Sequence record: NC_073051.1 | Reading direction: 5' to 3' (one strand) | Length of the DNA stretch: 37,268 bases | DNA from: Escherichia phage PEC14 | Part shown: positions 1 through 37,268 of the stretch, piece by piece | Layout of the letters: every line of letters begins with the position of its first letter | Numbering within the stretch: the stretch's first letter is position 1 | Made by a program: the position numbers and the translations under genes | Notes under the pieces: generated by a model | Told to the model about the DNA's origin: nothing | Databases searched by the model: none | What the model saw: only the letters and a program-made list of their open reading frames with translations

Positions 1-1042
1 TCATTGCTTCTCTTTCGATGCGGAAGGTGGTGAAGCCTCTAACCAGCGCAAAGAAGCATTGCAGATTAAATACGAGCACGACCTGGACAAGCTGCACATT
101 ATCGACCTGCAGTCTCGCGGCTGGGATATCACCAGCAAGTCCGGTTTGCGCGAAGTTATCAGCTTTATCAACCGCACCGCTAACGGCGAACCTGTTGGCC
201 TGGTGGCGTTCGACTCACTCAACCAGACTGTTGCGCTGCGGTCCGCCGATGCTAAACCGTTTGACGAGAACAACGCCAGCGATATGGGTGAAGTAGTCAA
301 AGCGCTGAAAGCCATTGCGGAAAACACGGGGGGCAGTGCGGGCGTCATCCACCACCCGGCGAAGGGTGCAAACGGCAGCAGAACCCCACGCGGATCCGGC
401 GCACTGCATGGCGCTGTCGATTCCGCTTTCTTCCTGGAACAGCCGGACGACAACCAACCAGGCCAATTGAACCTGTATCACGAAAAATCACGTAACGGTA
501 TCAAGCAAGCGCCGCGTGGCTTCGTCCTGCTCAAGTGCAAGGTGAAGGTGGATCTCCGCAAGTCAGAAGCGTTCGAGGCGCACCAGTCCACCAGCACCGG
601 TCCGGACTTCGGAGACGTAGTTGCCGGTTGGGACGTCAAACCAATTGCGTCCACCCCGCGCGACGAGACTTTATACCTCGTACCGGTCGCCCTGGCACCG
701 TTCGCTATAGAACAGGCGAAGGCCGCAGGAAAAGCCGCAGTTAAGGAAGAGAACACCGCCGGACCGCGCACCGAAAAAGAAAAGGTACTTTACGCGGCCC
801 TGGAAAAACTGATGGAAGATAACCCGGACCATACTGGTTTCAGTAAATCGGCAATTGTCCGCCAGGCTGGACTCGCGAAGGGTGGCACTTCGACGAAGGC
901 AATAGACGATATGGTCGAGCGCGGCGTGATTGGTTTCTATACAGACCCGCACACCGGGGCCATATATGGGTCATCGAATTTAGTCATTAAATCGGATATC
1001 CCCATTACACTTTCTGCGACCGATGACGACCTGAAAGATTAA
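1..1042 (+). CDS. replicative primase/helicase-type ATPase, C-terminal portion (gene begins upstream of window)
   Basis: Frame of track ORF 59..1042 stays open back to nt 2 with no stop; TTG at 59 is not a credible start. RecA-fold/AAA_25-like signature VIHHPAKGANGSRTPRGSGALHGAVD seen in translation. Confidence 0.5.
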   Translation, partial: HCFSFDAEGGEASNQRKEALQIKYEHDLDKLHIIDLQSRGWDITSKSGLREVISFINRTANGEPVGLVAFDSLNQTVALRSADAKPFDENNASDMGEVVKALKAIAENTGGSAGVIHHPAKGANGSRTPRGSGALHGAVDSAFFLEQPDDNQPGQLNLYHEKSRNGIKQAPRGFVLLKCKVKVDLRKSEAFEAHQSTSTGPDFGDVVAGWDVKPIASTPRDETLYLVPVALAPFAIEQAKAAGKAAVKEENTAGPRTEKEKVLYAALEKLMEDNPDHTGFSKSAIVRQAGLAKGGTSTKAIDDMVERGVIGFYTDPHTGAIYGSSNLVIKSDIPITLSATDDDLKD

Positions 1043-1052
1043 ATTTTGCGCG

Positions 1053-1116
1053 CATTGGTTGCCATTTTGAGTGTTTTTAGCCGGTCGCATTGGTTGCCGT
1101 GTAGTGTGAATATAAT
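1053..1116 (+). promoter_or_regulatory. two copies of CATTGGTTGCC (1053-1063, 1088-1098) followed by TATAAT at 1111-1116
   Basis: Motif read directly; belongs to the ATTGGTTGC family recurring in intergenic regions of this window. Confidence 0.35.
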
Positions 1117-1149
1117 GCATAGTTATGCAATAAAACTGCATAAAGTAAG

Positions 1150-1310
1150 CGGGACAAAAAGCGGGACAGACCAGGGGCGGGACAAAGCGGGACAGCACCC
1201 CTGTCCCGCCCCGGATGACGCGGCCTGGCGGGGAGCGGGACAGGCGGGACAAAGCCCAGTCTTTCAGACTAGACGGGGGTCATTGGCCCCCCTCGTCTGA
1301 GACTGAATAA
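1150..1310 (+). repeat. copy 1 of ~160-bp duplicated element: CGGGACA heptamer array (1150-1200), 35-bp divergent core, 75-bp conserved block (1236-1310) with long imperfect palindrome 1257-1305
   Basis: Direct comparison with 17710-17870: 51-bp block identical except one base, 75-bp block identical, spacing preserved. Confidence 0.85.
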
Positions 1311-1459
1311 AATCCGGGATTGCATAATACACGGCAGCACATTGGAAATCGCGGTCGTCGCTGAACTAGGCAACCAATGCGAGATGCAGAACGGGGTGTG
1401 AAAAATGCAGTTTGCAGTCACAGCAGATAGCGATCAACTTTTTCATGCGCATGATTAAT

Positions 1460-1493
1460 ATTGGTTGCATCCATGCCAGCACCCTGCTAGATT
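1460..1493 (+). promoter_or_regulatory. candidate promoter ATTGGTTGCAT-N17-TAGATT upstream of early gene block
   Basis: TTGCAT at 1465-1470, 17-bp spacer, TAGATT at 1488-1493; about 30 bp upstream of ATG 1522. Confidence 0.4.
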
Positions 1494-1521
1494 GGTCGCA
1501 CACCAACATGAGGACTGAACG

Positions 1522-1827
1522 ATGAAAGCATTAATCTGGAATTACACAACGGCGGTGGCGAAGCTGTACGAAGCGAAGCACACAAACGGCAACGCAGACG
1601 ACGCGCGCCAGGTTGTTATCCTTGCCCAGCAGGGAATAATGAACGCGTTCGACGATATGTTTGCCAGCCTGGACGAACTGGAACCGCTGCGCGTGGCGAT
1701 CTGCGACTACGCGATGGCATTTGCCCGTGAGCGCCTGGCGTATCGCTTCGGGATCGGTGAGACGGCAGTGACAAACGTCGCCAGGATTAAAGCCCAGCGC
1801 GAACTATTCGCCCAGCTTGCGAAATAA
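1522..1827 (+). CDS. hypothetical early protein (101 aa)
   Basis: ATG preceded by GAGGA at 8-nt spacing; no recognisable motif. Confidence 0.5.
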   Translation: MKALIWNYTTAVAKLYEAKHTNGNADDARQVVILAQQGIMNAFDDMFASLDELEPLRVAICDYAMAFARERLAYRFGIGETAVTNVARIKAQRELFAQLAK

Positions 1828-1836
1828 GGGGCCAAA

Positions 1837-2106
1837 ATGGACCGCAGACGAGCTAAACAGCTTTCGTGGCATATTCCGCTGCATTGCATACGAATATGGG
1901 CGCAGAATGCGGTTGAGGGCGATTCTGTGTTCTGGTGCTATCGCGACGATGTGAAGCCATTAACGCAGACTCGCTATCTGCACCAGTTCGCCAGGGAGCA
2001 TGGGCTTGCCATAAAAACGTCCTTGCAACCAATTGGCATCCGTATTACATTACGCCGGAAGCCCGCAGTCGAGCGGGTAGGCAAACACTGGAGACTGAGC
2101 AAATGA
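1837..2106 (+). CDS. hypothetical protein (89 aa)
   Basis: ATG with AAGGGG SD; stop overlaps next start as ATGA. Confidence 0.4.
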   Translation: MDRRRAKQLSWHIPLHCIRIWAQNAVEGDSVFWCYRDDVKPLTQTRYLHQFAREHGLAIKTSLQPIGIRITLRRKPAVERVGKHWRLSK

Positions 2107-2636
2107 AATTACTATTCCGCCGCAAATCCGACGGCAAAATTCTCAGGCCAATACAGACCCTGGCCGCACACGTGCGCCTACACCACGCCGCAAGCGATCG
2201 GGTCTGGTGGGAGTCAAAAGCTAAACTGCCGGAGAAATACGATATCGTCACGCATGATATCGAGCGCGGCGATGTGCTGCGTGATATTCGCGACGGTAGT
2301 ATGCGGATCGTCGAGTATGTCGGTCTTCATGGTCTGCGTATGCAGAACCGCAAGGATGGCGTCGCCGGTATGACTTACTTCGGCCTTGTCAACTACGAAC
2401 GAGTGGGCCGCAAATACAGCCTTAGGGACCGCCAGCAGAATGGGCGCGCCTACGCGACCTACGACTCCCACCAGGTGCAGGCGAAGATGGGCAACGCAGT
2501 ACGCCAAATCGTCAACCGCTTTGATGCCGTGACGAACGCACAGCGCCATGCGCAGGAATATGGCGTTGGATTCATCCAGGTGGAACGAGACGGCAGCATG
2601 AAAGCCATCGACCCGCGCTCGGTGATTCTGAAATGA
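2103..2636 (+). CDS. hypothetical protein (177 aa)
   Basis: Start moved to internal ATG (MKLLFRRK) that forms ATGA overlap with the upstream stop; the track GTG at 1935 would overlap the previous gene out of frame. Confidence 0.5.
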   Translation: MKLLFRRKSDGKILRPIQTLAAHVRLHHAASDRVWWESKAKLPEKYDIVTHDIERGDVLRDIRDGSMRIVEYVGLHGLRMQNRKDGVAGMTYFGLVNYERVGRKYSLRDRQQNGRAYATYDSHQVQAKMGNAVRQIVNRFDAVTNAQRHAQEYGVGFIQVERDGSMKAIDPRSVILK

Positions 2637-2757
2637 GTGCGACTATCCGTGATATGCTTCAGCATAACCGCTTTGAGATAGGCGGTAGGGTGTTTCGCAA
2701 TTACTTCGTGGCGCGTGCATGGGCGCGCCATATTGGCAAACCGGAAGGGGCAATTCG

Positions 2758-3045
2758 ATGTTACACGATGTGATTTATTGGTTTGGTTTGATCTGCGGGT
2801 TGTGCCTGCTTACCGCGGTGCTGTTGGGCGTTCTGATGTTCGTAGTATGGCCCGCTGTGGAAGCCGCCAGCATTACCCGCATGACGTTCGAGATCTACAA
2901 GCGCCGTGGAATAACGGAGCACCCGACCAGGTTGCGCATGTGGTGGCTGTGGTATCGGGATATGATAGGCGGTCGAACATTCGAAGCCGTCCGATCATCC
3001 GGGTGGGAGTGGAAAGGCGTCGGCAAGTGGTCCATTTTCGATTAA
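2758..3045 (+). CDS. small membrane protein (95 aa)
   Basis: Hydrophobic N-terminal segment WFGLICGLCLLTAVLLGVLMFVVW; start chosen at ATG 2758 with GGAAGGGG upstream. Confidence 0.45.
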   Translation: MLHDVIYWFGLICGLCLLTAVLLGVLMFVVWPAVEAASITRMTFEIYKRRGITEHPTRLRMWWLWYRDMIGGRTFEAVRSSGWEWKGVGKWSIFD

Positions 3046-3065
3046 TTATGCAAGCGTGATATAAT

Positions 3066-3097
3066 CCCAGTGAGATAAAACTTACTGGGACTTTTTT
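3066..3097 (+). terminator. rho-independent terminator (hairpin + T6) directly upstream of the holin start
   Basis: cccagtgagataaaacttactggg followed by tttttt. Confidence 0.6.
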
Positions 3098-3388
3098 ATG
3101 GATAAGCTAAACGAGTGGTTATTCGCCCTTGCGTGTCTGGCTGGCGGCTTCGTAGGCGCACGCATTCATGGCGAGGCTACGAAAGGGCCGCTAAACTTCG
3201 TTTTGTATGTTGTAGTTGGCTTCCTGTGTGCCATATTTGGCGCACCGGCTATCGCTGAGTGGGCTGGTTTGTCGGGTGAGCGCACTGTCGCCGGTTTAGG
3301 CTTCGTAACCGCGATCTTCTGGATGCCAATCGCCGACCGGATCAGGGAGACTATTGCGTCGTTCCTACTTCCGGGGGGTGCAAAATGA
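3098..3388 (+). CDS. putative holin (96 aa, three hydrophobic segments)
   Basis: Three predicted TM stretches; immediately upstream of lysozyme gene. Confidence 0.5.
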   Translation: MDKLNEWLFALACLAGGFVGARIHGEATKGPLNFVLYVVVGFLCAIFGAPAIAEWAGLSGERTVAGLGFVTAIFWMPIADRIRETIASFLLPGGAK

Positions 3389-3630
3389 TTATCTCCGTCC
3401 TGTTGTTTGTTATCATAGGGGCTTCGTCCCTGTTTAACGTATATGCGCCGTCCGTTCAGGATGGTATCTTAGGCCGGGTGCTGTATCTGTTAACGGCAAT
3501 GATCTGTCTTATCGGATTGTTGCAAACAGGAGACGTATCTGATACCACCTGGACCGCGTTAATCTGGCTGTTTGCATTGCGCACCCTGCGTAATGCTGTT
3601 TTGAATGGGGTAAAACATGCGATTCAGTGA
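3385..3630 (+). CDS. small membrane protein, holin/antiholin-like (81 aa)
   Basis: Two or three hydrophobic segments; overlaps neighbours on both sides within the lysis cassette. Confidence 0.45.
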   Translation: MIISVLLFVIIGASSLFNVYAPSVQDGILGRVLYLLTAMICLIGLLQTGDVSDTTWTALIWLFALRTLRNAVLNGVKHAIQ

Positions 3631-4108
3631 CAACGGTCTACGATTTACGGCAGCCTGGGAGGCTTTCAGCCCGGTGCCGTATTTCGCGACCAAGAAAGAG
3701 CAGGCCCGCGGCCTGTACACCTGGGGTTATGGTCATACCGGCACTAATCCGCCTCGAAGCATTACCCGCGAGGAAGCGCTGGCACTTCTCAAGCGCGATG
3801 TGGCGTATGCCGAGGATTGGGTGAACAAATACGCACATCCGAGCATTAACCAGGCGCAATTCGACGCGCTGGTGGACCTGGTAATCAATGCCGGTCCGGG
3901 GCCGATCGTACCGGATGACGTCGCGAATGATTTCGATGATGCGGTGCGACTGGGAGACTGGGCGAAGGTCCGTGCTACTCTGCCGCAGTTCCGCAAGCAA
4001 GGTGGGGAAGTGCTTAAGGGTCTGGTACGCCGTGCAATCGGCAGACAGGCGTTGTTTGATGGTAAGCAGTGGGACGTTGCCGAGAAAATCGGGCGTAACG
4101 CTGCATAA
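3617..4108 (+). CDS. endolysin, phage lysozyme family
   Basis: Lysozyme-like N-terminal signature GLRFTAAWEAFSPVPY...LYTWGYGHTG; 163 aa; follows the holin-like genes. Confidence 0.75.
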   Translation: MRFSDNGLRFTAAWEAFSPVPYFATKKEQARGLYTWGYGHTGTNPPRSITREEALALLKRDVAYAEDWVNKYAHPSINQAQFDALVDLVINAGPGPIVPDDVANDFDDAVRLGDWAKVRATLPQFRKQGGEVLKGLVRRAIGRQALFDGKQWDVAEKIGRNAA

Positions 4109-4124
4109 TACGAGGTAACACAGT

Positions 4125-4292
4125 ATGTTAAAAAGCATTCTTGATCATAACGCCGACGCGCTCGCCGCGCTGGCTAAAACCGAAGACCCCGGCGCCCGCG
4201 CTATCATCGCGGACACTATCAACCACGCTGGGGTCTTCGATGCGAAGCTGCCAAGCCCACCACCGCAGGATGCATCCGGCCACGCAGCGTAA
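4125..4292 (+). CDS. small hypothetical protein (55 aa), not in ORF track
   Basis: ATG with GAGGT SD 9 nt upstream, translated by eye; followed by a strong terminator. Confidence 0.3.
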   Translation: MLKSILDHNADALAALAKTEDPGARAIIADTINHAGVFDAKLPSPPPQDASGHAA

Positions 4293-4298
4293 ACAATT

Positions 4299-4326
4299 AA
4301 GCCCGGTTAATTCCGGGCTTTTTATT
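4299..4326 (+). terminator. rho-independent terminator
   Basis: aagcccggttaattccgggctt followed by ttttatt. Confidence 0.7.
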
Positions 4327-4387
4327 GCTTGACTCGCAACCAACATAGACGCCATACTGCGACCAATCAACGAGAGGAGTAATCAAG

Positions 4388-4468
4388 ATGGCACGTAAAG
4401 ATATTTGGGTATTAGCGATCTGGACCACCGCGGCTTTTATCGGCATGGTTATTTGCGAATTGATATAG
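4388..4468 (+). CDS. 26-aa hydrophobic peptide (MARKDIWVLAIWTTAAFIGMVICELI) with strong SD
   Basis: GAGGAG 8 nt upstream of ATG; single TM-like span. Confidence 0.3.
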   Translation: MARKDIWVLAIWTTAAFIGMVICELI

Positions 4469-4481
4469 CCCGCCGCCATAC

Positions 4482-4507
4482 GGACCGTGGTATATTGTCC
4501 ACGGTCC
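4482..4507. other. perfect 9-bp inverted repeat GGACCGTGG-N8-CCACGGTCC without T-tract
   Basis: Read directly; loop contains TGGTATATT. Confidence 0.6.
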
Positions 4508-4529
4508 ACTAATCAGGAATTAATTAAAT

Positions 4530-5672
4530 ATGCACCCGCAAACTAAAATTACCGATGAGCAATTGATCGCAGAAATTCAGGCAGGGACTACGGTTAAAGA
4601 GATTGCGAAGAAATACGGGATTGCCCTGCGCAATGTCTATATGCGCAAAGCCCGCCTGTCGAAAAAGGGAATTGGTCACGGCAATGATGCCGTGATCCGT
4701 AAGCGCGTTGCCGATGGTTTTGGGGTTAAGCGCGTATCGGCCCTGGTGCGCGGAAATGGCGAAGAGGTCATGTCGTGGGTCATCACTGAGCAGGACAAGG
4801 AGCGCCAACTCGAAGCTATGCGCGCTGTTGTCGAGGGTATGAACAGCGAAATCACACCGGCAGCGCCTGTAAACGCCCCGCCAGTACCGATCCAGGCGCT
4901 CGACTTGCTCAACCTGTACACCGTGTCAGACTTTCACCTGGGAATGCTGGCATGGGGTGAGGAGACTGGCGAAGACTGGGATATGGCGATCGCCGAAGAC
5001 TTGTTCTACCGCTGGTTTGTCGAAGCCTTCGCCCGCGCACCGGACGCAGGCACTGCCGTTATCAATATCCTCGGGGATATGGCCCACTTTGATAGCCTGG
5101 ATGCAGTCACCCCGGCAAGCGGTCACGTACTGGACGCCGACACCCGCTACCAGAAACTGGTCCGATACATGATTCGCATGGTGCGCAACGTCGTAGAACT
5201 TGCGCTGCAAAAACACCACAAAGTCAAACTGCTAATCGTCCAGGGTAATCATGACGAATCCGGTATGATTTGGCTTGCTGAGATGTTCAATACCTTGTAT
5301 GAGAACGAGCCGCGCGTCGATGTGGACACGTCCCCGGACGTCTACAAAATGGTGCAGCACGGTAAGACTACGCTATTTTTCCACCACGGGCACAAAGCGC
5401 GATTCGATGTTATCGAGCAGGTTATGATCGCTAAATTCAGACAGGCGTTCGGGTCGAGCGAATACAGCTACGCGCACGTAGGCCATTTGCACCACCAGAA
5501 GATTGTTGAATCCCGCAACATGATTGTTGAACAGCACCGGACGCTCGCAGCGAAAGACGCCTACGCCAGTCGTGGCGGTTGGATGTCTGGTCGCAGCGCC
5601 AACGTCATTACCTACAGCGCCAACTACGGCGAAGTAGCGCGCTTAACCATTAGCCCAGAAATGTTGAAGTAA
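4530..5672 (+). CDS. HTH domain fused to calcineurin-like metallophosphoesterase
   Basis: N-terminal helix-turn-helix-like segment (TVKEIAKKYGIALRNVYMRKARL); phosphoesterase motifs in order DFH, GDMAHFD, GNHDE, HHGH, GHLHH. Confidence 0.65.
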   Translation: MHPQTKITDEQLIAEIQAGTTVKEIAKKYGIALRNVYMRKARLSKKGIGHGNDAVIRKRVADGFGVKRVSALVRGNGEEVMSWVITEQDKERQLEAMRAVVEGMNSEITPAAPVNAPPVPIQALDLLNLYTVSDFHLGMLAWGEETGEDWDMAIAEDLFYRWFVEAFARAPDAGTAVINILGDMAHFDSLDAVTPASGHVLDADTRYQKLVRYMIRMVRNVVELALQKHHKVKLLIVQGNHDESGMIWLAEMFNTLYENEPRVDVDTSPDVYKMVQHGKTTLFFHHGHKARFDVIEQVMIAKFRQAFGSSEYSYAHVGHLHHQKIVESRNMIVEQHRTLAAKDAYASRGGWMSGRSANVITYSANYGEVARLTISPEMLK

Positions 5673-5692
5673 CGACAACCAGTAATCCTCCC

Positions 5693-5719
5693 AGCCTGCC
5701 GATTTGGTGGGCTTTTTTG
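5693..5719 (+). terminator. probable terminator (8-bp stem with two G-U pairs + T-run)
   Basis: agcctgcc gattt ggtgggct then ttttttg. Confidence 0.4.
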
Positions 5720-5732
5720 TGCCTGTTATAAT
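5704..5732 (+). promoter_or_regulatory. sigma70-like promoter with extended -10 (TTGGTG-N17-TGT-TATAAT) ahead of terminase genes
   Basis: Hexamers and spacing read directly; overlaps the preceding terminator. Confidence 0.4.
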
Positions 5733-5802
5733 CCCCATTAGATGGCAGGGCCGTCTCCTATGTTGCCGATGGTCGGCGCATATGAACAAAAGGGCTTATA
5801 TC

Positions 5803-6354
5803 ATGGCAGAAATCAAAGTTAAGGGCCGACGCGCCAAACTGGACGGACGAGTCGCAGTTACCCCGCGCCGTAAACCCGGCGAGCAAACCGAGCATACCAA
5901 TCTCGGACCTGAAATCGAGTACGGAAAGCGCCGTAAAGGCGGCAAATGTGGACGCCCTACTGACTACCGATCCGTTTACTGCGACCAGCTTCGCCGCTAT
6001 TTTGCCGACGCCGACGCCTGGCAGGTCAACTACTCCGATAAAGGCGCTGCGCAAGTAATACCCCGCAACAAAATGCCAACCTTCGGTCGATTTGCCGCGG
6101 AAATCGGCGTGGGCGTAGCTTGCCTGTATCGCTGGGCGCGTGCGCATGAGGAGTTCGCTGAGGCGATGGCGGACGCAATGGAGTTACAAAAAACCTTCCT
6201 GATGGAAGCTGGTGGCGTAACCATCGCGGCGGGCTTCGCTACATTCCTGCTTAAAGCAAACCACGGCGTCCGCGACGATGTGCCGCTGGATGACGACGAA
6301 GATGATAACGGCGACGTCGTTGTGGAGCCTACCGGCAAAGGCCAGGGTGAATAA
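5803..6354 (+). CDS. terminase small subunit
   Basis: Directly upstream of, and overlapping, the large terminase start; HTH-like segment; acidic C-terminus. Start chosen at internal ATG (MAEIKVKG). Confidence 0.55.
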   Translation: MAEIKVKGRRAKLDGRVAVTPRRKPGEQTEHTNLGPEIEYGKRRKGGKCGRPTDYRSVYCDQLRRYFADADAWQVNYSDKGAAQVIPRNKMPTFGRFAAEIGVGVACLYRWARAHEEFAEAMADAMELQKTFLMEAGGVTIAAGFATFLLKANHGVRDDVPLDDDEDDNGDVVVEPTGKGQGE

Positions 6355-7739
6355 TGCGTAACTATGCGGCAGAACACCGCGCCCTTGAACGAGCGATCGC
6401 AAAGCGAAACAGACCGCCGCGCCCGACACGCGTTGCGCAGGCCGTCCGCCTTTACCGGCCAGATTGCTTGCCGCACCAGGTTGAACTACTGCGCGACACG
6501 AAGACTAAAATCCTCGGCCTGTGTTCCGGCTTCGGCGGTGGAAAGTCGTGGGTCGCTGCGCGTAAGGTCATCCAGCTTTTAACCCTGAACCCCGGTCATG
6601 ACGGCATCGTTACAGAACCGACTATTCCCCTTCTGGTTAAAATCATGTACCCGGAATTGGAAAAGGCGTTTGATGAGGCTGGATTCCGGTGGAAGTTCAA
6701 TAAGCAGGACAAGATCTATAACGTGCTGGTGAAAGGGAAATGGACCCGCGTTATCTGTGAATCAATGGAAAACTATACCCGCCTGATCGGGGTCAACGCC
6801 GCGTGGATTGTTGCCGATGAATTCGACACTACGAAGCAAGACGTCGCGCTGGCGGCATATCACAAACTGCTCGGTCGTCTGCGTGCGGGCTTCGTCCGCC
6901 AGTTCGTCATCGTGTCAACGCCTGAAGGCTACCGGGCGATGTACCAAATTTTCGAGGTGGAGAAAGACAACCAGAAACGCTTGATCCGGGCGAAGACCAC
7001 GGACAACCACCATTTACCGGCAGACTTTATCGACACGCTGCGTAGTCAGTACCCAGCTAACCTGATCGACGCGTACTTGAACGGCCTGTTTGTTAACCTT
7101 ACGTCGGGCGCGGTATACAAGATGTTTAACCGTGAGGAGAACGCAAGCACCGAAGAAGTGCAGCCGGAAGACACGCTGATTATCGGTATGGACTTTAACG
7201 TCACGAAGATGGCGGCGGTTGTGTACGTCAGACGGCAGCGAGTCACCGAGAACAAGGAGTTCCGCGACGAGATTCACGCGGTGGGCGAATTTGTGGACCT
7301 ATTTGATACCCCGGCTATGATTGAGGCGATCGAGGAGCGCTACCCCGATCATTGTGCTGCCGGTCGTGTTGTCGTTTACCCGGATAGCAGCGGCAAATCA
7401 CGCAAGACGGTCAACGCGTCGTCGTCCGATATCGCGCAACTGGAAGACGCAGGCTTTGATGTGGAGTATGACAGCGTTAACCCGCCTGTTAAAGACCGAT
7501 TGATCGCGATGAATACGATGATGTGCAACTCGAAGGGCGTGCGCCAGTATTTTGTCAACCTGGATAAATGCCCTACACTAGCGAAATGTCTGGAACAGCA
7601 GGTGTACGACCTGAAGAAAGGCGAACCGGATAAAACTGCCGGTGTGGACCACATGAATGACGCGGCGGGCTACCCTATTGCGCACTTGTTCCCTGTGATT
7701 CGTCCGATCGCCGTTGTTCCAGCCGTAGAATTCTACTAA
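6354..7739 (+). CDS. terminase large subunit
   Basis: Walker A GLCSGFGGGKS near N-terminus; 461 aa; followed by portal-sized gene. Confidence 0.8.
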   Translation: MRNYAAEHRALERAIAKRNRPPRPTRVAQAVRLYRPDCLPHQVELLRDTKTKILGLCSGFGGGKSWVAARKVIQLLTLNPGHDGIVTEPTIPLLVKIMYPELEKAFDEAGFRWKFNKQDKIYNVLVKGKWTRVICESMENYTRLIGVNAAWIVADEFDTTKQDVALAAYHKLLGRLRAGFVRQFVIVSTPEGYRAMYQIFEVEKDNQKRLIRAKTTDNHHLPADFIDTLRSQYPANLIDAYLNGLFVNLTSGAVYKMFNREENASTEEVQPEDTLIIGMDFNVTKMAAVVYVRRQRVTENKEFRDEIHAVGEFVDLFDTPAMIEAIEERYPDHCAAGRVVVYPDSSGKSRKTVNASSSDIAQLEDAGFDVEYDSVNPPVKDRLIAMNTMMCNSKGVRQYFVNLDKCPTLAKCLEQQVYDLKKGEPDKTAGVDHMNDAAGYPIAHLFPVIRPIAVVPAVEFY

Positions 7740-7750
7740 GGAAACCGACC

Positions 7751-9271
7751 ATGACCGTTAACGTTGACAACCAGCACCCGCTCTATGCGCGCATCGCGCC
7801 AGAGTGGAAAATGATTCGCGATTGTGTAGCAGGGGAGCGCGCCGTGAAGGCGTGCGGACCATTGTACCTGCCACACCCAGCCAGCGGCGACACCACCGAC
7901 CCGAAATCGCGTGCGCGCTATAAGGCATATAAGCAACGCGCTGTCTTCCTGAATGCCACCGCCCGAACCCTTAACGCGCTGTTAGGCGTAGCCTTCGCCA
8001 AACCGGTGAGTATGGACCTTTCCGGGGCAATGGCGGACCTGATTGATGACGTAGACGGCAGCGGGATGCCCCTGGCGCAACTCCTGCGCGGCGCTATGTC
8101 GGAAGTGCTGCAATCGGGCCGTGCTGGCTTTATGGTGGACTACGACCGCCAGGCTAACTTTGATGAACTGGGTAACGTAGTGCCGCAGACAGCCGCTGAA
8201 ATGGCGACACACCGCCCGCTTATCCGCCTGTATACGGCAGAGCAGATCATCAACTGGCGGCAGACCCACGGTGTCGACACGCTAATCGTGCTGAAGGAAA
8301 CGGACGAAATCAGCACCGAAGACCCGGACGACTTCGCAAACCACGAGGTAACCATCTGGACCGAGCTTCGCATGATTGACGGCAAGGCACATGGTCGACG
8401 CTGGTTTTACAACGCGGACACGTCAGACGTGCAGATGGACTTGCCGCGCGGCTTCACCCGCACCGACTTAGTGCCGCTGGTGGATGCCTCCGGTAATGCG
8501 CTTACTCAACTGCCATTTTGCTGGTGTGGTGCTGTGGACAACAACGCGACGCCGGACGCCGCACCGCTGGCGGATATTGCATCCATCAACATTAAGCACT
8601 ACAACGCCGAAGCAGACGTCGCCGAGATTGCGCACATTGTGGGCCAACCTACACTCATTGCGACCGGTCTGACCCAATCATGGGCCGATAAAAACCTGAA
8701 GGGCGGCATCGCACTGGGCGCGACTAAGGGCGTTATCCTGGGGCAGAACATGGACGCTAAACTTCTTCAGGCGGAGGAGCGCAACTTGTCTGTTGCCCTG
8801 TGTGAGCGTCGAGAATTGCAAATGGCTAAACTGGGCGCTGCCCTGGTTGAGAAAGGGACTGCACCTAAGACGGCAACCGAAGCGGCCTACGATGCGCAGA
8901 CCGATAACAGTATCCTGTCGCTTATTGCCGGTAATGTCGAGAAGGCTTTCAACCGTGCGCTGCAAATTGTCCAGCTATTCACTGGCGACACCGCCGACCA
9001 GCGCGTAACGCTGAACAAGTTCTACACTGAAATCACGGTTGATGCGCAGCTTATGACCGCGATGATGGCAGGTGTGCAGACCGGTACTGTCCGACTGGCG
9101 GATTTCATCAAGTGGATGATGGCCCAGGGCGTTATCGATGACTCGCAAACCGTTGAGCAGGTGGAAGACGAATTGCGAAATCAGAATCCATTGCCTCAAA
9201 TGTCCCCGGATGCGGTAGAATCTGCCGAAGAAGACCCGGACAAGGTAGCGGACAATGGCGAAGACAATTAA
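7751..9271 (+). CDS. portal protein
   Basis: 506 aa gene between terminase and head morphogenesis gene; AAGGAAA SD; acidic C-terminus. Confidence 0.7.
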   Translation: MTVNVDNQHPLYARIAPEWKMIRDCVAGERAVKACGPLYLPHPASGDTTDPKSRARYKAYKQRAVFLNATARTLNALLGVAFAKPVSMDLSGAMADLIDDVDGSGMPLAQLLRGAMSEVLQSGRAGFMVDYDRQANFDELGNVVPQTAAEMATHRPLIRLYTAEQIINWRQTHGVDTLIVLKETDEISTEDPDDFANHEVTIWTELRMIDGKAHGRRWFYNADTSDVQMDLPRGFTRTDLVPLVDASGNALTQLPFCWCGAVDNNATPDAAPLADIASINIKHYNAEADVAEIAHIVGQPTLIATGLTQSWADKNLKGGIALGATKGVILGQNMDAKLLQAEERNLSVALCERRELQMAKLGAALVEKGTAPKTATEAAYDAQTDNSILSLIAGNVEKAFNRALQIVQLFTGDTADQRVTLNKFYTEITVDAQLMTAMMAGVQTGTVRLADFIKWMMAQGVIDDSQTVEQVEDELRNQNPLPQMSPDAVESAEEDPDKVADNGEDN

Positions 9272-10358
9272 TCAATATATGGCGGATCGAATGATTCGCC
9301 GACACATTTTCACCCAGCGCCTGAGTAATGACCAGGCGCGAAGGGTGCTGTCCATGTGGGAGAAGTTCCGGCCTACATTACTGGGGAAGCTGACCGAGTT
9401 GCTTGATGGCAAATCGTCAATGAATAACCGGGCACTTTCCACGCTGTTAACGCAACTCGACAAGACCGTTAAAGCAGAATTGCGCACCGAGTTTAAGGTG
9501 TTGGCTGAAAGCCTTCAGGAGTTTGCCGACACGGAGGCTGATTATCTCGCCGACACATTAACGGCAGCGATCCAGCCGGTGGTCGCCGTACCTGCGGTCG
9601 AGGTGGTTGGCGTAGTGACCGGTGCGCAGATCGCAGCGACGGCTATGAAAAACCCGTTCCAGGGAAATACCATGATGCAATGGCCTGATTCATTGTCTGA
9701 GTGGACCAGGACGCAGATCGGGAATCAGGTGCGCGCTGGATTCATCCAGGGCAAGCCAACTATGGAAATTATAGCGGACGTGAGGCGCGCGCTCGGCGGT
9801 CGTAGTGCGCAAGCCATCTCGAGCGTTGTTAAGTCCGCAGTCAACCACTATGCGGCGACAGCCCGCGAACTAATGGTAAAAGCAAATGACGATATTCTCG
9901 AAGGTCGCCAATGGTTATCTACATTGGACACGCATACTTCTCCCATGTGCCAGCTACGCGATCGCCTGTTTTATCCGGTTGATGTTACTCCCGACACCAA
10001 AGGAAAGCGCGGCGGGAAAGTGGTGGCTGGGTCACAATATGGCGCTGGTCCGGGCAAGTTGCATTATTGTTGCCGGTCGACGGAGACGTGGAAGGTTAAA
10101 GGCATGGAAGATTGGCCCAGTGGTAAGCGTCCGGCCCTGAAGGCTGATGCGGGTCGATTGCTGAGTGAGCAGGTCGACGCGCAGACTGATTTCTTCTCAT
10201 GGGTGCAGCGCCAGCCGCGCCATATCCTGGAAGAATTATACGGAGTGCAACGCGCCGACCAGATTATGCGCGGCGTGAAAGTGCCGAAGATGTTCACCGA
10301 TTCAGGCGAACTAATGACTATCGCACAGCTTAAAAACCGGGGGTTATGGCGTGATTAA
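9255..10358 (+). CDS. head morphogenesis protein (Mu F-like minor head protein)
   Basis: Position after portal; Mu F-like region with conserved Cys (LDTHTSPMCQLRDRLF). Confidence 0.65.
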   Translation: MAKTINQYMADRMIRRHIFTQRLSNDQARRVLSMWEKFRPTLLGKLTELLDGKSSMNNRALSTLLTQLDKTVKAELRTEFKVLAESLQEFADTEADYLADTLTAAIQPVVAVPAVEVVGVVTGAQIAATAMKNPFQGNTMMQWPDSLSEWTRTQIGNQVRAGFIQGKPTMEIIADVRRALGGRSAQAISSVVKSAVNHYAATARELMVKANDDILEGRQWLSTLDTHTSPMCQLRDRLFYPVDVTPDTKGKRGGKVVAGSQYGAGPGKLHYCCRSTETWKVKGMEDWPSGKRPALKADAGRLLSEQVDAQTDFFSWVQRQPRHILEELYGVQRADQIMRGVKVPKMFTDSGELMTIAQLKNRGLWRD

Positions 10359-10680
10359 ATATGCAGCGATTGGACTGATTATCGGTCTGGCGGTAGGATT
10401 CTGGCTAGGTGACTCCTATCGTGCTGGCGTAGTGGCGGAGGCGGCGCAAGAAGCGCAAGCCCAAGCCCAACGGCAGCAAACTAAAGTCGTTGAGCGCTCC
10501 GTGCAGGCCGAACAAGCCCGCGACGTAGAATACCGGACTATCACGAAAGAGGTTGTTAAATATGTTACGCGCCCTAACCGCCCTGATTGTAGTTTTGATG
10601 TTGAGCGCGTGCGGATCAAGCAACGTGCCGTTGATGCCGCTAACGGAGTCGGCACTGCGACCGCCGTGCAAGTTCGATAG
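10351..10680 (+). CDS. i-spanin (Rz-like)
   Basis: N-terminal TM helix then charged Q/A/E-rich coiled-coil-like region; contains the embedded lipoprotein gene in another frame. Confidence 0.55.
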   Translation: MIKYAAIGLIIGLAVGFWLGDSYRAGVVAEAAQEAQAQAQRQQTKVVERSVQAEQARDVEYRTITKEVVKYVTRPNRPDCSFDVERVRIKQRAVDAANGVGTATAVQVR

Positions 10681-10792
10681 CCCGTCCGCAGACCCCGACG
10701 AGGATTTGATGATTGACGTGAAAAATATGGAATGCGGGGCGAAGCTAAGGGCGCAGGTGCTGGAGTTGCAGCAAATAATTAAGGGGCCGTAA
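10562..10792 (+). CDS. o-spanin lipoprotein (Rz1-like), overlapping i-spanin
   Basis: Signal peptide with lipobox LMLSAC; starts inside the 3' part of the Rz-like gene and extends past it. Confidence 0.55.
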   Translation: MLRALTALIVVLMLSACGSSNVPLMPLTESALRPPCKFDSPSADPDEDLMIDVKNMECGAKLRAQVLELQQIIKGP

Positions 10793-10806
10793 TGGCCCCT
10801 TTTTCG
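10782..10806. terminator. bidirectional terminator between convergent genes
   Basis: aggggccgtaatggcccct followed by ttttt; minus-strand gene ends at 10807. Confidence 0.65.
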
Positions 10807-11571
10807 TTAGCGCGGAATGCCGCAAATCTCGTTGAGTGTTTTCACATCCAGCGCCACCGCCGTGGATTTTGGCTTGTCCGGGTATGGGATGAATTGCTCA
10901 ACTTCAGGCCATGCCTTAATCAGCTTCTTGTCAGTATTGTGCAGGTCCAGTACACCGGTAACGGTGAGTTTGAACGCATCATACTTCGCGCGCAACTCGC
11001 GACGGGCCTTGTCGTTGCGGTCCAGGCGCTTACAGAAATCATGATCCGCCGGGAAATCTGCACGGCAGCGTGGCTTATAGATCGGCAGCGCTTTCCCGTC
11101 CTCGTCCACTTCACACACTGAAGCCAGCATAACTTCTTCAAACCCCGGTACGATATCGCCGAGATCGGGAGATAGCTTATTCATGTATTTATATTCCCAG
11201 TATCCGCGATGTACGCGGTATTGGTGGCCGTCACCGCTCAAGGATAAGGTGCGAACATTTCCGCCTGCGTTGATTTCGAAAGTGGCGTCGTAAACGCTGC
11301 CGATACCTTTCGGGCGGTCGGTGTTATAACTATATGTCGCCTTGTTGGTGTAGACGCAGACGCCGTACATCTGCGACGGGTCATCGCTGATTGCCTCGAT
11401 ACGCTCGCGTAGCGCGGAGAATGTGCGAATGCCGTCCGGCATACAGTCCAGCGTGATTGCGTACGCCAGATCGCGTGAGTCCATCATGATTGTTTTGGCT
11501 TCGGTAGCGATTTCGTGGTCGCGCAGGATGTTAGCCAGGATCTGATTTTTAATATCTTTCGTCAGTCTCAT
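10807..11571 (-). CDS. hypothetical protein (254 aa), minus-strand insertion in head module
   Basis: ATG with GAGGA SD 8 nt upstream; no motif recognised. Confidence 0.6.
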   Translation of the reverse strand: MRLTKDIKNQILANILRDHEIATEAKTIMMDSRDLAYAITLDCMPDGIRTFSALRERIEAISDDPSQMYGVCVYTNKATYSYNTDRPKGIGSVYDATFEINAGGNVRTLSLSGDGHQYRVHRGYWEYKYMNKLSPDLGDIVPGFEEVMLASVCEVDEDGKALPIYKPRCRADFPADHDFCKRLDRNDKARRELRAKYDAFKLTVTGVLDLHNTDKKLIKAWPEVEQFIPYPDKPKSTAVALDVKTLNEICGIPR

Positions 11572-11609
11572 TTTTGTGTCCTCATGTTGGGGCTTTCGCC
11601 CCGTTTGGT

Positions 11610-11924
11610 TTAGTTAAATTTGATGTTGCCACCGGTGGAAGTTAAGCGGGCACATACAGCTTCAACGGCATCAACGCACATGAAATCGTTAAAGGCTTCG
11701 ACCAGGGCGTTTATGAAAGATGCCGGAACCAGGCCGCAAGCCGGATTATCGAATGCCGCGGAGTTGATCGCCGCTTTTGCCGCTTCAGAAGCATTCATGC
11801 TCTGGCACAGATTCAGCGCTTCCGCGTTACGCATTGCGTGAAAGGTAAAGGTATTCGCTACGGTAGCTTTATTGAAACGGGCCATTGCGGCGTCTACTGG
11901 AGTTGCTACGGTCATGTTAGTCAT
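11610..11924 (-). CDS. hypothetical Ala-rich protein (104 aa)
   Basis: Start chosen at ATG 11924 (MTNMTVAT) with AGGAAG SD; co-oriented with 10807..11571. Confidence 0.45.
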   Translation of the reverse strand: MTNMTVATPVDAAMARFNKATVANTFTFHAMRNAEALNLCQSMNASEAAKAAINSAAFDNPACGLVPASFINALVEAFNDFMCVDAVEAVCARLTSTGGNIKFN

Positions 11925-11953
11925 TTTGTCTTCCTTCATATCTCTGTTGGTGT

Positions 11954-11989
11954 GCAACCAATATACTGCAACCAACATTCACAATGCAA
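11954..11989 (-). promoter_or_regulatory. candidate promoter for minus-strand cassette: two ATTGGTTGC-type motifs plus TTGCAT-N18-TATATT
   Basis: Motifs read on minus strand, oriented toward the start at 11924. Confidence 0.4.
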
Positions 11990-12078
11990 GCGAATTTTGC
12001 GATTATTTTTATCGCTGATAATATTAAGGCGTGAAGTCAAGCGGGTGGCCCGCTTTGCCACAATCCCAGGGGGATAGC

Positions 12079-12783
12079 ATGAAACTTACTAAAGCAGAAT
12101 ATGACGCGTTGCCCGAGGGCATGAAGGCTTTATTTGTTGCCGATGGTGATGGGTATAAATCCACGTTCATGACCGCCGAAGAAGTACAGGCGGAGATCAA
12201 GGGTCTGAAAGACAACAACGCGAAGCTGGTTAGCGAGAAGAAAGCAGAAGCCGAACGTCGCGCCGAAGCCGAGCGCCTTGCGAAAGAGAAAGAGGAAGCC
12301 GCCGCGCGCAAAAATGGCGACCTCGAAGCGATCGATAAGTCCTGGAAAGATAAGTTCGCAAAACATGAAGCGGACACATCTGGGAAGATCGAAGCCTACC
12401 GCAAGCAGATCCACGACCTAACCATCGGCAGCGCTGCCAAAGATTTGGCCTCGAAGCTGTTCGGTAAGAATGCAGGCATCATGCAACGCCACGTTATGGA
12501 CCGCCTCACGCTGGAAGACGGCGAAGACGGCAGCCTGAAGGTGCGGGTGTTGAAGGACGGCAAACCATCCGCGCTGACTATGGAAGAACTGGAGAAAGAA
12601 TTCCGTAGTAACGCCGATTTTGCATCCGTCCTGGCTGGCACGCCAGCCGGTGGTGCGCCGAGCAAACCGACGCAGGTCGTAGAAGATGTGAAGTCGAAAA
12701 TCACTATGGGCCACAGCTTCGGTATCGCTGACTTGACGAAACAGGCAGGGGATATCATCGCTAAAATGGGCGACGACGAGTAA
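12079..12783 (+). CDS. scaffolding protein
   Basis: Highly charged, coiled-coil-like (AEAERRAEAERLAKEKEEAAARK); immediately upstream of the capsid gene; AGGGGGA SD. Confidence 0.6.
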   Translation: MKLTKAEYDALPEGMKALFVADGDGYKSTFMTAEEVQAEIKGLKDNNAKLVSEKKAEAERRAEAERLAKEKEEAAARKNGDLEAIDKSWKDKFAKHEADTSGKIEAYRKQIHDLTIGSAAKDLASKLFGKNAGIMQRHVMDRLTLEDGEDGSLKVRVLKDGKPSALTMEELEKEFRSNADFASVLAGTPAGGAPSKPTQVVEDVKSKITMGHSFGIADLTKQAGDIIAKMGDDE

Positions 12784-12787
12784 GCAG

Positions 12788-12815
12788 ATCGCCCGCGAAA
12801 GCGGGCGATTTTGCG
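12788..12815 (+). terminator. hairpin/attenuator between scaffold and capsid genes
   Basis: atcgcccgcgaaagcgggcgat followed by tttgcg. Confidence 0.45.
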
Positions 12816-12880
12816 AGCGCGTAAATCTAAGGTAACATTAACGACACTGAGCGAATGCTCATAACTCAAAGGATTCTAAT

Positions 12881-13981
12881 ATGTCTTTAACAGTGTTCCA
12901 GCGTAAACTCGTCACCGCGGTTACGCAAATGATTCCCGATAACCTGAACGTGTTCAACGCTGCCGCTAACGGCGCTGTTGTTCTCGGCACGGGTGAAGTG
13001 CTGAAGGACGTTGTAGAAAAAATGTCCGTAGGCTTGATCGCCAACCTCGTTACCGACCGTAACGCCTACGCCCCTGTCGGTACTCCGGCGACCGCAAAAG
13101 TGCTGGCGCGTATGCTGACCAACTCGGTTAACCTTTCCGCGAAAGTTGGTCCGGTAGCAATCACTAAGGCCATGATGGCTAAGATCGAAACCAACGTTAA
13201 CAGCGTTGCGGCTGAGATTGCGGCGCAGGCTACCCAAGCGATTATGCTGCACTACCTGAAAGCGGGTATCGGCGCAAGTAAAGCGGCTATTGAAAGCAAC
13301 GCAGCGGCAAAATACACCCAACCGGCGCGCGTTGACGGCGTGGGTGGTCGTACCTTCCCGACCCTGGCAGACTTTCCGCTGGCGGCTTCCAAGTTCGGCG
13401 ATCAGGCGTCTTTGATTAAATCCTGGTTTATGGACGGCGTTACCTGGGCGAATTTCATTGCATACCAGGCGCTCCCATCTGCCGAGCAGGTATTCGCGAT
13501 CGGCGATCTGCAGGTAATGGGCGATGGCCTGGGCCGCCGTTTCATTATCTCCGATGCCGCTGCCGATGCAATGGGCGCGGGTAAAATGCTGGGCCTGGTG
13601 CCTGGCGCGGTTGCAGTTACCACCAACGGCCTCGATATGCTGGCGCAAGAAAAAGGCGGTAACGAGAACATTGAACGCTGGTGGCAGGGCGAGTTCGACT
13701 TCAACGTGGCTGTTAAAGGCTATCGTCTGAAGGCGTCCGCTCGTACTCCGATCGAAGGTGTTCGCTCGTTCAAACTGGACGATATTACCACTTCCGCTAA
13801 CTGGGAACTGGATCAGGGCCAGGTAGACAACGCACCGGCAACCGTTCAGGATGTTGGCGCTGTTGGTGACGGCGATACTAAAGGCCGTCGTAAGACCCAG
13901 GCCGCACAGGCAGTGCCGACCCGTCACATCAAGGAAACGGCGGGCGTACTGGTTACGCTGACTGCGACCACAGCGTCCTAA
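12881..13981 (+). CDS. major capsid protein
   Basis: 366 aa; AAAGGA SD; directly after scaffold and followed by a strong terminator. Confidence 0.7.
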   Translation: MSLTVFQRKLVTAVTQMIPDNLNVFNAAANGAVVLGTGEVLKDVVEKMSVGLIANLVTDRNAYAPVGTPATAKVLARMLTNSVNLSAKVGPVAITKAMMAKIETNVNSVAAEIAAQATQAIMLHYLKAGIGASKAAIESNAAAKYTQPARVDGVGGRTFPTLADFPLAASKFGDQASLIKSWFMDGVTWANFIAYQALPSAEQVFAIGDLQVMGDGLGRRFIISDAAADAMGAGKMLGLVPGAVAVTTNGLDMLAQEKGGNENIERWWQGEFDFNVAVKGYRLKASARTPIEGVRSFKLDDITTSANWELDQGQVDNAPATVQDVGAVGDGDTKGRRKTQAAQAVPTRHIKETAGVLVTLTATTAS

Positions 13982-14000
13982 CAGGCGCACATCCCAAAGG

Positions 14001-14024
14001 GGCGGGCTTATGCCCGCCTTTTTT
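14001..14024 (+). terminator. rho-independent terminator after capsid gene
   Basis: ggcgggcttatgcccgcc followed by tttttt. Confidence 0.7.
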
Positions 14025-14039
14025 ACAGGAGTGAATAAA

Positions 14040-14540
14040 ATGTATGGCGACCCACAAACCTTTATTGATTATGCCGCCGCGCGAGGTGTTGAAGTCACGC
14101 TGATCGATGCAACGCGACACCTTACCGTCGTTAATGACTTCCTTAACGGCATCAACTGGATCGGAGAACCAGCGGACCAGACAGGCATCGACGCATGGCC
14201 CCGCATCAATTACCCATCTGACGGTAAGCCGGTGCAAAACACGCTTACTGAAGATTTGGCAGTAGTTCCAGCGGGGCAAATAGTAGACTTCGCATCAATC
14301 CCCGTTGCCGTTGAGCAAGCCGTTTACCGGTTGGCGATGTTGGTGGCGGACGAGGTCGATATTTCTCCGGTTGGCAGAGGTAAGGAGACTATCCGCGAAA
14401 CTGTTGGCCCGATCACGATGGAATATGACCCTGCGACGATTGGTAGCGGTGTTTCGTTCCCGTGGTGGGATGGCTTGCTGGGACACTGGATTGACACAGA
14501 CGGCAACGCAGCGGGTAATTTTGACGTATTCCGGGGGTGA
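14040..14540 (+). CDS. putative head-tail connector/head completion protein (166 aa)
   Basis: Position only; start moved to ATG 14040 because the track start lies inside the terminator hairpin. Confidence 0.45.
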   Translation: MYGDPQTFIDYAAARGVEVTLIDATRHLTVVNDFLNGINWIGEPADQTGIDAWPRINYPSDGKPVQNTLTEDLAVVPAGQIVDFASIPVAVEQAVYRLAMLVADEVDISPVGRGKETIRETVGPITMEYDPATIGSGVSFPWWDGLLGHWIDTDGNAAGNFDVFRG

Positions 14541-14541
14541 T

Positions 14542-14658
14542 ATGAATCCTGCATTACTGGCGGCTATTATCGCCGCAAATACTAAACGCCAACCAGAACC
14601 GGAACCAGCGCCAGAACCGGAACCACCGGTACAGGAGGATGATAATGGCGGGCTTTAA
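14542..14658 (+). CDS. possible 38-aa peptide with PEPEPAPEPEP low-complexity tract
   Basis: ATG overlapping upstream TGA; fills a 104-bp gap in an otherwise dense operon. Confidence 0.2.
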   Translation: MNPALLAAIIAANTKRQPEPEPAPEPEPPVQEDDNGGL

Positions 14659-14998
14659 TTACGCTGGCTTGAAGCGGAAAGTCAATCCGCTGATTAAAAA
14701 GTTCGGAATGACGGCTACGGTGACGCGTCCTGGTACAGTCGACCGCGTAGACGGCGACGAAGTTGTCATCCCTCCGACCTCGTTTGACGTCATCGGACTT
14801 CGCGAGGAATACAAGCCAAGCGAGATCGACGGGACGCGTATCGTTGCCGGGGATGTGAAGTTTTTGTGCCAGGCAGTAAAGCCGGTGCAGGTCGGGGATT
14901 TGGTTAGCCTGAACAATACAGACTACAGGGTCATCAATCCAAACCCACTGCAACCGGCTGGAACAACCATGCTGTTTCAACTACAGCTAAGGGGTTAA
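14645..14998 (+). CDS. putative head-tail joining protein (117 aa)
   Basis: GGAGGA SD 6 nt before ATG 14645; position between capsid and tail genes. Confidence 0.45.
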   Translation: MAGFNYAGLKRKVNPLIKKFGMTATVTRPGTVDRVDGDEVVIPPTSFDVIGLREEYKPSEIDGTRIVAGDVKFLCQAVKPVQVGDLVSLNNTDYRVINPNPLQPAGTTMLFQLQLRG

Positions 14999-14999
14999 C

Positions 15000-15593
15000 G
15001 TGGCTGAGGTCTACTCATTCGCCACCACTATTGCAACGTGGGTGGATAAGACGAAGGAGAACAACGACAAGGCGGTGCGTGCGTACGGTATGCAAATACT
15101 TGGACGCCTGATCGAGATCTCCCCGGTGGGCGACCCCCGCCGGTGGAAAATTAACAGGGCTTACGCGCTGGCCCGCCAGCACGCGAACAAGGTGAACGCC
15201 GCACAGCGTCGCAAGAATGGTGGCAAACTGAAGCGCGGGCAGAAGAAGCACGCCAGCGTGCTGGTATCATTCAAGACTAAAAACGGCAACGTCACGTTCC
15301 GCCAGCGTGGCTGGGCCGCGAAGAATTACACCGGCGGACGCTTCCGTGGAAACTGGCAGGTGACGTTCGACCGCCCGGCTGTCGGAGCTATTGATCGCGT
15401 GGATAAGGCAGGAACGGCAACATTAGCAGCGGGGCGTGAAGTGCTGGCGCACTACGATTCGAGTGAATACGGGTCTATCTGGTTTACTAACAACGTGCCG
15501 TACGCGCAGCGCCTGGAGTATGGCTGGAGTAAACAAGCGCCCGCTGGGATTGTTCGCGTAGTAGCGGCAGAAATTAATTCGAAGGTGAAATAA
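15000..15593 (+). CDS. putative neck/tail completion protein (197 aa)
   Basis: GTG start with AAGGGG SD; position in connector region. Confidence 0.45.
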   Translation: MAEVYSFATTIATWVDKTKENNDKAVRAYGMQILGRLIEISPVGDPRRWKINRAYALARQHANKVNAAQRRKNGGKLKRGQKKHASVLVSFKTKNGNVTFRQRGWAAKNYTGGRFRGNWQVTFDRPAVGAIDRVDKAGTATLAAGREVLAHYDSSEYGSIWFTNNVPYAQRLEYGWSKQAPAGIVRVVAAEINSKVK

Positions 15594-16015
15594 TGAGCAA
15601 TACTCTAATACGCAAGGCGCTTAACCGCGTGGTGGAAGATTTATCAGTAAGCCTGAGCACCATCCAGCGACCGATCCTTGTTAACTGGGAGAACGTGCAA
15701 GGGGACCACGCAAACGGTAGTGGTGTCTACCTAGAGCCGTACCTACTACCGGCACCGACCCAGTTTGTGGGCTTCCAGCAAAAGGGGCGAATCTATGCTG
15801 GCGTTTATCAGGTTGCCGTGGTGTTCCCCGCGGGTACGGGCACACAGTACGCGAGCGAACTGGCGGACGCCATCGCTACGTCGGATAAGTGGCTGGCGGT
15901 AAAGATTTCCGGCGCTGCATTCCAGCTTCAGGACGCGCCATACACCAGTTCAGTGGTTGAGGACGTTGACCGCGCCCGCATCGTGGTTACAGTCCCCTAC
16001 ACATGTTGCGCCTGA
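15593..16015 (+). CDS. putative tail terminator protein (140 aa)
   Basis: TAATG overlap with upstream gene; immediately precedes major tail gene. Confidence 0.45.
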   Translation: MSNTLIRKALNRVVEDLSVSLSTIQRPILVNWENVQGDHANGSGVYLEPYLLPAPTQFVGFQQKGRIYAGVYQVAVVFPAGTGTQYASELADAIATSDKWLAVKISGAAFQLQDAPYTSSVVEDVDRARIVVTVPYTCCA

Positions 16016-16076
16016 TTTGGCACTATTCTGCGCGTGCTGTATCATTGAACCGTATATCTAAACAGGAGCGTTCATT

Positions 16077-16802
16077 ATGGGTTATCAACTTCCTAACGGG
16101 TCTAGCGTCCAGATTGGGTCCGTACTGGGCAACGGTATCGCTGTTACGGCAGCTACCAACGCCGCCGCGTCGATCTCTGATCTTACGAAAGGGTGCATTA
16201 TCACCTGCGCGGCTTCTCATGGCTTGAGAGTTGGTGACGTGGTTATGTTCACTAAAACCCCATGGGTCCGTGCGCTGAACCGCGCGTTCATCGTTGGTAA
16301 AGTGGCGACTAACGACGTTACGCTGGCGCGCTTCGACACCTCGGACGTCACCAAATATCCTGCCGGTGCTTTTGGGGCGGGAACCCCAGGCGAAGTGGTG
16401 AAAGTGTCGAATTTTATCGACTTCCCGTATATCACTAACGTTGCCGTGTCGGGTGGCGACCAGCAGACCACCACCTTCCAGCCGTTGCAGGTGAATACCG
16501 CGATCAGTCTGAACACCACGAAAAACCCGTTGGTCCAGACCTACACTTTCACCCACGACGAAGAAGACCCGATCCGCCCGATTCTGGAAGACCTGGACGA
16601 CACACAGAAAACCACTGTGATTAAGTTCACCAACCCGGCAGCGGCAAGCGGCAAAGGTGAGATCCGCATTTACCCGGCTAAGGTGTCTTTCCAGAAGATT
16701 CCATCGGCTGAGGTAAACAACGTGGAGACGGTGGAGTCCACCCTCACTATGCAGTCCGATATGGTTATTTACCGTAAGGACCTGGTTGAAGCGCTGTCGT
16801 AA
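16077..16802 (+). CDS. major tail (tube) protein
   Basis: AGGAG SD; 241 aa; followed by strong terminator and then the chaperone gene. Confidence 0.65.
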   Translation: MGYQLPNGSSVQIGSVLGNGIAVTAATNAAASISDLTKGCIITCAASHGLRVGDVVMFTKTPWVRALNRAFIVGKVATNDVTLARFDTSDVTKYPAGAFGAGTPGEVVKVSNFIDFPYITNVAVSGGDQQTTTFQPLQVNTAISLNTTKNPLVQTYTFTHDEEDPIRPILEDLDDTQKTTVIKFTNPAAASGKGEIRIYPAKVSFQKIPSAEVNNVETVESTLTMQSDMVIYRKDLVEALS

Positions 16803-16832
16803 TTTGGTCGCTTAAATAGCGGGTGATAATAT

Positions 16833-16857
16833 GGGGCCAGTACGGCCCTTTTTTTTA
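16833..16857 (+). terminator. rho-independent terminator (hairpin + T8)
   Basis: ggggccagtacggccc followed by tttttttt. Confidence 0.7.
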
Positions 16858-16872
16858 TTGGAGAATACGACA

Positions 16873-17235
16873 ATGGCTAAAGCACCACTCTTTACACTCG
16901 ACCCTAAGCCGACCTTTAAGCTGCCGATTGAGATCCCGCGCCCTGGTGAGAACGAACCGGGCAAAATGACGTTTACCGTGCGCCACCGCCCTATCGACGA
17001 ATTTTCGCAGACCATGCAGGACACTGAGCGCAAATTGTCGGAGTATGACGACAATGACCCGGAAGGATTTAACGTTATGGTCGAGGCCATCATGCACGTC
17101 GCTGAAGGCTGGAATTTGCCGGACGAATTTAATGCCGCCAACGTCCGCCGCCTGGTGGTCAACTACCCGCGCGCGTTCGGCGTGTTCCATACGTCGTACT
17201 ACCTCGAATTGATGGGGTTGCGTGAAAAAAACTAA
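16873..17235 (+). CDS. tail assembly chaperone (lambda G-like)
   Basis: Acidic 120-aa protein between major tail and tape measure genes; ends on slippery heptamer A_AAA_AAC. Confidence 0.65.
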   Translation: MAKAPLFTLDPKPTFKLPIEIPRPGENEPGKMTFTVRHRPIDEFSQTMQDTERKLSEYDDNDPEGFNVMVEAIMHVAEGWNLPDEFNAANVRRLVVNYPRAFGVFHTSYYLELMGLREKN

Positions 17236-17549
17236 TTGAGGCGGCGCGGCGCTTTTATGGCCCGCCGCCACCCTCCGAAGATTTAGCCGCGAGTTTATGG
17301 GGCGCGACACCTGAAGACGTGTGTCCTCCCGTTGCGCTGTGGCCCGACAACGCGAAGGTAGTCGCAGTCTTCACAGATTGCTCCACGCAATGGCGTACCG
17401 GATTCGGGGGCGCATACGGCATCGACTACGGCGTACTGGAATGGCTATTTAAGATGCACGGCATCGAAAACGCGCAACGTGCGTTTAAAGATATCAAGCT
17501 AATGGAACGCGTTGCGCTGGATGAAATGGCGCGGCAGAACCCCGCATAA
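16873..17549 (+). CDS. predicted -1 frameshift fusion product of tail chaperone (G-T-like)
   Basis: -1 frame is open from the slip site 17226-17232 to stop at 17549 and contains track ORF 17319..17549. Confidence 0.5.
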
Positions 17550-17552
17550 CGA

Positions 17553-17870
17553 AGCGGGACAGGCGGGACGTCCCGTTTTGTCCCGCCACCATTAAACTGC
17601 ATATATACTCACTACCAGTGCATAAACTAAAAGCGGGACAGGGGTGCTGTCCCGATCTGTCCCGCCCCTTAAAAGTGAATAGCTAAGCGGTTTTTCTGCA
17701 TAAAACAAACGGGACAAAAAACGGGACAGACCAGGGGCGGGACAAAGCGGGACAGCACCCTGTCCCTGCCAGTGCTGCCGCGGGTTTTAGCCGATCGGGA
17801 CAGGCGGGACAAAGCCCAGTCTTTCAGACTAGACGGGGGTCATTGGCCCCCCTCGTCTGAGACTGAATAA
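17553..17870 (+). repeat. copy 2 of duplicated element plus extended CGGGACA heptamer array (direct and inverted copies) between chaperone and tape measure genes
   Basis: About 15 CGGGACA copies; 17710-17760 and 17796-17870 match 1150-1200 and 1236-1310. Confidence 0.85.
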
Positions 17871-17933
17871 GGTTTGTTTTAAATTCGCTGATACAATGAC
17901 CGACGGCAACTGCATAAAAAGGGGGACTGCATA

Positions 17934-20579
17934 ATGGCAGATCAGGCAGCGGGCATCACGCTCAAGGCGGACGTCGCGCAAATTAAAACGGCTAATACTG
18001 TGCTGGACACATTTGCGCAGAAATCCGAGAACACAGAACAGAAAGTAAAGAAATTAAACGACACCCTCGGCAAGTCGAAAAAGGTTACTGGCGACGCCGC
18101 TGGCGGAATGGAGAAGTTAGCGACTGAATCGCAGCGTGCCGCCGATGGCATGACGAAACAGGAGCGACTCGCCAGCCGATTAGGCATGTCTACCAAAAAC
18201 CTGGGATTCGCATCGCGGAACGCCGCATTCCAGTTGCAGGATATTGCGGTAACGCTTGAGATGGGTATGCCGGTCCACCGCGTTATGCTTCAGCAGCTAC
18301 CGCAGCTTACTGGGGCGTTTGGCGGACTTGGAAACACACTGCGATATGTTGCGGGCTTTCTCGGCCCAGTAGGGATCGGCCTTTCGGCATTAACGGCGAC
18401 GTTAGGCGTAGGGGTGGCAATTACGACCCGCGCAGAGAACCAGGTGGCGGCGCTTAATAAGACGCTGGCGCTATCCGGTAATATTTCAGGCCTCACAGCT
18501 AACCAGATCCTTGTGCTGTCCGAGAACGCCGAGCGCATGGGCGGGTCATTCCGCAAGACGCGTGACACAATCCAGGCGCTGGCGGCGGCGGGTGTGAAAG
18601 CGGGTGGTGACTTCGGCGCATTGGCTAAGGTAGTTAATGACTTTGCGAAGGTGTCCAGCCAGCCGATCGAGGATGTGGTAGCGGCGGTGGCGAAGCTGTC
18701 AACCGACCCCGTTGGCGGACTGCGTGCGCTGGCGGATAAGTATCACGTCGTAAACGAAGCGCAGATCCAGCAGGTACAGTCGCTCGTTGATACGGGTCGT
18801 GAGACAGACGCAGTTGCGTTGGCTAACAAAACAGCCGCGGCGTCGTTCACCAGCATGACCAATGAGATCAAGGCGAACATGGGTACGCTTGAGCGGTCGA
18901 TGAACGTCGTTACATCGGCAGCTAAGTCTATGTGGGATGCCATCCTGGATGTGGGCCGCGCGCAGTCCTCCAATGAGTCCGAGATGAAAGCGCGCGAATC
19001 ACTACAGCGCATGACCACGGCTTACTATGCCGAGATGAAAGCGGTAAACGCTGCCGGTGGAGTGATGACCGAAGCTCAGAAAGCGCGTATTAACATGCTT
19101 TATAGCGAACTGGTCGCCCAGGAGAAAGTAGTGGCGTCGCTCACCCTTCGTAACCGTGCGGAGCGAGACAACGCCCGCGCCGCAGACGAATCCGCAAAGG
19201 CGAACGAGGAGGCTAACCGCACCGCCCGCGACCGCGCTGCGTTCGAGAAGGAGTACGCAACTAACGCGAAGAAGCGCGCAGACGAGATAGCCCGCCTCAA
19301 TTTGCTGAATAAGCGCGGCGTTATTGACGAGAAAGAGCTTGCTGAGGCGGTTAAGCAGGTAAACGAGCGTTACAAAGACCCGGCCCCGAAGAAGGCCGCG
19401 GCTGTTCGCGTGGATGCCGGTATGAAAATGCTGGAAGTCGCACGGAGCGAACTGGCCCAGCTTCGAGAATCAGGCAAACAGATCGAAGCCAACGCATCGA
19501 CGCAGACCCGCACGCAACGCGCTCAAGCGGCCCTAAACAAGCTGATCGCCGACAATGAGCAGTTAATCGCTGCGAGCAAAGAAAGAGCGCTAACGGCAGC
19601 CGAAAAGCAGCAGATGGTGGAATTTGGACGCGTGAAGGAAGTGCGCGAGCAGATCGTCGAAGAAGCCAAATTGCTGGACGCGAAAGAGAAGCAGGTTAAG
19701 GCGCACGCGCAGATCGATGCCTTCGTTAAGAACCAGAACGCCGAACTAAAAGCCACCGCGGCGGGCTATGCGCTTTCCACTCGCGAAGCGGCAAACCTGC
19801 GCGAAGAATTGCAGCTAATCGACCGTCTGAAGAGGGTTGGCGCTAACGATACCGATATAGACAAGGCGGTGTCTAAGCTGCGGGAAGTGCAGGAGGCGCA
19901 GACCGGCGCTAACGCCTCGCTATGGGATGGATTCAGTCGCGGGCTTAAGGATAGCGTGGATGAGATGGGTAACGGATATACGCAGATGACGTCACTCACA
20001 AAATTCACGTTCAGCGCTATGCAGGACACGATGAACGAGTTTTTCGAGACGGGCAAGATTAACGCGAAGGATATGGTCAAATCCATCCTGAGCGAGTTAA
20101 TCAAGCTGGCTACCTCGCAGGCGTTCAAGTCGATTGTTAGCGCTTTCGGTGGTGACGGCGGCAAAAACGGATTGTTCGGCGCTATCTTCTCGGGCCTCAC
20201 TAAGAATGCGGACGGCGGAGCGTACGCAGGAGGCAATCTGGCGGCCTATTCGGGGAAAGTGGTAAGCCAGCCTACCTTTTTCAGTTATGGCGTCCAGGCG
20301 TTCGCTAAGGGCGCAGGATTGATGGGTGAGGCCGGTCCCGAGGCCATCATGCCTCTGAAGCGCGGGCCGGACGGGAAACTGGGCGTTGCCGCTTCGGGTG
20401 CTGGCGGCGGTGGTATGGTCGTGACGACTAACGTTTACACGGGGACTGGTAAAACGGATACCAGTGTCAGCGGGCCGGACCCCCGTACCGCGCAGGCGTT
20501 CGGCAAGCAAATCACCGAGGCGGTGAAGGCTGAGATCGTGAAAGCGACGAAACCGGGTGGTGTACTTTACAAACGATGA
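17934..20579 (+). CDS. tape measure protein
   Basis: 881 aa, Ala/Gln/Lys-rich helical repeats with Gly-rich C-terminal region; directly after chaperone/frameshift gene. Confidence 0.85.
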   Translation: MADQAAGITLKADVAQIKTANTVLDTFAQKSENTEQKVKKLNDTLGKSKKVTGDAAGGMEKLATESQRAADGMTKQERLASRLGMSTKNLGFASRNAAFQLQDIAVTLEMGMPVHRVMLQQLPQLTGAFGGLGNTLRYVAGFLGPVGIGLSALTATLGVGVAITTRAENQVAALNKTLALSGNISGLTANQILVLSENAERMGGSFRKTRDTIQALAAAGVKAGGDFGALAKVVNDFAKVSSQPIEDVVAAVAKLSTDPVGGLRALADKYHVVNEAQIQQVQSLVDTGRETDAVALANKTAAASFTSMTNEIKANMGTLERSMNVVTSAAKSMWDAILDVGRAQSSNESEMKARESLQRMTTAYYAEMKAVNAAGGVMTEAQKARINMLYSELVAQEKVVASLTLRNRAERDNARAADESAKANEEANRTARDRAAFEKEYATNAKKRADEIARLNLLNKRGVIDEKELAEAVKQVNERYKDPAPKKAAAVRVDAGMKMLEVARSELAQLRESGKQIEANASTQTRTQRAQAALNKLIADNEQLIAASKERALTAAEKQQMVEFGRVKEVREQIVEEAKLLDAKEKQVKAHAQIDAFVKNQNAELKATAAGYALSTREAANLREELQLIDRLKRVGANDTDIDKAVSKLREVQEAQTGANASLWDGFSRGLKDSVDEMGNGYTQMTSLTKFTFSAMQDTMNEFFETGKINAKDMVKSILSELIKLATSQAFKSIVSAFGGDGGKNGLFGAIFSGLTKNADGGAYAGGNLAAYSGKVVSQPTFFSYGVQAFAKGAGLMGEAGPEAIMPLKRGPDGKLGVAASGAGGGGMVVTTNVYTGTGKTDTSVSGPDPRTAQAFGKQITEAVKAEIVKATKPGGVLYKR

Positions 20580-20586
20580 TAAAATG

Positions 20587-20615
20587 GCCCTCACATCCAT
20601 CGTGGGGGCTTTTTT
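20587..20615 (+). terminator. hairpin + T-run abutting the next start codon
   Basis: gccctcacatccatcgtgggggc followed by tttttt then ATG. Confidence 0.45.
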
Positions 20616-21215
20616 ATGTCACAAGGTACGATCACATTAACTAAGGGTAGTAAGACCGTTACAGGCGCGGGGACGGCGTTCCTTAGCGAGATCGGGAAGG
20701 TACTCGTATTCGCCCGCATCGACGGCAACGACTACACCGGCAAAATTGCGGCGTTCAACTCGAACACGGTCATTACACTGAAAGATAACTGGGCCGGTCC
20801 AACGAAATCCGGTGCGGTATATGAGCTAATCGAAGCACACGACCCCCGATCAAACGAATGGCCCTATTACTGGCACATGCAATTGCAGGGCGGCGGCGAC
20901 GTGCAGTTAGCTTTCCGGTCGGAGGAATTGCAATTCGGTAACGGTTACGGTCAGAACATCGCGGACGGCCCGAACGCCGAAACGAAACAGTTCCCCGTGC
21001 AATTCATAGGACTGACTACCGACAAGTGGTGTAACCCTAAGCTGGTTTACAACTTCCTTCGCGGGCACTTTGTAAAACCGTTCATCGTCACCGCGCCGGA
21101 TGGCGAGACAGGTTTATTCGTGGTCGAGCGTTCGAGCTTGTCGTACACTGACAACGGGCACTACACGGCAACGGTATCCGCCACCCTTAAAACAGCTATT
21201 GGATTCGTAAGATGA
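20616..21215 (+). CDS. minor tail protein (lambda M position) with fibre-like N-terminal domain
   Basis: First gene after tape measure; N-terminal ~65 aa resemble the N-terminus of the fibre at 28091. Confidence 0.55.
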   Translation: MSQGTITLTKGSKTVTGAGTAFLSEIGKVLVFARIDGNDYTGKIAAFNSNTVITLKDNWAGPTKSGAVYELIEAHDPRSNEWPYYWHMQLQGGGDVQLAFRSEELQFGNGYGQNIADGPNAETKQFPVQFIGLTTDKWCNPKLVYNFLRGHFVKPFIVTAPDGETGLFVVERSSLSYTDNGHYTATVSATLKTAIGFVR

Positions 21216-22000
21216 ATAAACTCTATCGTGAAGCGACGCGCTTTGACCCATCGGGCCGCGTTCGCCTGATTCACATTGACGCGCAGGACGTGGAACCCGG
21301 CGACGGCGCGATCGGCGCGGGGCACCACTATTTTCACTACTGCTTTATTCCGCACACTGCCGAGGATATTGCTGCCGCTGGGGGTGACGAGGATAAGCTA
21401 AAACCTAAATCAATCTTCTTCGGCGGGCAGGAGTTCGAATTCTGGCCCTTCGATCTGTCGGGCCTTAACTTCTCCACATCAACGGCAGCAGAACCGCAGC
21501 TGACCATTGTCGATATTGGCGGAATTATCACCCGGCTGTCGCTGAATCACGACCAGCTACTGGGCGCGAAGGTTGAGATCATTGATACGTTCGCGAAGTT
21601 CCTGGACAACGGGACAGATCCAGACCCGACGCAGAAACGAGTTCAGGAGTATTACATCGACTCGCAGGTCGGGCGCAATCCGGGCAAGCAAATCACCTTC
21701 GCACTATCCTCACCTGCGGATATGGAAGGGCAGGTCGTACCACGTCGCCAAATCATGAATATGTGCGAATGGGCGCTCAACGGGAAGTACGCCAGCGGGG
21801 ACGGGTGCACCTGGAACCTTGCGAAGCCTGGTATCAAGTATTACGACGAGCGAGGTAATGAAGTCATCGCGATGAACATGGACCGATGCGGCGGCTGTTT
21901 GTCCGACTGTTATCTTCGATTCGGGCAAGGGCTTGCGGACCCTAAAGCGGCGGTGCTGGACTTCGGCGGCTTTCCGGGGTCCAGATTAATTAAGGGGTAG
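21212..22000 (+). CDS. minor tail protein L-like
   Basis: ATGA overlap with upstream gene; C-terminal cysteine cluster (CEW...C...CGGC...C) as in Fe-S binding gpL-type proteins. Confidence 0.7.
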   Translation: MNKLYREATRFDPSGRVRLIHIDAQDVEPGDGAIGAGHHYFHYCFIPHTAEDIAAAGGDEDKLKPKSIFFGGQEFEFWPFDLSGLNFSTSTAAEPQLTIVDIGGIITRLSLNHDQLLGAKVEIIDTFAKFLDNGTDPDPTQKRVQEYYIDSQVGRNPGKQITFALSSPADMEGQVVPRRQIMNMCEWALNGKYASGDGCTWNLAKPGIKYYDERGNEVIAMNMDRCGGCLSDCYLRFGQGLADPKAAVLDFGGFPGSRLIKG

Positions 22001-22002
22001 TT

Positions 22003-22743
22003 ATGTTAACGAAGAAGGTTAAAAGCGATATCGCCGCACACGTCGCGGCCTGTCTGCCGGAAGAAGCCTGTGGCCTGGTTGTCATGGTGGGTCGTAAGCA
22101 AGTGTTCGTCCCATGTCTGAACGTATTCGAAGACCCGACCGGCGTGCGCTCACGCAAAGACGCTTTTACGATTAGTGATATGGCCTGGATGGATGCCGAG
22201 GATATGGGCGACGTCGTGCGCGTAGTCCACTCGCATCCAGGCCAGAGAGAGCTTACCCCCTCACTGGGCGACGTTAACGGATGCAACGGCAGCGGCGTAG
22301 TCTGGACCATCACTAACGAATATGGCGATTTTATCGAGATCGACCCTGAAGACCCTCCGCTGGTGGGGCGTCGATTTGTTCTCGGAATTACGGATTGTTA
22401 CGGCCTCGTCATGGACTGGCACAAAAAGCAGGGCGTAAACCTGCCAGACTTCCGCGTGCCGTATAACTGGTGGGAGACAGGCGAAAATCTGTATATGGAT
22501 AATTGGTACGGTGCTGGCTTCAGGGAATGCGAGGAGAATACGCCGGGGGCAATGGTCATCATGCAGATTAGCGCGCCAGTGCCTAACCACGCTGGGATAT
22601 TCCTTCCGGGCAACCAACTACTACACCATATCTACGGCAGTCTGTCGAGCGTAGTCCCCTTCCGGGCAGGATTTTTCCGCGACAATGTGGTTAAATGGGT
22701 CCGTCATAAAGACCTACCGGGGAATATCACAGAATGGCAATGA
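22003..22743 (+). CDS. tail tip assembly protein K-like (JAMM/MPN + NlpC/P60)
   Basis: JAMM-like HSHPGQRELTPSLGD and NlpC/P60-like Cys in GITDCYGLVMDW. Confidence 0.75.
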   Translation: MLTKKVKSDIAAHVAACLPEEACGLVVMVGRKQVFVPCLNVFEDPTGVRSRKDAFTISDMAWMDAEDMGDVVRVVHSHPGQRELTPSLGDVNGCNGSGVVWTITNEYGDFIEIDPEDPPLVGRRFVLGITDCYGLVMDWHKKQGVNLPDFRVPYNWWETGENLYMDNWYGAGFRECEENTPGAMVIMQISAPVPNHAGIFLPGNQLLHHIYGSLSSVVPFRAGFFRDNVVKWVRHKDLPGNITEWQ

Positions 22744-23351
22744 CAACGTTTAAATTGTACGGCGTCTTGGGGCGTCGTTTTGGTAGAGTGCATAAGCTGG
22801 ACTGCTTCACACCGGGCGAAGGCATCACCGGCTTGTGTGTGAAGTTGCCAGGGTTACAAGACTTTTTAATGTCCGCCCACCTGGACAACATGATGTTCAA
22901 GGTGCGCAAAGGCAACCACACAATGACCGGTTATGATGAGCTTGGCGAGTTCCACGGCAACCGCGTCGTTACCATCGCGCCGGTTATGACTGGCGCAAAA
23001 AGAGGATTGGGCCAATTGCTGGCGGGTGTTGCGATCGTAGTGGCGTCGTTCTATACGGGCGGACTTGCTACTGCCGCTTTCGGGGCTTCGGCTGCAACCG
23101 CTGCCGCTATTGGTACAGCGACGTTTTCGTTCGGCATGTCGATGGCGCTGGGTGGCGTTATGCAATTGCTGTCGCCTCAACCGAAAGGATTGCAGACACG
23201 GCAGGACGTGGATAACAAGGCTTCGTATGCGTTCGGTGGCCCGGTAAACACGACCGCGCAAGGTACGGCGCTTGGTGTATTATGGGGCGAGCGTGAGATC
23301 GGCGGCGCTATTATTTCAGCAGGAATCGTAACCGAGGATTTGAACGAATGA
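22734..23351 (+). CDS. tail assembly protein I-like
   Basis: Position between K-like and J-like genes; hydrophobic Gly/Ala-rich C-terminal half. Confidence 0.65.
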   Translation: MAMTTFKLYGVLGRRFGRVHKLDCFTPGEGITGLCVKLPGLQDFLMSAHLDNMMFKVRKGNHTMTGYDELGEFHGNRVVTIAPVMTGAKRGLGQLLAGVAIVVASFYTGGLATAAFGASAATAAAIGTATFSFGMSMALGGVMQLLSPQPKGLQTRQDVDNKASYAFGGPVNTTAQGTALGVLWGEREIGGAIISAGIVTEDLNE

Positions 23352-26300
23352 CGATTATTTACGACGTCACGGGCCATAAAGGCGGCGGTGGCAAACAGCA
23401 CACCCCACAGGAGACACCCGATAGCCTGCATTCTCTGGCTAAAATCCGCATCTTGCTTGCGCTGGGAGAAGGTGAGTTCGAAGGTATTCCAGACCCTAAC
23501 GAATTACGGCGGCGCGTATATCTGGAAGGAACACCGATCCAGAATGCAGACCTGTCTGAAAACTTCCCTGGGGCGCGTGTGGAGTTCCGCCCCGGAACAC
23601 AGCACCAGGATGTGATCCACGGATTTTCAGCGGTGGAAAGTGAGCAATCTGTCGGCGTAAAACTGGAAAACGGCACGCCGTGGGTGCGCCAGGTTAACGA
23701 CACCAGTCTGGACGCCGTTCGCATTCGCATCGGCATTCCGGCCCTGTACACTAACGAAGATAACGGCGACCTGGTGGGCGGGCGCATCGACTATAAGATC
23801 GTTGTATATACGGATAACGCCGACCCGCGTGAGTTCAGATTCGCCGCCGTTGGTAAAACAATGTCGCTATATGAGCGCGACCACCGCATCGAATTACCGC
23901 CGAACGTGAATGCCGGCTGGCGAGTGGAGGTGCACCGCATAACGGCAGACTCCACATCGGCGAAAGTTGTTAATGATATCCGGGTGCAATCCATCACTGA
24001 GATTATCGACGCCCGCCTGCGTTACCCGCTAACCGCGCTGTTGTTTGTGGAGTTCGACGCTAAAGCGTTCCAGAACATCCCGCGCGTGTCCATTAAGTGC
24101 AAAGGTCGCAAAGTTCTAATACCGAACAACTACGACCCGATCAATCATACCTATTCCGGTGACTGGGACGGCACGTTTAAACGCGCATGGACGGATAACC
24201 CTGCGTGGCACTGGTACGATATTTGTATTACTGAGCGCTTCGGCCTCGGTCGGCGTATCAAACCGCAAATGCTAAACCGATACGCGCTCTACCAGATTGC
24301 GCAGCGCTGCGATCAGTTGGTCAGCGACGGCAACGGTGGTCGAGAAATCCGCTTTAAGAATGATATGTACATTCAGTCACAGACGGATGCCTGGACCGTG
24401 CTTAAGGATTTAGCCGCCATCTTCGCCGGAATGACCTGGTGGGGCAACCAGATGTTGAATATCGTCAGTGACCAACCGGTCGCAGCAGTGTCGCACACTA
24501 TCACCAACGCCTCGGTAATTGATGGTCGATTCGACTACGCATCTGGCAGCCAGAAAACTCGCTATTCCACATTTGCGGTCGCATACGGCAACCCGAAGAA
24601 CCACTATGAAGATGCCATCGCCACGGGGCAGCGCGTCGAACTGGTACGCCGCCATAAGATTAACCGTCTTGATATTACGGCGATCGGCTGTACGCGCGAA
24701 TCTGAAGCGCAACGCCGCGGGCATTGGGCGCTAATATCCAACCAGCTTGACCAGCAAGTTAGTTTTAAGGTAGGCATGGAAGGGTTATTCTTTATTCCTG
24801 GTAGCGTAGTCGCGATCGCGGATACAAACATTTCTGGCGGATTCGAGACTCGCGGCGGTCGCCTGTTGTCGGACCCCGGAACGCGTACCGTGCTGAACAC
24901 GGACAGCGAAATCACATTCCGCCCTGGCGACAAGTTCCTGGTGCGCACCGATAGCGGTAACGTGGAGACTCGCGAGATCGCCAGCGTCAACGGCAACAAG
25001 GTCACGCTAAAAACCGCACTGGATGCCGACCCGATTCCAGACCAACCGTTTTGCGTTGATGGCGATGATATCCAGTTGCAAAAATTCCGCATCACCGATC
25101 TGGAGTATGACGACTCTACGAGCACTTTCTCGGTGCGCGGGATTGAATACAACGATAGCAAGTATGATGCCGTTGATAATGGCGCTCGCCTTGATCCTGG
25201 TATCTTCACGCAAGTGCCAGACGGTGTAATGAAGGGGCCGGAATCCGTTACCATCACCCCGTCGCAGATCTCATCGCAAGGCCAGCTAATCACCAACGTG
25301 GATATTGTTTTCCCGCCGGTGAAGGATGCCGTTGTTTATGAAATCCAGTGGCGGCGTACAAGCCTGCAGAATATGGCGGTCCAGTGGGGTAACGACTGGG
25401 TGAATATCCCACGCACGGCGTCGAATGGCGCGCACATCCCTAACGTGTTCTCCGGCAACTACCAGGCGCGCGTCCGTGCGATCGGTATGGGCGAGATTTC
25501 ATCCCCGTGGGTGTCGTCCGCCATCACGCCGGTCGAAGGTCGCCTCGGTGGGCTTAACGCACCAATCATCACCAACGCGATTTCGGGTCTGCACCAGATT
25601 CTATGGAAGTGGAACCACAACAACGCCGCTACGGATATCTCATACACCGAGCTTGAAGTGCGCAAGACGGGTGAGACGGAATGGAAATTCCTGTCCAACG
25701 TCCCATACCCAGGGTCGGATTATGCGCAAACGTCGCTGGAGTTCGGGATTTACCAGCAGTTGCGCGCCCGTGTAGCGGATAAAATCGGCAACCTGTCGGA
25801 CTGGTCCGCCCCGTTCGAAGGCCAGGTTAGTGACAAAGTTGACGAGTACATGAAGGGGCTTGAAGACGAGTTCTTGACTTCCGAGGATGGTAAACACTTC
25901 CAAGAAGCCATTAATACGATTCCGCAAGGCATTTACGAATCAATGCTCACGGACGCCCAGCAGATGTTCAACGCCCGCGCCGAGTACAAAGGGATTTACG
26001 CAGAAATCAAGGTCGCATATAACGTGGCGGCAGACGCCAACAAGGCTGTCGCGCAACTGGAAACGTTGATCGGCACTCGCCTTGACGATGCGGAAGCGGC
26101 AATCCACACGTTGCAGACAGCGCAAAGCACGCACGAGCAAGCATTCGCCCAGTATCAGCAAACTGTTGCCGCTAAGTTCGGGGAACAGGACGCCGCCATC
26201 CAGCAGGTACAAACGGCAACGGCAGACGTAGCGGGCGTGCTGGCGGAGTACAAGACCCAGGTGGCGGCACAGTTCGGTAAGCAGTCTGCAGCTATCGAGC

Positions 26301-26794
26301 AGAAGATGACGTCTTCGTTTAATCATGCTGGGGGCAGCGCCACATATAGCCTTAAGGCTGGCGTGACGTATAACGGGGCTTACTACGATGCCGGTATGCA
26401 GCTTTCCGTCGTTGCGGAAGGCGGCGCGGTTAAATCACGCATCGCGTTCAAGGCGGACCAGTTCTACATCATGCACCCGTCGAATGGGTCGCTTTCGTCC
26501 GCGTTTATCGTTGACGGCGGACAGGTGTACATTGACACGGCGCGCATCAAGAATGCGTCCATCAACTTCGCACAGATCACGGACACGCTGCAATCCAATA
26601 ACTGGAATCCGGGTAGCAGCGGCTGGCGTATCGCGAAGGATGGCGGGGCGGAGTTCAACAACGTAACGGTCCGAGGCAACTTGTTCGCGACTACGGGTAA
26701 TTTCGGATTCTCCGGCGGGTCCGTTACGATCGACGCAACGGGCGTTAACGTGCCATTACCTGGCGGTGGTAGGGTGAAAGTGGGGACGTGGTAA
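23348..26794 (+). CDS. central tail fibre / host specificity protein J-like
   Basis: 1148 aa; GAGGA SD; last gene of the M-L-K-I-J series. Confidence 0.8.
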   Translation: MTIIYDVTGHKGGGGKQHTPQETPDSLHSLAKIRILLALGEGEFEGIPDPNELRRRVYLEGTPIQNADLSENFPGARVEFRPGTQHQDVIHGFSAVESEQSVGVKLENGTPWVRQVNDTSLDAVRIRIGIPALYTNEDNGDLVGGRIDYKIVVYTDNADPREFRFAAVGKTMSLYERDHRIELPPNVNAGWRVEVHRITADSTSAKVVNDIRVQSITEIIDARLRYPLTALLFVEFDAKAFQNIPRVSIKCKGRKVLIPNNYDPINHTYSGDWDGTFKRAWTDNPAWHWYDICITERFGLGRRIKPQMLNRYALYQIAQRCDQLVSDGNGGREIRFKNDMYIQSQTDAWTVLKDLAAIFAGMTWWGNQMLNIVSDQPVAAVSHTITNASVIDGRFDYASGSQKTRYSTFAVAYGNPKNHYEDAIATGQRVELVRRHKINRLDITAIGCTRESEAQRRGHWALISNQLDQQVSFKVGMEGLFFIPGSVVAIADTNISGGFETRGGRLLSDPGTRTVLNTDSEITFRPGDKFLVRTDSGNVETREIASVNGNKVTLKTALDADPIPDQPFCVDGDDIQLQKFRITDLEYDDSTSTFSVRGIEYNDSKYDAVDNGARLDPGIFTQVPDGVMKGPESVTITPSQISSQGQLITNVDIVFPPVKDAVVYEIQWRRTSLQNMAVQWGNDWVNIPRTASNGAHIPNVFSGNYQARVRAIGMGEISSPWVSSAITPVEGRLGGLNAPIITNAISGLHQILWKWNHNNAATDISYTELEVRKTGETEWKFLSNVPYPGSDYAQTSLEFGIYQQLRARVADKIGNLSDWSAPFEGQVSDKVDEYMKGLEDEFLTSEDGKHFQEAINTIPQGIYESMLTDAQQMFNARAEYKGIYAEIKVAYNVAADANKAVAQLETLIGTRLDDAEAAIHTLQTAQSTHEQAFAQYQQTVAAKFGEQDAAIQQVQTATADVAGVLAEYKTQVAAQFGKQSAAIEQKMTSSFNHAGGSATYSLKAGVTYNGAYYDAGMQLSVVAEGGAVKSRIAFKADQFYIMHPSNGSLSSAFIVDGGQVYIDTARIKNASINFAQITDTLQSNNWNPGSSGWRIAKDGGAEFNNVTVRGNLFATTGNFGFSGGSVTIDATGVNVPLPGGGRVKVGTW

Positions 26795-26800
26795 ATGCGA

Positions 26801-26820
26801 AGGGGCCATCTGGCCCCTTT
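26801..26820. terminator. bidirectional terminator between J-like gene and convergent minus-strand gene
   Basis: aggggccatctggcccct flanked by T/A runs. Confidence 0.6.
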
Positions 26821-27786
26821 CTAATACATGTTAGGGATGACTAGTAACGGTGTGGGTACGGTTACATTACGATTAGGAATCTGGAATTGCTGCCGTGAGT
26901 AGTTACCGATCACGCGATTTCGTGCCGCGCTAACCACGTTTCCCGCCATGCGTATCCCGTTCATTCGCACGTGGTTATATCCGCTGTTGTTCTCAATGAG
27001 CGCGCCGGTATATGAAAGCTGTACTAGGCTGTTGCCGATATTCTGACCGCCAGTGCCGATATTAATTACGGAATTGAGGACGAACGGCTTGTTAACGGTA
27101 GAGAACGTGACCTGTCCCTGGTTGTTAGTCATGGTGATCCCGGCCCCCGGCGTGGGTGGTGTATTGTTGAATATTACCAGGTCCATGTCCACCGAAGCCG
27201 CCACATCGTCGATACCACCATAGGACGCGTTGCGGACGATAATACTGCCACCATCGAAGCCTACTGATACGTTGCCGTCATCCCAGCGGGCGAACGGGAC
27301 ACCGCTAACTGGCAAGGCCATACTCCCGTTGACGCGCACGCGCTTCGCGTATCGGCAGGTCATCAGCTTTGCCACGTTGGATATTGCGGTGAAGTCCGTT
27401 GAGTTAGCTACGAGCAGGCCCGCGTTGCGCGAACCAACCGGCAGCACTTCCATTATGACGCCCGCCCATTGTGGTAAACCAGAGTACGCGCCATACGCAT
27501 CATCACCGCGCAGGGTGATTCCGCTATTACCGTTGCGAGTAACAGACGTGACGTAAAACGGATCGGGTATTACCAGGGTCTGGTCGAACACTTCAATCAC
27601 CTCTACCGGGCGAGTGAGCGCGACGATGACCTGCGACCCCGCCGTAAGAGGGGTGTTAATGGTTAGCGTCTTGTTGGATTGCGCCCGCTGGTTAAAGCTG
27701 GTGCAGTATGACGGCGCGCGGAGTCCCGCGGTTATCTCCATGACAGGTCTACCGTCGTTGTAGTCTATTAATATTCCAGCGCCCAT
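26821..27786 (-). CDS. beta-rich protein, candidate receptor-binding protein (321 aa)
   Basis: N/G/S/T/V-rich; ATG 27786 with GGGAG SD right after the lipoprotein stop; transcribed opposite to tail genes. Confidence 0.5.
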   Translation of the reverse strand: MGAGILIDYNDGRPVMEITAGLRAPSYCTSFNQRAQSNKTLTINTPLTAGSQVIVALTRPVEVIEVFDQTLVIPDPFYVTSVTRNGNSGITLRGDDAYGAYSGLPQWAGVIMEVLPVGSRNAGLLVANSTDFTAISNVAKLMTCRYAKRVRVNGSMALPVSGVPFARWDDGNVSVGFDGGSIIVRNASYGGIDDVAASVDMDLVIFNNTPPTPGAGITMTNNQGQVTFSTVNKPFVLNSVINIGTGGQNIGNSLVQLSYTGALIENNSGYNHVRMNGIRMAGNVVSAARNRVIGNYSRQQFQIPNRNVTVPTPLLVIPNMY

Positions 27787-27788
27787 TA

Positions 27789-28010
27789 TTACCACTCCCG
27801 TGATTTAACTGAAACAGTGCCGGAAAAATTGCCGTCACTGTCGGCAGACAGACCAGTGAAGCGCATGTCCACATCCCCGGACGGGATTTTTCGCCCGTCA
27901 ACGTAACGCAACATGCAGCTGCCGTACGCAACCGTAATGCAATCGCCGTTGTTGCGTTCTACGGCACAACCGGACAAAAGAACCGCACAAATCATAATTA
28001 AAGTTTTCAT
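27789..28010 (-). CDS. small lipoprotein (73 aa), candidate superinfection-exclusion protein
   Basis: Signal peptide MKTLIMICAVLLSGC with lipobox; AGGTGA SD; track TTG start replaced by ATG 28010. Confidence 0.6.
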   Translation of the reverse strand: MKTLIMICAVLLSGCAVERNNGDCITVAYGSCMLRYVDGRKIPSGDVDMRFTGLSADSDGNFSGTVSVKSREW

Positions 28011-28040
28011 GGTATCATCACCTATATTTGGTCGAGTTTT

Positions 28041-28074
28041 AGTATTACACCGCTCGATCAAGAATGCAACCAAT
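28041..28074 (-). promoter_or_regulatory. candidate promoter ATTGGTTGCAT-N17-AATACT driving lipoprotein operon
   Basis: Motif on minus strand in the divergent region between lipoprotein and fibre genes. Confidence 0.35.
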
Positions 28075-28090
28075 TTACGAGGATTTAGCT

Positions 28091-29923
28091 ATGGCAGCGG
28101 GTACACTATCCGTAACGAATAACAGCAAGGCGGTTGTCGGGGTAGGCACGACGTTTACCGCGGTTAAAGCCGGAGACTTCTTATCGCTGGTAGTGGGGCA
28201 AGTACCCTACACTGTTGCGATCGCGTCCGTAGAAAGCGACACCGCGATTACGCTTGTGCTGCCGTTCGACGGACCCACGGCAACTGGCCTCGCGTGGGAT
28301 GGCGTTAAGCGCGATACCATGTCGCTGGCAACGATGGGCGTAACAGTACAGGCGCAGAAAGCGTTGCGCTTGATGATCGCGGACGAAAACAACTGGCGCG
28401 CAATCTTCGGAGACGAGGAAGAAATCGCGGTAACGCTGCCGAACGGGCAAGTTATGCAGGGTATGTCGTGGGGCTATCTGTCGCAATTGCTGAAGGAAGT
28501 TGACCCCGTTGAAATGCGCAACCTGCAACAACAAGCCGCGGCATCTGAAGCAGCAGCGCTGGTATCGCGTAATGAGGCCGAAGGCTTCAAGAACGATACC
28601 AATACCATCAAGACGCAGACCAACCAGATTAAGGCAGATACGCAGGCTATCCGCGACGCCACCAATACCATCAAGACGCAGACCAACAAGATTAAGGCAG
28701 ATACGCAGGCCATCAAAGACCAGACGAACCAGATCAAGACTGACACCGGCGTTATGAGGGACCAGGCCAACGCTGCGAAGACTGACGCGCAAGCTGCCAG
28801 CGCAGCCGCGCAGGGATTCCGCGATCAGGCCGAGGAGTGGGCGCAAAGCGTTAACGCGGATAACCTGCTAACAAAATCCGGCAACCTGGCAGGGCTTGCG
28901 GATAAATCGGCGTCGTGGAAGAACCTTATGCCTGCGGGGCCGCTGCGAATTGGGGCGCACCCCGTTGCGGACCTGGATGCCGCGACCCGGAAATGGACGC
29001 TGGAGCGTTTTACCAAAGGCGTGGCGGAGTCGTCGTGGACTGTCAGGAAAACCGTCACCACCACACCACAGAACGGCACTGTCGTCCGTGGCGGTGAGGT
29101 GGAATCGAGATATTCCAACCCAACATCTACGCAGTTCGCCCGTCTGTACTCAAGCTCTGTATTTGGTTCTTCTAACGCGGCTGTTGTTGAGGCAGAGGGT
29201 TCTTCCAGGCACGCTTATAAATTCTATGAGGATGGCACAGTTGACTTCCGACAGTCAGGGAAGACCAACCCATTCCGCATGTATACAAATATTGGAACAT
29301 GGAATGGCATAACGGACGCCACGGCATCCAACTTGACAACTAACGGAATGGACAGGGTGGCCATTTCGAGCGGCTCAGATACTCTGGTGCACGGATATTC
29401 TATCGGCGGCACCAAACCTAATGGATATCCAACAAAGGTTGGATATCACATGTATATTCCAGGCAATAATGCATTTGGTATTGCTTGCATGGTAATCGGT
29501 GGGGATAACGGAAAATTTTGCCGTTACTTTTTTGACATTGATGGTCTAATATATGGTTCGACCGATTACGGGAACTTCAGTTATATGAAAAATGGCACTT
29601 CTGACTTACGTGTAAAACACGGCATCGCCCATGTTGGAGTTGACAAATCATACTCTAATATTAAAGGGCTGGAATTTGTAGAGTTCATTTATGATAATGA
29701 CGAACAAAATCGAGTTCGGCATGGCGTGATTGCACAGCAAGCAGAGGTTGTTGAGCCTTTATATGTCAAGACGCGCAAATATGTTGGCAATAATCCAGGA
29801 GAGATTGTGGAGCAGAAGGAACTGGACACTACGCCGATGCTTCTGGATACCATGCATGTTGTGCAGACGTTGATGCAGAAGATCGAGGCTATGGAGGCCG
29901 AGATCGCGGCGCTGAAGAAATGA
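28091..29923 (+). CDS. side tail fibre with C-terminal intramolecular chaperone (peptidase S74-like) domain
   Basis: Start at ATG 28091 with GAGGA SD; heptad-like repeat shaft; C-terminal SDLRVKHGI...coiled-coil ending typical of self-cleaving chaperone domains. Confidence 0.75.
   Translation: MAAGTLSVTNNSKAVVGVGTTFTAVKAGDFLSLVVGQVPYTVAIASVESDTAITLVLPFDGPTATGLAWDGVKRDTMSLATMGVTVQAQKALRLMIADENNWRAIFGDEEEIAVTLPNGQVMQGMSWGYLSQLLKEVDPVEMRNLQQQAAASEAAALVSRNEAEGFKNDTNTIKTQTNQIKADTQAIRDATNTIKTQTNKIKADTQAIKDQTNQIKTDTGVMRDQANAAKTDAQAASAAAQGFRDQAEEWAQSVNADNLLTKSGNLAGLADKSASWKNLMPAGPLRIGAHPVADLDAATRKWTLERFTKGVAESSWTVRKTVTTTPQNGTVVRGGEVESRYSNPTSTQFARLYSSSVFGSSNAAVVEAEGSSRHAYKFYEDGTVDFRQSGKTNPFRMYTNIGTWNGITDATASNLTTNGMDRVAISSGSDTLVHGYSIGGTKPNGYPTKVGYHMYIPGNNAFGIACMVIGGDNGKFCRYFFDIDGLIYGSTDYGNFSYMKNGTSDLRVKHGIAHVGVDKSYSNIKGLEFVEFIYDNDEQNRVRHGVIAQQAEVVEPLYVKTRKYVGNNPGEIVEQKELDTTPMLLDTMHVVQTLMQKIEAMEAEIAALKK
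28598..28723 (+). repeat. in-frame 63-bp tandem duplication in fibre shaft
   Basis: Two adjacent near-identical 63-bp units encoding TNTIKTQTN(Q/K)IKADTQAI... Confidence 0.7.
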
Positions 29924-29927
29924 ATCA

Positions 29928-29952
29928 GAGGGGCCATTCGGCCCCTCTTTTT
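29928..29952. terminator. bidirectional terminator between fibre gene and convergent minus-strand block
   Basis: agaggggccattcggcccctct followed by ttttt. Confidence 0.65.
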
Positions 29953-30526
29953 AGTTTGAGTTTTCCCAGTCCATTTTGCGCCGCACAAGCGGGCTTTCGT
30001 AATATTCCTTACCTTCCACTTCCACTAAAGGCCAATCGTTCACGATCACGTATGGCTCTGCTATGTCCTCAATCACACCGTGCGCGCTATGCTGCCCGAA
30101 CGACACACCGACCAGAATAACCCCGGCAACTCGACGTGAAAGATACTCGCGAGCGCAACGGGCCTCAACCAGACCGCGACGGATGCCGCTGGTGGCTTTG
30201 ACCTCATATGTCCAGACGGCATCAATCATATGCTCTTTGTAGTCGGGACCGGATTTTACCTTGCGCTTGCCAACCATGATAATATCGCCGCGGTCGATAG
30301 TGTTAGCGCTAAACAGGCCGGTACGCATTAGCAAACCTTGCGGGATACAGCTACGCCCGCCCGCCTGCCCTTCGAGGTACATGCCCGCAAACATCTCGCC
30401 AAGCACACCGACAAGACGGCTTTGCTTGCACGCGTCAGACTTGTATCGCCACTGGTCAAACTCGATGCTTGCTATCATTGCCGCCAGGTGGAATTGTTTA
30501 CCGGTTATTTCATATTCGCCGTACAT
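29951..30526 (-). CDS. hypothetical protein (191 aa), possible PD-(D/E)xK-type nuclease
   Basis: GAGGGG SD; segment IDAVWTYEVK loosely fits a D...ExK pattern. Confidence 0.45.
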   Translation of the reverse strand: MYGEYEITGKQFHLAAMIASIEFDQWRYKSDACKQSRLVGVLGEMFAGMYLEGQAGGRSCIPQGLLMRTGLFSANTIDRGDIIMVGKRKVKSGPDYKEHMIDAVWTYEVKATSGIRRGLVEARCAREYLSRRVAGVILVGVSFGQHSAHGVIEDIAEPYVIVNDWPLVEVEGKEYYESPLVRRKMDWENSN

Positions 30527-30568
30527 TGTGAACCCCTCATTGATGCGGGCCGAAGCCCGCTATTAGAA

Positions 30569-31090
30569 TTATTTAAGTGCGCCAGTCACCAGTGTTTTTT
30601 CCATGTTACGGAAATCTTCCTGCGTCATGCAGATTTTCGATCCGTCTTCGCCCGTGAGCACGACCATAGGCTGGACGTCCTGGGCTACAACTCCAAAATT
30701 GGCGGCGTTAACCGTCTTGCCAACAGATGAAGAAGGATGCCACGTCCCCGCGACGTCGATGGGCCAACCTTTGAGGCTATCGTATTGCGCTGCCGTTGTA
30801 TCGATCTGAATCTCGTCATGCACGGTCATGTAAGACTCGCCCAGCAGGGCGGCATACGCCACCAGATCCACGATGTTATCTTCCTGGTGTTTACGGTGCT
30901 GGCGCACCAGCTTCAGGCAGATCAGGAAGGTCCAGGCTTCTTGCTCGGACAGGTCGCGCCCGGTAAGCGCGTTAAACACGGCAGCGATTTGTTTAGCGCT
31001 GCGTTCTTCTTTCGCGTTGTCATAGCCGTTTTCTTTCCCGCGCTGTTCCATAGTGGTGGCGGCGTTTTTGCAGTATTCGTATGCTTTCAC
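30569..31090 (-). CDS. hypothetical protein (173 aa)
   Basis: GTG start with AAGGG SD; no motif recognised. Confidence 0.45.
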   Translation of the reverse strand: MKAYEYCKNAATTMEQRGKENGYDNAKEERSAKQIAAVFNALTGRDLSEQEAWTFLICLKLVRQHRKHQEDNIVDLVAYAALLGESYMTVHDEIQIDTTAAQYDSLKGWPIDVAGTWHPSSSVGKTVNAANFGVVAQDVQPMVVLTGEDGSKICMTQEDFRNMEKTLVTGALK

Positions 31091-31137
31091 AGTATTACCC
31101 TTTTTAGTGAGGGGGCTGTATTGCCCCCGACACGTTT

Positions 31138-31167
31138 ACTATAGTGCAACCAATCTATTGGTTGCAA
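31138..31167 (-). promoter_or_regulatory. perfect palindrome TGCAACCAAT-CT-ATTGGTTGCA with TTGCAA-N18-TATAGT
   Basis: Read directly at 31145-31166; overlaps the 3' end of the HAD gene and lies upstream of the gene starting at 31090. Confidence 0.45.
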
Positions 31168-31625
31168 GTGAATTTTGCAACGTTTATCGCGTAAATTTTC
31201 GGGACCAAATCACCACACGCCCGACGAATTGCTGCGATGTTCTTCGGGCAGTCTTCAATGATGACCAGTTCCGACACGTCCGCATAACAGACCATTTTGA
31301 ACACGGCGCACGCCTTAAACTCTGGCGGCGGGGTGTCGTCCAGCATGTGGCGCATAAACAACCTGCCTACCGGGAAGACCTCCAATTGCTCGGCGGTGGT
31401 TTCCCAGCATTCTCGCTGCCGGTTGGTCAGATACGCGATCTCGAAGCCTTGCTCTTTATACATGCGCAGTAGCGGCAGCATATCCATGTTCAGGTCTTCG
31501 CGGACGTGCGCCTTGTGCCACTTCGCCCAAAAGGTGGATTTAGTTTTTACACCCGGCACCAGGTCGGCACGCGCATCGCTTGAACCGTTAATAACGCCAT
31601 CCAAATCGCAAATCAGTAATTTCAT
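31155..31625 (-). CDS. HAD-superfamily phosphatase (possible nucleotidase)
   Basis: N-terminal HAD motif I LLICDLDGVI. Confidence 0.55.
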   Translation of the reverse strand: MKLLICDLDGVINGSSDARADLVPGVKTKSTFWAKWHKAHVREDLNMDMLPLLRMYKEQGFEIAYLTNRQRECWETTAEQLEVFPVGRLFMRHMLDDTPPPEFKACAVFKMVCYADVSELVIIEDCPKNIAAIRRACGDLVPKIYAINVAKFTCNQ

Positions 31626-31826
31626 TTTAAGCTCTCAATAAGGGTGTATCGGGCGCTGCGCGCGGTGAAGGAGTTACACACGAAATGGCAACGCGTGGTT
31701 ATGACAAGCCAGCCGGTAAGATCTAGGCCCAGAATATATTCAGGCCGCGACACGCGACGCACACGATCGCGGCGGGGGTCGATGCAGAAGTCTTTTTGCA
31801 TTTGGTCTACTACCGCAGGGTCGCGG

Positions 31827-32312
31827 TCAACGATTAAGATATTCAAGGAGTTCTCCTTCGCTCATTATTTCAATTTGTGCGCTGCCGGTGGGCGGCGCTT
31901 CGTCAAAGATTATCAATTGCTGGCACTTGTTATTGCTCGGACCGACTTCACCGGTTACAGCATGTATGAATCGGATCCGCCAGTCCAGAAGAATTATCAG
32001 GTTTGCAGTCTTCCGGGCCAGCTTTGCCCACTTCGTCGACGTGTCCTGATTCAGCAGCATGACGGTCCGGCGTCCGTGCGCTGCACACTCGACCCACGGC
32101 AGCGGATCGGAATACGGCGGGTTGCACCACTTCCACCCTTTCAACTCTGACCAGTCCGCCTCAAGCGCGCTGTGCTCTGCCGTGAAGTAACGCGGTAGCA
32201 GGTGGTTGGCATCGCTCGCCGCCATGTCATAACGGAATCGGTACTTCCGGCGCAGCGGTTTAAATAAAGCTGGCGGCGTGCGCCAGCTATCTTTTTGCTC
32301 ACTCTTCTGCAT
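31827..32312 (-). CDS. dam: DNA N6-adenine methyltransferase (phage Dam family)
   Basis: WRTPPALF motif and catalytic NPPYS motif present. Confidence 0.75.
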   Translation of the reverse strand: MQKSEQKDSWRTPPALFKPLRRKYRFRYDMAASDANHLLPRYFTAEHSALEADWSELKGWKWCNPPYSDPLPWVECAAHGRRTVMLLNQDTSTKWAKLARKTANLIILLDWRIRFIHAVTGEVGPSNNKCQQLIIFDEAPPTGSAQIEIMSEGELLEYLNR

Positions 32313-32763
32313 GGTCGGTGTCTATCGCATACAGGGCGATTTTATCGCCGGTTTTGAGAATGCGTTGCACGCGCTTTGTCCCCTCGACACTAAGCGGACG
32401 CGCGTCCGGGTAGAAGCTGCCATTTGTAGGGTTGCGCCACGCCATAAGCACCAAATCTTTACGGTCAACCTTAGACTGGCGACCCTTCGGTCGCACGTAC
32501 TCCTCGGCCCGTTTACAGTGCTCCCGCAACGCCTCAGCCGTGATGCGGTTTAGTGCAACGCTGGTGGTGTATCCGGTGCGCTGCATAATCCCCATCAATT
32601 CGAATAGCAGTCCGAAGCGCTCCGCTAGATCCTGGCGCACTTTCTTCTCTCCTTCATATAGCGCCTGGTTGGTGTCCGCCAACGCGTTCGCACGTTCGGC
32701 CTGTTCGCGGGCTTTAAGGCATTGCGCAGCCCAGTAATCCTTTTCTTCTTGTAAAATTTTCAT
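32299..32763 (-). CDS. hypothetical protein (154 aa)
   Basis: ATG abuts the upstream stop; overlaps dam start. Confidence 0.45.
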   Translation of the reverse strand: MKILQEEKDYWAAQCLKAREQAERANALADTNQALYEGEKKVRQDLAERFGLLFELMGIMQRTGYTTSVALNRITAEALREHCKRAEEYVRPKGRQSKVDRKDLVLMAWRNPTNGSFYPDARPLSVEGTKRVQRILKTGDKIALYAIDTDHAEE

Positions 32764-33006
32764 CTATTTAAACTCCGTTGTGCGGATTTCCTTGCGTGGT
32801 ATAAATTTGCCGTCTTTCTCGACCCAGCAAGTGCCACCGCGCCACTGGGTGTTACGACCTGTTAGTTCTGCGTAGACAATCCGGCATTCATATTTATCGA
32901 GGTTATACGTGCAGGAAATCGGCAGCAGGAGACAAAAGAATAAGAACAGCACCATACACACCCAAAAACGTAAATCCCCGTCGTCGTCAAAAAAGAATCG
33001 TTTCAT
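32764..33006 (-). CDS. small membrane protein (80 aa)
   Basis: Start at ATG 33006 with GAGGA SD; hydrophobic segment FWVCMVLFLFFCLLLPI. Confidence 0.4.
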   Translation of the reverse strand: MKRFFFDDDGDLRFWVCMVLFLFFCLLLPISCTYNLDKYECRIVYAELTGRNTQWRGGTCWVEKDGKFIPRKEIRTTEFK

Positions 33007-33051
33007 GGTTAAATCCTCATATAAAAAAGGGCATCCAAACCGGACACCCTC

Positions 33052-33085
33052 AATATAATGCAACCAATATGATTATGCAACCAAT
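33052..33085 (-). promoter_or_regulatory. candidate promoter: two ATTGGTTGCAT copies with TTGCAT-N17-TATATT
   Basis: Read on minus strand at 33060-33068 and 33077-33085; -10 at 33052-33057. Confidence 0.45.
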
Positions 33086-33409
33086 TTACGCATAAAAGTT
33101 AGGGTCGCGTGCAACGTCTACCAAATACAGATTGCTGATTCGGTTGCCGTAGTGGCCTGGCGTGCGCTGACGGCACACTACGGCATAGCCTGGAGGTATT
33201 GTATTGCCAGTCTCAATGATCCACGCCACGCGTGCGCCAGACAGCGTCTTGCCGTTGTACTCGATACGAGTACCGCCATCGGCAGTGTTAAGGTTGCCAA
33301 TCTTGCTACCGGTAGACTTCAGGCGGATGACGCCCGTTTTACTGTCGTAGGTGAATAGCTGATTGGTCATTGCTACCGAAAAATCGATGGCTTCGAATGT
33401 GGTATTCAT
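33086..33409 (-). CDS. HNH_3/homing-endonuclease-like DNA-binding protein, probably catalytically degenerate
   Basis: Pattern GARVAWIIETGNTIPPGYAVVCRQRTPGHYGNRISNLYLV resembles HNH_3 domains but lacks the His in the catalytic position. Confidence 0.4.
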   Translation of the reverse strand: MNTTFEAIDFSVAMTNQLFTYDSKTGVIRLKSTGSKIGNLNTADGGTRIEYNGKTLSGARVAWIIETGNTIPPGYAVVCRQRTPGHYGNRISNLYLVDVARDPNFYA

Positions 33410-34116
33410 TCTAAATTTTCCTCGTTAACTGCGATTGCGAAGCCGCGCGGGGTGCGCGACCTGATTAGTTTGGTGCGGGCCGATTTGCCTCCGAGGCGAC
33501 TATACTGCTTCGAGTACCCTTTTTCAACGAAAACAGGTTTCTTCTCTGGCATACGGAAGCCGTTGCCGGTCCATAAGCAGGTCAGCTTCGGATATGAATC
33601 GCGGGCGTTGATGTATTCAGGGAATAACGGGTGTACGTCATCCTCTGGCAAATAGCCTCCATACTCCCACGGGTCAAACGAGTGGTCCGGCTTACGCCAT
33701 TGAGTGGAGAGCACGCTGCGCGGATTCTCAATCATATACGGCACTTCGAAGAAATCACCCAGGTAAGCGGCGATCTTCGCGGTGCGCACCGCCTTAAGCT
33801 GGAAGGCAGGGTCGCGGGCGCGTTTGCGCGGGAACGCTGGCGCACCACTAACCGCCAGATCCGTACACGGCGGGAATGCATAGATGATATCCGGCGTGCC
33901 GAAATCACCATTCATCGCGCGGTCCACGAAGTCCAGATCGATAAACTCATTACGATATCGGATACCGCGCCCATAAATCCGGTAGTCCAGGTACGACCCG
34001 TGATCGGCTTCGGAGTAGTTGAAGCAATAACACTTATGCCCCATCTCGGCAGCACGCTCAATCATCAAGCCGCTGCCGTCGAATAATGACCAGATTGTCA
34101 TTTTAGCAATAGTCAT
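33406..34116 (-). CDS. short C5-cytosine-methyltransferase-like protein (236 aa)
   Basis: Motif I-like SLFDGSG, motif IV-like FPPCTDLAVSG with Cys, motif VI-like ENP; no room for a full target-recognition domain. Confidence 0.5.
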   Translation of the reverse strand: MTIAKMTIWSLFDGSGLMIERAAEMGHKCYCFNYSEADHGSYLDYRIYGRGIRYRNEFIDLDFVDRAMNGDFGTPDIIYAFPPCTDLAVSGAPAFPRKRARDPAFQLKAVRTAKIAAYLGDFFEVPYMIENPRSVLSTQWRKPDHSFDPWEYGGYLPEDDVHPLFPEYINARDSYPKLTCLWTGNGFRMPEKKPVFVEKGYSKQYSRLGGKSARTKLIRSRTPRGFAIAVNEENLE

Positions 34117-35537
34117 TTGCGCGCCTTTTTAGCTTTCATATATTCCATCAGGTCGTCCTGAATATCTCGCTTACTGTCTCGACGCTCTGCGACTAGTTCA
34201 TCCAGTGTGCCGCGCGCCTGGATAATGTAGACGAATACCGGACGAGGGTGTCCGGCTTGCATCTGGCGAACTGGCCCGATACGCTCCACGATCTGCGCAA
34301 AGTGCTCATAGTTCCAGGTATCTGAGAAGATAGCAAGGTGGTGCCCGCCATCCTGCAAGTTAAGGCCGTGACCCGCCGATGCCGGGTGCGCGAACATGAT
34401 GGGGATCTCGCCCCTGTTCCACGCTTCCATATCCTTATTGCCTTGCTTACCCTTACCCATCGCTACGCCGTGAGGGAATTTCTTCTTAAGACGTGCCAAG
34501 TCATGCTTGTACTGGTATGCTACGAGCAACGGTGCGCCGTTCAACTCTTCCACGATACTTTCCAGCGCGTCCAGTTTAGCGTCGTGAATTTTCACCCATT
34601 CGTCGGTGCGCTCGCCGTCTTCGTCGACCTTATACACGGCCCCGGAAGCAAGCTGAAGGCACTTAATGGTCTTCGAAGCAGCGTTCGCCGCCTCCACCGT
34701 TCCGCTTTCCAGTTCGGCAAATAGCTCCGCTTCGAACTGGTCATAAATCTTGCGGGCTTTCTTCGGCAGGTCCACAACAACCGGCGTATAGATTGGCTTG
34801 TCACATCCGAAGTATTCAGCCGCGTCAACGGTAAGGGATACGTCAGACAGGCGTTGTTGGATCTCCTTCTCGGAGTTCTTTAGCGGGGCGTGCTGCATAG
34901 TGAAGCTGCCAGGCTTAACAGGCTTGCTAATAAACCAGCGATCCGTAAATGCCTTATAGCTACTGCCGAGGCGTTCGCCACCATCGACAAACCATGTCTG
35001 CCCCCATAGGTCTTTCAGCCCGTTCGGTGCGGGTGTGCCGGTCAGGTTAATCCAGCGCTTGACGTGCTTATGTGCGATCGCTGCCAGCGCACGGGCGCGC
35101 TTGCTCCCCTGCTTGCTACGATAGCCTTTCAGCTTAGTCGATTCATCGGCAACAACGACCGTAAAGGGCCACGCATCGCCGTAATAGTCGACCAGCCACT
35201 CAACCACATCGTAGTTAACACAAACCACGTTAGCGTCGCTCTCAAGCGCCGCAATACGGTCCTTCTCCGGCCCGGTGCCGTCTACGACCAGCAGGGATGA
35301 GAATCGCCATTTCTCCTGTTCCGGGGGCCAGGTGCCGGACGCAACGCGCAGCGGGGCCAGCACCAGTACGCGGTCCTCCTGGCTGGACAGGATACCAGTC
35401 TGGAACATTTTATTCAGCGCCCACATAGTCGCGCCGGTTTTACCCGACCCCATTGTCGCCCATATATTGCATCGCTTATGTTTTAGGATGAACGCGGTTA
35501 TCAACTTCTGATATTCGCGACGTCGGAATCGTGCCAT
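34113..35537 (-). CDS. SNF2/DEAD-like superfamily 2 helicase
   Basis: Walker A MGSGKTGAT, DEx-box VVVADESTK; start chosen at ATG 35537 (MARFRRREYQ). Confidence 0.75.
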   Translation of the reverse strand: MARFRRREYQKLITAFILKHKRCNIWATMGSGKTGATMWALNKMFQTGILSSQEDRVLVLAPLRVASGTWPPEQEKWRFSSLLVVDGTGPEKDRIAALESDANVVCVNYDVVEWLVDYYGDAWPFTVVVADESTKLKGYRSKQGSKRARALAAIAHKHVKRWINLTGTPAPNGLKDLWGQTWFVDGGERLGSSYKAFTDRWFISKPVKPGSFTMQHAPLKNSEKEIQQRLSDVSLTVDAAEYFGCDKPIYTPVVVDLPKKARKIYDQFEAELFAELESGTVEAANAASKTIKCLQLASGAVYKVDEDGERTDEWVKIHDAKLDALESIVEELNGAPLLVAYQYKHDLARLKKKFPHGVAMGKGKQGNKDMEAWNRGEIPIMFAHPASAGHGLNLQDGGHHLAIFSDTWNYEHFAQIVERIGPVRQMQAGHPRPVFVYIIQARGTLDELVAERRDSKRDIQDDLMEYMKAKKARK

Positions 35538-35541
35538 ATCT

Positions 35542-35760
35542 TTATTCCGCCTTTTTCCAGACTTCGGTTTCACTGTTCCAATTCCTCTTAGTGGCGTAAT
35601 AGTATGGGTCGTGCTCAAGGTGCACACCGGTAGCGCGGAAGCTCTGGAACTTTTGCCAGCACACGGTCAGCGGCAGCGGTTTAGCCATTCCTGAAGTAAA
35701 CCATACGCGATCGCCCGGTTTACATTCGCCCAGCTTGGTGAGTCGGTAATGTTCTTTCAT
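35542..35760 (-). CDS. hypothetical protein (73 aa)
   Basis: ATG with GGAG SD; 4 nt upstream of helicase start. Confidence 0.35.
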   Translation of the reverse strand: MKEHYRLTKLGECKPGDRVWFTSGMAKPLPLTVCWQKFQSFRATGVHLEHDPYYYATKRNWNSETEVWKKAE

Positions 35761-35803
35761 CGTCATATCTCCCAAAAATGGCGGGACAAGCCCGCCATAT
35801 TGA

Positions 35804-35977
35804 TTATTCTTGTTCTGCACGATAGCGGCGCTGCCGTTCGCGCTCTTTCTTATTGCGGCAAGACTTGCACTCGGCCCGATGACCGTCTGGACTTCGCGCA
35901 GTCTTGCCGGTGTACTTGTGGAACTGGGATAGCGGCTTGATGCATCCGCAATTACTACAACGTTTTTCTTCAATCAT
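35804..35977 (-). CDS. small zinc-ribbon protein (57 aa)
   Basis: CSNCGC...ECKSCRNK double CxxC; GAGGA SD 8 nt upstream of ATG 35977. Confidence 0.4.
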   Translation of the reverse strand: MIEEKRCSNCGCIKPLSQFHKYTGKTARSPDGHRAECKSCRNKKERERQRRYRAEQE

Positions 35978-36008
35978 TTCTAAAATCCTCGATAGTGCCA
36001 ACCTGCAC

Positions 36009-36042
36009 ACTATACCGCTACGCGACCAATTCAGCAACCAAT
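36009..36042 (-). promoter_or_regulatory. candidate promoter ATTGGTTGCTG-N17-TATAGT inside 3' end of VRR-NUC gene
   Basis: Motif copies at 36022-36030 and 36034-36042; -10 at 36009-36014. Confidence 0.35.
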
Positions 36043-36296
36043 AAATCGCAGTCGGATATGTTGTCGATAACGCGAACGTCAGCACCGCGGCGGGCCATTC
36101 GCTCATGTTCACGTACCTGGTGCGGCTTCGGTTTTCCTCCGGGGCGCTTCACTTCGACGAACACTATTTTGCCGTTGATGATAATAATCAGGTCGGGCGC
36201 ACCTGCGCGCCCCTCCCATGCCAGTTTTCGGCAGAATCCGCCAACATCTTTCACCCGTCTCATCAGGTGACTTTGTATCTTGCCCTCTGGTGTCAT
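36018..36296 (-). CDS. VRR-NUC domain nuclease
   Basis: Segment PDLIIIINGKIVFVEVKRPGGKPKPHQ fits the VRR-NUC D...E.K core; TAATG overlap with polymerase stop. Confidence 0.55.
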   Translation of the reverse strand: MTPEGKIQSHLMRRVKDVGGFCRKLAWEGRAGAPDLIIIINGKIVFVEVKRPGGKPKPHQVREHERMARRGADVRVIDNISDCDLLVAELVA

Positions 36297-37268
36297 TATT
36301 TCCTGTACCTGTACATAATGTCGCCTTCCGCGGCAAGCGGGAAGCCTTTCGCCCAAACAGGCAGGTCGCACATCAGCGCGCACAACTCCTCGGTTGTGTA
36401 GTCGTCAGTATCCGGCACTTCGGTTATCAGTTCATCGTGTACGGACAGTACGATCTCATATCCCGCAGCTTCAACGCCAGGCATGGACCATGCGAGGATA
36501 TCGCGACACAGCGCCTGCACGATGTTTTCCGTGAGTTTGCCGCCGTAGGTGTACTGGAAGCCCCACTGGCGGGTCGTCTGATTCTCGCCCTGATATTTAA
36601 TGCGGGTGCTGGTGCGTTTCTTGCCAGTATCTTCGTCGATCTCGGTCGTCACTGACAGCGCAATGCCTGGATAACTCATGATGCGCCCCGACGGCAACTC
36701 AATTTTCAACCACCACCCCGCGGCGTTCGGATCGTCGCGCTCCTCGTCGAAGGTAGGGTCGTGCTTCGCCTTCGTGCGGACTATCTTGAGCGCTTTCTTA
36801 CCATCCGGGCGAACGTTCGCGCCAGCCCAGTACGCTTTGCCCGGATTGCGGATTGCGCAAAGCACCGCGTCTTCTAGTTCGGCCCAAAATGCCACCGTCT
36901 TCGGGTGCGACTCGCGCCACATACGTTTGATCGCATCACACGTCAGCCATACGTTTTTAGGCAGTATGTAAGTTGGGCGCTCGTCCTTCTTGCCAGGCTT
37001 CGGCGGGCGCTTCGCTTCGTTGATCCGGGCGTACTCATAACCCCGTTTCGCCGCCGCCCAAATGTGACCGGGGAATGTTCCCTTCATCACTTCAGCCATC
37101 GCGTAAAGGTCGAGGCCCAGGTTTTTAGCGAACTGCAAGAACGCAGCCACGCCGCCGCCATAGCCAAGGCCCAATTCGCACGCCTTACCGATCTGGCGTA
37201 AGTCTTTGCGGTTGGCTTTAATGTATTCCGGGTCAAGGCCGAACATCTTACCGGCAGTCTCACAATAA
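36296..37268 (-). CDS. family A DNA polymerase, C-terminal portion (gene continues past window end)
   Basis: Pol A motif B-like RQIGKACELGLGYGGG and motif C VLSVHDELI; frame open to nt 37267. Confidence 0.75.
   Translation of the reverse strand, partial: YCETAGKMFGLDPEYIKANRKDLRQIGKACELGLGYGGGVAAFLQFAKNLGLDLYAMAEVMKGTFPGHIWAAAKRGYEYARINEAKRPPKPGKKDERPTYILPKNVWLTCDAIKRMWRESHPKTVAFWAELEDAVLCAIRNPGKAYWAGANVRPDGKKALKIVRTKAKHDPTFDEERDDPNAAGWWLKIELPSGRIMSYPGIALSVTTEIDEDTGKKRTSTRIKYQGENQTTRQWGFQYTYGGKLTENIVQALCRDILAWSMPGVEAAGYEIVLSVHDELITEVPDTDDYTTEELCALMCDLPVWAKGFPLAAEGDIMYRYRK

What the first reader, a model, noticed from the sequence alone, without database searches (positions are those of the whole stretch)
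17553..17870. CGGGACA heptamer array with embedded hairpins in a 380-bp non-coding gap inside the tail operon
Between the chaperone frameshift ORF (ends 17549) and the tape measure start (17934) lies a non-coding stretch with about 15 copies of CGGGACA in direct and inverted orientation, at roughly 10-16 bp spacing. Several pairs form hairpins (cgggacgtcccg at 17565-17576 is a perfect 12-bp palindrome; GGGACAG-gggtg-CTGTCCC; GGGACAG-cacc-CTGTCCC). A large non-coding insert between the chaperone and tape measure genes is atypical for siphovirus tail operons. The layout fits either a binding array for a dimeric DNA-binding protein (iterons: origin, partition-like or packaging site) or a structured RNA.
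Basis: seen in the sequence. Interest (0 to 1): 0.75.

Follow-up and report, generated by a model that had tools for sequence, protein, structure and literature searches.

The report
Second replication-origin repeat module in phage
The CGGGACA repeat cluster inside the tail genes of this E. coli phage is most likely a second copy of its replication origin, bound by the phage's own helicase-primase; this is a familiar kind of element, here in an unusual place.

Summary
The window is a circular permutation of the lytic Dhillonvirus Escherichia phage PEC9. The 384-bp gap between tail chaperone and tape measure holds 11 exact and 3 near copies of CGGGACA, about 0.05 expected.

Its 3' half (17676-17870) duplicates a block at 1116-1310, which lies directly after the helicase-primase gene.

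Related phages (Dhillonvirus, Eiauvirus, Guernseyvirinae-like contigs) carry the same module after that gene: 3-4 direct repeats, one inverted, a spacer, two tandem repeats, then a long three-tier hairpin. Site positions are conserved but the repeat word changes by lineage (CGGGACA, CGGACAA, TCCGACA, GGGATAA, GGGGATG, GGGGAGA, ACTCGCAA, CGCCCCG).

The word tracks the hypervariable C-terminal domain of the helicase-primase, modelled as a winged helix, not the neighbouring small HTH protein. A repeat word predicted from that domain was then found.

Best reading (about 0.55): an iteron-type origin module for a self-loading initiator helicase, as in SaPI Rep, P4 alpha and pRN1. The tail-operon copy would be a second origin or a crr-like enhancer.

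Rivals: an upstream regulatory array for a conserved promoter-like site before the tape measure gene, or an RNA processing or termination hairpin.

The repeats are already flagged in the Sodalis phage SO-1 GenBank record. Nothing has been tested experimentally.

The parts
17552..17587 (+). Repeat unit U1: CGGGACA (17555), CGGGAC|GTCCCG palindrome (17564-17575), TTTT, inverted GTCCCG/TGTCCCG (17579-17585)
   Evidence: (family D4). HK578 GenBank annotates the palindrome plus T4 as a rho-independent terminator, but the scan found no + strand terminator here.
17588..17630 (.). AT-rich spacer 1 with TGCATA(T/A) boxes (17598, 17619)
   Evidence: 40-nt windows reach 68% A+T against a genome mean of 45.6%. 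Sequence varies among Dhillonviruses except the TGCATA boxes.
17631..17666 (+). Repeat unit U2, a paralogue of U1: CGGGACA (17634), inverted copies at 17648-17654 and 17658-17664
   Evidence: 83% identical to U1. In several genomes U2 is an exact copy of U1, which suggests gene conversion.
17667..17709 (.). AT-rich spacer 2 with the GAATAG (17677) and TGCATAA (17697) boxes that precede the array in all lineages
   Evidence: 70% A+T. The same boxes precede the arrays in the other lineages.
17710..17766 (+). Core array: four direct CGGGACA (17710, 17722, 17738, 17748; spacings 12/16/10) and one degenerate inverted copy (17760-17766)
   Evidence: The direct copies are nearly invariant in 15 Dhillonviruses (pairwise diversity 0-0.035); the inverted copy is less so (0.16).
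17767..17795 (.). G+C-rich spacer between the two halves of the array
   Evidence: A spacer of equivalent length (about 30-40 nt) occurs in all lineages.
17796..17811 (+). Two tandem direct CGGGACA copies abutting the hairpin
   Evidence: sites at about -20 and -10 from the hairpin start in most lineages.
17817..17865 (+). Three-tier imperfect hairpin (outer AGTCT/AGACT, middle stem, apical G-run/C-run stem); no T tract follows
   Evidence: dG -28.4 kcal/mol, z -3.95 to -5.4. Stem diversity is 0.018 and loop diversity 0.217 within the genus. The same fold with different stem sequences occurs in 11 lineages.
17889..17897 (+). Promoter-like extended -10 element TGATACAAT upstream of the tape measure gene
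   Evidence: Read from the sequence. Invariant in 15 Dhillonviruses and followed by a variable hexamer. The strict sigma-70 scan did not call it because there is no -35.
17903..17933 (+). Conserved leader: ACGGCAAC box, two TGCATAA boxes, Shine-Dalgarno AAGGGGG, then the tape measure ATG at 17934
   Evidence: An ACGGCA(G/A)C box also follows the hairpin in region B and in other lineages.
1116..1310 (+). Region B: paralogous copy of the module (array 1150-1251, hairpin 1257-1305), directly 3' of the helicase-primase gene
   Evidence: The site grammar is identical to region A.
773..970 (+). Codons for the predicted winged-helix domain at the C terminus of the helicase-primase (gene ends at 1042); proposed binder of the heptamers

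Best explanation
The CGGGACA array is a cluster of iterons, binding sites on double-stranded DNA for the C-terminal winged-helix domain of the phage's own helicase-primase (PEC9 gp56, HK578 gp46). The primary module lies directly after that gene (window 1116-1310). The tail-operon locus (17550-17870) is a second, enlarged copy. Inferred mechanism: helicase-primase subunits dock on the phased direct repeats and oligomerise. The flanking A+T-rich DNA and/or the long inverted repeat then opens. The RepA-like helicase loads itself and the primase domain starts synthesis. The second copy would act either as an independent origin or as a cis-acting partner of the first, like crr of phage P4. Shown here: the repeats, their conservation, the conserved site grammar, the hairpin, and the co-variation with the winged-helix domain. 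Inferred: binding, melting, priming and any origin activity.
For: (1) There are only two clusters in the 44-kb genome, one directly 3' of the helicase-primase gene. By contrast, a different motif, TTGGTTGC, is spread over many intergenic regions.
(2) The same module follows the helicase-primase gene in Eiauvirus, phiEap-2, VLCpiS11a and many IMG/VR contigs. Site positions relative to the hairpin are conserved (about -105, -93, -77, inverted -52 to -65, -20, -10), but the repeat words differ.
(3) The word follows the C-terminal domain, not the rest of the protein. L040 vs L042: core 99%, C-terminal domain 52%, words differ. L042 vs L035: core 75%, domain 71%, same word. P0002 vs P0006 (a near-identical sister of P0007): core 94%, domain 46%; the arrays, read on contigs encoding P0002 and P0007, differ.
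(4) A prediction made from domain similarity (P0007 should carry CGGACAA) was confirmed.
(5) The small HTH protein encoded upstream does not co-vary. phiEap-2 and L045 have near-identical XRE proteins but different words.
(7) Within Dhillonvirus the heptamer columns are far more conserved than the spacers (0.086 vs 0.220, permutation p<1e-4). Inverted partners decay without compensation, as expected for protein sites and not RNA helices.
(8) A+T-rich stretches (68-72%) flank the arrays.
(9) Precedents: SaPI Rep and SCCmec Cch2 bind iterons just 3' of their genes through a C-terminal domain (PMC7581432). P4 alpha uses a C-terminal winged helix (PMC4889955). pRN1 uses a long stem-loop 3' of its replication gene (PMC4234260). 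HK578 escapers from OLD map to gp46 and its promoter (bioRxiv 10.64898/2026.07.10.737580).
Against: There are no binding, replication or transcript data for this phage group.
The structural model rests on 7 sequences (mean pLDDT 50; block means 61-78 in the domain), and the Foldseek matches were not significant (E >= 0.35).
The C-terminal codons and the array are physically adjacent, so recombination would move them together whatever their function.
The spacer inside the array is G+C-rich, so a classical unwinding element is not inside it.
Region A lies just upstream of a conserved promoter-like element, which also fits a regulatory role.
Guernseyvirinae-like relatives have no region A, so the tail-operon copy is not needed by this replicon type in general.
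GC skew follows gene orientation and says nothing about an origin.
Confidence: 0.55

Rival explanations
1. The array is a transcriptional control region. A phage protein, possibly the same winged-helix domain, binds it to switch or insulate the promoter just downstream (TGATACAAT before the tape measure gene; a sigma-70-type promoter after region B). This would time late or tail gene expression, perhaps coupling it to replication.
For: In both regions and in all lineages a promoter-like element follows the module. Examples are TTGACA-17-TATTGT in L035, TTGCAC-17-TATTGT in phiEap-2, and the invariant TGATACAAT at 17889-17897. The module sits at operon boundaries. Rep proteins of iteron plasmids also autoregulate (general knowledge).
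Against: The sites lie 80-330 bp upstream of the promoter-like element and are separated from it by a strong hairpin, which is unusual for an activator or operator. The genome already has a different, widely distributed intergenic motif (TTGGTTGC, 18 copies), and boxes of this type sit next to the promoter-like sites. That motif is a better candidate for the operator of the small HTH protein. The repeat word follows the helicase-primase domain, not the small HTH protein.
Confidence: 0.2
2. The functional part is RNA. The long hairpin is a processing or stabilising site (RNase III-type) or an atypical terminator at the end of the upstream transcript, and the heptamers are part of a structured untranslated region.
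For: The hairpin is very stable and structurally conserved, with different stem sequences in 11 lineages. It lies at the 3' end of the helicase-primase operon and between tail genes. In Guernseyvirinae-like lineages a T-rich TTATTCATT follows it.
Against: No Rfam family matches, and the best matches are microRNA-type hairpin noise well below threshold. No T tract follows the hairpin in this phage, and no + strand terminator was called. The heptamer inverted repeats lose pairing without compensation (L053, L054). The + strand copies are conserved as words rather than as pairs. An RNA model does not explain why the word tracks a winged-helix domain.
Confidence: 0.15
3. The arrays are packaging (pac) or partition-type sites bound by the small terminase or a centromere-binding protein.
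For: Arrays of short repeats are typical of terminase-binding and centromere sites (general knowledge). Several GenBank records start or end inside region A or just after region B: eiAU, UAE_MI-01, CHD5UKE2 and phiEap-2.
Against: The small terminase is P22 gp3-like (Pfam GP3_package, E 1.3e-4, below the family cut-off), and its gene is about 11 kb from region A and 4.6 kb from region B. Record ends inside a duplicated block are what assemblers produce at repeats. No ParA/ParB-type genes are annotated in this lytic phage. The word follows the helicase-primase domain.
Confidence: 0.05

Closest known systems
SaPI Rep / ori (staphylococcal pathogenicity islands) and SCCmec Cch2
   Same: An initiator helicase recognises short repeated iterons lying directly downstream of its own gene through its C-terminal domain (PMC7581432). 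Initiator and origin specificity are matched.
   Different: Those helicases are of a different superfamily (SF3/D5-like or DUF927); here the core is AAA_25/RepA-like. Here the module also has a long three-tier hairpin and exists in two copies, one inside the tail operon. Binding is untested.
Phage P4 alpha protein with ori and crr
   Same: A primase-helicase fusion has a C-terminal winged-helix origin-binding domain (PMC4889955, PMC4234260). From my own knowledge, not checked here: P4 needs two separated cis regions, ori and crr, both carrying the same octamer repeats in direct and inverted orientation.
   Different: P4 alpha is DnaG-type primase plus SF3 helicase. No sequence similarity to a P4 alpha chain appeared in the PDB sequence searches. 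Whether region A is required in cis like crr is unknown.
pRN1 ORF904 replicon (and Bordetella phage BIP-1)
   Same: The operon encodes a small DNA-binding protein plus a primase-helicase with a C-terminal winged helix. The origin lies directly 3' of the gene and needs a long stem-loop (PMC4234260).
   Different: pRN1 has no iterons and uses an SF3 helicase. Here iterons and a stem-loop occur together.
RSF1010 oriV (RepC iterons, RepA helicase, ssiA/ssiB hairpins)
   Same: A RepA-family helicase core (AAA_25; a very weak, non-significant PDB sequence match to RSF1010 RepA, E 0.53). Iterons sit next to stem-loops that serve as priming signals (as summarised in PMC4234260).
   Different: In RSF1010 three separate proteins do the work. 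Here one polypeptide would carry the binding, helicase and primase functions.

Membership tests
Iteron-type origin recognised by a self-loading initiator helicase (SaPI Rep, P4 alpha, Cch2 type) | Cluster of short repeats in direct (and inverted) orientation, far above chance | tested here: met
   21 vs 5.45 expected in the window, 18 of them in two clusters. Phased spacings of 12/16/10.
Iteron-type origin recognised by a self-loading initiator helicase (SaPI Rep, P4 alpha, Cch2 type) | Location adjacent to (directly 3' of) the initiator gene | tested here: inconclusive
   Met for the paralogous region B (1116-1310, gene ends at 1042) and in all relatives. Not met for the finding itself, which is 16.5 kb away in the tail operon, comparable to P4 crr.
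Iteron-type origin recognised by a self-loading initiator helicase (SaPI Rep, P4 alpha, Cch2 type) | Initiator carries a sequence-specific DNA-binding domain | tested here: inconclusive
Iteron-type origin recognised by a self-loading initiator helicase (SaPI Rep, P4 alpha, Cch2 type) | Repeat sequence and binding domain change together (matched specificity) | tested here: met
   There are two independent cases where the helicase core is 94-99% identical but both the domain and the repeat word differ, and one prediction was confirmed. Caveat: the two are physically linked.
Iteron-type origin recognised by a self-loading initiator helicase (SaPI Rep, P4 alpha, Cch2 type) | A+T-rich unwinding region next to the repeats | tested here: inconclusive
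   68-72% A+T in 40-nt windows beside the arrays vs a 45.6% genome mean, but the spacer inside the array is G+C-rich.
Iteron-type origin recognised by a self-loading initiator helicase (SaPI Rep, P4 alpha, Cch2 type) | Protein binding in vitro and origin activity in vivo | not testable with these tools
   No experimental data were found in the literature searches.
Intrinsic (rho-independent) terminator | G+C-rich hairpin immediately followed by a T/U tract on the transcribed strand | tested here: not met
   No + strand terminator was called in 17300-18100 or 900-1700. The hairpin is followed by GAATAAGG (region A) or GAATAAAA (region B).
Described structured RNA family (Rfam 15) | Match at or above a family's gathering score | tested here: not met
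   No match in the whole window at gathering thresholds. Only sub-threshold microRNA-type hairpin hits in the region.
Packaging (pac) site | Lies in or next to the small terminase gene, and packaging series start there | tested here: not met
   The small terminase gene is at record 4362-4934 (window 5782-6354), far from both arrays. Termini could not be tested without reads.
Plasmid-type partition centromere | Accompanied by ParA/ParB-type (or ParM/ParR) genes | tested here: inconclusive
   None is annotated among the 56 genes of PEC9. Only 10 proteins were scanned against Pfam. The phage is virulent.

The most novel reading that the evidence does not exclude
The tail-operon copy is not a redundant origin but a replication-transcription coupling device. 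Helicase-primase assembled on region A would open the DNA at the hairpin and so license the adjacent promoter-like site for the tape measure and distal tail genes, making late tail gene dosage depend on active replication. The same exposed hairpins would be what host sensors such as OLD or Lamassu detect in Dhillonviruses. A self-loading SF4 (RepA-like) primase-helicase with a swappable 'winged helix plus iteron plus hairpin' specificity cassette would itself be a replicon type not yet described.
Probability: 0.12. Interest if true: 0.75.

Novelty: new member of a known kind. Interest (0 to 1): 0.45.

Why it matters
Dhillonviruses (HK578, the BASEL phages and many therapeutic isolates) are widely used, yet I found no report that maps their replication origin. 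This analysis gives a concrete, testable pair: the last ~110 residues of the helicase-primase and the CGGGACA module. It also gives a natural set of specificity variants in related phages for swap experiments.

It explains an unusual 384-bp gap in an otherwise compact tail operon. It also suggests why assemblies of these phages often break there, since the block is duplicated.

It offers a candidate for the replication-associated DNA structures proposed to trigger the OLD defence. HK578 escape mutations map to this helicase-primase and its promoter.

For engineering, deleting or moving region A should be done with care.

Tried and rejected
- **Rfam and tRNA scans:** nothing.
- **GC skew as an origin marker:** the cumulative curve simply follows gene orientation, so it is uninformative.
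- **MAFFT/RNAalifold on hairpins from 11 lineages:** the alignment was not structural and gave only 3 pairs. I replaced it with individual folds.
- **PDB sequence searches** with the helicase-primase and with its C terminus: no useful match.
- **Foldseek against PDB:** winged-helix hits only, none significant.
- **The search for homologous proteins:** returned only 7 relatives, so the structural model is shallow.
- **Region A against 5,426 E. coli genomes and 72,556 plasmids:** no match, so no satellite or plasmid borrowing these iterons was found.
- **Literature:** searches for a mapped origin in Dhillonvirus, SO-1 or Guernseyvirinae found none. The full text of the SO-1 GenBank note ('possible ...') could not be read because the tool truncates it.
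- **CsrA-sponge small RNA (GGA motifs):** considered and dropped. The invariant word is a heptamer that changes completely between lineages, and no promoter was evident.
- **Small ORFs in the gap:** dropped because of frame-breaking indels.
- **The small HTH protein as binder:** rejected as the specificity determinant.
- **DnaA-box likeness of the TTATGCA boxes:** only 7 of 9 positions match, so not pursued.

Full report
**What the window is.** The window is a circular permutation of Escherichia phage PEC9 (ON548431.1), a virulent siphovirus of the genus Dhillonvirus, at 99.9-100% identity. Window position equals record position plus 1420. The region of the finding is conserved across the genus. 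Of 157 phage records with a match, 149 cover at least 80% of it, at about 79-100% identity.

**Checking the observation.**
- The chaperone ORF ends at 17549 and the tape measure ORF starts at 17934, leaving a 384-bp gap.
- CGGGACA occurs 21 times in the window against 5.45 expected, and no shuffle of 100 reached 21.
- Eleven exact copies lie in 17555-17811, eight on the + strand and three on the - strand.
- Counting the two six-base cores of the palindrome CGGGACGTCCCG (17564-17575) and a 6/7 inverted copy at 17760-17766 gives 14 sites.
- Seven more exact copies lie at 1150-1251. Only three of the 21 are outside these two clusters.
- In the whole 44-kb genome there is no third cluster.
- The gap is not coding, because single-base indels occur among 16 Dhillonvirus versions.

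The 3' half of the gap (17676-17870) is one of two copies of a 195-nt block. The other is at 1116-1310, with 84% identity ungapped and 89% by BLAST. That second copy begins 74 nt after the stop codon of the helicase-primase gene, which ends at 1042. Both copies end in the same strong imperfect hairpin, at 17817-17865 and 1257-1305. Its free energy is -28.4 kcal/mol and its z-score -3.95 to -5.4.

No T tract follows the hairpin, and the terminator scan calls nothing on the + strand. The 5' half of the gap adds two further 36-nt units that are paralogues of each other (17552-17587 and 17631-17666). They are separated by A+T-rich spacers.

The GenBank record of Sodalis phage SO-1 already marks both loci as 'region A' and 'region B'. 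Its note reads 'direct, inverted and palindromic repeat sequences ... possible ...', and the tool truncates the rest. HK578 annotates the palindrome plus TTTT as a terminator.

**Conservation pattern within the genus.** I aligned region A from 15 complete Dhillonvirus copies.

| Column class | Pairwise diversity |
|---|---|
| Heptamer columns | 0.086 |
| Spacers | 0.220 (permutation p<1e-4 vs heptamers) |
| Neighbouring coding sequence | about 0.10-0.12 |
| + strand heptamer copies | 0-0.04 |
| Inverted heptamer copies | 0.14-0.26 |
| Hairpin stems | 0.018 |
| Hairpin loop | 0.217 |

In some genomes the inverted partner has decayed with no compensating change, for example GGGACAGCACCCCCGCCCC in L053 and L054. 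That is how protein-binding words behave, not RNA helices. The large hairpin is the opposite case: its stems are nearly invariant and its loop drifts freely.

**The module is much older than the genus, and its word changes.** The gap after the helicase-primase gene is present in:
- Edwardsiella phage eiAU;
- Enterobacter phage phiEap-2;
- Klebsiella phage VLCpiS11a;
- most of the 37 IMG/VR loci;
- five further contigs.

Six of the 37 IMG/VR loci (L031-L034, L036, L038) showed no evident array downstream of the gene and were not followed up.

The layout is the same in the lineages that carry the module. GAATAGTTATGCA-type boxes come first. Then come three or four direct repeats, one inverted repeat, a 30-40-nt spacer and two tandem repeats. 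A three-tier hairpin follows, then a TGCATAA...ACGGCA(G/A)C box, and then a sigma-70-type promoter for the next operon.

Site positions relative to the hairpin are conserved, at about -105, -93, -77, (-68), inverted at -52 to -65, then -20 and -10. The repeat word differs by lineage:

| Lineage | Repeat word |
|---|---|
| Dhillonvirus, including a 68%-identity relative (L022) | CGGGACA |
| phiEap-2, L039-41, L093/94 | CGGACAA |
| L035, L042 | TCCGACA |
| L037, L092 | GGGATAA / AGGGAT |
| L045 | GGGGATG |
| L091, L095 | GGGGAGA |
| VLCpiS11a group | ACTCGCAA |
| eiAU | CGCCCCG |

The hairpin keeps the same three-tier fold in 11 lineages, with free energies of -21 to -33 kcal/mol and z-scores of -2.4 to -6.4. 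Its stem sequences differ between lineages, so the structure itself is under selection.

phiEap-2 and VLCpiS11a have no gap between chaperone and tape measure. eiAU does have one. Region A is therefore a second copy specific to the Dhillonvirus-Eiauvirus branch.

**Which protein reads the word?** The helicase-primase is 754 aa with an AAA_25/RepA-like core and belongs to PHROG 'replicative helicase-primase'. It is 45-49% identical across four genera, except for its last ~80-100 residues before a conserved acidic tail. Those residues are hypervariable.

The repeat word follows this domain and not the rest of the protein:

| Comparison | Helicase core identity | C-terminal domain identity | Repeat words |
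|---|---|---|---|
| L040 vs L042 | 99% | 52% | differ |
| L042 vs L035 | 75% | 71% | same |
| P0002 vs P0006 (a near-identical sister of P0007) | 94% | 46% | differ (arrays read on the contigs encoding P0002 and P0007) |

From domain similarity alone (62% to phiEap-2, measured on P0006) I predicted that the P0007 contigs would carry CGGACAA. They do, with 6-7 copies.

The small HTH protein encoded just upstream is excluded as the specificity determinant. phiEap-2 and L045 have near-identical XRE proteins but different words. L042 has an unrelated upstream ORF yet the same word as L035.

One caveat applies. The domain codons and the array are neighbours on the DNA. Nucleotide identity between swapped pairs drops at about -340 nt from the stop codon. 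It recovers briefly over the conserved boxes (+5 to +45), drops again over array and hairpin, and recovers at about +255-275. Linkage alone could therefore produce the co-variation.

**A separate regulatory motif.** TTGGTTGC occurs 18 times in the PEC9 genome, mostly in intergenic regions. Its counterparts (GCAACCAAC in eiAU, TGTTGGCTG in the phiEap-2 group) sit next to the promoter-like sites. It is the more plausible general transcription signal or operator. CGGGACA, by contrast, is confined to two loci, which argues against a general transcription role.

**Interpretation.** The best-supported reading is an iteron-type replication origin module for a self-loading initiator helicase, with region A as a second copy. 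The precedents are close:
- SaPI Rep and SCCmec Cch2 bind iterons directly 3' of their genes through a C-terminal domain (PMC7581432).
- P4 alpha binds origin repeats through a C-terminal winged helix (PMC4889955, PMC4234260).
- From my own knowledge, P4 needs a second distant repeat region, crr.
- pRN1 needs a long stem-loop 3' of its primase-helicase gene and has a small repressor in the same operon (PMC4234260).
- RSF1010 combines iterons, a RepA helicase and priming hairpins (PMC4234260).
- In HK578, mutants that escape the OLD defence map to this helicase-primase and to its operon promoter. The authors read this as a link to replication initiation, but they did not map the origin (bioRxiv 10.64898/2026.07.10.737580).

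**What remains open.** Binding, melting, priming and origin activity are all inferred. A regulatory role for region A cannot be excluded. An invariant extended -10-like TGATACAAT (17889-17897) sits 24 nt after the hairpin, followed by a variable hexamer and a conserved leader. The hairpin could equally act in RNA as a processing or stabilising site. A packaging or partition role is unlikely. I rate the origin/iteron reading at about 0.55, regulation at about 0.2, RNA at about 0.15 and packaging or partition at about 0.05.

**Novelty and score.** The repeats were already noticed in a database record, and the kind of system is well known. What appears new is threefold:
- the assignment to the helicase-primase winged helix;
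- the exchangeable 'domain plus iterons plus hairpin' pattern across genera;
- the recognition that the tail-operon gap is a duplicated copy of it.

I file it as a new member of a known kind, with moderate interest of 0.45.

Noticed in passing
window 1055-1062, 1090-1097, 1370-1377 (-), 1461-1468, 1492-1499; also about 2025, 4336, 11954/11968, 28066, 31146/31158, 33060/33077, 36034: A second short motif, TTGGTTGC (often CATTGGTTGC), occurs 18 times in the PEC9 genome, mostly in intergenic regions. Its counterparts in relatives (GCAACCAAC in eiAU, TGTTGGCTG in the phiEap-2 group) sit next to promoter-like sites. It is probably a phage promoter element or the operator of the small HTH protein.
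   Followed up: partly
window 17889-17897: TGATACAAT, an extended -10-type promoter-like element, is invariant in 15 Dhillonviruses, 37 nt upstream of the tape measure start. This suggests the distal tail genes can be transcribed on their own.
   Followed up: partly
L040 (phiEap-2), L035, L042, L092, L045: apical loop of the hairpin after the helicase-primase gene: In several non-Dhillonvirus lineages the hairpin's apical loop carries an inverted copy of that lineage's own repeat word (for example TGTCCG, TGTCGG, ATCCCT, ATCCCC). The PEC9 hairpin loop does not.
   Followed up: no
L006 (eiAU) 42365-42718, inside its chaperone-tape measure gap: eiAU's version of region A is about 1.1 kb and contains an annotated minus-strand ORF, possibly an inserted mobile gene. 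The linear GenBank record also starts and ends inside this gap, 74 nt after the hairpin.
   Followed up: no
window 28593-28760: Tandem 63-nt repeats (89% identical, with a third degenerate copy) lie inside a long + strand ORF (PEC9_34, SO-1 'tail fiber protein'). This looks like a coding repeat in a fibre-like protein.
   Followed up: no
several phage records (UAE_MI-01, CHD5UKE2, EcoIv6a_Kente, PNS1, Sponge, welsh): Many Dhillonvirus GenBank records begin or end inside region A. The likely cause is that the 195-nt duplication breaks assemblies there, rather than true genome ends.
   Followed up: no
window 2-1042 / L003 7738-10002: The helicase-primase ends in a conserved acidic tail (SATDDDLKD) after the variable domain. 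This is reminiscent of the acidic C-terminal tails that mediate replisome contacts in T7-type systems (my own knowledge).
   Followed up: no
L031-L034, L036, L038 (IMG/VR loci): Six related loci show no evident repeat array downstream of the helicase-primase gene. L031 instead has a terminator-like hairpin followed by reverse-strand sequence. Their arrays, if any, may lie elsewhere.
   Followed up: no

Follow-up and report, generated by a model that had tools for sequence, protein, structure and literature searches.

Side fibres determine the passage of siphophages across the O-antigen barrier, and to our knowledge the way in which they are fastened to the tail has been described for only a few systems, namely Ur-lambda, T5/DT57C, the F-type pyocins and Sf11. 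In Ur-lambda, 12 copies of the Stf N-terminal domain form a collar at the gpV/gpM junction, where it is contacted by residues K2 and W6 of gpM, both of which lie on the exterior of the gpM ring at the boundary between tube and tip (PMC12617516). T5 p132 and its DT57C counterpart LtfC also form collars of 12. In such collars small beta domains surround the tube/tip junction, a site to which the gpM N-terminus contributes. [quoted passage not shown] According to two of them, each trimer engages two of its three anchor copies, and one likens the engaged anchors to a pseudo-sixfold ring. In Shigella phage Sf11, the distal tail protein gp17, which bears a large C-terminal appendage, docks tailspikes through a helical adaptor. 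Distal tail proteins (Dits) with accessory domains are themselves already known: T5 pb9, the Dit of phage Chi, the 'evolved' Dits of lactococcal phages and the R4C Dit with its insertion domain all combine a Dit with an additional domain, which in pb9 and the Chi protein is a decorating beta-barrel or OB-like fold.

The Dit analysed here belongs to the same broad type, but its accessory domain is related to the anchor of the phage's own side fibre. The gene occupies positions 20616–21215 (+ strand) of the window, by which we mean the whole stretch of 37,268 nucleotides analysed, from a phage of the genus Dhillonvirus (Escherichia phage PEC14, NC_073051.1). Its translation, 199 residues and a stop codon, is exactly the sequence quoted in the initial annotation; it is 100% identical to a protein of Escherichia phage PEC9, shares 95–98% identity with its equivalents in the other listed Dhillonvirus members and matches phrog_9922 over its full length. 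As the initial annotation had proposed, the gene sits in the lambda gpM position, between the tape measure gene (17934–20579, +; Pfam TMP_2 and Tape_meas_lam_C) and a gene for a gpL-type hub protein (21212–22000, +). Homologues of gpK (22003–22743; JAB and NlpC/P60 domains), gpI (22734–23351) and gpJ (23348–26794) follow.

The C-terminal domain of the 199-aa protein is a gpM-type Dit. Residues 86–187 match Pfam Phage_min_tail (PF05939; 44.4 bits against a cut-off of 39), and the protein also matches phrog_14, 'minor tail protein', at 3e-16. It further matches, from end to end (E=7e-131; the printed alignment shows 10 differences), chain B of PDB entry 23gd, a 199-aa chain deposited as "Distal tail protein gp20". 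This entry also holds homologues of the neighbouring proteins, gp21 "Hub protein" (gpL) and gp24 "J-like tail tip protein" (gpJ), as well as of the tail tube protein gp15, and its two gp20 chains for one gp21 and one gp24 are as expected for a C3 asymmetric unit. No paper describing the Dhillonvirus tail entries 23gd, 10lj or 10xw was found in the literature searched. Given the end-to-end match and the identity of the accompanying chains, the 199-aa protein is a Dit with an added N-terminal domain.

Three segments can be distinguished in the protein. Residues 1–72 (20616–20831, +) form a beta-barrel N-terminal domain (NTD), residues 73–81 (EAHDPRSNE; 20832–20858, +) form a linker, and residues 82–199 (20859–21212, +) constitute the ring domain, which has a tail-tube-like fold. 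The boundaries follow from alignment with lambda gpM and other short gpM proteins, in which the NTD ends near residue 72 and the ~9-residue linker meets the ring domain at a point four residues ahead of an invariant tryptophan, W86, the equivalent of lambda gpM W6; gpM proteins that lack the NTD begin to align at W82/P83, and model confidence drops after residue 75. Lambda gpM (109 aa) and T1 gpM (117 aa), in contrast, have no extra domain at all, and the pyocin Dit (113 aa) likewise lacks the anchor-type domain that the Dhillonvirus Dit carries.

The initial annotation had noticed that the N-terminus of this protein resembles that of the side fibre encoded downstream (28091–29923, +; 610 aa, with a C-terminal Peptidase_S74 chaperone domain), and the resemblance turns out to be real homology, extending over ~72 residues. 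BLASTP aligns residues 1–70 of the two proteins without a gap (24/70 identities, 34%; E=1e-7). The Smith–Waterman score of 99 compares with 27 ± 5 in 5000 shuffles, none of which reached it (z=14), so that the pairwise alignment stands up to a shuffle test; of all remaining ORFs in the window, that of the side fibre alone matches the Dit NTD. The PHROG matches are reciprocal, with the 199-aa protein matching the fibre's own family, phrog_1980, at 5e-13 and the fibre matching phrog_9922, the family of the 199-aa protein, at 1.3e-6. We also derived a family HMM from a non-redundant set of copies; it returns 2.6e-25 for the Dit and 6e-19 for the fibre, and exactly these two ORFs match it in each Dhillonvirus genome examined.

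Structure prediction gave the same answer. AlphaFold2 modelled each N-terminus with confidence (pLDDT about 88–97 for the Dit and 83–94 for the fibre) and with a common seven-strand order (residues 5–8, 14–18, 28/30–35, 38–49, 52–55, 64–67 and 69–72/73); the shared domain is a six-stranded beta-barrel of ~70 residues. We considered whether two unrelated N-termini, both built of Gly/Thr/Ser-rich strands, might look alike by chance or composition. The identity is indeed just 34%, and a Foldseek search of the PDB with the fibre model reached a best E-value of only 0.037 (library to 2026-04-08; 23gd and 25ve were absent from the results). Against this stand the shuffle test, the reciprocal PHROG matches, the family HMM, the identical strand order predicted for the two models and a match of the Dit NTD to the solved anchor of an F2-pyocin side fibre (residues 5–81; E=2.9e-5). 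The probability of a chance likeness is therefore negligible and we reject it: the first ~72 residues of the Dit and the N-terminus of the fibre (28091–28306, +) are paralogous domains.

The two proteins part company directly after this domain. The fibre model continues into a long stem helix (residues 74–105; 28310–28405, +), whereas the Dit model continues into a low-confidence linker with no counterpart to that helix. This bears on the suggestion in the initial annotation that the gene may encode a second fibre-like protein, a short fibre or appendage instead of a distal tail protein. Apart from the shared N-terminal domain itself, the protein offers nothing that such a reading could build on: the remainder is a gpM ring domain, the whole chain matches one whose deposited name is distal tail protein, the model shows neither a stem helix nor a coiled coil after the NTD, and Phage_min_tail is the only domain found in the 199 residues, with no receptor-binding or chaperone domain. 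Since shaft and receptor-binding domain are both missing, a second fibre is highly improbable, and we set it aside on domain content. The accompanying claim, that this is not a plain distal tail protein, survives in part. The shared module is truly homologous and is an anchor domain in fibres, so the protein is more than a minimal lambda gpM; it is nevertheless still a gpM-type Dit, with an extra barrel.

We were interested in the wider distribution of the shared domain, for which Pfam scans identified no covering model. An exhaustive HMMER search with Dit residues 1–82 retrieved 588 representative proteins at E≤1e-3. Among the best 150 of these, about 70 begin with the domain and are typically 250–500 aa long, as fibres are; 18, the longest reaching 2,700 aa, contain at least three copies in tandem; one (P0021) has two copies beside a sub-threshold match to Pfam SU10_adaptor; and a single cluster, that of Dhillonvirus, is a fusion to gpM. 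In cultured phages, tblastn places the domain at the head of the side fibres of N15 (gp25), HK225, ES18, SPN3UB and several Pseudomonas phages. The domain is thus a general-purpose module that occurs in fibres, in tandem arrays and in one gpM fusion. Its members share the motif GT-x-x-V/LTNGS-x-x-V-x-G-x-GT-x-F/W ... S-x-T-x-L/ITL ... G-x-T-x-SG. Giant proteins with tandem arrays, such as P0015 (1330 aa) and P0019 (1557 aa), are found among P0015–P0163 and have up to 13 matched stretches each by HMMER count; the arrays are interspersed with recurring 'FWDFGDGTFSTE' segments, which look PKD-like by eye.

The F-type pyocins provide the closest structural reference for this module. The side fibres PyoF13, PA0643 and PA0646 (PDB 25ve) begin with an OB-like anchor whose residues 5–81 are homologous to the Dit NTD, and the anchor segment defined in the pyocin studies, residues ~2–76 (PMC13455828; bioRxiv 10.64898/2026.02.24.707460; PMC12874032), is the homologue of both the Dit and the fibre NTD. 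Because this segment binds the central fibre shaft, the initial description of the shared module as an attachment domain is borne out where fibres are concerned. There is nevertheless a difference in context: the pyocin anchor heads a trimeric fibre and grips a coiled coil, whereas the Dhillonvirus Dit carries one copy of the domain and no stem. The Dhillonvirus arrangement also departs from that of the pb9-type Dits, whose accessory domains are C-terminal or inserted, in being N-terminal and in its paralogy with the fibre anchor of the same phage. A search for similarity to the pb9 sequence yielded nothing beyond a single sub-threshold Pfam match in one family member (E=0.008), with 0 of 54 sequences matching in a further scan, and no relationship in sequence or fold links the Dit NTD to the known collar domains (Ur-lambda Stf-N and T5 p132/LtfC). 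N-terminal placement, paralogy with the fibre anchor and the cassette polymorphism described below all appear to be undescribed in the literature searched.

By homology, and by analogy with the tail-tip entry 23gd, the Dit would form a hexameric ring where the tail tube meets the gpL/gpJ tip. Given that the linker enters the ring domain beside W86, the equivalent of the lambda tryptophan that lies on the outside of the Ur-lambda ring, six NTDs would be expected to hang outside the Dhillonvirus ring at this junction and so to encircle the tail-tip rim. One reading of this geometry is a built-in collar or dock, in which six Dit barrels and the barrels of the fibre trimers occupy one ring at the junction and the NTD recruits or counts fibres; NTD-less relatives would then fill all positions with fibre domains or dock their fibres elsewhere. 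A possible arrangement would be six Dit copies plus two engaged copies from each of three fibres, 12 in total. Several observations are in keeping with such a ring. Both proteins of one virion carry the same domain family in all of the 156 cultured Dhillonvirus records; in the F-pyocins, where each trimer engages two of its three copies, the family makes lateral ring contacts; the gp20 linker adjoins W86, whose lambda counterpart, gpM W6, contacts the 12-mer Stf collar of Ur-lambda; collars of 12 small domains are a known mode of holding side fibres in Ur-lambda and T5/DT57C; and extensions of the Dit dock receptor-binding proteins in Sf11. The Sf11 adaptor differs in being helical, with its docking demonstrated, whereas the Dhillonvirus domain is a beta-barrel with a putative docking role.

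One comparison that weighs against a dock comes from relatives without the NTD. Searches for homologous proteins returned few matches (10 and 4), and the closest gpM relatives outside cultured Dhillonvirus are 122–125 aa long and lack the domain. We read the contigs of two such NTD-less clusters, all metagenomic: L002–L004, from three samples, and L005. All four share the gene order of the window but encode a gpM of 123 aa that lacks the NTD, and they are the only places in which NTD-less alleles were seen. These contigs retain the fibre anchor domain, at 92–95% identity to the window in L002–L004 and 66% in L005. Moreover, in L002–L004 the anchor sits on a tail whose tube protein and gpJ N-terminus are 95–98% identical to those of the window. 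Close relatives thus have the gpM core alone, and the accessory domain is not needed for it.

The DNA itself records how the two forms are related. As far as position 20618, at the Dit ATG, the window and L002 are 93.6% identical; over the gpM domain and the first ~64 gpL codons the figure drops to 67%, and from 21404 onwards, across gpJ and as far as the start of the fibre gene, it is again 90%. Because identity falls inside 20618–21404 and recovers beyond it, we conclude that a mosaic cassette (20616–21404, +), comprising the NTD, the gpM domain and the gpL start (~64 codons), has been exchanged. The alternative, L002-type cassette combines the short gpM with a gpL that contains a 153-aa insertion. 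This insertion weakly matches residues 502–617 of the R4C Megatron protein (8gtc_M; E=1.7e-4), within a region (residues 482–629) that its authors describe as a carbohydrate-binding domain (PMC10276861). L005 has neither the Dit NTD nor the gpL insertion. The gpL homologue with the insertion is 415 aa long, against 262 in the window (L002 10362–11609; L003 6133–7380; L004 3772–5019); the insertion is placed after residue ~57 and co-occurs with the short, NTD-less gpM. A further copy of the NTD family in this position was ruled out by the family HMM (E=6.6).

The two paralogous domains also diverge independently of each other among genomes, with no tight co-divergence. Relative to the window, bov25_1D has a Dit NTD of 68% identity with a fibre NTD of 96%, and the pattern is reversed in CHD5UKE2 (91% and 76%) and 101114BS4 (89% and 75%); in Ioannina and LM40P1 both domains have diverged (79% for the Dit NTD and 81% for the fibre NTD in each). 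The gpM domain stays at 91–98% in all five. Divergent Dit NTD alleles thus occur with unchanged fibre NTDs, and vice versa, which argues against a fixed partnership in one collar. Across 23 genomes, representing few independent lineages, the two sets of identities are weakly correlated (Spearman rho 0.46, p=0.03), a value that shared ancestry alone could produce; as a test of interaction, the covariation leans mildly against it. Within the single Dit gene of bov25_1D (L006 2911–3510), the NTD is 68% and the gpM domain 96% identical to the window, and the neighbouring gpL and gpJ N-terminus are 98–99% identical; this pattern indicates either recombination of single domains or rapid change restricted to the NTD.

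Two further points weigh against a collar that includes the Dit: the sole solved binding mode of the anchor family is on a central fibre shaft, not on a Dit, and the deposited tail-tip entry 23gd contains no fibre chain. The second part of the initial proposal, that the protein may be an adaptor, is weakened on the same grounds, since NTD-less tails keep the fibre anchor, the two domains reassort and 23gd lacks a fibre chain. Taking both sides together, we consider that the NTD as a collar or dock is a possible explanation but a somewhat doubtful one. The more specific proposal of a single heteromeric collar, for example with six cis-tethered Dit barrels co-assembled with two barrels from each of three fibre trimers, is in our judgement unlikely. 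Were it true, half of the fibre collar would be built into the Dit, and this would represent a new mode of side-fibre attachment, distinct from those of Ur-lambda, T5 and the F-pyocins.

The explanation that we prefer, with about even confidence, is that the protein is a two-domain ('evolved') Dit whose NTD is an optional accessory decoration. One ~70-residue barrel of the fibre-anchor family is fused to the Dit N-terminus through the ~9-residue linker; it is gained and lost along with the recombination cassette, and would be a peripheral feature, not the docking site of the fibre. The NTD looks optional because close relatives without it keep the same fibre. Its role might be auxiliary adhesion to host surface glycans, or bracing of the tip, as suggested by the alternative cassette, which puts a carbohydrate-binding-like domain into gpL. 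The identity of that cassette, through a weak Megatron match (E=1.7e-4), is the only thing that suggests a link to adhesion, and no glycan-binding signature was found in the Dit NTD. An accessory decoration also has to accommodate the co-occurrence of the two NTDs in 156 of 156 cultured records, as would be expected if both work together, and the position of the NTD at the Ur-lambda collar site which, together with the rings formed by the family in F-pyocins, fits docking equally well.

If the NTD is a decoration, the fibre would dock by its own anchor on some tail component that NTD-less relatives have conserved. The best candidate is the coiled-coil shaft of gpJ, by analogy with the F-type pyocins; since NTD-less tails keep the anchor, gpJ and the tail tube, this would be the simplest account, with the gpJ shaft as the likeliest site. 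An Ala/Gln-rich segment of gpJ (residues ~891–990; 26018–26317, +), helical by the look of its sequence, aligns with residues 976–1076 of the F2-pyocin central fibre shaft and is a candidate docking site for the fibre anchor. Such docking appears feasible by comparison with the pyocin. The PDB entries searched include no fibre chain from the Dhillonvirus group.

This locus provides a natural case in which a fibre anchor module is also fused to the distal tail ring, together with natural controls, in the form of relatives that are 90–95% identical in DNA over most tail genes and either lack the fusion or carry an accessory domain in gpL. In genetically tractable Dhillonvirus isolates (BASEL Bas14–18 and Bas83–85) it would be easy to test whether the NTD docks the fibre or decorates the tip, and to locate the fibre. 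The analysis also brings to light a widespread ~70-residue tail and fibre domain that annotation pipelines miss, the Dit itself being called "minor tail protein" or "hypothetical". Its practical value is modest: one more exchangeable tail-tip module for host-range engineering.

Start codons deserve comment for both proteins. The fibre ATG at 28091 is a likelier start than the mechanical one at 28064, since a GAGGA Shine–Dalgarno sequence lies 7 nt upstream of it and the homologues examined, in L002, in L005 and among family members with the domain at the N-terminus, begin at the corresponding MAAGT, MAQGT or MSAGT. The fibre CDS of PEC9 is annotated from 27 nt ahead of the ATG preceded by the Shine–Dalgarno sequence, and in the Dit cluster representatives P0001 and P0002 (218 and 212 aa) the start precedes the MSQGT/MAQGT with which the 199-aa forms conservedly begin. 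The public start codons for the PEC9 fibre and for these two Dits are probably too far upstream.

Two genes lie on the opposite strand between gpJ and the fibre. One encodes a DUF6453 protein (26821–27795, −; phrog_1265, 'membrane protein, moron'); the other, a putative small lipoprotein gene at about 27798–28019 (−; coordinates derived from the PEC9 record), was placed by synteny with PEC9, L002 and L005, in which the small minus-strand gene matches Pfam Phage_lipoprotein. On the basis of modelling alone, both products have been proposed as missing receptor-binding parts of the tail spike (PMC12309495); judged by their orientation and by the lipoprotein nature of the second, they look more like superinfection-exclusion genes.

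Finally, a terminator-like hairpin with a T-run (20586–20610, +) lies immediately 5′ of the Dit ATG, and the NTD cassette starts right after it. The GC-rich hairpin, followed by TTTTTT, lies in the interval between the tape measure stop codon and the Dit ATG, where no obvious Shine–Dalgarno sequence is seen. It might act as a partial terminator, or else control translation, and so reduce expression of the tip genes relative to those for the tube and tape measure protein. The hairpin is kept in L002 and L005 (at ~9970–10000 in both), with changed stem bases.

Follow-up and report, generated by a model that had tools for sequence, protein, structure and literature searches.

A probable LptDE-directed receptor-binding protein and its partner lipoprotein in an exchangeable cassette of the Dhillonvirus PEC14

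Introduction

Two adjacent minus-strand genes lie between the central and the lateral tail fibre genes of Escherichia phage PEC14. What do their products do, and to which receptor are they directed? A sequence-only reading of this DNA had proposed a receptor-blocking lipoprotein and a candidate receptor-binding protein (RBP), by comparison with phage T5 and with Cor-type lipoproteins. We followed up this proposal within the window, i.e., the whole stretch of 37,268 nucleotides of record NC_073051.1. The region is that of a Dhillonvirus and shows 99.9% identity here to Escherichia phage PEC9.

The two genes very probably encode an LptDE-directed RBP and an LptDE-blocking lipoprotein, together the terminal-receptor module of the Dhillonvirus, an explanation that rests on the orthology, family membership, fold, synteny, cassette boundaries and covariation computed here. 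Such a module is already known, since it was described and structurally solved in phage Oekolampad (Bas18), and nothing in it is conceptually new. The cassette boundaries, the mosaic structure of the RBP under purifying selection and the over-representation of the motif ATTGGTTGC are new here.

Layout of the locus

The J homologue (central fibre) occupies positions 23348-26794 of the plus strand on one flank of the module, and the other flank is formed by the lateral fibre gene, also on the plus strand, which ends at 29923 and has alternative starts at 28064 and 28091. These coordinates confirm the location of the pair between a J-like and a side fibre gene. The sequence likewise bears out a 73-aa lipoprotein with lipobox LLSG/C (minus strand, 28010..27789; ATG at 28010, TAA at 27791-27789) followed after two bases (TA), on the same strand, by the ATG of a 321-aa reading frame, the RBP gene (27786..26821; ATG at 27786, TAG at 26823-26821). 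The stop codons of J and of the RBP gene are convergent and 26 nt apart. An alternative GTG start at 27795 would give an RBP of 324 aa; all annotated orthologues, as well as the PDB construct, start with MGAGILIDY.

Shine-Dalgarno-like sequences precede both ATGs, namely GGTGA for the lipoprotein and GGGAG for the RBP. The latter, as read from the sequence (27795..27799, minus strand), falls within the 3' end of the lipoprotein gene, suggesting that the two genes may be translationally coupled. Relatives with as little as 33% identity, among them Rtp, HK578, Sfin-4 and UDF157lw, retain the order lipoprotein then RBP and a spacing of 2-5 nt, and the two genes of PEC14 probably form one co-transcribed minus-strand unit.

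The 321-residue protein resembles an RBP solved on LptDE

The larger protein matches the Pfam family DUF6453 (PF20051) over residues 4-297 (E = 2.4e-120, 401.7 bits for a cut-off of 25) and is identical at 299 of 321 positions (93%, E = 6e-198, full length) to Oekolampad bas18_0025 (PDB 9RPT chain C). It also shows 34% identity to Rtp44 of phage Rtp, which matches PF20051 as well. RBPs have been assigned to a family when they align at full coverage, with 30% identity or more, to a protein whose receptor is experimentally established (bioRxiv 10.64898/2026.04.02.716166), and the PEC14 protein shows 93% over 321/321 residues to 9RPT_C. The structure prediction called for by the sequence-only reading yielded an AlphaFold2 model with pLDDT 85 and pTM 0.85 from a 39-sequence alignment (a single-sequence run gave pLDDT 30), and this model has the fold of the solved Oekolampad RBP: Foldseek aligned it to 9rpt_C with E = 3.9e-35, a TM-score of 0.90 (on target) and an rmsd of 2.5 Å, and 9rpt_C was its only PDB match at E<=1e-3. 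The description of the protein as rich in N, G, S and T (together 34.6%) and in beta structure also held, the model being almost all beta.

The Oekolampad RBP was resolved by cryo-EM on open LptDE (PDB 9RPT; PNAS 2025, PMC12685063 / bioRxiv 10.1101/2025.07.07.663478). The purified protein binds the extracellular face of LptDE, the LptD substitutions D352Y and Y671N abolish its binding, and binding-abolishing mutations confer phage resistance (PMC12685063). Gln299, whose equivalent contacts LptD Ser350 in the published Oekolampad structure, is conserved in PEC14. Similarly, mutations in LptD were found to confer resistance to Bas18, with the locus type tracking the receptor 'without exception' (PMC8594841), a link later upheld at larger scale (bioRxiv 10.64898/2026.04.02.716166). 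The identity to a protein solved on LptDE supports the earlier proposal that the 321-aa protein is the RBP, and the concern that it would be too short for such a role falls away because DUF6453 proteins (311-321 aa) are a separate, smaller kind of RBP. By analogy with Oekolampad, the predicted binding site of the protein is the lumen of LptDE together with its extracellular face, and LptD would be the receptor used by PEC14.

Other features of the locus are shared with Oekolampad, a Dhillonvirus too, namely the site, gene order, spacing, Pfam families and type of J tip, and structures are available for it as PDB 9RPT, 9RPW and 9RQI. The two phages differ in their lateral fibre and host background, PEC9 having been isolated on avian pathogenic E. 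coli.

The RBP is presumably part of the virion, where it would sit at the central fibre tip. No virion proteomics covering a DUF6453 protein was found in the searchable literature, and the sole Dhillonvirus proteomics concerns an unrelated 224-aa cassette protein of phage EE09, whose layout and sizes resemble those of an FhuA-type cassette. A modular N-terminal adaptor was considered on the basis of a 34-residue, 82% match in Citrobacter phage HCF1 and set aside, as the context fits a truncated cassette remnant adjoining a longer J (read from genomic context only).

Recombination and selection in the RBP

Compared to Oekolampad, 20 of the 22 substitutions in the RBP fall in residues 215-309, a stretch that includes Gln299, and they form clusters at 237-247, 284-289 and 303-309 that partly coincide with loops of lower pLDDT. 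This C-terminal allele is common to EK99P-1, JL1 and bov11C2. Synonymous divergence from Oekolampad is 0.30 in the first part of the gene and then 0.99 in the second, and in the same two parts it is 1.06 and then 0.20 from JL1, a switch that indicates intragenic recombination between two lineages of one family. Diversifying selection at the receptor interface was rejected as the cause of the cluster, dN/dS being low (0.03-0.15) throughout the gene. The RBP is therefore a recombinant mosaic under purifying selection, with a C-terminal third of the JL1/EK99P-1 lineage.

The concentration of substitutions in the stretch that includes Gln299 implies that fine specificity may differ from that of Oekolampad, and the recombinant C-terminal third might dock differently on LptD, escaping resistance by D352Y or Y671N. 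A more radical reading of the same cluster, in which a module of this kind targets another outer-membrane protein or docks on LptD in a materially different way, appears improbable: the RBP remains 93% identical to that of Oekolampad and keeps the contact residue Gln299, its divergent allele came by recombination within the family and is under purifying selection, its partner lipoprotein shares 95% identity with the Oekolampad one, and across small siphoviruses even proteins of this RBP family that reach only 30% identity are assigned to LptD (bioRxiv 10.64898/2026.04.02.716166).

An exchangeable cassette that includes the J tip

Nucleotide homology breakpoints place the cassette from ~26604 (J codon ~1086) to 27961, just 3' of the lipobox; it takes in the C-terminal ~45 residues of J but not the lipoprotein signal peptide. 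Homology ends at 26603 in the comparison with the FhuA-type phage JLBYU60 and at 26678 with HK578 (Rtp44/45-type). J shares 76-100% identity with its counterparts in other Dhillonviruses in the 400 upstream alignment columns, whereas over its last ~45 columns identity is 39% to the FhuA type, 53% to the Rtp type and 89-100% within the Oekolampad-type group. The C-terminal tip (26604..26794, plus strand) is thus specific to the cassette type with which it co-varies, and is of the Oekolampad type in PEC14. It presumably docks the RBP, as was also proposed elsewhere (bioRxiv 10.64898/2026.04.02.716166). In a set of 11 phages, RBP identity rises and falls with lipoprotein identity (Spearman 0.91, for pairwise comparisons that are not independent).

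In the FhuA-dependent Dhillonvirus JLBYU60, precisely this position between J and the lateral fibre gene is taken by an unrelated cassette; JLBYU60 shares with PEC14 the flanking DNA, the divergent spacer and a 16-residue lipoprotein signal peptide. There, two plus-strand genes, gp25 and gp26 (100 and 224 aa), accompany a separate minus-strand lipoprotein gene, gp27; the mature proteins are unrelated to those of PEC14 (hhalign probability 0.6%, no match to PF20051 or PF24052), as is the J tip. An N-terminal tail-docking motif common to both types (MGAGILIDYNDGRP compared with MANYGALIDLPNGNP of gp26) was rejected, since hhalign gave 0.6% and its only alignment lay elsewhere. The RBP, the lipoprotein and the J tip move together between small siphoviruses as one exchangeable unit.

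The linkage of RBP type to J tip type also bears on the annotation of the 321-aa protein as a 'membrane protein' or moron, which would act outside the virion in host conversion, partnered by the lipoprotein in the envelope. PHROG 1265 is indeed labelled 'membrane protein; moron, auxiliary metabolic gene and host takeover', RefSeq names the orthologues 'membrane protein', both genes run counter to the tail operon, and homologues occur in Citrobacter, Salmonella and E. coli prophages. However, neither a signal peptide nor a hydrophobic segment was found in the 321-aa protein, the J tip co-varies with its type, the locus type predicts the receptor (PMC8594841; bioRxiv 10.64898/2026.04.02.716166), and the purified orthologue binds LptDE from outside and loses this binding through resistance point mutations (PMC12685063). 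A search for an experimental basis of the 'membrane protein' label found none, and 'DUF6453' appeared in the literature in one unrelated paper only. We regard this annotation as highly improbable and retain the reading of the protein as an LptDE-directed RBP.

The lipoprotein belongs to the Rtp45 family

According to the Lol sorting rule, the residue at position +2 of a lipoprotein decides its membrane. The N-terminus of the 73-aa protein reads MKTLIMICAVLLSG/CA, with a signal peptide of 14 residues (28010-27969, minus strand) and a lipidated Cys15 encoded at 27968-27966. Its +2 residue is Ala, no inner-membrane retention residue, and by this rule sorting to the outer membrane is predicted. 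The protein matches Pfam PF24052 and no other Pfam family (E = 4e-21, 75.2 bits for a cut-off of 27); the score of Rtp45 against this model is 128 bits. It is identical at 69 of 73 positions (95%, four substitutions) to Oekolampad bas18_0026 and 35% identical to Rtp45 (PDB 9RPS chain D; phmmer E = 1e-7). An alignment of 7 homologues shows no variation at Gly14, Cys15, G22, P43, G45, D48, R50, G53, E72 and W73, nor at Cys24 and Cys32, which align to the Cys30-Cys38 disulphide described for Rtp45 (PMC12685063).

In phage Rtp (Drexlerviridae), Rtp44 and Rtp45 belong to the same two Pfam families, and the lipoprotein gene again precedes the RBP gene, 3' of and convergent with the J homologue, whose tip is ~50% identical to that of PEC14. 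Rtp45 shares the disulphide cysteines and the C-terminal EW, and is the only protein of the lipoprotein family for which a complex has been solved. Rtp differs by belonging to another phage family and by its genes, which overlap by one base where those of PEC14 are separated by 2 nt. The cryo-EM structure of Rtp45 with LptDE (PDB 9RPS) shows it bound to the periplasmic side with the loop EL4 displaced (PMC12685063), so that the RBP cannot dock. The Oekolampad lipoprotein could not be expressed (PMC12685063), and exclusion and LptDE binding have thus been shown only for the 35% identical Rtp45; no in vivo exclusion assay for Rtp45 was seen in the sections consulted of that paper. Near-identity to bas18_0026 and homology to the LptDE-binding Rtp45 support the earlier view of the lipoprotein as a receptor blocker, which by analogy would exclude superinfection by blocking LptDE. 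We consider it rather unlikely that an Oekolampad-type lipoprotein would in addition obstruct the export of LPS by the essential LptDE, acting as a natural LptD inhibitor; such an effect could explain why the Oekolampad protein was not expressible and Rtp45 was.

The likeness to T5 and to Cor did not hold. T5 pb5, a 640-aa protein whose receptor is FhuA, has no sequence or fold relation to the RBP of PEC14 (best BLASTP E = 4.2; hhalign probability 0.13%; no pb5 chain among the best 50 Foldseek PDB matches listed for the model). The T5 genes oad and llp diverge from back-to-back promoters, whereas those of PEC14 are co-directional, with the lipoprotein upstream and a 2-nt gap, contrary to the comparable arrangement proposed before. 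Llp also acts by long-range allostery and Rtp45 by steric displacement of EL4 (PMC12685063). The large protein, the lipoprotein and the arrangement all argue against membership in the pb5/Llp system; likewise, the mature lipoprotein has no match to Cor, and the resemblance of the lipoprotein to Llp and Cor is confined to its signal peptide. The lipoprotein is small, bound for the outer membrane and encoded beside tail genes, which would also suit an Llp- or Cor-type blocker of FhuA or an o-spanin (lysis lipoprotein). That it is one of these instead of an LptDE blocker is hardly credible, for its alignments to Cor (PHROG 1119, phi80, T1 and N15 type; residues 1-30, E = 7e-4), to Llp (residues 2-16, E = 0.017) and to the FhuA-cassette exclusion lipoprotein of JLBYU60 (an identical signal peptide, residues 1-16) are confined to the signal peptide, its mature part belongs with Rtp45 in PF24052, disulphide cysteines included, and neither Llp nor the JLBYU60 lipoprotein matches that family. 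The predicted receptor is the LPS translocon LptDE, not FhuA.

Lipoprotein homologues also occur in Kuravirus podoviruses, where they might be a sign of an unrecognised role of LptDE in the entry of these phages or in cross-exclusion.

Proposed mechanism and implications

In the proposed mechanism, a monomeric RBP would sit at the tip of the J central fibre, on its cassette-specific last ~45 residues, enter the extracellular mouth of LptDE and contact EL3-5 and EL11 of open LptD, a docking that would commit the phage to DNA injection. After export and lipidation at Cys15, the lipoprotein would be anchored to the outer membrane through its inner leaflet, where it may bind the periplasmic side of LptDE and push a hairpin up the lumen. 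This hairpin would displace and lock EL4 and thereby prevent RBP docking, and infected cells and post-lysis debris would no longer adsorb and waste progeny or admit competitors.

Both genes, which are 'hypothetical protein' entries in the PEC9 record, can now be named, with LptD as the predicted terminal receptor; more generally, DUF6453 may be read as an LptD-binding RBP and PF24052 as an Rtp45-type LptDE-binding lipoprotein. As LptD is essential and conserved, its prediction as receptor is useful for the choice of phage cocktails against avian pathogenic E. coli, although resistance arises by single point mutations in LptD at no obvious cost (PMC12685063). The mapped cassette boundaries offer practical junctions for swapping the receptor specificity of Dhillonviruses.

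Terminator and promoter candidates

The pair had been described as flanked by bidirectional terminators, and this stands on one side. A GC-rich hairpin at 26799-26820, formed on both strands by the inverted repeat AAGGGGCC/GGCCCCTT, lies between the convergent J and RBP stops (folding energies of -18.8 and -16.6 kcal/mol, z of -3.4 and -3.2, on the plus and minus strand, respectively). It is conserved in 7 relatives, and HK578 and Rtp have a different hairpin in the same place. The terminator scan did not call it because its T tract is weak, and we propose it as a candidate bidirectional terminator at the left boundary of the transcription unit. On the other side, no hairpin was found in the 80-nt divergent spacer 5' of the pair, and a second hairpin (29927-29948) does not adjoin the pair and is located only beyond the lateral fibre gene, on its 3' side. 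No Rfam family of structured RNA matched at E<=1 in 26500-28300.

A ATTGGTTGC-type promoter had also been proposed. No consensus sigma-70 promoter was called 5' of the lipoprotein, the sole nearby call overlapping the start codon. The best hand reading of a candidate is TTGCAT-17-(TG)tAATACT, with a possible extended -10, TGtAATACT, at 28049-28041 (minus strand) in the divergent spacer; the pattern TTGC-N17-TGnAATACT has no second occurrence in the window. The 9-mer itself (28066-28074, minus strand, 56 nt 5' of the lipoprotein ATG) is real and strongly over-represented, with 13 exact copies in the window for ~0.3 expected, and 25 copies with at most one mismatch for 10.7 ± 3.5 in shuffles. 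We retain ATTGGTTGC as a putative promoter element of the lipoprotein/RBP unit. The divergent spacer (28011..28090), which separates the minus-strand lipoprotein gene from the plus-strand lateral fibre gene, is nearly invariant among nine Dhillonviruses carrying three different cassettes, and the minus-strand unit would be bounded by this conserved spacer and by the hairpin at 26799-26820.

A probable LptD-targeting module between J and the lateral fibre gene

The minus-strand gene pair lying between the lambda-J-like central fibre gene (J) and the lateral fibre gene very probably encodes a receptor-binding protein directed at LptD and a lipoprotein blocking LptDE, the outer-membrane LPS translocon; the binding-protein half of this explanation is stronger than the lipoprotein half. 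The lipoprotein ORF (73 aa; ATG 28010 to TAA 27789, minus strand) has the N-terminus MKTLIMICAVLLSG followed by CA, with a classical lipoprotein signal peptide and lipobox, and the binding-protein ORF (321 aa; ATG 27786 to TAG 26821, minus strand) begins two bases past its stop. Shine-Dalgarno-like sequences precede both starts, GGTGA for the lipoprotein and GGGAG for the binding protein, the latter falling within the 3' end of the lipoprotein gene, and co-transcription of the two genes is to be expected by orthology. Since the residue at +2 governs lipoprotein sorting (Lol rule), the Ala found there predicts sorting to the outer membrane. N, G, S and T together make up 34.6% of the binding protein, the whole sequence of which has no hydrophobic segment. 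The pair is flanked on one side by the J homologue (1148 aa, plus strand; PF24801, PF13550 and PF09327; phrog_31) and on the other side by a lateral tail fibre of 619 aa with a C-terminal intramolecular chaperone domain. This layout, composition and neighbourhood agree with the sequence-only reading, which had correctly placed and described the ORFs, the 2-nt gap, the lipobox and the position between J and fibre.

The region of the pair is 99.9% identical to Escherichia phage PEC9, in which both genes are annotated as "hypothetical protein" and whose paper does not address the receptor. Many other Dhillonvirus genomes, EK99P-1, PC2, JL1, SO-1 and Oekolampad (Bas18) among them, match it at 84-92% identity. 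The binding protein matches Pfam DUF6453 (PF20051, E=2.4e-120) and is identical at 299 of 321 residues to Oekolampad bas18_0025, which is chain C of PDB 9RPT, 9RPW and 9RQI (E=6e-198). The structure prediction that the sequence-only reading had proposed was run with AlphaFold2 from 39 family members and gave a nearly all-beta model (pLDDT 85) with the fold of this solved receptor-binding protein (9rpt_C, E=3.9e-35, TM 0.90), no other PDB chain matching at E<=1e-3. The lipoprotein matches PF24052 (E=4e-21), Oekolampad bas18_0026 (69/73 identical) and Rtp45, the lipoprotein of phage Rtp (PDB 9RPS chain D, E=1e-7). In an alignment of seven homologues, its Cys24 and Cys32 fall on the two cysteines of the Rtp45 disulphide (Cys30-Cys38), and no variation occurs at G22, P43, G45, D48, R50, G53 or the C-terminal E-W.

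Bas18 resistance was traced to lptD, and across Drexlerviridae, Dhillonvirus, Nonagvirus and Seuratvirus the receptor corresponds "without exception" to the kind of locus that follows gpJ (Maffei et al., PMC8594841), a rule confirmed over 101 siphoviruses in a 2026 preprint that also flagged the C-terminal tip of GpJ as specificity-associated (10.64898/2026.04.02.716166). In the work of Dunbar et al. (PNAS 2025, PMC12685063; bioRxiv 10.1101/2025.07.07.663478), the complex of the purified Oekolampad protein with LptDE was solved at about 2.8 A, with the protein deep in the lumen of an open LptD barrel, contacting extracellular loops (EL) 3-5 and EL11 over an interface of ~1700 A2. Its Gln299 contacts LptD Ser350, and the LptD resistance mutations D352Y and Y671N abolish binding in vitro. 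In the LptDE-Rtp45 structure of the same study, Rtp45 occupies the periplasmic rim, flanked by LptE and LptM, from where its hairpin reaches into the lumen and displaces EL4 by as much as 20 A, a shift that rules out binding-protein docking; the Oekolampad lipoprotein could not be expressed (PMC12685063).

We infer by orthology that PEC14 depends on LptD, and on the same basis the 321-aa protein would be incorporated in the virion and the PEC14 lipoprotein allele would mediate exclusion. Virion proteomics for a DUF6453 protein was not found in the literature; the sole Dhillonvirus virion data, from EE09, detected in virion preparations a 224-aa protein whose gene lies between those for the fibre and J; in size and position this protein resembles gp26 of the FhuA-type cassette. 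The proposal of a receptor-binding protein with a receptor-blocking lipoprotein is supported with corrections, the receptor being LptD and the families DUF6453 and PF24052 rather than those of T5 and Cor. The module is already known from a 93-95% identical sister phage, for which it was foreseen in 2021 and given a structural explanation in 2025. The value here lies in the annotation of both genes and in some mapped detail of the cassette boundaries.

Comparison with T5 and Cor

The analogy with phage T5 drawn in the earlier reading holds in function, but not in sequence, fold, gene arrangement or blocking mechanism. T5 pb5 (640 aa) has no sequence similarity to the binding protein (BLASTP E=4.2; hhalign probability 0.13%), and its chain is absent from the best 50 fold matches listed for the model. 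T5 oad and llp are divergent, whereas the two genes here are co-directional, and Llp acts allosterically on FhuA, whereas Rtp45 acts sterically on LptD (PMC12685063). The Llp alignment is confined to the signal peptide and the Cor match (PHROG) to residues 1-30; with Llp and Cor likeness stopping there and the pair belonging to DUF6453/PF24052, membership of the T5 or Cor type is excluded.

Cassette exchange and mosaicism

In the FhuA-dependent Dhillonvirus JLBYU60, the same site holds a wholly different cassette of two plus-strand genes (100 and 224 aa) and a minus-strand exclusion lipoprotein. Nucleotide homology with JLBYU60 ends at 26603, within J, and resumes at 27962, just past the lipobox; with HK578, which has a cassette of the type of Rtp44 and Rtp45 (the Rtp binding protein and lipoprotein), it breaks at 26678 and 27997. 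The exchangeable cassette (26604-27961) is thus sharply bounded, its left edge about 45-63 codons before the J stop and its right edge directly after the lipobox. Because of this right edge, LptD-type and FhuA-type exclusion lipoproteins with unrelated mature parts share an identical 16-residue signal peptide and the upstream spacer. Among Dhillonviruses, J is 76-100% identical up to its last ~45 residues, which follow cassette type (89-100% identity within the Oekolampad type, 53% to HK578, 39% to JLBYU60). The functional module therefore reaches past the 26821-28010 interval of the sequence-only reading into the end of J.

The binding-protein gene (26821-27786, minus strand) is itself a mosaic, put together by intragenic recombination from two lineages of one family, and evolves under purifying selection. 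Its product differs from the solved Oekolampad protein at 22 positions, 20 of them in residues 215-309, a clustering that could evoke diversifying selection. However, dN/dS is 0.03-0.15 throughout, and at the codon 214/215 junction synonymous divergence changes about 3- to 5-fold, from 0.30 (codons 1-214) to 0.99 (codons 215-321) against Oekolampad and, reversed, from 1.06 to 0.20 against JL1; diversifying selection is thereby ruled out. Codons 1-214 are nearest to Oekolampad/SO-1 and codons 215-321 to JL1/EK99P-1/bov11C2.

Distribution and relatives

Phage records with a tblastn match number 344 for the binding protein and 320 for the lipoprotein. At all loci inspected for both, the lipoprotein gene is followed directly by the binding-protein gene with a 2-5 nt gap or a one-base overlap, an order and tight spacing that hold down to 33% identity (Rtp, HK578, Sfin-4, UDF157lw, XJA18). 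From one phage pair to the next, identity in the binding protein rises and falls with identity in the lipoprotein (Spearman 0.91 for 11 phages, the pairs not being independent).

Kuravirus-type podoviruses encode in their early region a clear Rtp45-family lipoprotein (PF24052, E=2.4e-36; phiEco32 gp106, locus L016, 2468-2749) in which the lipobox, the disulphide cysteine pair and the EW at the C-terminus are all retained; tblastn matches extend to NJ01, IMEP8, AnnaHegner_Bas87 and other Gordonclarkvirinae records, a group absent from 40 sampled of the 344 DUF6453 matches. Either LptDE has a role at some stage in these podoviruses, or they shut out siphoviruses that target LptD; the BASEL-2 paper makes no link between them and LptD. 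In Citrobacter phage HCF1 (locus L015, 2272-2602), an 83-aa ORF occupies the exclusion-lipoprotein position downstream of a longer J homologue, and is followed by a DUF6453-like gene that breaks off after its first 34 codons (82% identity to the PEC14 protein), where the sequence enters J. The arrangement has the look of an LptD-type cassette that has decayed, and the HCF1 J may have taken over receptor binding. DUF6453 proteins of 35-57% identity are also frequent in the chromosomes of Citrobacter, Salmonella, E. coli and Trabulsiella (homologues P0046-P0113), with one on an E. coli plasmid, and copies with 54% identity occur in the Salmonella phages SPN3UB and Oslo. The chromosomal homologues presumably belong to prophages, so that LptD would be a target of temperate siphoviruses of these genera too.

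Hairpins, divergent spacer and a repeated 9-mer

J and the binding-protein gene converge on a stable GC hairpin at 26799-26820, with folding energies of -18.8 and -16.6 kcal/mol for the two strands, which lies between their stop codons and is conserved in relatives, but its T tracts are weak and a terminator scanner made no call there. The pair had been described as flanked by bidirectional terminators; this hairpin is one candidate, and the second one, probably that at 29927-29948, lies past the fibre gene.

The 80-nt divergent spacer on the 5' side of the pair, common to the fibre gene, is almost invariant in nine Dhillonviruses with three different cassettes and holds ATTGGTTGC. Thirteen exact copies of this 9-mer were counted in 37 kb (about 0.3 expected), and 25 copies with at most one mismatch (10.7 +/- 3.5 in shuffles). 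The search returned twelve distinct start positions, at 1054-1062, 1089-1097, 1370-1378(-), 1460-1468, 2025-2033(-), 11954-11962(-), 28066-28074(-), 31146-31154(-), 31157-31165(+), 33060-33068(-), 33077-33085(-) and 36034-36042(-). Nearly all copies are intergenic, often in tandem pairs 12-35 nt apart; one perfect palindrome, GCAACCAAT-ct-ATTGGTTGC, lies at 31146-31165, and some copies run on as ATTGGTyGCACACCAAC, itself partly palindromic. The 9-mer is a real, phage-specific signal and may act either as a promoter element of the phage or as the binding site of a regulator that the phage encodes. The promoter-type motif of the sequence-only reading survives as an over-represented element, but the promoter scan called no sigma-70 consensus site at it in the spacer, and its distance to -10-like hexamers differs from copy to copy.

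The lateral fibre start is annotated two ways: PEC9 has it at ATG 28064, and Oekolampad, EK99P-1, JL1 and SO-1 have it at ATG 28091. The first of these ATGs shares bases with the ATTGGTTGC motif on the opposite strand (region 28064-28093). Further into the fibre gene, a 63-nt (21-aa) tandem repeat, TNxIKTQTNxIKADTQAIxD, is present in 2.3 copies (28598-28740).

Follow-up and report, generated by a model that had tools for sequence, protein, structure and literature searches.

Does the run of leftward genes between the tail-fibre terminator and the helicase of Escherichia phage PEC14 constitute a single DNA modification and anti-restriction module, as the first-pass annotation proposed? The window, meaning the whole stretch of DNA analysed (37,268 nucleotides), matches Escherichia phage PEC9, a Dhillonvirus, at 100% identity, and positions 29951-34116 are occupied by nine open reading frames, all on the minus strand, which are numbered here g1 to g9. 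The earlier count of nine genes holds, but the list that went with it sums to eight, and the genes without an enzyme assignment are four (g2, g4, g6 and g7) rather than three. In 142 phage records (about 140 sequenced relatives, syntenic) the block is present over at least 80% of its length, and metagenomic relatives keep the gene order with protein identities of just 33-80%; because all nine reading frames are conserved as proteins among relatives, they are real genes and not chance ORFs. Within the genus the enzymes are 93-99% conserved, and g4, g6 and g7 only 58-89%. The reading that we favour, at a probability of about 0.6, takes the interval to be the accessory half of the Dhillonvirus leftward replication operon, distal to the promoter: a set of nine independent genes which probably includes the means of self-methylation and does not form one machine.

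The block is bounded on one side by an SNF2-type helicase gene, which follows g9 at 34113, and on the other by a bidirectional hairpin terminator (29927-29948, both strands; stem of 9 bp, 7 of them G-C, and T-runs on each strand) that is placed between, and is common to, g1 and the convergent tail-fibre gene (end 29923). The sequence ATTGGTTGC is present in the window in 12 exact copies, far above the approximately 0.3 expected by our own estimate for a 9-mer, and with up to one mismatch there are 25 matches versus 10.7 +/- 3.5 in shuffles. Two promoter-like sites within the interval carry this repeat, and relatives conserve such sites. One (TTGCAA-18-TATAGT, 31167-31138, minus strand), upstream of g2, is built on an inverted pair (31146-31154 on the minus strand and 31157-31165 on the plus strand). 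The other (TTGCAT-17-TATATT, 33080-33052, minus strand) includes two direct copies (33077-33085 and 33060-33068), a pair that is kept at the equivalent position in SECphi18 and Oekolampad, and is directly followed by a hairpin and T-run (33051-33027, minus strand). The motif behind the three interspersed promoters described earlier is thus real, but only these two sites are inside the interval, the third lying outside it, on the upstream side of the helicase (about 36042-36005).

The helicase-proximal gene, g9 (33406-34116, minus strand; 236 aa), encodes an orphan Dcm-like C5-cytosine DNA methyltransferase that matches phrog_757 'DNA methyltransferase' (E 7e-84), a family with more than 1500 phage records. 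There is no match to the Pfam C5-methylase family PF00145, and profile matches to the PDB are confined to DNMT3B, over motifs I and IV, with a non-significant E of 0.9. The motifs FDGSG, PPC and ENP are present in the translation. The target-recognition region is very small. The closest experimentally studied type is the Dcm of the Drexlerviridae phages K42 and KarlJaspers, whose gene is likewise 711 bp long and near that for the helicase, and for which the Hanrivervirus phiE31-2 gp038, also 711 bp, serves as a proxy: it is 54% identical to g9, with FDGSG, PPC (84) and ENP (130) invariant. Experiments have shown that K42 Dcm, of this Hanrivervirus type, places 5mC at CCWGG sites in msDNA and triggers the retron Ec86/Eco1. 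The K42 residues mutated in that work, C82, E128 and K175, correspond to Cys84, Glu130 and Lys177 of g9, whereas a further mutated lysine, K176, is Leu178. Conservation of the catalytic Cys84 and Glu130 together with the 54% identity bears out the earlier description of a C5-methyltransferase-like protein; CCWGG specificity and retron triggering may extend to g9 by likeness to the K42 Dcm type.

A second orphan enzyme, the N6-adenine DNA methyltransferase g5 (31827-32312, minus strand; 161 aa), was rightly recognised as Dam-type, since it belongs to Pfam PF05869 (E 6.1e-36; 124 bits, cut-off 28.1). It also matches phrog_111, is classed by PADLOC as an orphan MTase, and has the NPPY catalytic motif, although it falls below the NCBIfam equivalog cut-off (88.4 vs 97.05 bits). 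The motifs on which the first identification was based, WRTPPALF and NPPYS, are found in its translation, as is DLDGV in that of g3. Identity to T1 Dam is 31% (E 7e-17), and both genes are located just downstream of the replicative helicase/resolvase, but g5 is 76 residues shorter (161 vs 237 aa) and lacks the N- and C-terminal extensions of the T1 protein. M.EcoVT2Dam and T1 Dam are presumably both PF05869 members that methylate GATC. For M.EcoVT2Dam the reported target is GATC.

The reduced length of g5, the missing Pfam match and small target-recognition region of g9, and the annotation of all nine genes as hypothetical in the PEC9 record could be taken to mean that the block is a bin of unrelated accessory genes whose methylases are inactive relics or act on non-DNA substrates, with no DNA modification taking place. 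We regard this as very improbable, as the methylase catalytic motifs are intact, with conservation of 93-99% within the genus and 66-80% among distant relatives, which indicates purifying selection on function, and as a homologue of g9 of the same length is active on DNA in experiment. With two DNA methyltransferases present, the phage very probably methylates its own DNA. A search of the literature for Dhillonvirus methylation data found none, and we therefore infer the activity and site specificity of g5 and g9 from their homologues at 31% and 54% identity; on that footing the proposal that the phage modifies its own DNA is well supported.

Whether such methylation serves restriction evasion is a separate matter. 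Palindromes of 6 bp are strongly avoided in the window (433 observed versus 649 expected, with many sites occurring 0-1 times where 7-17 are expected), and restriction is therefore a major selective force on the phage genome. Neither GATC (146 versus 175 expected) nor CCWGG (126 versus 136 expected) is avoided. These near-normal counts are equally compatible with protection by the host Dam and Dcm. As E. coli K-12 hosts already have both enzymes, the phage copies are of unproven benefit. The methylases could instead serve phage DNA transactions, with full GATC methylation blocking nicking by MutH and mismatch repair on fast-replicating hemimethylated DNA or marking DNA for control of replication, packaging or promoters, and cytosine methylation having a similar housekeeping role. 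The host supply of Dam and Dcm fits with this, as does the position of the methylase genes, which in Dhillonvirus and T1-like phages alike adjoin the helicase within the replication operon, but T1 Dam is dispensable for growth and the palindrome avoidance points to restriction; on balance we think it unlikely, if worth keeping in mind. In the BASEL phenotyping the type I-III systems tested had a moderate effect on Dhillonviruses, which were thus sensitive to them, and among the related Drexlerviridae no link emerged between methylase genes and restriction resistance; the absence of a resistance phenotype also favours a housekeeping role. We know of no system in that set which GATC or CCWGG methylation would block, and the plating data accordingly limit the methylation claim rather than refute it.

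At the far end of the operon, its last gene g1 (29951-30526, minus strand; 191 aa) belongs to a rare phage family with 15 representatives. We judge it to be a PD-(D/E)xK nuclease from its predicted fold and its invariant E-D-ExK residues, the E...D...ExK signature being on the expected helix and strands of the model; fold and signature agree with the earlier suggestion of a possible PD-(D/E)xK-like protein. No sequence-profile link to Pfam nuclease families was found. The fold search gives a generic match (Z no greater than 7.1), with the I-Ssp6803I homing endonuclease at the top and archaeal Hjc resolvases and type II restriction enzyme cores among the neighbours; however, the position of g1 is fixed across the genus, whereas a homing endonuclease would be distributed patchily. 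The phage has a separate candidate resolvase of the VRR-NUC type adjoining the polymerase.

Between the methylase and the nuclease, g3 (31155-31625, minus strand; 156 aa) is a HAD-superfamily phosphatase of the Pnkp or class B-C acid-phosphatase type (phrog_415, E 9e-37). Its Acid_phosphat_B score of 23.6 bits is under the cut-off of 27, and it is also below the NCBIfam cut-offs, but D7, D9, R69, K104 and D125 are invariant among homologues to as low as 24% identity. The DxDGV nucleophile and the Ser/Thr-x-Arg, Lys and Asp motifs are common to the T4 Pnk/Pnkp1 phosphatase domain and class B/C acid phosphatases, and profile comparison with the PDB shows about equal likeness to Pnkp1 (4xrp, 3.7e-5) and an acid phosphatase (2i33, 5.2e-5). 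The PHROG includes 'polynucleotide kinase' entries and there is weak similarity to a T1 protein annotated as polynucleotide kinase; unlike Pnk/Pnkp, g3 is stand-alone without a kinase domain, and the block encodes no ligase. The intact catalytic residues and profile matches agree with its earlier identification as a HAD phosphatase, but the equal resemblance to both types lends no specific support to the suggested manipulation of nucleotide pools.

Genes of the g1 family are near an adenine-type methylase in six of seven distinct contexts examined, usually a few genes downstream in one operon, although in one (L015) the two are about 6 kb apart and on opposite strands. The methylases belong to PF05869 in the Dhillonvirus-like contigs and in three that are T1-like, whereas a 42-kb contig has MT-A70 and another contig N6_N4_Mtase, and in two contexts a HAD phosphatase is located between methylase and nuclease. 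With restriction endonucleases among the structural neighbours of g1, this arrangement could reflect a phage-borne restriction-modification-like pair, in which g1 breaks down DNA of the host or of competitors that lacks methylation or carries a different pattern of it, the methylase shields the phage genome, and the phosphatase trims ends or nucleotides for reuse. This seems improbable to us: the co-occurrence may be trivial, given how common methylases are in the replication modules of such phages; the remaining context (L014) has no methylase on its 10-kb contig; the generic fold match is headed by a homing endonuclease; and E. coli DNA is already GATC-methylated, such that host DNA would not be told apart by a self/non-self scheme based on GATC.

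The remaining genes are heterogeneous. g4 (31622-31846, minus strand; 74 aa), which is left without a CDS in the PEC9 GenBank record, is an orthologue of Ksap1, with 89% identity to a syntenic 74-aa ORF of SECphi18 that sits between the methylase and phosphatase genes, matching the published description of Ksap1. Ksap1 of SECphi18 binds and activates Klebsiella pneumoniae Avs2 and is dispensable in that phage. Two of three escape positions, L39 and F60, are kept in g4, with K30R at the third and seven further substitutions. An activator of Avs2 immunity is at odds with the idea that the uncharacterised members are candidates for counter-defence. g8 (33086-33409, minus strand; 107 aa; 93-97% conserved within the genus), whose start overlaps the g9 stop, was earlier called HNH-like, and this is upheld by its match to phrog_99 'HNH endonuclease' (E 1.5e-16) and the conserved segment RQRTPGHYGNRxNNL, but not by Pfam HNH_3 (E 0.052, under the cut-off) nor by the canonical DH...N...N spacing, which is missing, and it appears to be a degenerate HNH_3-like protein.

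g7 (32764-33006, minus strand; 80 aa; phrog_18961, unknown function) is a predicted small membrane protein with a single N-terminal hydrophobic segment by hydropathy (aa 13-32) and a Cys-rich tail; it starts at an ATG behind a GAGGA ribosome site, within a mechanical ORF extending to 33063. It is a variable accessory gene, present in 77 phage records at mostly 57-70% identity and absent from SECphi18. g6 (32299-32763, minus strand; 154 aa; unknown function) is fast-evolving, with identities within the genus of 73-82% versus 93-99% for the adjacent enzymes, homologues found in Dhillonvirus-like contigs only, and no match in Pfam or NCBIfam. Its designation as 'DNA ligase' in RefSeq re-annotations is unsupported, the KxDG motif being absent. 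g2 (30569-31090, minus strand; 173 aa) is a DUF6378 protein (PF19905, E 1.1e-9; phrog_9871); when 20 homologues are aligned, a helical domain (aa 1-86) and a short C-terminal tail are seen to be conserved on either side of an indel-rich middle, and the conserved N-terminus supports the GTG start. Modelling gave a poor structure (pLDDT 58), with which a fold search returned no match.

No DNA-mimic-like acidic protein was found among the nine genes, and profile searches of the block returned no hypermodification enzymes and a single defence or anti-defence profile, that of the orphan methylase. These results, the heterogeneity of the genes, the published restriction sensitivity of Dhillonviruses and the inclusion of two immune liabilities (Ksap1 and the Dcm type) argue against a coherent anti-restriction module. 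The block is ordinary and largely described already, and is no new anti-restriction system; what is modestly new is confined to the assignment of g1 as a nuclease and the recurrence of its family downstream of adenine methylases.

In the favoured reading of an accessory half-operon of independent genes, host RNA polymerase would read the array from sigma-70-type promoters bearing the ATTGGTTGC repeats, and g5 and g9 would outpace limiting host Dam and Dcm in methylating the GATC-like and CCWGG-like sites of replicating phage DNA. Packaged genomes would then be fully methylated and resistant only to enzymes with overlapping sites (MboI/DpnII-type and EcoRII-type), with protection against other restriction enzymes coming mainly from avoidance of palindromic sites. 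g3 would probably take 3'-phosphates off nucleic-acid ends or nucleotides, g1 would probably act as the DNA-cutting enzyme of recombination or host-DNA breakdown, and g4, g6 and g7 may be rapidly changing host-interaction proteins. Host immunity would sense several of these products, Ksap1 through Avs2 and the Dcm type through retron Eco1, both of which, by analogy with the phages in which they were studied, are documented immune liabilities rather than demonstrated counter-defences.

The 4.2-kb interval at 29951-34116 matches Escherichia phage PEC9 (ON548431, genus Dhillonvirus) at 100% identity. Many other Dhillonvirus members match it at 88–92% DNA identity, and at least 80% of the interval is carried by 142 phage records. 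Nine tightly packed minus-strand ORFs, referred to here from left to right as g1 to g9, are bounded by a bidirectional terminator located behind the tail-fibre gene (29927-29948) and by an SNF2-type helicase gene. Every gene of the interval is called 'hypothetical' in the PEC9 record. Relatives with fuller annotation, among them Oekolampad (Bas18, BASEL), already name Dam-like and Dcm-like methylases, a putative phosphatase, and a homing endonuclease at the matching positions. The motifs quoted in the first-pass annotation are all present in translations of the nine ORFs, and its count of nine minus-strand genes stands, with four genes lacking an enzyme assignment rather than the three unknowns it listed. 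Scanning the window for Rfam families and tRNA genes gave no match, and PDB sequence searches using single g1, g2, g3, g5, g6, and g9 sequences returned chance-level matches only. The block is also present at ~91–92% identity in records named Acinetobacter phage NJ01, Salmonella phage Kenya-K19, and a Campylobacter phage; these three host labels are surprising, the genus being otherwise confined to Escherichia and Shigella.

The gene order in metagenomic relatives is polymerase, VRR-NUC, helicase, Dcm-like, HNH-like, a variable position, g6, Dam, Ksap1-like, HAD, a second variable position, DUF6378, and g1. This order is kept although the proteins are only 33–80% identical, indicating that the array is old and stable. 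Within the genus the enzymes are 93–99% identical, whereas g4 (Ksap1), g6, and g7 are 58–89% identical or missing, a much faster change than in the neighboring enzymes that would fit an interaction with the host. The interval had been proposed to be a coherent anti-restriction or nucleotide-pool module, for which we find no support. None of the encoded proteins has the acidity expected of a DNA mimic (pI values are 5.2–9.2, with no strongly acidic protein), and no base-modifying or hypermodification pathway enzymes are recognized by Pfam, PHROG, or NCBIfam. PADLOC returned only orphan methylase models for the interval, all for g5, and no anti-defence profile, and the components expected of a dedicated module, of the Ocr/ArdA-type mimic, DarB-type, deazaguanine-pathway, or hydroxymethyl-pyrimidine-pathway kinds, did not turn up in these searches. 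Because its members evolve differently and show no mimic-like acidity, hypermodification enzyme, or anti-defence profile, we regard the interval as an accessory stretch at the end of the replication operon and not as a single system.

Two of the genes code for predicted DNA methylases. The sequence of g5 (31827-32312) clearly predicts a member of the Pfam Dam family of phage N6-adenine DNA methyltransferases, scoring well above the PF05869 cut-off (124.1 versus 28.1 bits, E 6.1e-36, profile positions 5–146 of 169). Its (D/N)PP(Y/F) catalytic motif is CNPPYSD at residues 63–69, which aligns with LNPPYS of T1 Dam, a protein 31% identical to g5. It falls below the NCBIfam TIGR01712 equivalog cut-off (88.4 versus 97.05 bits), such that it is related to that family without being certified as an equivalog. 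Hia5/Hin1523, which are non-specific adenine methylases, were considered as possible relatives of g5, but no conclusion was drawn from them, since these proteins (DPPY motif, 281 aa) are placed in the E. coli Dam/DpnM lineage.

The 236-residue product of g9 (33406-34116) belongs to phrog_757, whose members occur in over 1500 phage records. It matches no Pfam family at E values up to 0.1, and thus not the general C5-methylase profile PF00145, and a PDB profile search returned only DNMT3B at E 0.9. Nonetheless, alignment with two Drexlerviridae orthologues shows that motif I (F12-D-G-S-G16), motif IV (P83-C84), and motif VI (E130-N-P) are invariant. Hanrivervirus phiE31-2 gp038, the product of a 711-bp gene, is 54% identical to g9 over its full length, and its length and residue numbering fit the published K42 Dcm, in which C82, E128, K175, and K176 were mutated; in this comparison gp038 stands as a proxy for K42 Dcm, rather than the K42 sequence itself. 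K42 Dcm puts 5mC on the msDNA of retron Ec86, as seen by LC-MS, requires a CCWGG site, and triggers the retron.

The first-pass suggestion that the phage modifies its own DNA is right in part, in that methylation is supported. Self-methylation of the phage DNA is probable and is our best-supported inference, because both methylases keep conserved, intact catalytic motifs, a homologue of g9 is experimentally active, and 6-bp palindromes are strongly avoided but GATC and CCWGG are not. In the whole window there are 433 6-bp palindromes where 649 are expected, and many sites occur 0–1 times versus 7–17 expected (observed/expected: AAGCTT 0/11.5, GGGCCC 0/11.9, GGCGCC 1/17.5, GCCGGC 1/14.9), whereas GATC (146 observed versus 175 expected) and CCWGG (126 versus 136) are near expectation. 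The host Dam and Dcm could account for this lack of GATC and CCWGG avoidance equally well. Against restriction, the phage seems to rely mainly on the passive avoidance of sites. In the BASEL phenotyping, Dhillonviruses are moderately sensitive to the type I–III systems tested, with resistance below that of the deazaguanine-modified Queuovirinae, and methylase genes and resistance are unlinked in the Drexlerviridae; any protection is therefore expected only against enzymes whose sites overlap GATC or CCWGG. The papers searched gave no direct methylation data for Dhillonvirus, and a DruSM1 knockout study was set aside as evidence, its subject being a Queuovirinae phage of another genus.

The product of g3 (31155-31625) is predicted to be a HAD-superfamily phosphatase. 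Its HAD motifs are complete, with D7 and D9 (DLDGV), T67-x-R69, K104, and E124-D125, and five sequences with identities down to 24% all keep D7, D9, R69, K104, and D125. It scores below the cut-offs of the named HAD subfamilies Acid_phosphat_B (23.6 versus 27 bits) and HAD_PNKP (13.3 versus 27.6 bits), and far below those of all the NCBIfam HAD models. Its profile matches Pnkp1, an RNA-repair phosphatase, and a class C acid phosphatase with similar strength, and either would be a candidate model for its activity. The HNH-like g8 (33086-33409) matches the HNH family phrog_99 (E 1.5e-16) but has an atypical core, with a conserved GHYGNRxNNL segment, no D-H...N-N...N-L motif at the usual spacing, and a Pfam HNH_3 score of 13.6 against a cut-off of 24.8 bits. 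The DUF6378 protein encoded by g2 (30569-31090) has a variable linker. Its structure model is poor (pLDDT 58) and a Foldseek search against the PDB gave nothing at E <1; the idea that DUF6378 proteins might be MazG-like was dropped, and the 'phosphofructokinase' labels of g2 in PHROG are unsupported. The PEC9 record begins this gene 13 codons late (31052-31090), and the GTG start at 31090 is supported because the N-terminus, MKAYEYCKNAATT, is conserved in all of the homologues.

Among the rapidly changing genes, g4 (31622-31846) is the orthologue of Ksap1 (Avs2-stimulating protein 1), being 89% identical to SECphi18 Ksap1 over 74/74 residues and occupying the syntenic site, with the methylase and phosphatase genes on either side; it is missing from the CDS features of the PEC9 GenBank record. 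Ksap1 binds and activates Avs2 of K. pneumoniae, and is dispensable and of no known function (PMC11564622). The PEC9 variant, which may likewise bind and activate KpAvs2, carries K30R at one of three published escape positions. The 154-residue g6 product (32299-32763) is confined to Dhillonvirus-like phages, and its orthologues are named 'DNA ligase' in RefSeq/GenBank records (SSL-2009a, HH3, McMelon, AV129) and in phrog_10530. We reject this assignment, as there is no ligase domain or motif and the length is implausible, and the name looks like a propagated annotation error. The product of g7 (32764-33006) is 80 residues long with a single hydrophobic segment, and is present in just 77 phage records, being absent from SECphi18 and about half of the related records. 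Ksap1, through Avs2 (PMC11564622), and the Dcm type, through retron Eco1, are two documented host-immunity signals in the block; retron Sen2 is reportedly triggered by Dam-type methylation, and the Retron-Eco7 paper reports a Dhillonvirus trigger gene of unknown function. This partly reverses the proposal that the unknown genes are candidates for counter-defence; the only one of g4, g6, and g7 to have been studied, Ksap1, is a target and not a weapon.

The motif ATTGGTTGC is present in 12 exact copies in the window versus about 0.3 expected, a highly non-random number, usually in direct or inverted pairs overlapping sigma-70-like promoters. The exact matches form a cluster at 1054-2033 and lie at 11954-11976, 28066, 31146-31165, 33060-33085, and 36022-36042, positions conserved in SECphi18 and Oekolampad. 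Three promoters had been described as interspersed among these genes; the motif sites are real, but only two are inside the interval (31167-31138 and 33080-33052), with the third outside at ~36040. In this respect the motif resembles an operator for a phage regulator more than a promoter element proper. A minus-strand hairpin with a T-run (33027-33051) starts one base past the -10 of the 33080-33052 promoter, such that read-through transcripts from g9-g8 would include the full hairpin and could terminate there, whereas transcripts started at the promoter would not include its 5′ arm. The promoter and the terminator thus form a nested pair. A second minus-strand hairpin, a stable GCGGGC-TTCG-GCCCGC tetraloop without a T-run (30545-30560), is located between the g2 stop codon and the g1 ribosome site, and may serve in RNA stability or processing.

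The last gene, g1 (29951-30526), codes for a predicted member of the PD-(D/E)xK nuclease superfamily, its structure model (pLDDT 81) having the restriction-endonuclease-like fold. All 16 sequences compared, which are 23–77% identical, keep residues E44, D81, E108, and K110. The 16 members gave only chance-level matches against Pfam and no PDB sequence match, and thus correspond to no described sequence family; a viral fold library search returned almost only uncharacterised proteins. The family is rare, with 15 representatives among 1.84 billion proteins. In six other contexts, belonging to other types of phage, remote homologues come towards the end of the replication module, including those at loci L010 (7464-8057), L012 (8001-8534), L013 (7001-7585), L015 (7001-7564), and L016 (7001-7525). 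An adenine-type methylase is nearby in five of the six (PF05869 in three, MT-A70 in one, N6_N4_Mtase in one), usually a few genes upstream, although in L015 it is on the opposite strand at a distance of ~6 kb; the L010 and L013 loci have a HAD phosphatase between the two. It is conceivable, albeit improbable, that g1 and the phage adenine methylase encoded upstream of it, possibly joined by the HAD phosphatase, constitute a methylation-guided DNA-degradation system. If so, this phage-borne system would break down the DNA of the host or of competitors and spare the methylated phage DNA, and the partnership would explain why, in phage lineages that are unrelated, the g1 family is found downstream of three kinds of adenine methylase. 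The co-occurrence may be trivial, because replication modules of this kind often carry methylases. We note the uncharacterised g1 nuclease family as a minor lead.

This interval has been described and annotated in relatives before, and two of its proteins feature in published studies. The main value of the analysis is in annotation clean-up: the nine 'hypothetical' PEC9 genes can now be annotated, the missing ksap1 added, and the propagated 'DNA ligase' label dropped from g6 orthologues. For phage therapy and defence research, at least two proteins of the block act as host alarm signals beside methylases that are presumed to protect the DNA, and host range is therefore influenced in both directions.

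Follow-up and report, generated by a model that had tools for sequence, protein, structure and literature searches.

The question raised by this locus is why a perfect palindrome should lie between two genes of the same orientation, and whether the symmetry itself or the short sequence from which it is built has been kept. The window, i.e. the whole stretch of DNA that was analysed (37,268 nucleotides), was found to be 100% identical from 30500 to 32400 to Escherichia phage PEC9 (ON548431.1, genus Dhillonvirus, 44,379 bp), and approximately 155 further Dhillonvirus records were 80-95% identical to the same interval. Window coordinates were obtained by adding 1420 to the position in ON548431.1, and positions marked as "record" are those of ON548431.1 itself. 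The initial annotation had described a perfect inverted repeat with a 2-bp spacer, which overlaps the stop codon of a HAD phosphatase gene, lies about 55 bp upstream of the next minus-strand gene and is followed by a hairpin, and had explained it as an operator for a dimeric protein. The description was borne out: 31145-31166 reads TGCAACCAAT-CT-ATTGGTTGCA, with 10-nt arms that are 100% complementary and a 2-nt gap, the palindrome is centred on the minus-strand TAG (31157..31155) and is followed after 54 nt by the GTG start (31090), and GGGGGC-tgtatt-GCCCCC is present at 31111-31128.

As a symmetry, the palindrome is only mildly unusual. The window contains two perfect inverted repeats whose arms reach 10 nt or more and whose spacer does not exceed 6 nt. 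Sixty dinucleotide shuffles gave 0.35 on average, and 15 of them had one or more such repeats, so that the palindrome by itself is weak evidence. The other perfect 10-bp inverted repeat of the window, GATATCCAAC-cttt-GTTGGATATC (29424-29447), is located within the tail-fibre gene and was listed as terminator-like on the minus strand by a pattern scan.

The arm sequence was then considered as a motif in its own right. ATTGGTTGCA is the most enriched 10-mer in the PEC9 genome (9 copies against 0.10 expected), and its over-representation is not due to chance; ATTGGTTGC is present in 12 copies against 0.52 expected, a number reached in none of 100 shuffles. ATTGGTTGCA is also the commonest 10-mer in LM40P1 (12 copies), where it is found at the equivalent promoters. 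In PEC9, non-coding DNA or gene borders hold 15 of the 17 sites within one mismatch of the motif, and the unit conserved over all sites is R-TTGGTYGC-V. The distant relatives used for comparison were the metagenomic contigs L168, L170 and L172 (55-56% G+C), whose DNA polymerase and helicase-primase are 81-83% and 66% identical to those of PEC9, respectively. TTGGTTGC, at 10-14 copies per 10-20 kb, is among the commonest 8-mers in these contigs and ranks first in L172; the copies are placed in promoter spacers, beside TTGAC hexamers or at +3. In the distant relatives, TTGC is followed by G, A or C, and the -35-like TTGCA is therefore not the conserved part.

A search of IMG/VR with ATTGGTTGCANTATA returned mainly chance matches in unrelated contigs. 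When the inverted pair was searched there with a gap of 0-12 nt, 13 Dhillonvirus contigs were recovered, every one with a 22-nt span, together with approximately 14 unrelated contigs at other spacings, which by a rough estimate is roughly the number expected by chance. Full-text searches of the literature for the motif sequence, Dhillonvirus promoters or transcriptomes found nothing relevant, and no published description of the motif, of the Dhillonvirus promoters or of the Dhillonvirus transcriptional programme was found in the literature searched, the design itself being familiar.

The surroundings of the palindrome were examined for promoter elements by a consensus hexamer scan. On the minus strand, TTGCAA (31167..31162) and TATAGT (31143..31138) are separated by an 18-nt spacer and give 9/12 matches. 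The spacing falls within the 16-18 nt of sigma-70-type promoters, the -10 hexamer has A at position 2 and T at position 6, and the pair is located upstream of a gene of the same orientation and is kept in relatives. On these grounds, the palindrome is predicted, with good confidence, to form a sigma-70-type promoter. The initial annotation had linked the motif to promoters and to the -35 element; the distal copy does supply the -35 hexamer, and what had been missed was the complete minus-strand promoter TTGCAA-18-TATAGT. TTGCAA is itself palindromic, and the distal copy therefore gives a -35 hexamer in either orientation. The final codons of the HAD gene (CNQ*) are written in the distal copy. 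Both hexamers, the hairpin, the Shine-Dalgarno-like sequence and the start codon are all retained in the relatives whose region was extracted, the DUF6378 gene having ATG there at the position equivalent to GTG 31090. A third TTGCAA (31176-31181), 14 bp upstream of the palindrome and within the HAD coding sequence, is replaced in relatives by TTGCGA, TGGCAA or TAGCAA through synonymous changes and is probably non-functional. The features of the locus and of the other promoters that carry the motif are collected in Table 1.

Table 1. Predicted features at the palindrome and at sister promoters carrying the 10-mer (window coordinates, unless marked as record positions of ON548431.1)
Feature	Position	Strand	Remarks
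Distal 10-mer	31157..31166		ATTGGTTGCA on the plus strand, reversed relative to minus-strand transcription; overlaps HAD stop codon
Proximal 10-mer	31145..31154		Minus-strand ATTGGTTGCA; covers about -23..-14, with one nt between it and the -10 hexamer
-35-like TTGCAA	31162..31167	-	Promoter scan; retained in all three architectures; TCGCAA in Sponge
-10-like TATAGT	31138..31143	-	Promoter scan; TATATT or TATCTT in relatives
Conserved G+C stem-loop	31111..31128	-	Starts at about +3 to +4 of the inferred transcript (predicted start near 31131)
Shine-Dalgarno-like AAGGG	31098..31102	-	7 nt before GTG 31090; read from sequence
Downstream gene, DUF6378, 173 aa	30569..31090	-	PF19905, 1.1e-09
Upstream gene, HAD-type phosphatase / polynucleotide-kinase-like	31155..31625	-	phrog_415, 9.3e-37
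Sister promoter ATTGGTTGCA-N7-ATTGGTTGCA-T-TATATT	33052..33085	-	Direct repeats 17 bp apart; distal copy gives -35 TTGCAT
Sister promoter ATTGGTTGCT-ga-ATTGGTCGCG-tagcgg-TATAGT	36009..36042	-	Direct repeats 12 bp apart
Sister promoter ATTGGTTGCAT-16-TAATAC	28042..28074	-	Single copy as -35; overlaps plus-strand tail-fibre start codon
Sister promoter TTGCAT-18-TATATT	11953..11989	-	GTTGGTTGCA at -23..-14; ATTGGTTGCA over -10 and +1
Sister promoter TTGACT-18-CATACT	4329..4367	+	Two reversed copies: CGCAACCAAC in spacer, TGCGACCAAT over -10 and +1
Sister promoter TTGCAT-17-TAGATT, before gene 1	1460..1500	+	Copies at -35 and over -10/+1
Reversed-copy promoter TTGACC-17-TAGATT	record 38271		Copies in spacer and over -10/+1
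Reversed-copy promoter TTGACT-17-TAATAT	record 41220		Copies in spacer and over -10/+1

Three architectures were found when the orthologous promoter was read in SECphi4, 8 GenBank records and 14 IMG/VR loci, 23 further phage sequences in all. In the commonest one, the pair is inverted as in PEC9, but the arms match over at most 9 bp and the gap is 3-4 nt; approximately 138 records, matching the PEC9 49-mer around the palindrome over at least 80% of its length, appear to keep such an inverted pair. In the second one, TTGCAACCAATAATGCAACCAAcTATATT, both copies are reversed (about 10 records, with JLBYU60, McMelon, slur05, slur06, TH11, TH13, Pandora71 and JohannBuxtorf as carriers), and in the third one, ATTGGTTGCAatccgtaTTTGGTTGCAcTATATT, both copies are forward and the upstream gene is a different one (3 LM40P1 records). 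The perfect 10+2 form hinges on the single base 31154 and occurs in PEC9 alone among the sequences read, PEC9 being also the sole record identical over the 49-mer in the phage collection. The distal copy is kept in all 23 sequences, including L013 and L015, in which the HAD stop codon has been lost and both arms are retained, and LM40P1 with its different upstream gene; the proximal copy is flipped, with its position unchanged, in JLBYU60, McMelon and L014.

Because three orientations occur at one orthologous promoter, the 10-mers are judged to be selected and the dyad is not. The special dimer-binding palindromic operator of the initial annotation did not withstand this comparison: inverted symmetry is replaced by direct repeats at the orthologous site in JLBYU60, McMelon, slur05 and LM40P1, and the other sites of the predicted regulon do not share it, being direct repeats 12, 14, 17, 23 or 31 bp apart or single copies. 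Judged from the aligned promoters, the 10-mer pair is conserved across this E. coli phage group (Dhillonvirus), and dyad symmetry itself is not the conserved feature.

The placement of the motif at the other promoters was compared with that at the palindrome. The layout -35, 7 nt, RTTGGTTGCA, N, TATAnT is shared with the promoters at 33085..33052 and 11989..11960, and the register of the proximal copy accordingly recurs at 33059-33068 and 11967-11976. Sixteen phages share almost unchanged copies of both 10-mers at the 33060 promoter, where none of the columns in the 7-nt linker is conserved; the genes downstream of this promoter vary among phages. The LM40P1 equivalent of the single-copy promoter at 28042..28074 carries a two-copy module. 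Over five genomes or loci, motif cores were located at -39, -31/-28, -22/-23 (both orientations), -5..-8 and +3 of predicted promoters. A core starting from -31 to +10 was found at 4 of the 34 predicted promoter sites in PEC9 (2.2% expected, P = 6e-3) and at 6 of the 38 in LM40P1 (2.2% expected, P = 2e-4), the sites having been picked by hexamers alone and the P values overstating the support, since orthologous promoters of related phages are non-independent observations.

Two further features were seen beside these promoters. A terminator-like hairpin with a T-run (33027-33057), with compensatory changes in L013 and LM40P1, is located 2 nt past the -10 hexamer of the 33085..33052 promoter; a transcript from this promoter would begin in the 5' arm of the hairpin, so that the terminator may stop only read-through from upstream. 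In three 5' UTRs (1491-1507, 11953-11946 on the minus strand and record 41358-41378), the near-+1 copy is followed by ACCAAC, the sequences being TTGGTCGCACACCAAC, TTGGTTGCACACCAAC and GTTGGTCATTAGCCAAC. Each of them has a small TTGGT-N5-ACCAA dyad directly before the Shine-Dalgarno sequence, which might represent an additional operator geometry or form a stem in the RNA.

The occurrence of the 10-mer in either orientation, at several promoter positions and with freely varying linkers argues strongly that it is a putative protein-binding unit. Recognition by a protein, beyond a role as a -35 element, had already been suggested in the initial annotation, and this part is well supported by the copies that are conserved in spacers and over -10 and +1 in either orientation and by the free variation of the bases between them. 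The palindrome is best explained, and fairly probably so, as paired operator sites within a host-type sigma-70 promoter. This promoter would re-start minus-strand transcription between the HAD phosphatase and DUF6378 genes, with E. coli RNA polymerase starting near 31131. A phage-encoded DNA-binding protein would recognise every R-TTGGTYGC-V unit singly, and the protein bound on the -35 hexamer and the spacer would block the polymerase, thereby shutting off or limiting the promoter; about ten other promoters with the same sites would be under identical control. The centres of the inverted units are 12 bp apart, about one helical turn, so that two bound subunits could touch, though orientation is interchangeable. 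A repressor is slightly favoured on account of the placement of the sites over -35, spacer, -10 and +1 at promoters with usable hexamers, and an activator or a dual-function regulator is kept in view, particularly because sites also precede the terminase/head operon. As far as sequence can tell, the whole would be an undescribed but conventional phage regulon.

Among the competing explanations, the one that survives best takes the 10-mer as only a promoter element for E. coli sigma-70 polymerase, with the palindrome as two such elements back to back, for example in divergent promoters, and with no dedicated binder. It would account for the many PEC9 copies that give a TTGCA(A/T) hexamer at the proper distance from the -10, and the self-palindromic TTGCAA agrees with it. 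It is nevertheless improbable: proximal copies at -23..-14, over the -10 or at +3 are without a usable -10 at 16-18 nt downstream, reversed copies adjoin separate canonical TTGAC hexamers, the plus-strand partner of the palindrome would have just TATCGC as its -10, and the variation after TTGC in distant relatives leaves TTGCA without conservation.

A fixed register relative to -35 and -10 across about ten dispersed promoters makes it quite improbable that the sites serve mainly as iterons for replication or packaging, or as recombination substrates for cassette shuffling in the style of the T4-type promoter-stem-loop units, with a secondary promoter association. Six or seven copies are indeed clustered at 929-1500 beside the helicase-primase gene, motif promoters are found at mosaic junctions such as 33060, and in McMelon a gene has been inserted at the hairpin of the present promoter with duplication of the hairpin; the clustered layout expected of iterons, however, is seen in a separate repeat family, GCGGGACA. 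Cassette shuffling as such would not conflict with operator function. GCGGGACA is the second over-represented repeat and forms two clusters of about 7 copies each, one at 1149-1252, just after the helicase-primase gene and downstream of a motif-bearing TATAAT promoter, and the other at 17554-17812, in a non-coding gap of approximately 385 bp preceding the tape-measure gene; these clusters may be origin iterons or terminase sites.

Binding of the sites by the host repressor CytR was assessed against its published consensus, namely TGCAA-N2-3-TTGCA, the palindrome TTGCAA, or AYGTGCAAC-N10-13-GTTRCATT octamers, inverted or direct (PMC3454398). The palindrome reads AGTGCAAC-N10-GTTGCAAG, which resembles CytR half-sites, and the GGTTGCATT copies at 33059-33085 resemble published operators. 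CytR is very improbable as the cognate protein, since ATTGG, which is outside the CytR site, is as conserved as TTGC in every copy, the TGCAA/TTGCA half-sites present in PEC9 copies are TTGCG or TTGCC at the same sites of distant relatives, and no TGTGA-N6-TCACA within 2 mismatches, as would mark the flanking CRP sites with which CytR normally acts, was found near any motif promoter.

Least probable is a stem-loop at the 3' end of the HAD transcript, terminating transcription or protecting the message. The 9-bp stem and 4-nt loop into which the minus-strand RNA folds are followed by CUAUAGUAAACG, which is no U-run, and the fold reaches a z-score of only -1.52. The terminator-like entry for the palindrome in the pattern scan refers to the plus strand and not to the transcribed one. 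Approximately 13 direct-repeat records in which the stem is impossible keep both 10-mers, and the 10-mer is conserved singly elsewhere in either orientation.

The hairpin at 31111-31128, downstream of the predicted operator sites, was analysed separately. Its fold was calculated at -16.5 kcal/mol (z = -2.28), and 5 pairs of the stem are conserved in 16 sequences, one pair being changed from G-C to A-U in 2 sequences; the GGGAGGC/GCCTCCC variants gain an extra A-U pair. On the minus strand, the hairpin is followed by UCACUAAAAAGGG and not by a U-run, and a G+C stem-loop with a U-run on the transcribed strand, as in intrinsic terminators, was found neither here nor at the palindrome. No Rfam family match at the gathering score was obtained anywhere in the window. 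With no U-run and a place at the start of the inferred transcript, the hairpin may, as a guess, stabilise the 5' end or take part in its processing. In McMelon (L162, OR896838.1; locus 492-827), an additional 336-nt gene is located between the promoter hairpin and the DUF6378 gene, and the hairpin, ACCACATCGGGAGGCAATAC(C/T)GCCTCCC, is duplicated and flanks the inserted gene on both sides, which suggests cassette insertion via recombination at the hairpin.

For the protein that would bind the 10-mer, gp55 (PEC9_55, USL85418.1; record 41397-41726, outside the window; 109 aa) is the most likely candidate, and its assignment is put forward tentatively, at a confidence somewhat below that given to the repressor role. 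It is the sole protein with a helix-turn-helix (HTH) above Pfam thresholds among the PEC9 proteins scanned (part of 56), with HTH_23 at 3e-07, Sigma70_r4_2 at 7.4e-07 and HTH_28 at 1.6e-06, all above the curated cut-offs, and it is co-conserved with the motif; its candidacy follows from these two observations. gp55 was found in 155 records, all of them Dhillonvirus, and a profile-based locus search found no relatives outside Dhillonvirus-like contigs. Two alleles occur, whose differences are almost confined to residues 1-46, and an alignment of 15 homologues, distant ones among them, shows residues 47-106 almost without change and the N-terminal approximately 45 residues hypervariable and almost unalignable. 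The HTH, whose recognition helix in gp55 reads NxSTVRSWVRN, is retained in L168, L170 and L172, and in the distant contigs one motif copy is located within the 5' UTR of the gp55 homologue.

The AlphaFold2 model of P0002, which is 98% identical to gp55, has a mean pLDDT of 85.2, with a helix at 21-79 and the HTH at 84-107, so that the predicted fold places an HTH of sigma-region-4, LuxR or resolvase type after a long helix; Foldseek against the PDB returned local HTH matches only (LuxR/NarL, resolvase and IstA), with E-values above 1. The conservation of the gp55 HTH could also serve another role, for example at a replication origin beside the helicase-primase gene. gp55 is not Ksap1, the Dhillonvirus protein sensed by KpAvs2, which is receiver-domain-like and dispensable.

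The binders proposed in the initial annotation fared less well. Its HTH-phosphoesterase (gp9) and zinc-ribbon protein (gp40) are without a homologue in the matching regions of the distant relatives that keep the motif; its terminase small subunit is only 58-66% conserved in them, and gp55 is judged the better candidate. gp1, with a weak Cro-like match (E = 0.042, below threshold), and gp9, with a weak N-terminal HTH, were dropped as candidates: L168, L170 and L172 retain the motif but show no homologue of either protein in the matching regions. An 89-aa ORF (1837-2106, plus strand), which is unannotated in PEC9 and matches phrog_12533, likewise has no homologue in the matching parts of these contigs.

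This ORF is one of several anomalies of the PEC9 record that are probable annotation problems. A 26-aa membrane-like ORF with a strong Shine-Dalgarno sequence (4389-4468, plus strand) is located opposite the annotated PEC9_8 (4297-4479, minus strand), for which no PHROG match was found; the annotated start of PEC9_16 (11978, minus strand) is upstream of its own promoter; and PEC9_36 is annotated (31051, minus strand) 13 codons short of GTG 31090, which is conserved as ATG in relatives.

A bolder and unlikely proposal, though less so than any of the competing explanations of the palindrome, would make gp55 a sigma-region-4-like protein that governs nearly all promoters of a phage without sign of lysogeny functions, by reading an asymmetric site of 9-10 bp that also serves as a -35-like element. 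gp55 would then compete with or replace sigma-70 region 4, and the 45 hypervariable residues at its N-terminus would form a rapidly evolving surface for interactions, for example under host-defence pressure. If true, a lytic siphovirus would have a global switch comparable to that of P1 C1, or a new sigma mimicry.

Dhillonviruses are standard test phages, several of them being in the BASEL collection and others having been used in defence-system studies. With a defined 10-bp site shared by about ten promoters and one strong candidate regulator, the system would offer a directly testable map of their gene expression, and the promoter/operator modules would be compact and portable for phage engineering. 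The interchangeable orientation at one orthologous promoter provides a clean natural experiment on operator geometry; beyond this exchange, the predicted design is conventional, with operators overlapping sigma-70 promoters.

The predicted paired operators were finally compared with known systems. Phage P1 C1 uses an asymmetric operator at many scattered promoters, single or paired, some forming imperfect palindromes, and overlapping -35/-10; the PEC9 site is likewise asymmetric, present at many promoters singly or in pairs, and overlaps core elements. P1 is temperate and its C1 operator is a different 17-bp sequence, whereas the Dhillonvirus records examined list no integrase or repressor, and vB_EcoS-B2 is termed lytic in its description. 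As with the operators of lambda CI/Cro and P22 Arc/Mnt, the sites overlap -35, spacer and -10 of sigma-70 promoters, the likely ligand is a small phage HTH protein and the PEC9 pair is a perfect dyad; in those systems, however, dyad symmetry and spacing are fixed requirements, and here the symmetry is swapped for direct repeats at the orthologous promoter of other phages. T4-type PeSL cassettes are repeated promoter-plus-stem-loop units that border variable genes and act as recombination substrates in myovirus hyperplastic regions. The McMelon insertion, bounded by two hairpin copies, resembles them, but the repeated unit here is a 10-mer in a fixed promoter register. The T4 MotA box of middle promoters, a case of sigma appropriation that involves MotA and AsiA, is centred near -30 and takes the place of the -35 element; the motif positions here range from -39 to +3. 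Among the PEC9 proteins scanned, none carried an annotation resembling MotA or AsiA. CytR operators also consist of short TGCAA/TTGCA half-sites, inverted or direct, with variable spacing, a tolerance ascribed to the flexible repressor (PMC3454398). The phage unit (R-TTGGTYGC-V) differs from them in being longer, in its invariant TTGG, which CytR does not need, in the lack of flanking CRP sites and in the loss of TTGCA in distant relatives. On these comparisons, the predicted regulon is closest in logic to that of P1 C1 and in geometry to the operators of CytR.

Follow-up and report, generated by a model that had tools for sequence, protein, structure and literature searches.

Two short genes that overlap at a stop and a start codon raise the question of what the locus encodes: the parts of one split or broken enzyme, or two complete proteins. 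They lie in a 37,268-nucleotide stretch of DNA from Escherichia phage PEC14 (NC_073051.1; the whole stretch is called the window here), and the longer gene carries motifs of cytosine-C5 DNA methyltransferases (C5-MTases), while the shorter one resembles HNH endonucleases. The window phage is a Dhillonvirus, and the 1.7 kb tested matches Escherichia phage PEC9 at 100% identity. We consider it probable (roughly 0.75) that the product of the longer ORF is a SAM-dependent DNA cytosine-C5 methyltransferase, complete and able to act alone, from a compact phage "Dcm-like" family, and that the shorter one encodes a domesticated, non-cleaving HNH protein.

Layout of the locus

An earlier note on this DNA had described two ORFs of 236 and 107 aa with overlapping stop and start codons, and both were recovered exactly there, on the minus strand. 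The features of the locus are as follows.

34113..35627, minus strand: SNF2-family helicase, directly upstream of the methyltransferase (PF00176, 8.8e-11)
33406..34116, minus strand: compact Dcm-like C5-cytosine DNA methyltransferase ORF, 236 aa
34099-34101, minus strand: alternative methyltransferase start M6, which would yield a 231-aa form, the commonest among relatives
33412..33423, minus strand: GAGGAAAATTTA, Shine-Dalgarno sequence and spacer of the 107-aa gene, within the 3' end of the methyltransferase gene
33406..33409, minus strand: ATGA, overlap of the methyltransferase stop and the 107-aa start (translational coupling)
33086..33409, minus strand: I-HmuI-like protein with a degenerate HNH motif, 107 aa

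The helicase stop overlaps the methyltransferase start in the same manner, with ATGA at 34113-34116, and the ATGA between the two shorter genes is kept in the Dhillonvirus loci that have both. Neither ORF is open by chance, as both have many homologues and evolve at a low dN/dS (0.025 for the methyltransferase and 0.046 for the 107-aa gene).

A heptamer of canonical shape, A_AAT_TTA, is found at 33412-33418, just ahead of the methyltransferase stop, and a -1 slip there would lead directly into the HNH-like frame. A programmed -1 frameshift fusing the two ORFs was rejected: GAGGAAAATTTA is invariant in 17 of 17 related loci compared, including an EP23-like locus where no methyltransferase precedes it, and so it serves ribosome binding at the 107-aa gene. 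The RNA downstream of the heptamer gave no convincing structure (z -1.8).

Family and fold of the 236-aa protein

The 236-aa protein matched PHROG 757 (7e-84) over residues 2-234. One search gave 2714 homologous clusters and another 1954 clusters at 50% identity, the latter nearly all 210-260 aa long and aligned end to end. The family was found in 1509 phage records, from Dhillonvirus, Drexlerviridae, Vequintavirinae, Jerseyvirus and Klebsiella phages, and all 47 of its invariant columns are present in the window protein. A protein that had been called truncated thus has the normal length of its family, which comprises about 2000 clusters, and the gene is under strong purifying selection (dN/dS of 0.025). 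The family is a large, already annotated one of unusually small phage enzymes, and the two overlapping genes form an ordinary accessory module rather than a broken or split enzyme.

Identification ran through PHROGs, fold comparison and those family members that reach the Pfam threshold. Sequence searches with the window methyltransferase against Pfam, NCBIfam and PDB, by single sequence and by profile, gave no hit, PF00145 included (no match at E<=1). The same searches yielded nothing significant for the 107-aa protein either, and hhalign, run with the methyltransferase family profile against E. coli Dcm, returned a weak match at motif IV only. Homologues about 62% identical to the window protein scored 22.8-28.5 bits against the PF00145 cut-off of 22, over motifs I-IV only; four family members passed the gathering score on these motifs, and 22 of 37 matched at E<=1. 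The AF2 model (pLDDT 89.6, pTM 0.88) contains seven strands in a class I SAM-methyltransferase fold nearest to solved C5-MTases. Its best structural matches are DNA methyltransferases, DNMT3 being the first (14-15% identity to the DNMT3A/DNMT3B catalytic domain). Profile searches and structure prediction, which the earlier note had proposed for both proteins, yielded PHROG matches for each taken individually and a C5-MTase-like fold for the 236-aa protein. Membership in the C5-MTase family is predicted from this fold, the family links and a 53%-identical homologue described below.

Catalytic motifs and variable region

The following segments of the methyltransferase were located in the sequence.

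34069..34083, minus strand: motif I, FDGSG (F12-G16), SAM-binding loop; F12, G14, S15 and G16 invariant (n = 37)
33865..33873, minus strand: motif IV, PPC (P82-C84), catalytic cysteine; invariant, aligned with the PC of E. coli Dcm
33721..33729, minus strand: motif VI, ENP (E130-P132); invariant, aligned with the ENV of E. coli Dcm
33586..33603, minus strand: segment RDSYPK (R172-K177) at the motif-VIII position, replacing QxRxR; D173, Y175 and K177 invariant
33466..33564, minus strand: residues 185-217, a short, lysine-rich variable region that may serve as a minimal target-recognition segment
33427..33465, minus strand: motif-IX-like segment IRSRTPRGFAIAV (I218-V230), within the C-terminal helices

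Motifs I, IV (Pro-Cys) and VI occur in the order noted earlier (F12-D-G-S-G16, P82-P83-C84 and E130-N131-P132) and show no variation across 37 homologues. The order and spacing of motifs IV and VI agree with E. coli Dcm. In place of the canonical motif VIII, QxRxR, the protein has RDSYPK at the equivalent position, immediately before model strand 179-184 and with an invariant K177; we infer from this position that RDSYPK serves as motif VIII. From K177 to R219 there are 42 aa, versus 122 aa between motifs VIII and IX in E. coli Dcm. Within this variable region, LGGK and TK are invariant in the 37-sequence alignment, and the region presumably takes part in DNA recognition. Beyond it, the family consensus IRSLTPRGFA agrees with motif IX of E. 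coli Dcm (RRLTPRECA) at six of nine positions, in a part of the model covered by helices 213-219 and 224-234.

The protein had been thought far too short to hold motifs VIII-X and a target-recognition domain. The AlphaFold model, however, contains all seven beta-strands of the catalytic domain, a segment at the motif-VIII position and a match to motif IX were both found, and the variable region is shortened rather than absent. That view held for motif X only: a motif of the GNxV type is missing, and the protein ends 13 residues past TPR.

Relation to the Dcm protein of phage K42

The closest characterized relative is known through phage KarlJaspers (Bas06), whose protein bas06_0055 is 53% identical to the window methyltransferase over 234 residues, each protein being 236 aa long. 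Residues C82, E128, K175 and K176 of bas06_0055 align with C84, E130, K177 and L178 of the window protein. Phage K42 is a KarlJaspers strain, with a genome 95.4% identical to Bas06, and its 711-bp dcm gene, with the same numbered residues, is lost in phages that escape retron Ec86 (bioRxiv 10.1101/2023.08.16.553469). According to the same work, K42 Dcm expressed alone with Ec86 is toxic, and the enzyme raises 5mC in msDNA as measured by LC-MS, which a catalytic mutant does not; the result for K42 dcm and Ec86 is restated in PMC12916289. C84 of the window protein corresponds to C82, the residue mutated in the inactive control, E130 to E128, and K177 to K175, while the second lysine mutated in K42 Dcm is Leu178 here.

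The window enzyme and the K42/KarlJaspers Dcm, the trigger of retron Ec86/Eco1, thus belong to the same family, have the same length and share the catalytic Cys, Glu and first Lys; both are orphan enzymes encoded in early/replication regions of small siphoviruses. KarlJaspers is a Hanrivervirus of the Drexlerviridae, whereas the window phage is a Dhillonvirus, and the genomic neighborhoods differ. No homologue of the HNH-like protein was found in KarlJaspers, and no such gene lies beside its dcm. By analogy with the K42 enzyme, counterpart of the 53%-identical KarlJaspers protein, the window methyltransferase is predicted to form 5mC.

Specificity of the family for CCWGG was assumed from the analogy to host Dcm and tested in a dcm+ host (bioRxiv 10.1101/2023.08.16.553469). 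CCWGG sites in the window (126 observed versus 136 expected) are neither avoided nor enriched, a count that is uninformative on specificity, and the compact family, whose recognition domain is nearly absent, may recognize a sequence other than CCWGG. In the literature on DNA methylation in Dhillonvirus or Drexlerviridae, nothing was found beyond the work on retron Ec86. A Dhillonvirus "unknown protein" has been reported to trigger Retron-Eco7 (PMC12640716); the text of that report does not allow it to be identified.

The 107-aa HNH-like protein

The 107-aa protein matched PHROG 99, "HNH endonuclease," at 1.5e-16, and this PHROG matches 10 of 10 family members. The match to Pfam HNH_3 is weak (E 0.052; 13.6 bits versus a cut-off of 24.8). 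Two segments distinguish the protein from canonical HNH_3 enzymes.

33173..33178, minus strand: V78-C79, at the position of the HNH_3 catalytic Asp-His (alignment with three canonical HNH_3 endonucleases)
33149..33157, minus strand: G85-H86-Y87, a two-residue insertion relative to canonical HNH_3; invariant in 10 of 10 family members

The Asp-His position reads V-C within the string VVCRQR, and T-L or R-C in relatives. The HNH_3-like sequence with an altered catalytic His, described before as CRQR, is accordingly present, with a solid match to PHROG 99 and a weak one to HNH_3. The model keeps an N-terminal sheet like that of I-HmuI, where this sheet is the DNA-contacting part. The match of its core fold to the beta-beta-alpha-metal fold is partial, as the helix is missing: none follows the second strand, and the protein stops 9 residues past that strand. 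No equivalent of the TxxxN helix, and hence of its metal ligand, was found. The protein appears to be the N-terminal half of an I-HmuI-like HNH endonuclease, apparently catalytically dead.

The HNH-like family is small, about 10 clusters in 160 phage records, and is limited to Dhillonvirus (156 records, at the same position) and Eiauvirus. The degenerate HNH state is common to the Eiauvirus relatives, at 39-41% identity, and is therefore old and maintained; dN/dS (0.046) is low in both halves of the protein. Instead of the sporadic distribution of a mobile gene, we found the same position in all 156 Dhillonvirus records, along with diverged relatives. "Domesticated former homing endonuclease" is a reasonable description of such a protein.

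HNH enzymes tolerate varied metal ligands, and the invariant G85-H86-Y87, together with N93, could conceivably support an unconventional active site; R90 and D98 are invariant as well. The 107-aa protein would then still be a nuclease or nickase, working through an active site rebuilt around His86, and would form with the methyltransferase a restriction-modification-like or self-protected homing cassette. Phage EmilHeitz, which has an intact HNH-AP2 endonuclease gene right behind an orthologous methyltransferase, could be cited in favor. We nevertheless regard a live nuclease as unlikely, given the missing helix with the last metal ligand, the end of the chain so soon after the second strand and the lack of a C-terminal DNA-binding domain. 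The EmilHeitz endonuclease is related to the 107-aa protein only generically (hhalign probability 11.7%), HNH genes near the methyltransferase are sporadic, and a PADLOC search of the window proteins returned no match.

Pairing and separability of the two genes

The EmilHeitz arrangement had suggested an association of methyltransferase and HNH genes across the family, which was rejected by a survey of 80 loci with the methyltransferase. Among the 73 non-Dhillonvirus loci, seven have an HNH_3 gene within 2.5 kb, at variable distances, and none has one that abuts. Conversely, an EP23-like locus has the helicase followed by the HNH-like gene, with the methyltransferase absent, and phage Teewinot keeps the HNH-like gene next to a methyltransferase reduced to a 61-aa remnant. 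The genes are separable, because natural phages retain the HNH-like gene without the methyltransferase. In eiAU-183, the order is helicase, HNH-like gene and then a canonical 330-aa C5-MTase. Adjacency of the two genes is lineage-specific synteny and not an obligate partnership.

These observations bear on the proposal that the locus encodes a split enzyme, in which the 236-aa protein would catalyze and the dead HNH protein would supply DNA recognition in trans, replacing the target-recognition domain. Split C5-MTases are known: in M.AquI and M.EcoHK31I, a catalytic polypeptide of about 250-300 aa is followed by a small second ORF whose product contributes true methyltransferase motifs (IX, or IX and X). 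In the window, by contrast, motif IX belongs to the 236-aa protein, and the 107-aa protein, which has an HNH fold, carries no motif of a methyltransferase. A two-subunit enzyme would fit the ATGA overlap, the invariant internal ribosome-binding site, the methyltransferase variable region of just about 40 aa and the retained I-HmuI-like sheet; moreover, the pair with its stop/start overlap is conserved in Dhillonvirus-like contigs even where the HNH-like relatives are only 59-64% identical, and the eiAU homologue also adjoins a C5-MTase. Against this, the methyltransferase is roughly ten times more widespread (1509 versus 160 phage records), its K42 counterpart works alone in E. coli, EP23-like and Teewinot phages have the HNH-like gene only, the eiAU neighbor is an enzyme of canonical length, and no HNH gene abuts the methyltransferase in the 73 other loci. 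Co-occurrence is confined to one lineage, and the genes also occur apart, unlike the M.AquI type. We therefore consider the split enzyme put forward in the earlier note quite improbable.

The conserved overlapping pair and the eiAU homologue beside a C5-MTase make a functional link between the two proteins possible. In one speculative form, the Dhillonvirus-like HNH protein would act with the minimal methyltransferase as a trans DNA-recognition or targeting subunit, or the pair would be a fossil self-protecting homing cassette; either would explain why translational coupling has lasted while the HNH-like protein diverged to 59% identity, yet we hold this to be a long shot.

Alternative reactions and decay

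A C5-MTase fold might also serve another reaction, acting on free nucleotides or RNA or transferring a group other than methyl (e.g., carboxymethyl from carboxy-SAM). A full target-recognition domain is lacking, and so is motif X, which lines the cofactor pocket in M.HhaI. The best structural matches are DNA methyltransferases, however, and the specific rise of 5mC that the K42 enzyme caused on msDNA depended on its catalytic residues; known dCMP methylases have a thymidylate-synthase fold, not a C5-MTase fold. An enzyme acting on nucleotides, as had been envisaged, is thus very improbable, as are the other variants.

Decay into a truncated methyltransferase pseudogene and a homing endonuclease gene being lost, or a decayed selfish element, is hardly credible, even though the 107-aa protein has lost its catalytic residues and C-terminal domains, the SSL-2009a copy is frameshifted in its C-terminal part and some isolates have deleted the methyltransferase. 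It is already contradicted by the strong purifying selection on both genes (dN/dS 0.025 and 0.046 at synonymous divergence of up to >1), by invariant catalytic motifs in about 2000 clusters of equally short length and by an old, maintained degenerate HNH state common to Eiauvirus.

Discussion

The window methyltransferase shares with bacterial type II C5-MTases (PF00145; E. coli Dcm and M.HhaI) the fold, the motif order I, IV, VI, IX and a similar IV-VI spacing, and the covalent-Cys chemistry is predicted to be the same. Unlike these canonical enzymes, it is below Pfam detection, about 90-240 residues shorter, without a GNxV motif X and with RDxYPK for QxRxR. The conserved motifs suggest a mechanism in which Cys84 (Pro-Cys motif) would attack a flipped-out cytosine at C6, Glu130 (ENP motif) would activate the ring, Lys177 would stand in for the motif-VIII arginine, and the methyl donor would be SAM held at the FDGSG loop. 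DNA would be read by the shortened lysine-rich variable region of about 40 residues instead of a full target-recognition domain. DNMT3, the best structural match, functions in dimers or tetramers together with regulatory partners, and the window enzyme may likewise act as a dimer.

The methyltransferase gene is probably read as part of the replication operon, its translation being coupled to that of the SNF2 helicase, and the enzyme would methylate phage DNA, most likely blunting host restriction. As a side effect, enzymes of the compact Dcm-like family can trigger retron Ec86/Eco1, an activity established in the literature for the K42 homologue.

The 107-aa ORF would correspond to the N-terminal DNA-contacting sheet and HNH core of an I-HmuI-type homing endonuclease. 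Compared with I-HmuI (PDB 1u3e) and the phage HNH_3-type homing endonucleases of PHROG 99, it lacks three elements: the Asp-His dyad, the helix that binds metal, and the DNA-binding domains of helix-turn-helix/AP2 type at the C-terminus. Active homing endonucleases are sporadic, whereas the 107-aa gene is fixed in the genus under purifying selection. We picture its product as a domesticated, non-cleaving protein that belongs to the replication module of Dhillonvirus and Eiauvirus, where it most likely acts as an accessory factor that binds DNA.

Two "hypothetical proteins" of PEC9 can now be annotated as a Dcm-like C5-cytosine methyltransferase and an inactive HNH-like protein, and the impression of a broken gene is corrected. 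The apparently dead HNH protein neatly illustrates the retention of a homing endonuclease after catalysis was lost. To our knowledge, the methyltransferase family is among the smallest C5 DNA methyltransferases, at about 230 aa versus about 330 aa for the classic minimal bacterial enzymes, and such a compact enzyme could serve as a small methylation tool. For the phages, the family is likely to counter restriction and is known to trigger retron Ec86/Eco1, and therefore the presence of the methyltransferase may affect sensitivity to that defense system.

Genomic context of the two genes

The window is a Dhillonvirus genome, in which the 1.7-kb stretch around the two ORFs matches Escherichia phage PEC9 at 100% identity and approximately 150 further Dhillonvirus records at 88-92%. 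Both genes are annotated as "hypothetical" in PEC9 and as "Dcm-like C5 cytosine methyltransferase" and "putative homing endonuclease" in sister phages. The features are as follows.

34113-34116, minus strand: ATGA overlap of SNF2-family helicase stop and methyltransferase start
33406..34116, minus strand: methyltransferase ORF, 236 aa
33406-33409, minus strand: ATGA overlap of methyltransferase stop and HNH-like start, the overlap described in the earlier note
33086..33409, minus strand: HNH-like ORF, 107 aa

The helicase gene, the upstream neighbor of the methyltransferase gene, lies with both ORFs in a single long minus-strand replication operon, which continues 3' of the HNH-like gene with two small ORFs, a Dam-type N6-adenine methyltransferase (PF05869), a 74-aa ORF, and a HAD phosphatase. 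Only some Dhillonviruses carry the five-codon N-terminal extension MTIAK of the methyltransferase (34099-34116, minus strand); most start at the second Met, giving a 231-aa protein, and the ATGA overlap with the helicase stop is kept in both forms. Directly 3' of the HNH-like gene, a 99-aa ORF (32764-33063, minus strand) with the long hydrophobic stretch FWVCMVLFLFFCLLLPI had no match in Pfam and may encode a small membrane protein. The 74-aa ORF (31622-31846, minus strand, TTG start), between the Dam-type gene (31827-32312) and the HAD phosphatase gene (31155-31625), agrees in length and neighbors with Ksap1, a Dhillonvirus protein activating the KpAvs2 defence protein, and carries Leu and Thr at residues 47 and 50, where the escape mutations L47R and T50P were reported (PMC11564622); judged by sequence, it fits the Ksap1 description. 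Across the whole window, some restriction-type palindromes are strongly depleted (YGGCCR, 5 versus 32 expected; CAGCTG, 2 versus 11; CTGCAG, 4 versus 11), and CCWGG, CCGG, and GATC counts are close to expectation.

The methyltransferase belongs to a compact family

Searches of Pfam, NCBIfam, and PDB sequences with the 236-aa protein returned no match, and PHROG 757 ("DNA methyltransferase") covers residues 2-234 (7e-84). Homologues fell into 2714 clusters in a word-indexed search, and an exhaustive profile search with the family found 1954 clusters at 50% identity; among the matches listed, nearly all are 210-260 aa long and align over their full length. By tblastn, the family occurs in 1509 phage records, including Dhillonvirus, Drexlerviridae, Vequintavirinae, Jerseyvirus, and Klebsiella phages. 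Shortness is thus a property of the entire family and not the result of truncation of this copy, as had been supposed; the protein is complete for a compact methyltransferase family that is already known, annotated, and partly characterised.

Alignment of 37 members (56-83% identity) contained 47 invariant columns, including those of the motifs recognized previously, FDGSG (motif I), PPC (motif IV), and ENP (motif VI), as well as a C-terminal LGGK...TK.IRS.TPRG block. PF00145 matched 22 of the 37 members at E ≤ 1, and four members approximately 62% identical to the window protein passed its gathering score, over motifs I-IV only. Over the span of motifs IV to VI, the family profile is colinear with E. 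coli Dcm.

Comparison of E. coli Dcm with the window methyltransferase
Motif IV to motif VI: Dcm, 48 residues; window protein, 46 residues
Motif VI to motif VIII position: Dcm, 50 residues; window protein, 42-47 residues
Motif VIII: Dcm, QHRER; window protein, RDSYPK (K177 invariant)
Motif VIII to motif IX: Dcm, 122 residues; window protein, 42 residues
Motif IX: Dcm, RRLTPRECA; family consensus, IRSLTPRGFA
Motif X: Dcm, GNSV; window protein, none, the C-terminal end lying 13 residues past TPR

The view that the protein has no room for motifs VIII-X and a recognition domain was thus correct in part: the protein has no motif X, and its variable region is reduced, relative to Dcm, to approximately 40 lysine-rich residues, whereas motif IX is present and the motif VIII position holds a variant.

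A homologue methylates cytosine in vivo

Phage K42, a KarlJaspers strain, yielded mutants escaping retron Ec86, and a 711-bp "dcm" gene was disrupted in 4/4 of them (bioRxiv 10.1101/2023.08.16.553469). Plasmid-expressed K42 Dcm alone was toxic only with Ec86 in the cell and raised 5mC on purified msDNA, as measured by LC-MS, while the C82A/E128A/K175A/K176A mutant gave no rise (bioRxiv 10.1101/2023.08.16.553469); the K42 Dcm/Ec86 result was repeated in a later paper (PMC12916289). The 236-aa product of the KarlJaspers (Bas06) gene bas06_0055 (711 bp) aligns with the window protein over 234 residues at 53% identity (E 6e-85), and C82/E128/K175/K176 align with C84/E130/K177/L178, the second lysine thus being replaced by leucine. 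Therefore, a close relative of the window protein is a stand-alone DNA C5-methyltransferase in vivo, which speaks against the proposal of an enzyme acting on nucleotides.

The CCWGG specificity of K42 Dcm was presumed from its analogy to host Dcm, and the only test of it was mutation of the cytosines of one msDNA-stem CCTGG in a dcm+ host; this host was MG1655, whose Dcm does not activate the retron (bioRxiv 10.1101/2023.08.16.553469). K42 Dcm may therefore recognize another target site than host Dcm does, or another form of substrate, e.g., hairpin or single strand. The window shows neither a deficit nor an excess of CCWGG (126 sites versus 136 expected).

The HNH-like protein is a conserved relic

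The 107-aa protein scored below threshold with Pfam HNH_3 (13.6 bits), and PHROG 99 ("HNH endonuclease") matched every family member (best, 1.5e-16). Both gene identities originally proposed hold, and the observation is in large part right. Its AlphaFold model is confident (pLDDT 85.7) and had 57 Foldseek matches at E ≤ 1e-3 among viral models, those with names being mostly longer HNH or homing endonucleases. In alignment with three canonical HNH_3 endonucleases, IDHIN...DNR..NLR..T...N becomes VVCRQRTPGHYGNRISNLYLV-D: the catalytic position is degenerate, as suspected, with V-C in place of Asp-His (in relatives, T-L or R-C). Two extra residues, with an invariant GHY, are inserted, the C-terminus falls before the helix bearing the last metal ligand, and the C-terminal DNA-binding domains of I-HmuI-type enzymes are lacking.

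This dead HNH is a small uncharacterised family, with approximately 10 clusters in a set of 5.8 billion proteins and, among phages, 160 records (156 Dhillonvirus and 4 Edwardsiella eiAU-type). The Eiauvirus homologue, at 39-41% identity, has the same degenerate HNH state, so this state is old; in Edwardsiella phage eiAU-183 (locus L021, 3360-4835) it is 151 aa long with an extra N-terminal segment. In SSL-2009a, the HNH-like gene (locus L019, 3001-3333) changes frame after residue ~73, giving a 111-aa product with an unrelated C-terminus, either by a real frameshift or by a sequencing error in an old record.

Nei-Gojobori estimates over the window and 13 related loci gave a median dN/dS of 0.025 for the methyltransferase (median dS, 0.35) and 0.046 for the HNH-like gene, both halves alike (median dS, 0.57). 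By these estimates neither gene is decaying, contrary to the idea of a decayed element.

The two genes are separable

That the two proteins are functional partners in a split enzyme is favored by the stop/start overlap, by an invariant internal ribosome-binding site, and by retention of both genes together in contigs where identity of the HNH-like protein is down to 59-64%. However, the methyltransferase family is approximately 10-fold more widespread than the HNH-like family, the active K42 enzyme works without a partner from the phage, and an HNH-like homologue was not found in KarlJaspers. Furthermore, in an EP23-like phage the helicase is followed directly by an intact HNH-like gene (105 aa), the methyltransferase being absent, Teewinot keeps an intact HNH-like gene beside a 61-aa in-frame methyltransferase remnant, and the order in eiAU-183 is helicase, HNH-like gene, and a canonical-length 330-aa C5-methyltransferase. 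In our 80-locus survey, an HNH_3 gene lay within 2.5 kb in 7/73 non-Dhillonvirus loci and abutted the methyltransferase in 0; the HNH-AP2 endonuclease adjoining the orthologous methyltransferase in Escherichia phage EmilHeitz is only a generic relative of the HNH-like protein. Altogether, a split enzyme is not supported; most simply, the HNH-like gene would be a helicase-proximal core gene of this phage lineage, with the methyltransferase an adjoining accessory cassette.

The methyltransferase is cleanly absent from the EP23-like contig (IMGVR_UViG_2597490041; locus L016, 2920-3060), where the HNH-like start lies one base past the helicase stop and the 99-aa ORF is missing too; the Teewinot loss (locus L020, 2986-3171) is an in-frame deletion that spares 61 aa. 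In eiAU-183 the 330-aa enzyme has PC and GNAI motifs and is followed by a Dam-type enzyme, components similar to those of the Dhillonvirus module in a different order. The EmilHeitz gene (Vequintavirus; locus L027, 2225-2896) overlaps the 3' end of the short methyltransferase gene by 8 nt, with primase/helicase next, and its product, an HNH_3 endonuclease bearing two AP2-like repeats, appears intact; this type was not found in rV5-like loci of the survey, so the EmilHeitz copy looks like a sporadic homing endonuclease insertion.

A -1 frameshift at A_AAT_TTA, just 5' of the methyltransferase stop, would enter the HNH-like frame. This candidate was dropped, as GAGGAAAATTTA is equally invariant where no methyltransferase precedes and the RNA downstream of the heptamer has no notable structure (z -1.8); GAGGAAAATTTA is the ribosome-binding region.

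Proposed mechanism and role

We propose that the methyltransferase would follow standard C5 chemistry, with attack by Cys84, ring activation by Glu130, SAM held at the FDGSG loop, and Lys177 substituting for the motif VIII arginine. In this enzyme nearly devoid of a recognition domain, the target would be read by the short lysine-rich segment 185-217, possibly in a dimer, as in DNMT3. Most likely, the enzyme shields phage DNA from cytosine-sensitive restriction, at the probable cost of activating retron Ec86/Eco1. The 107-aa protein most likely binds DNA within the replication module and does not cut it, although of all these proposals this one is the least secure.
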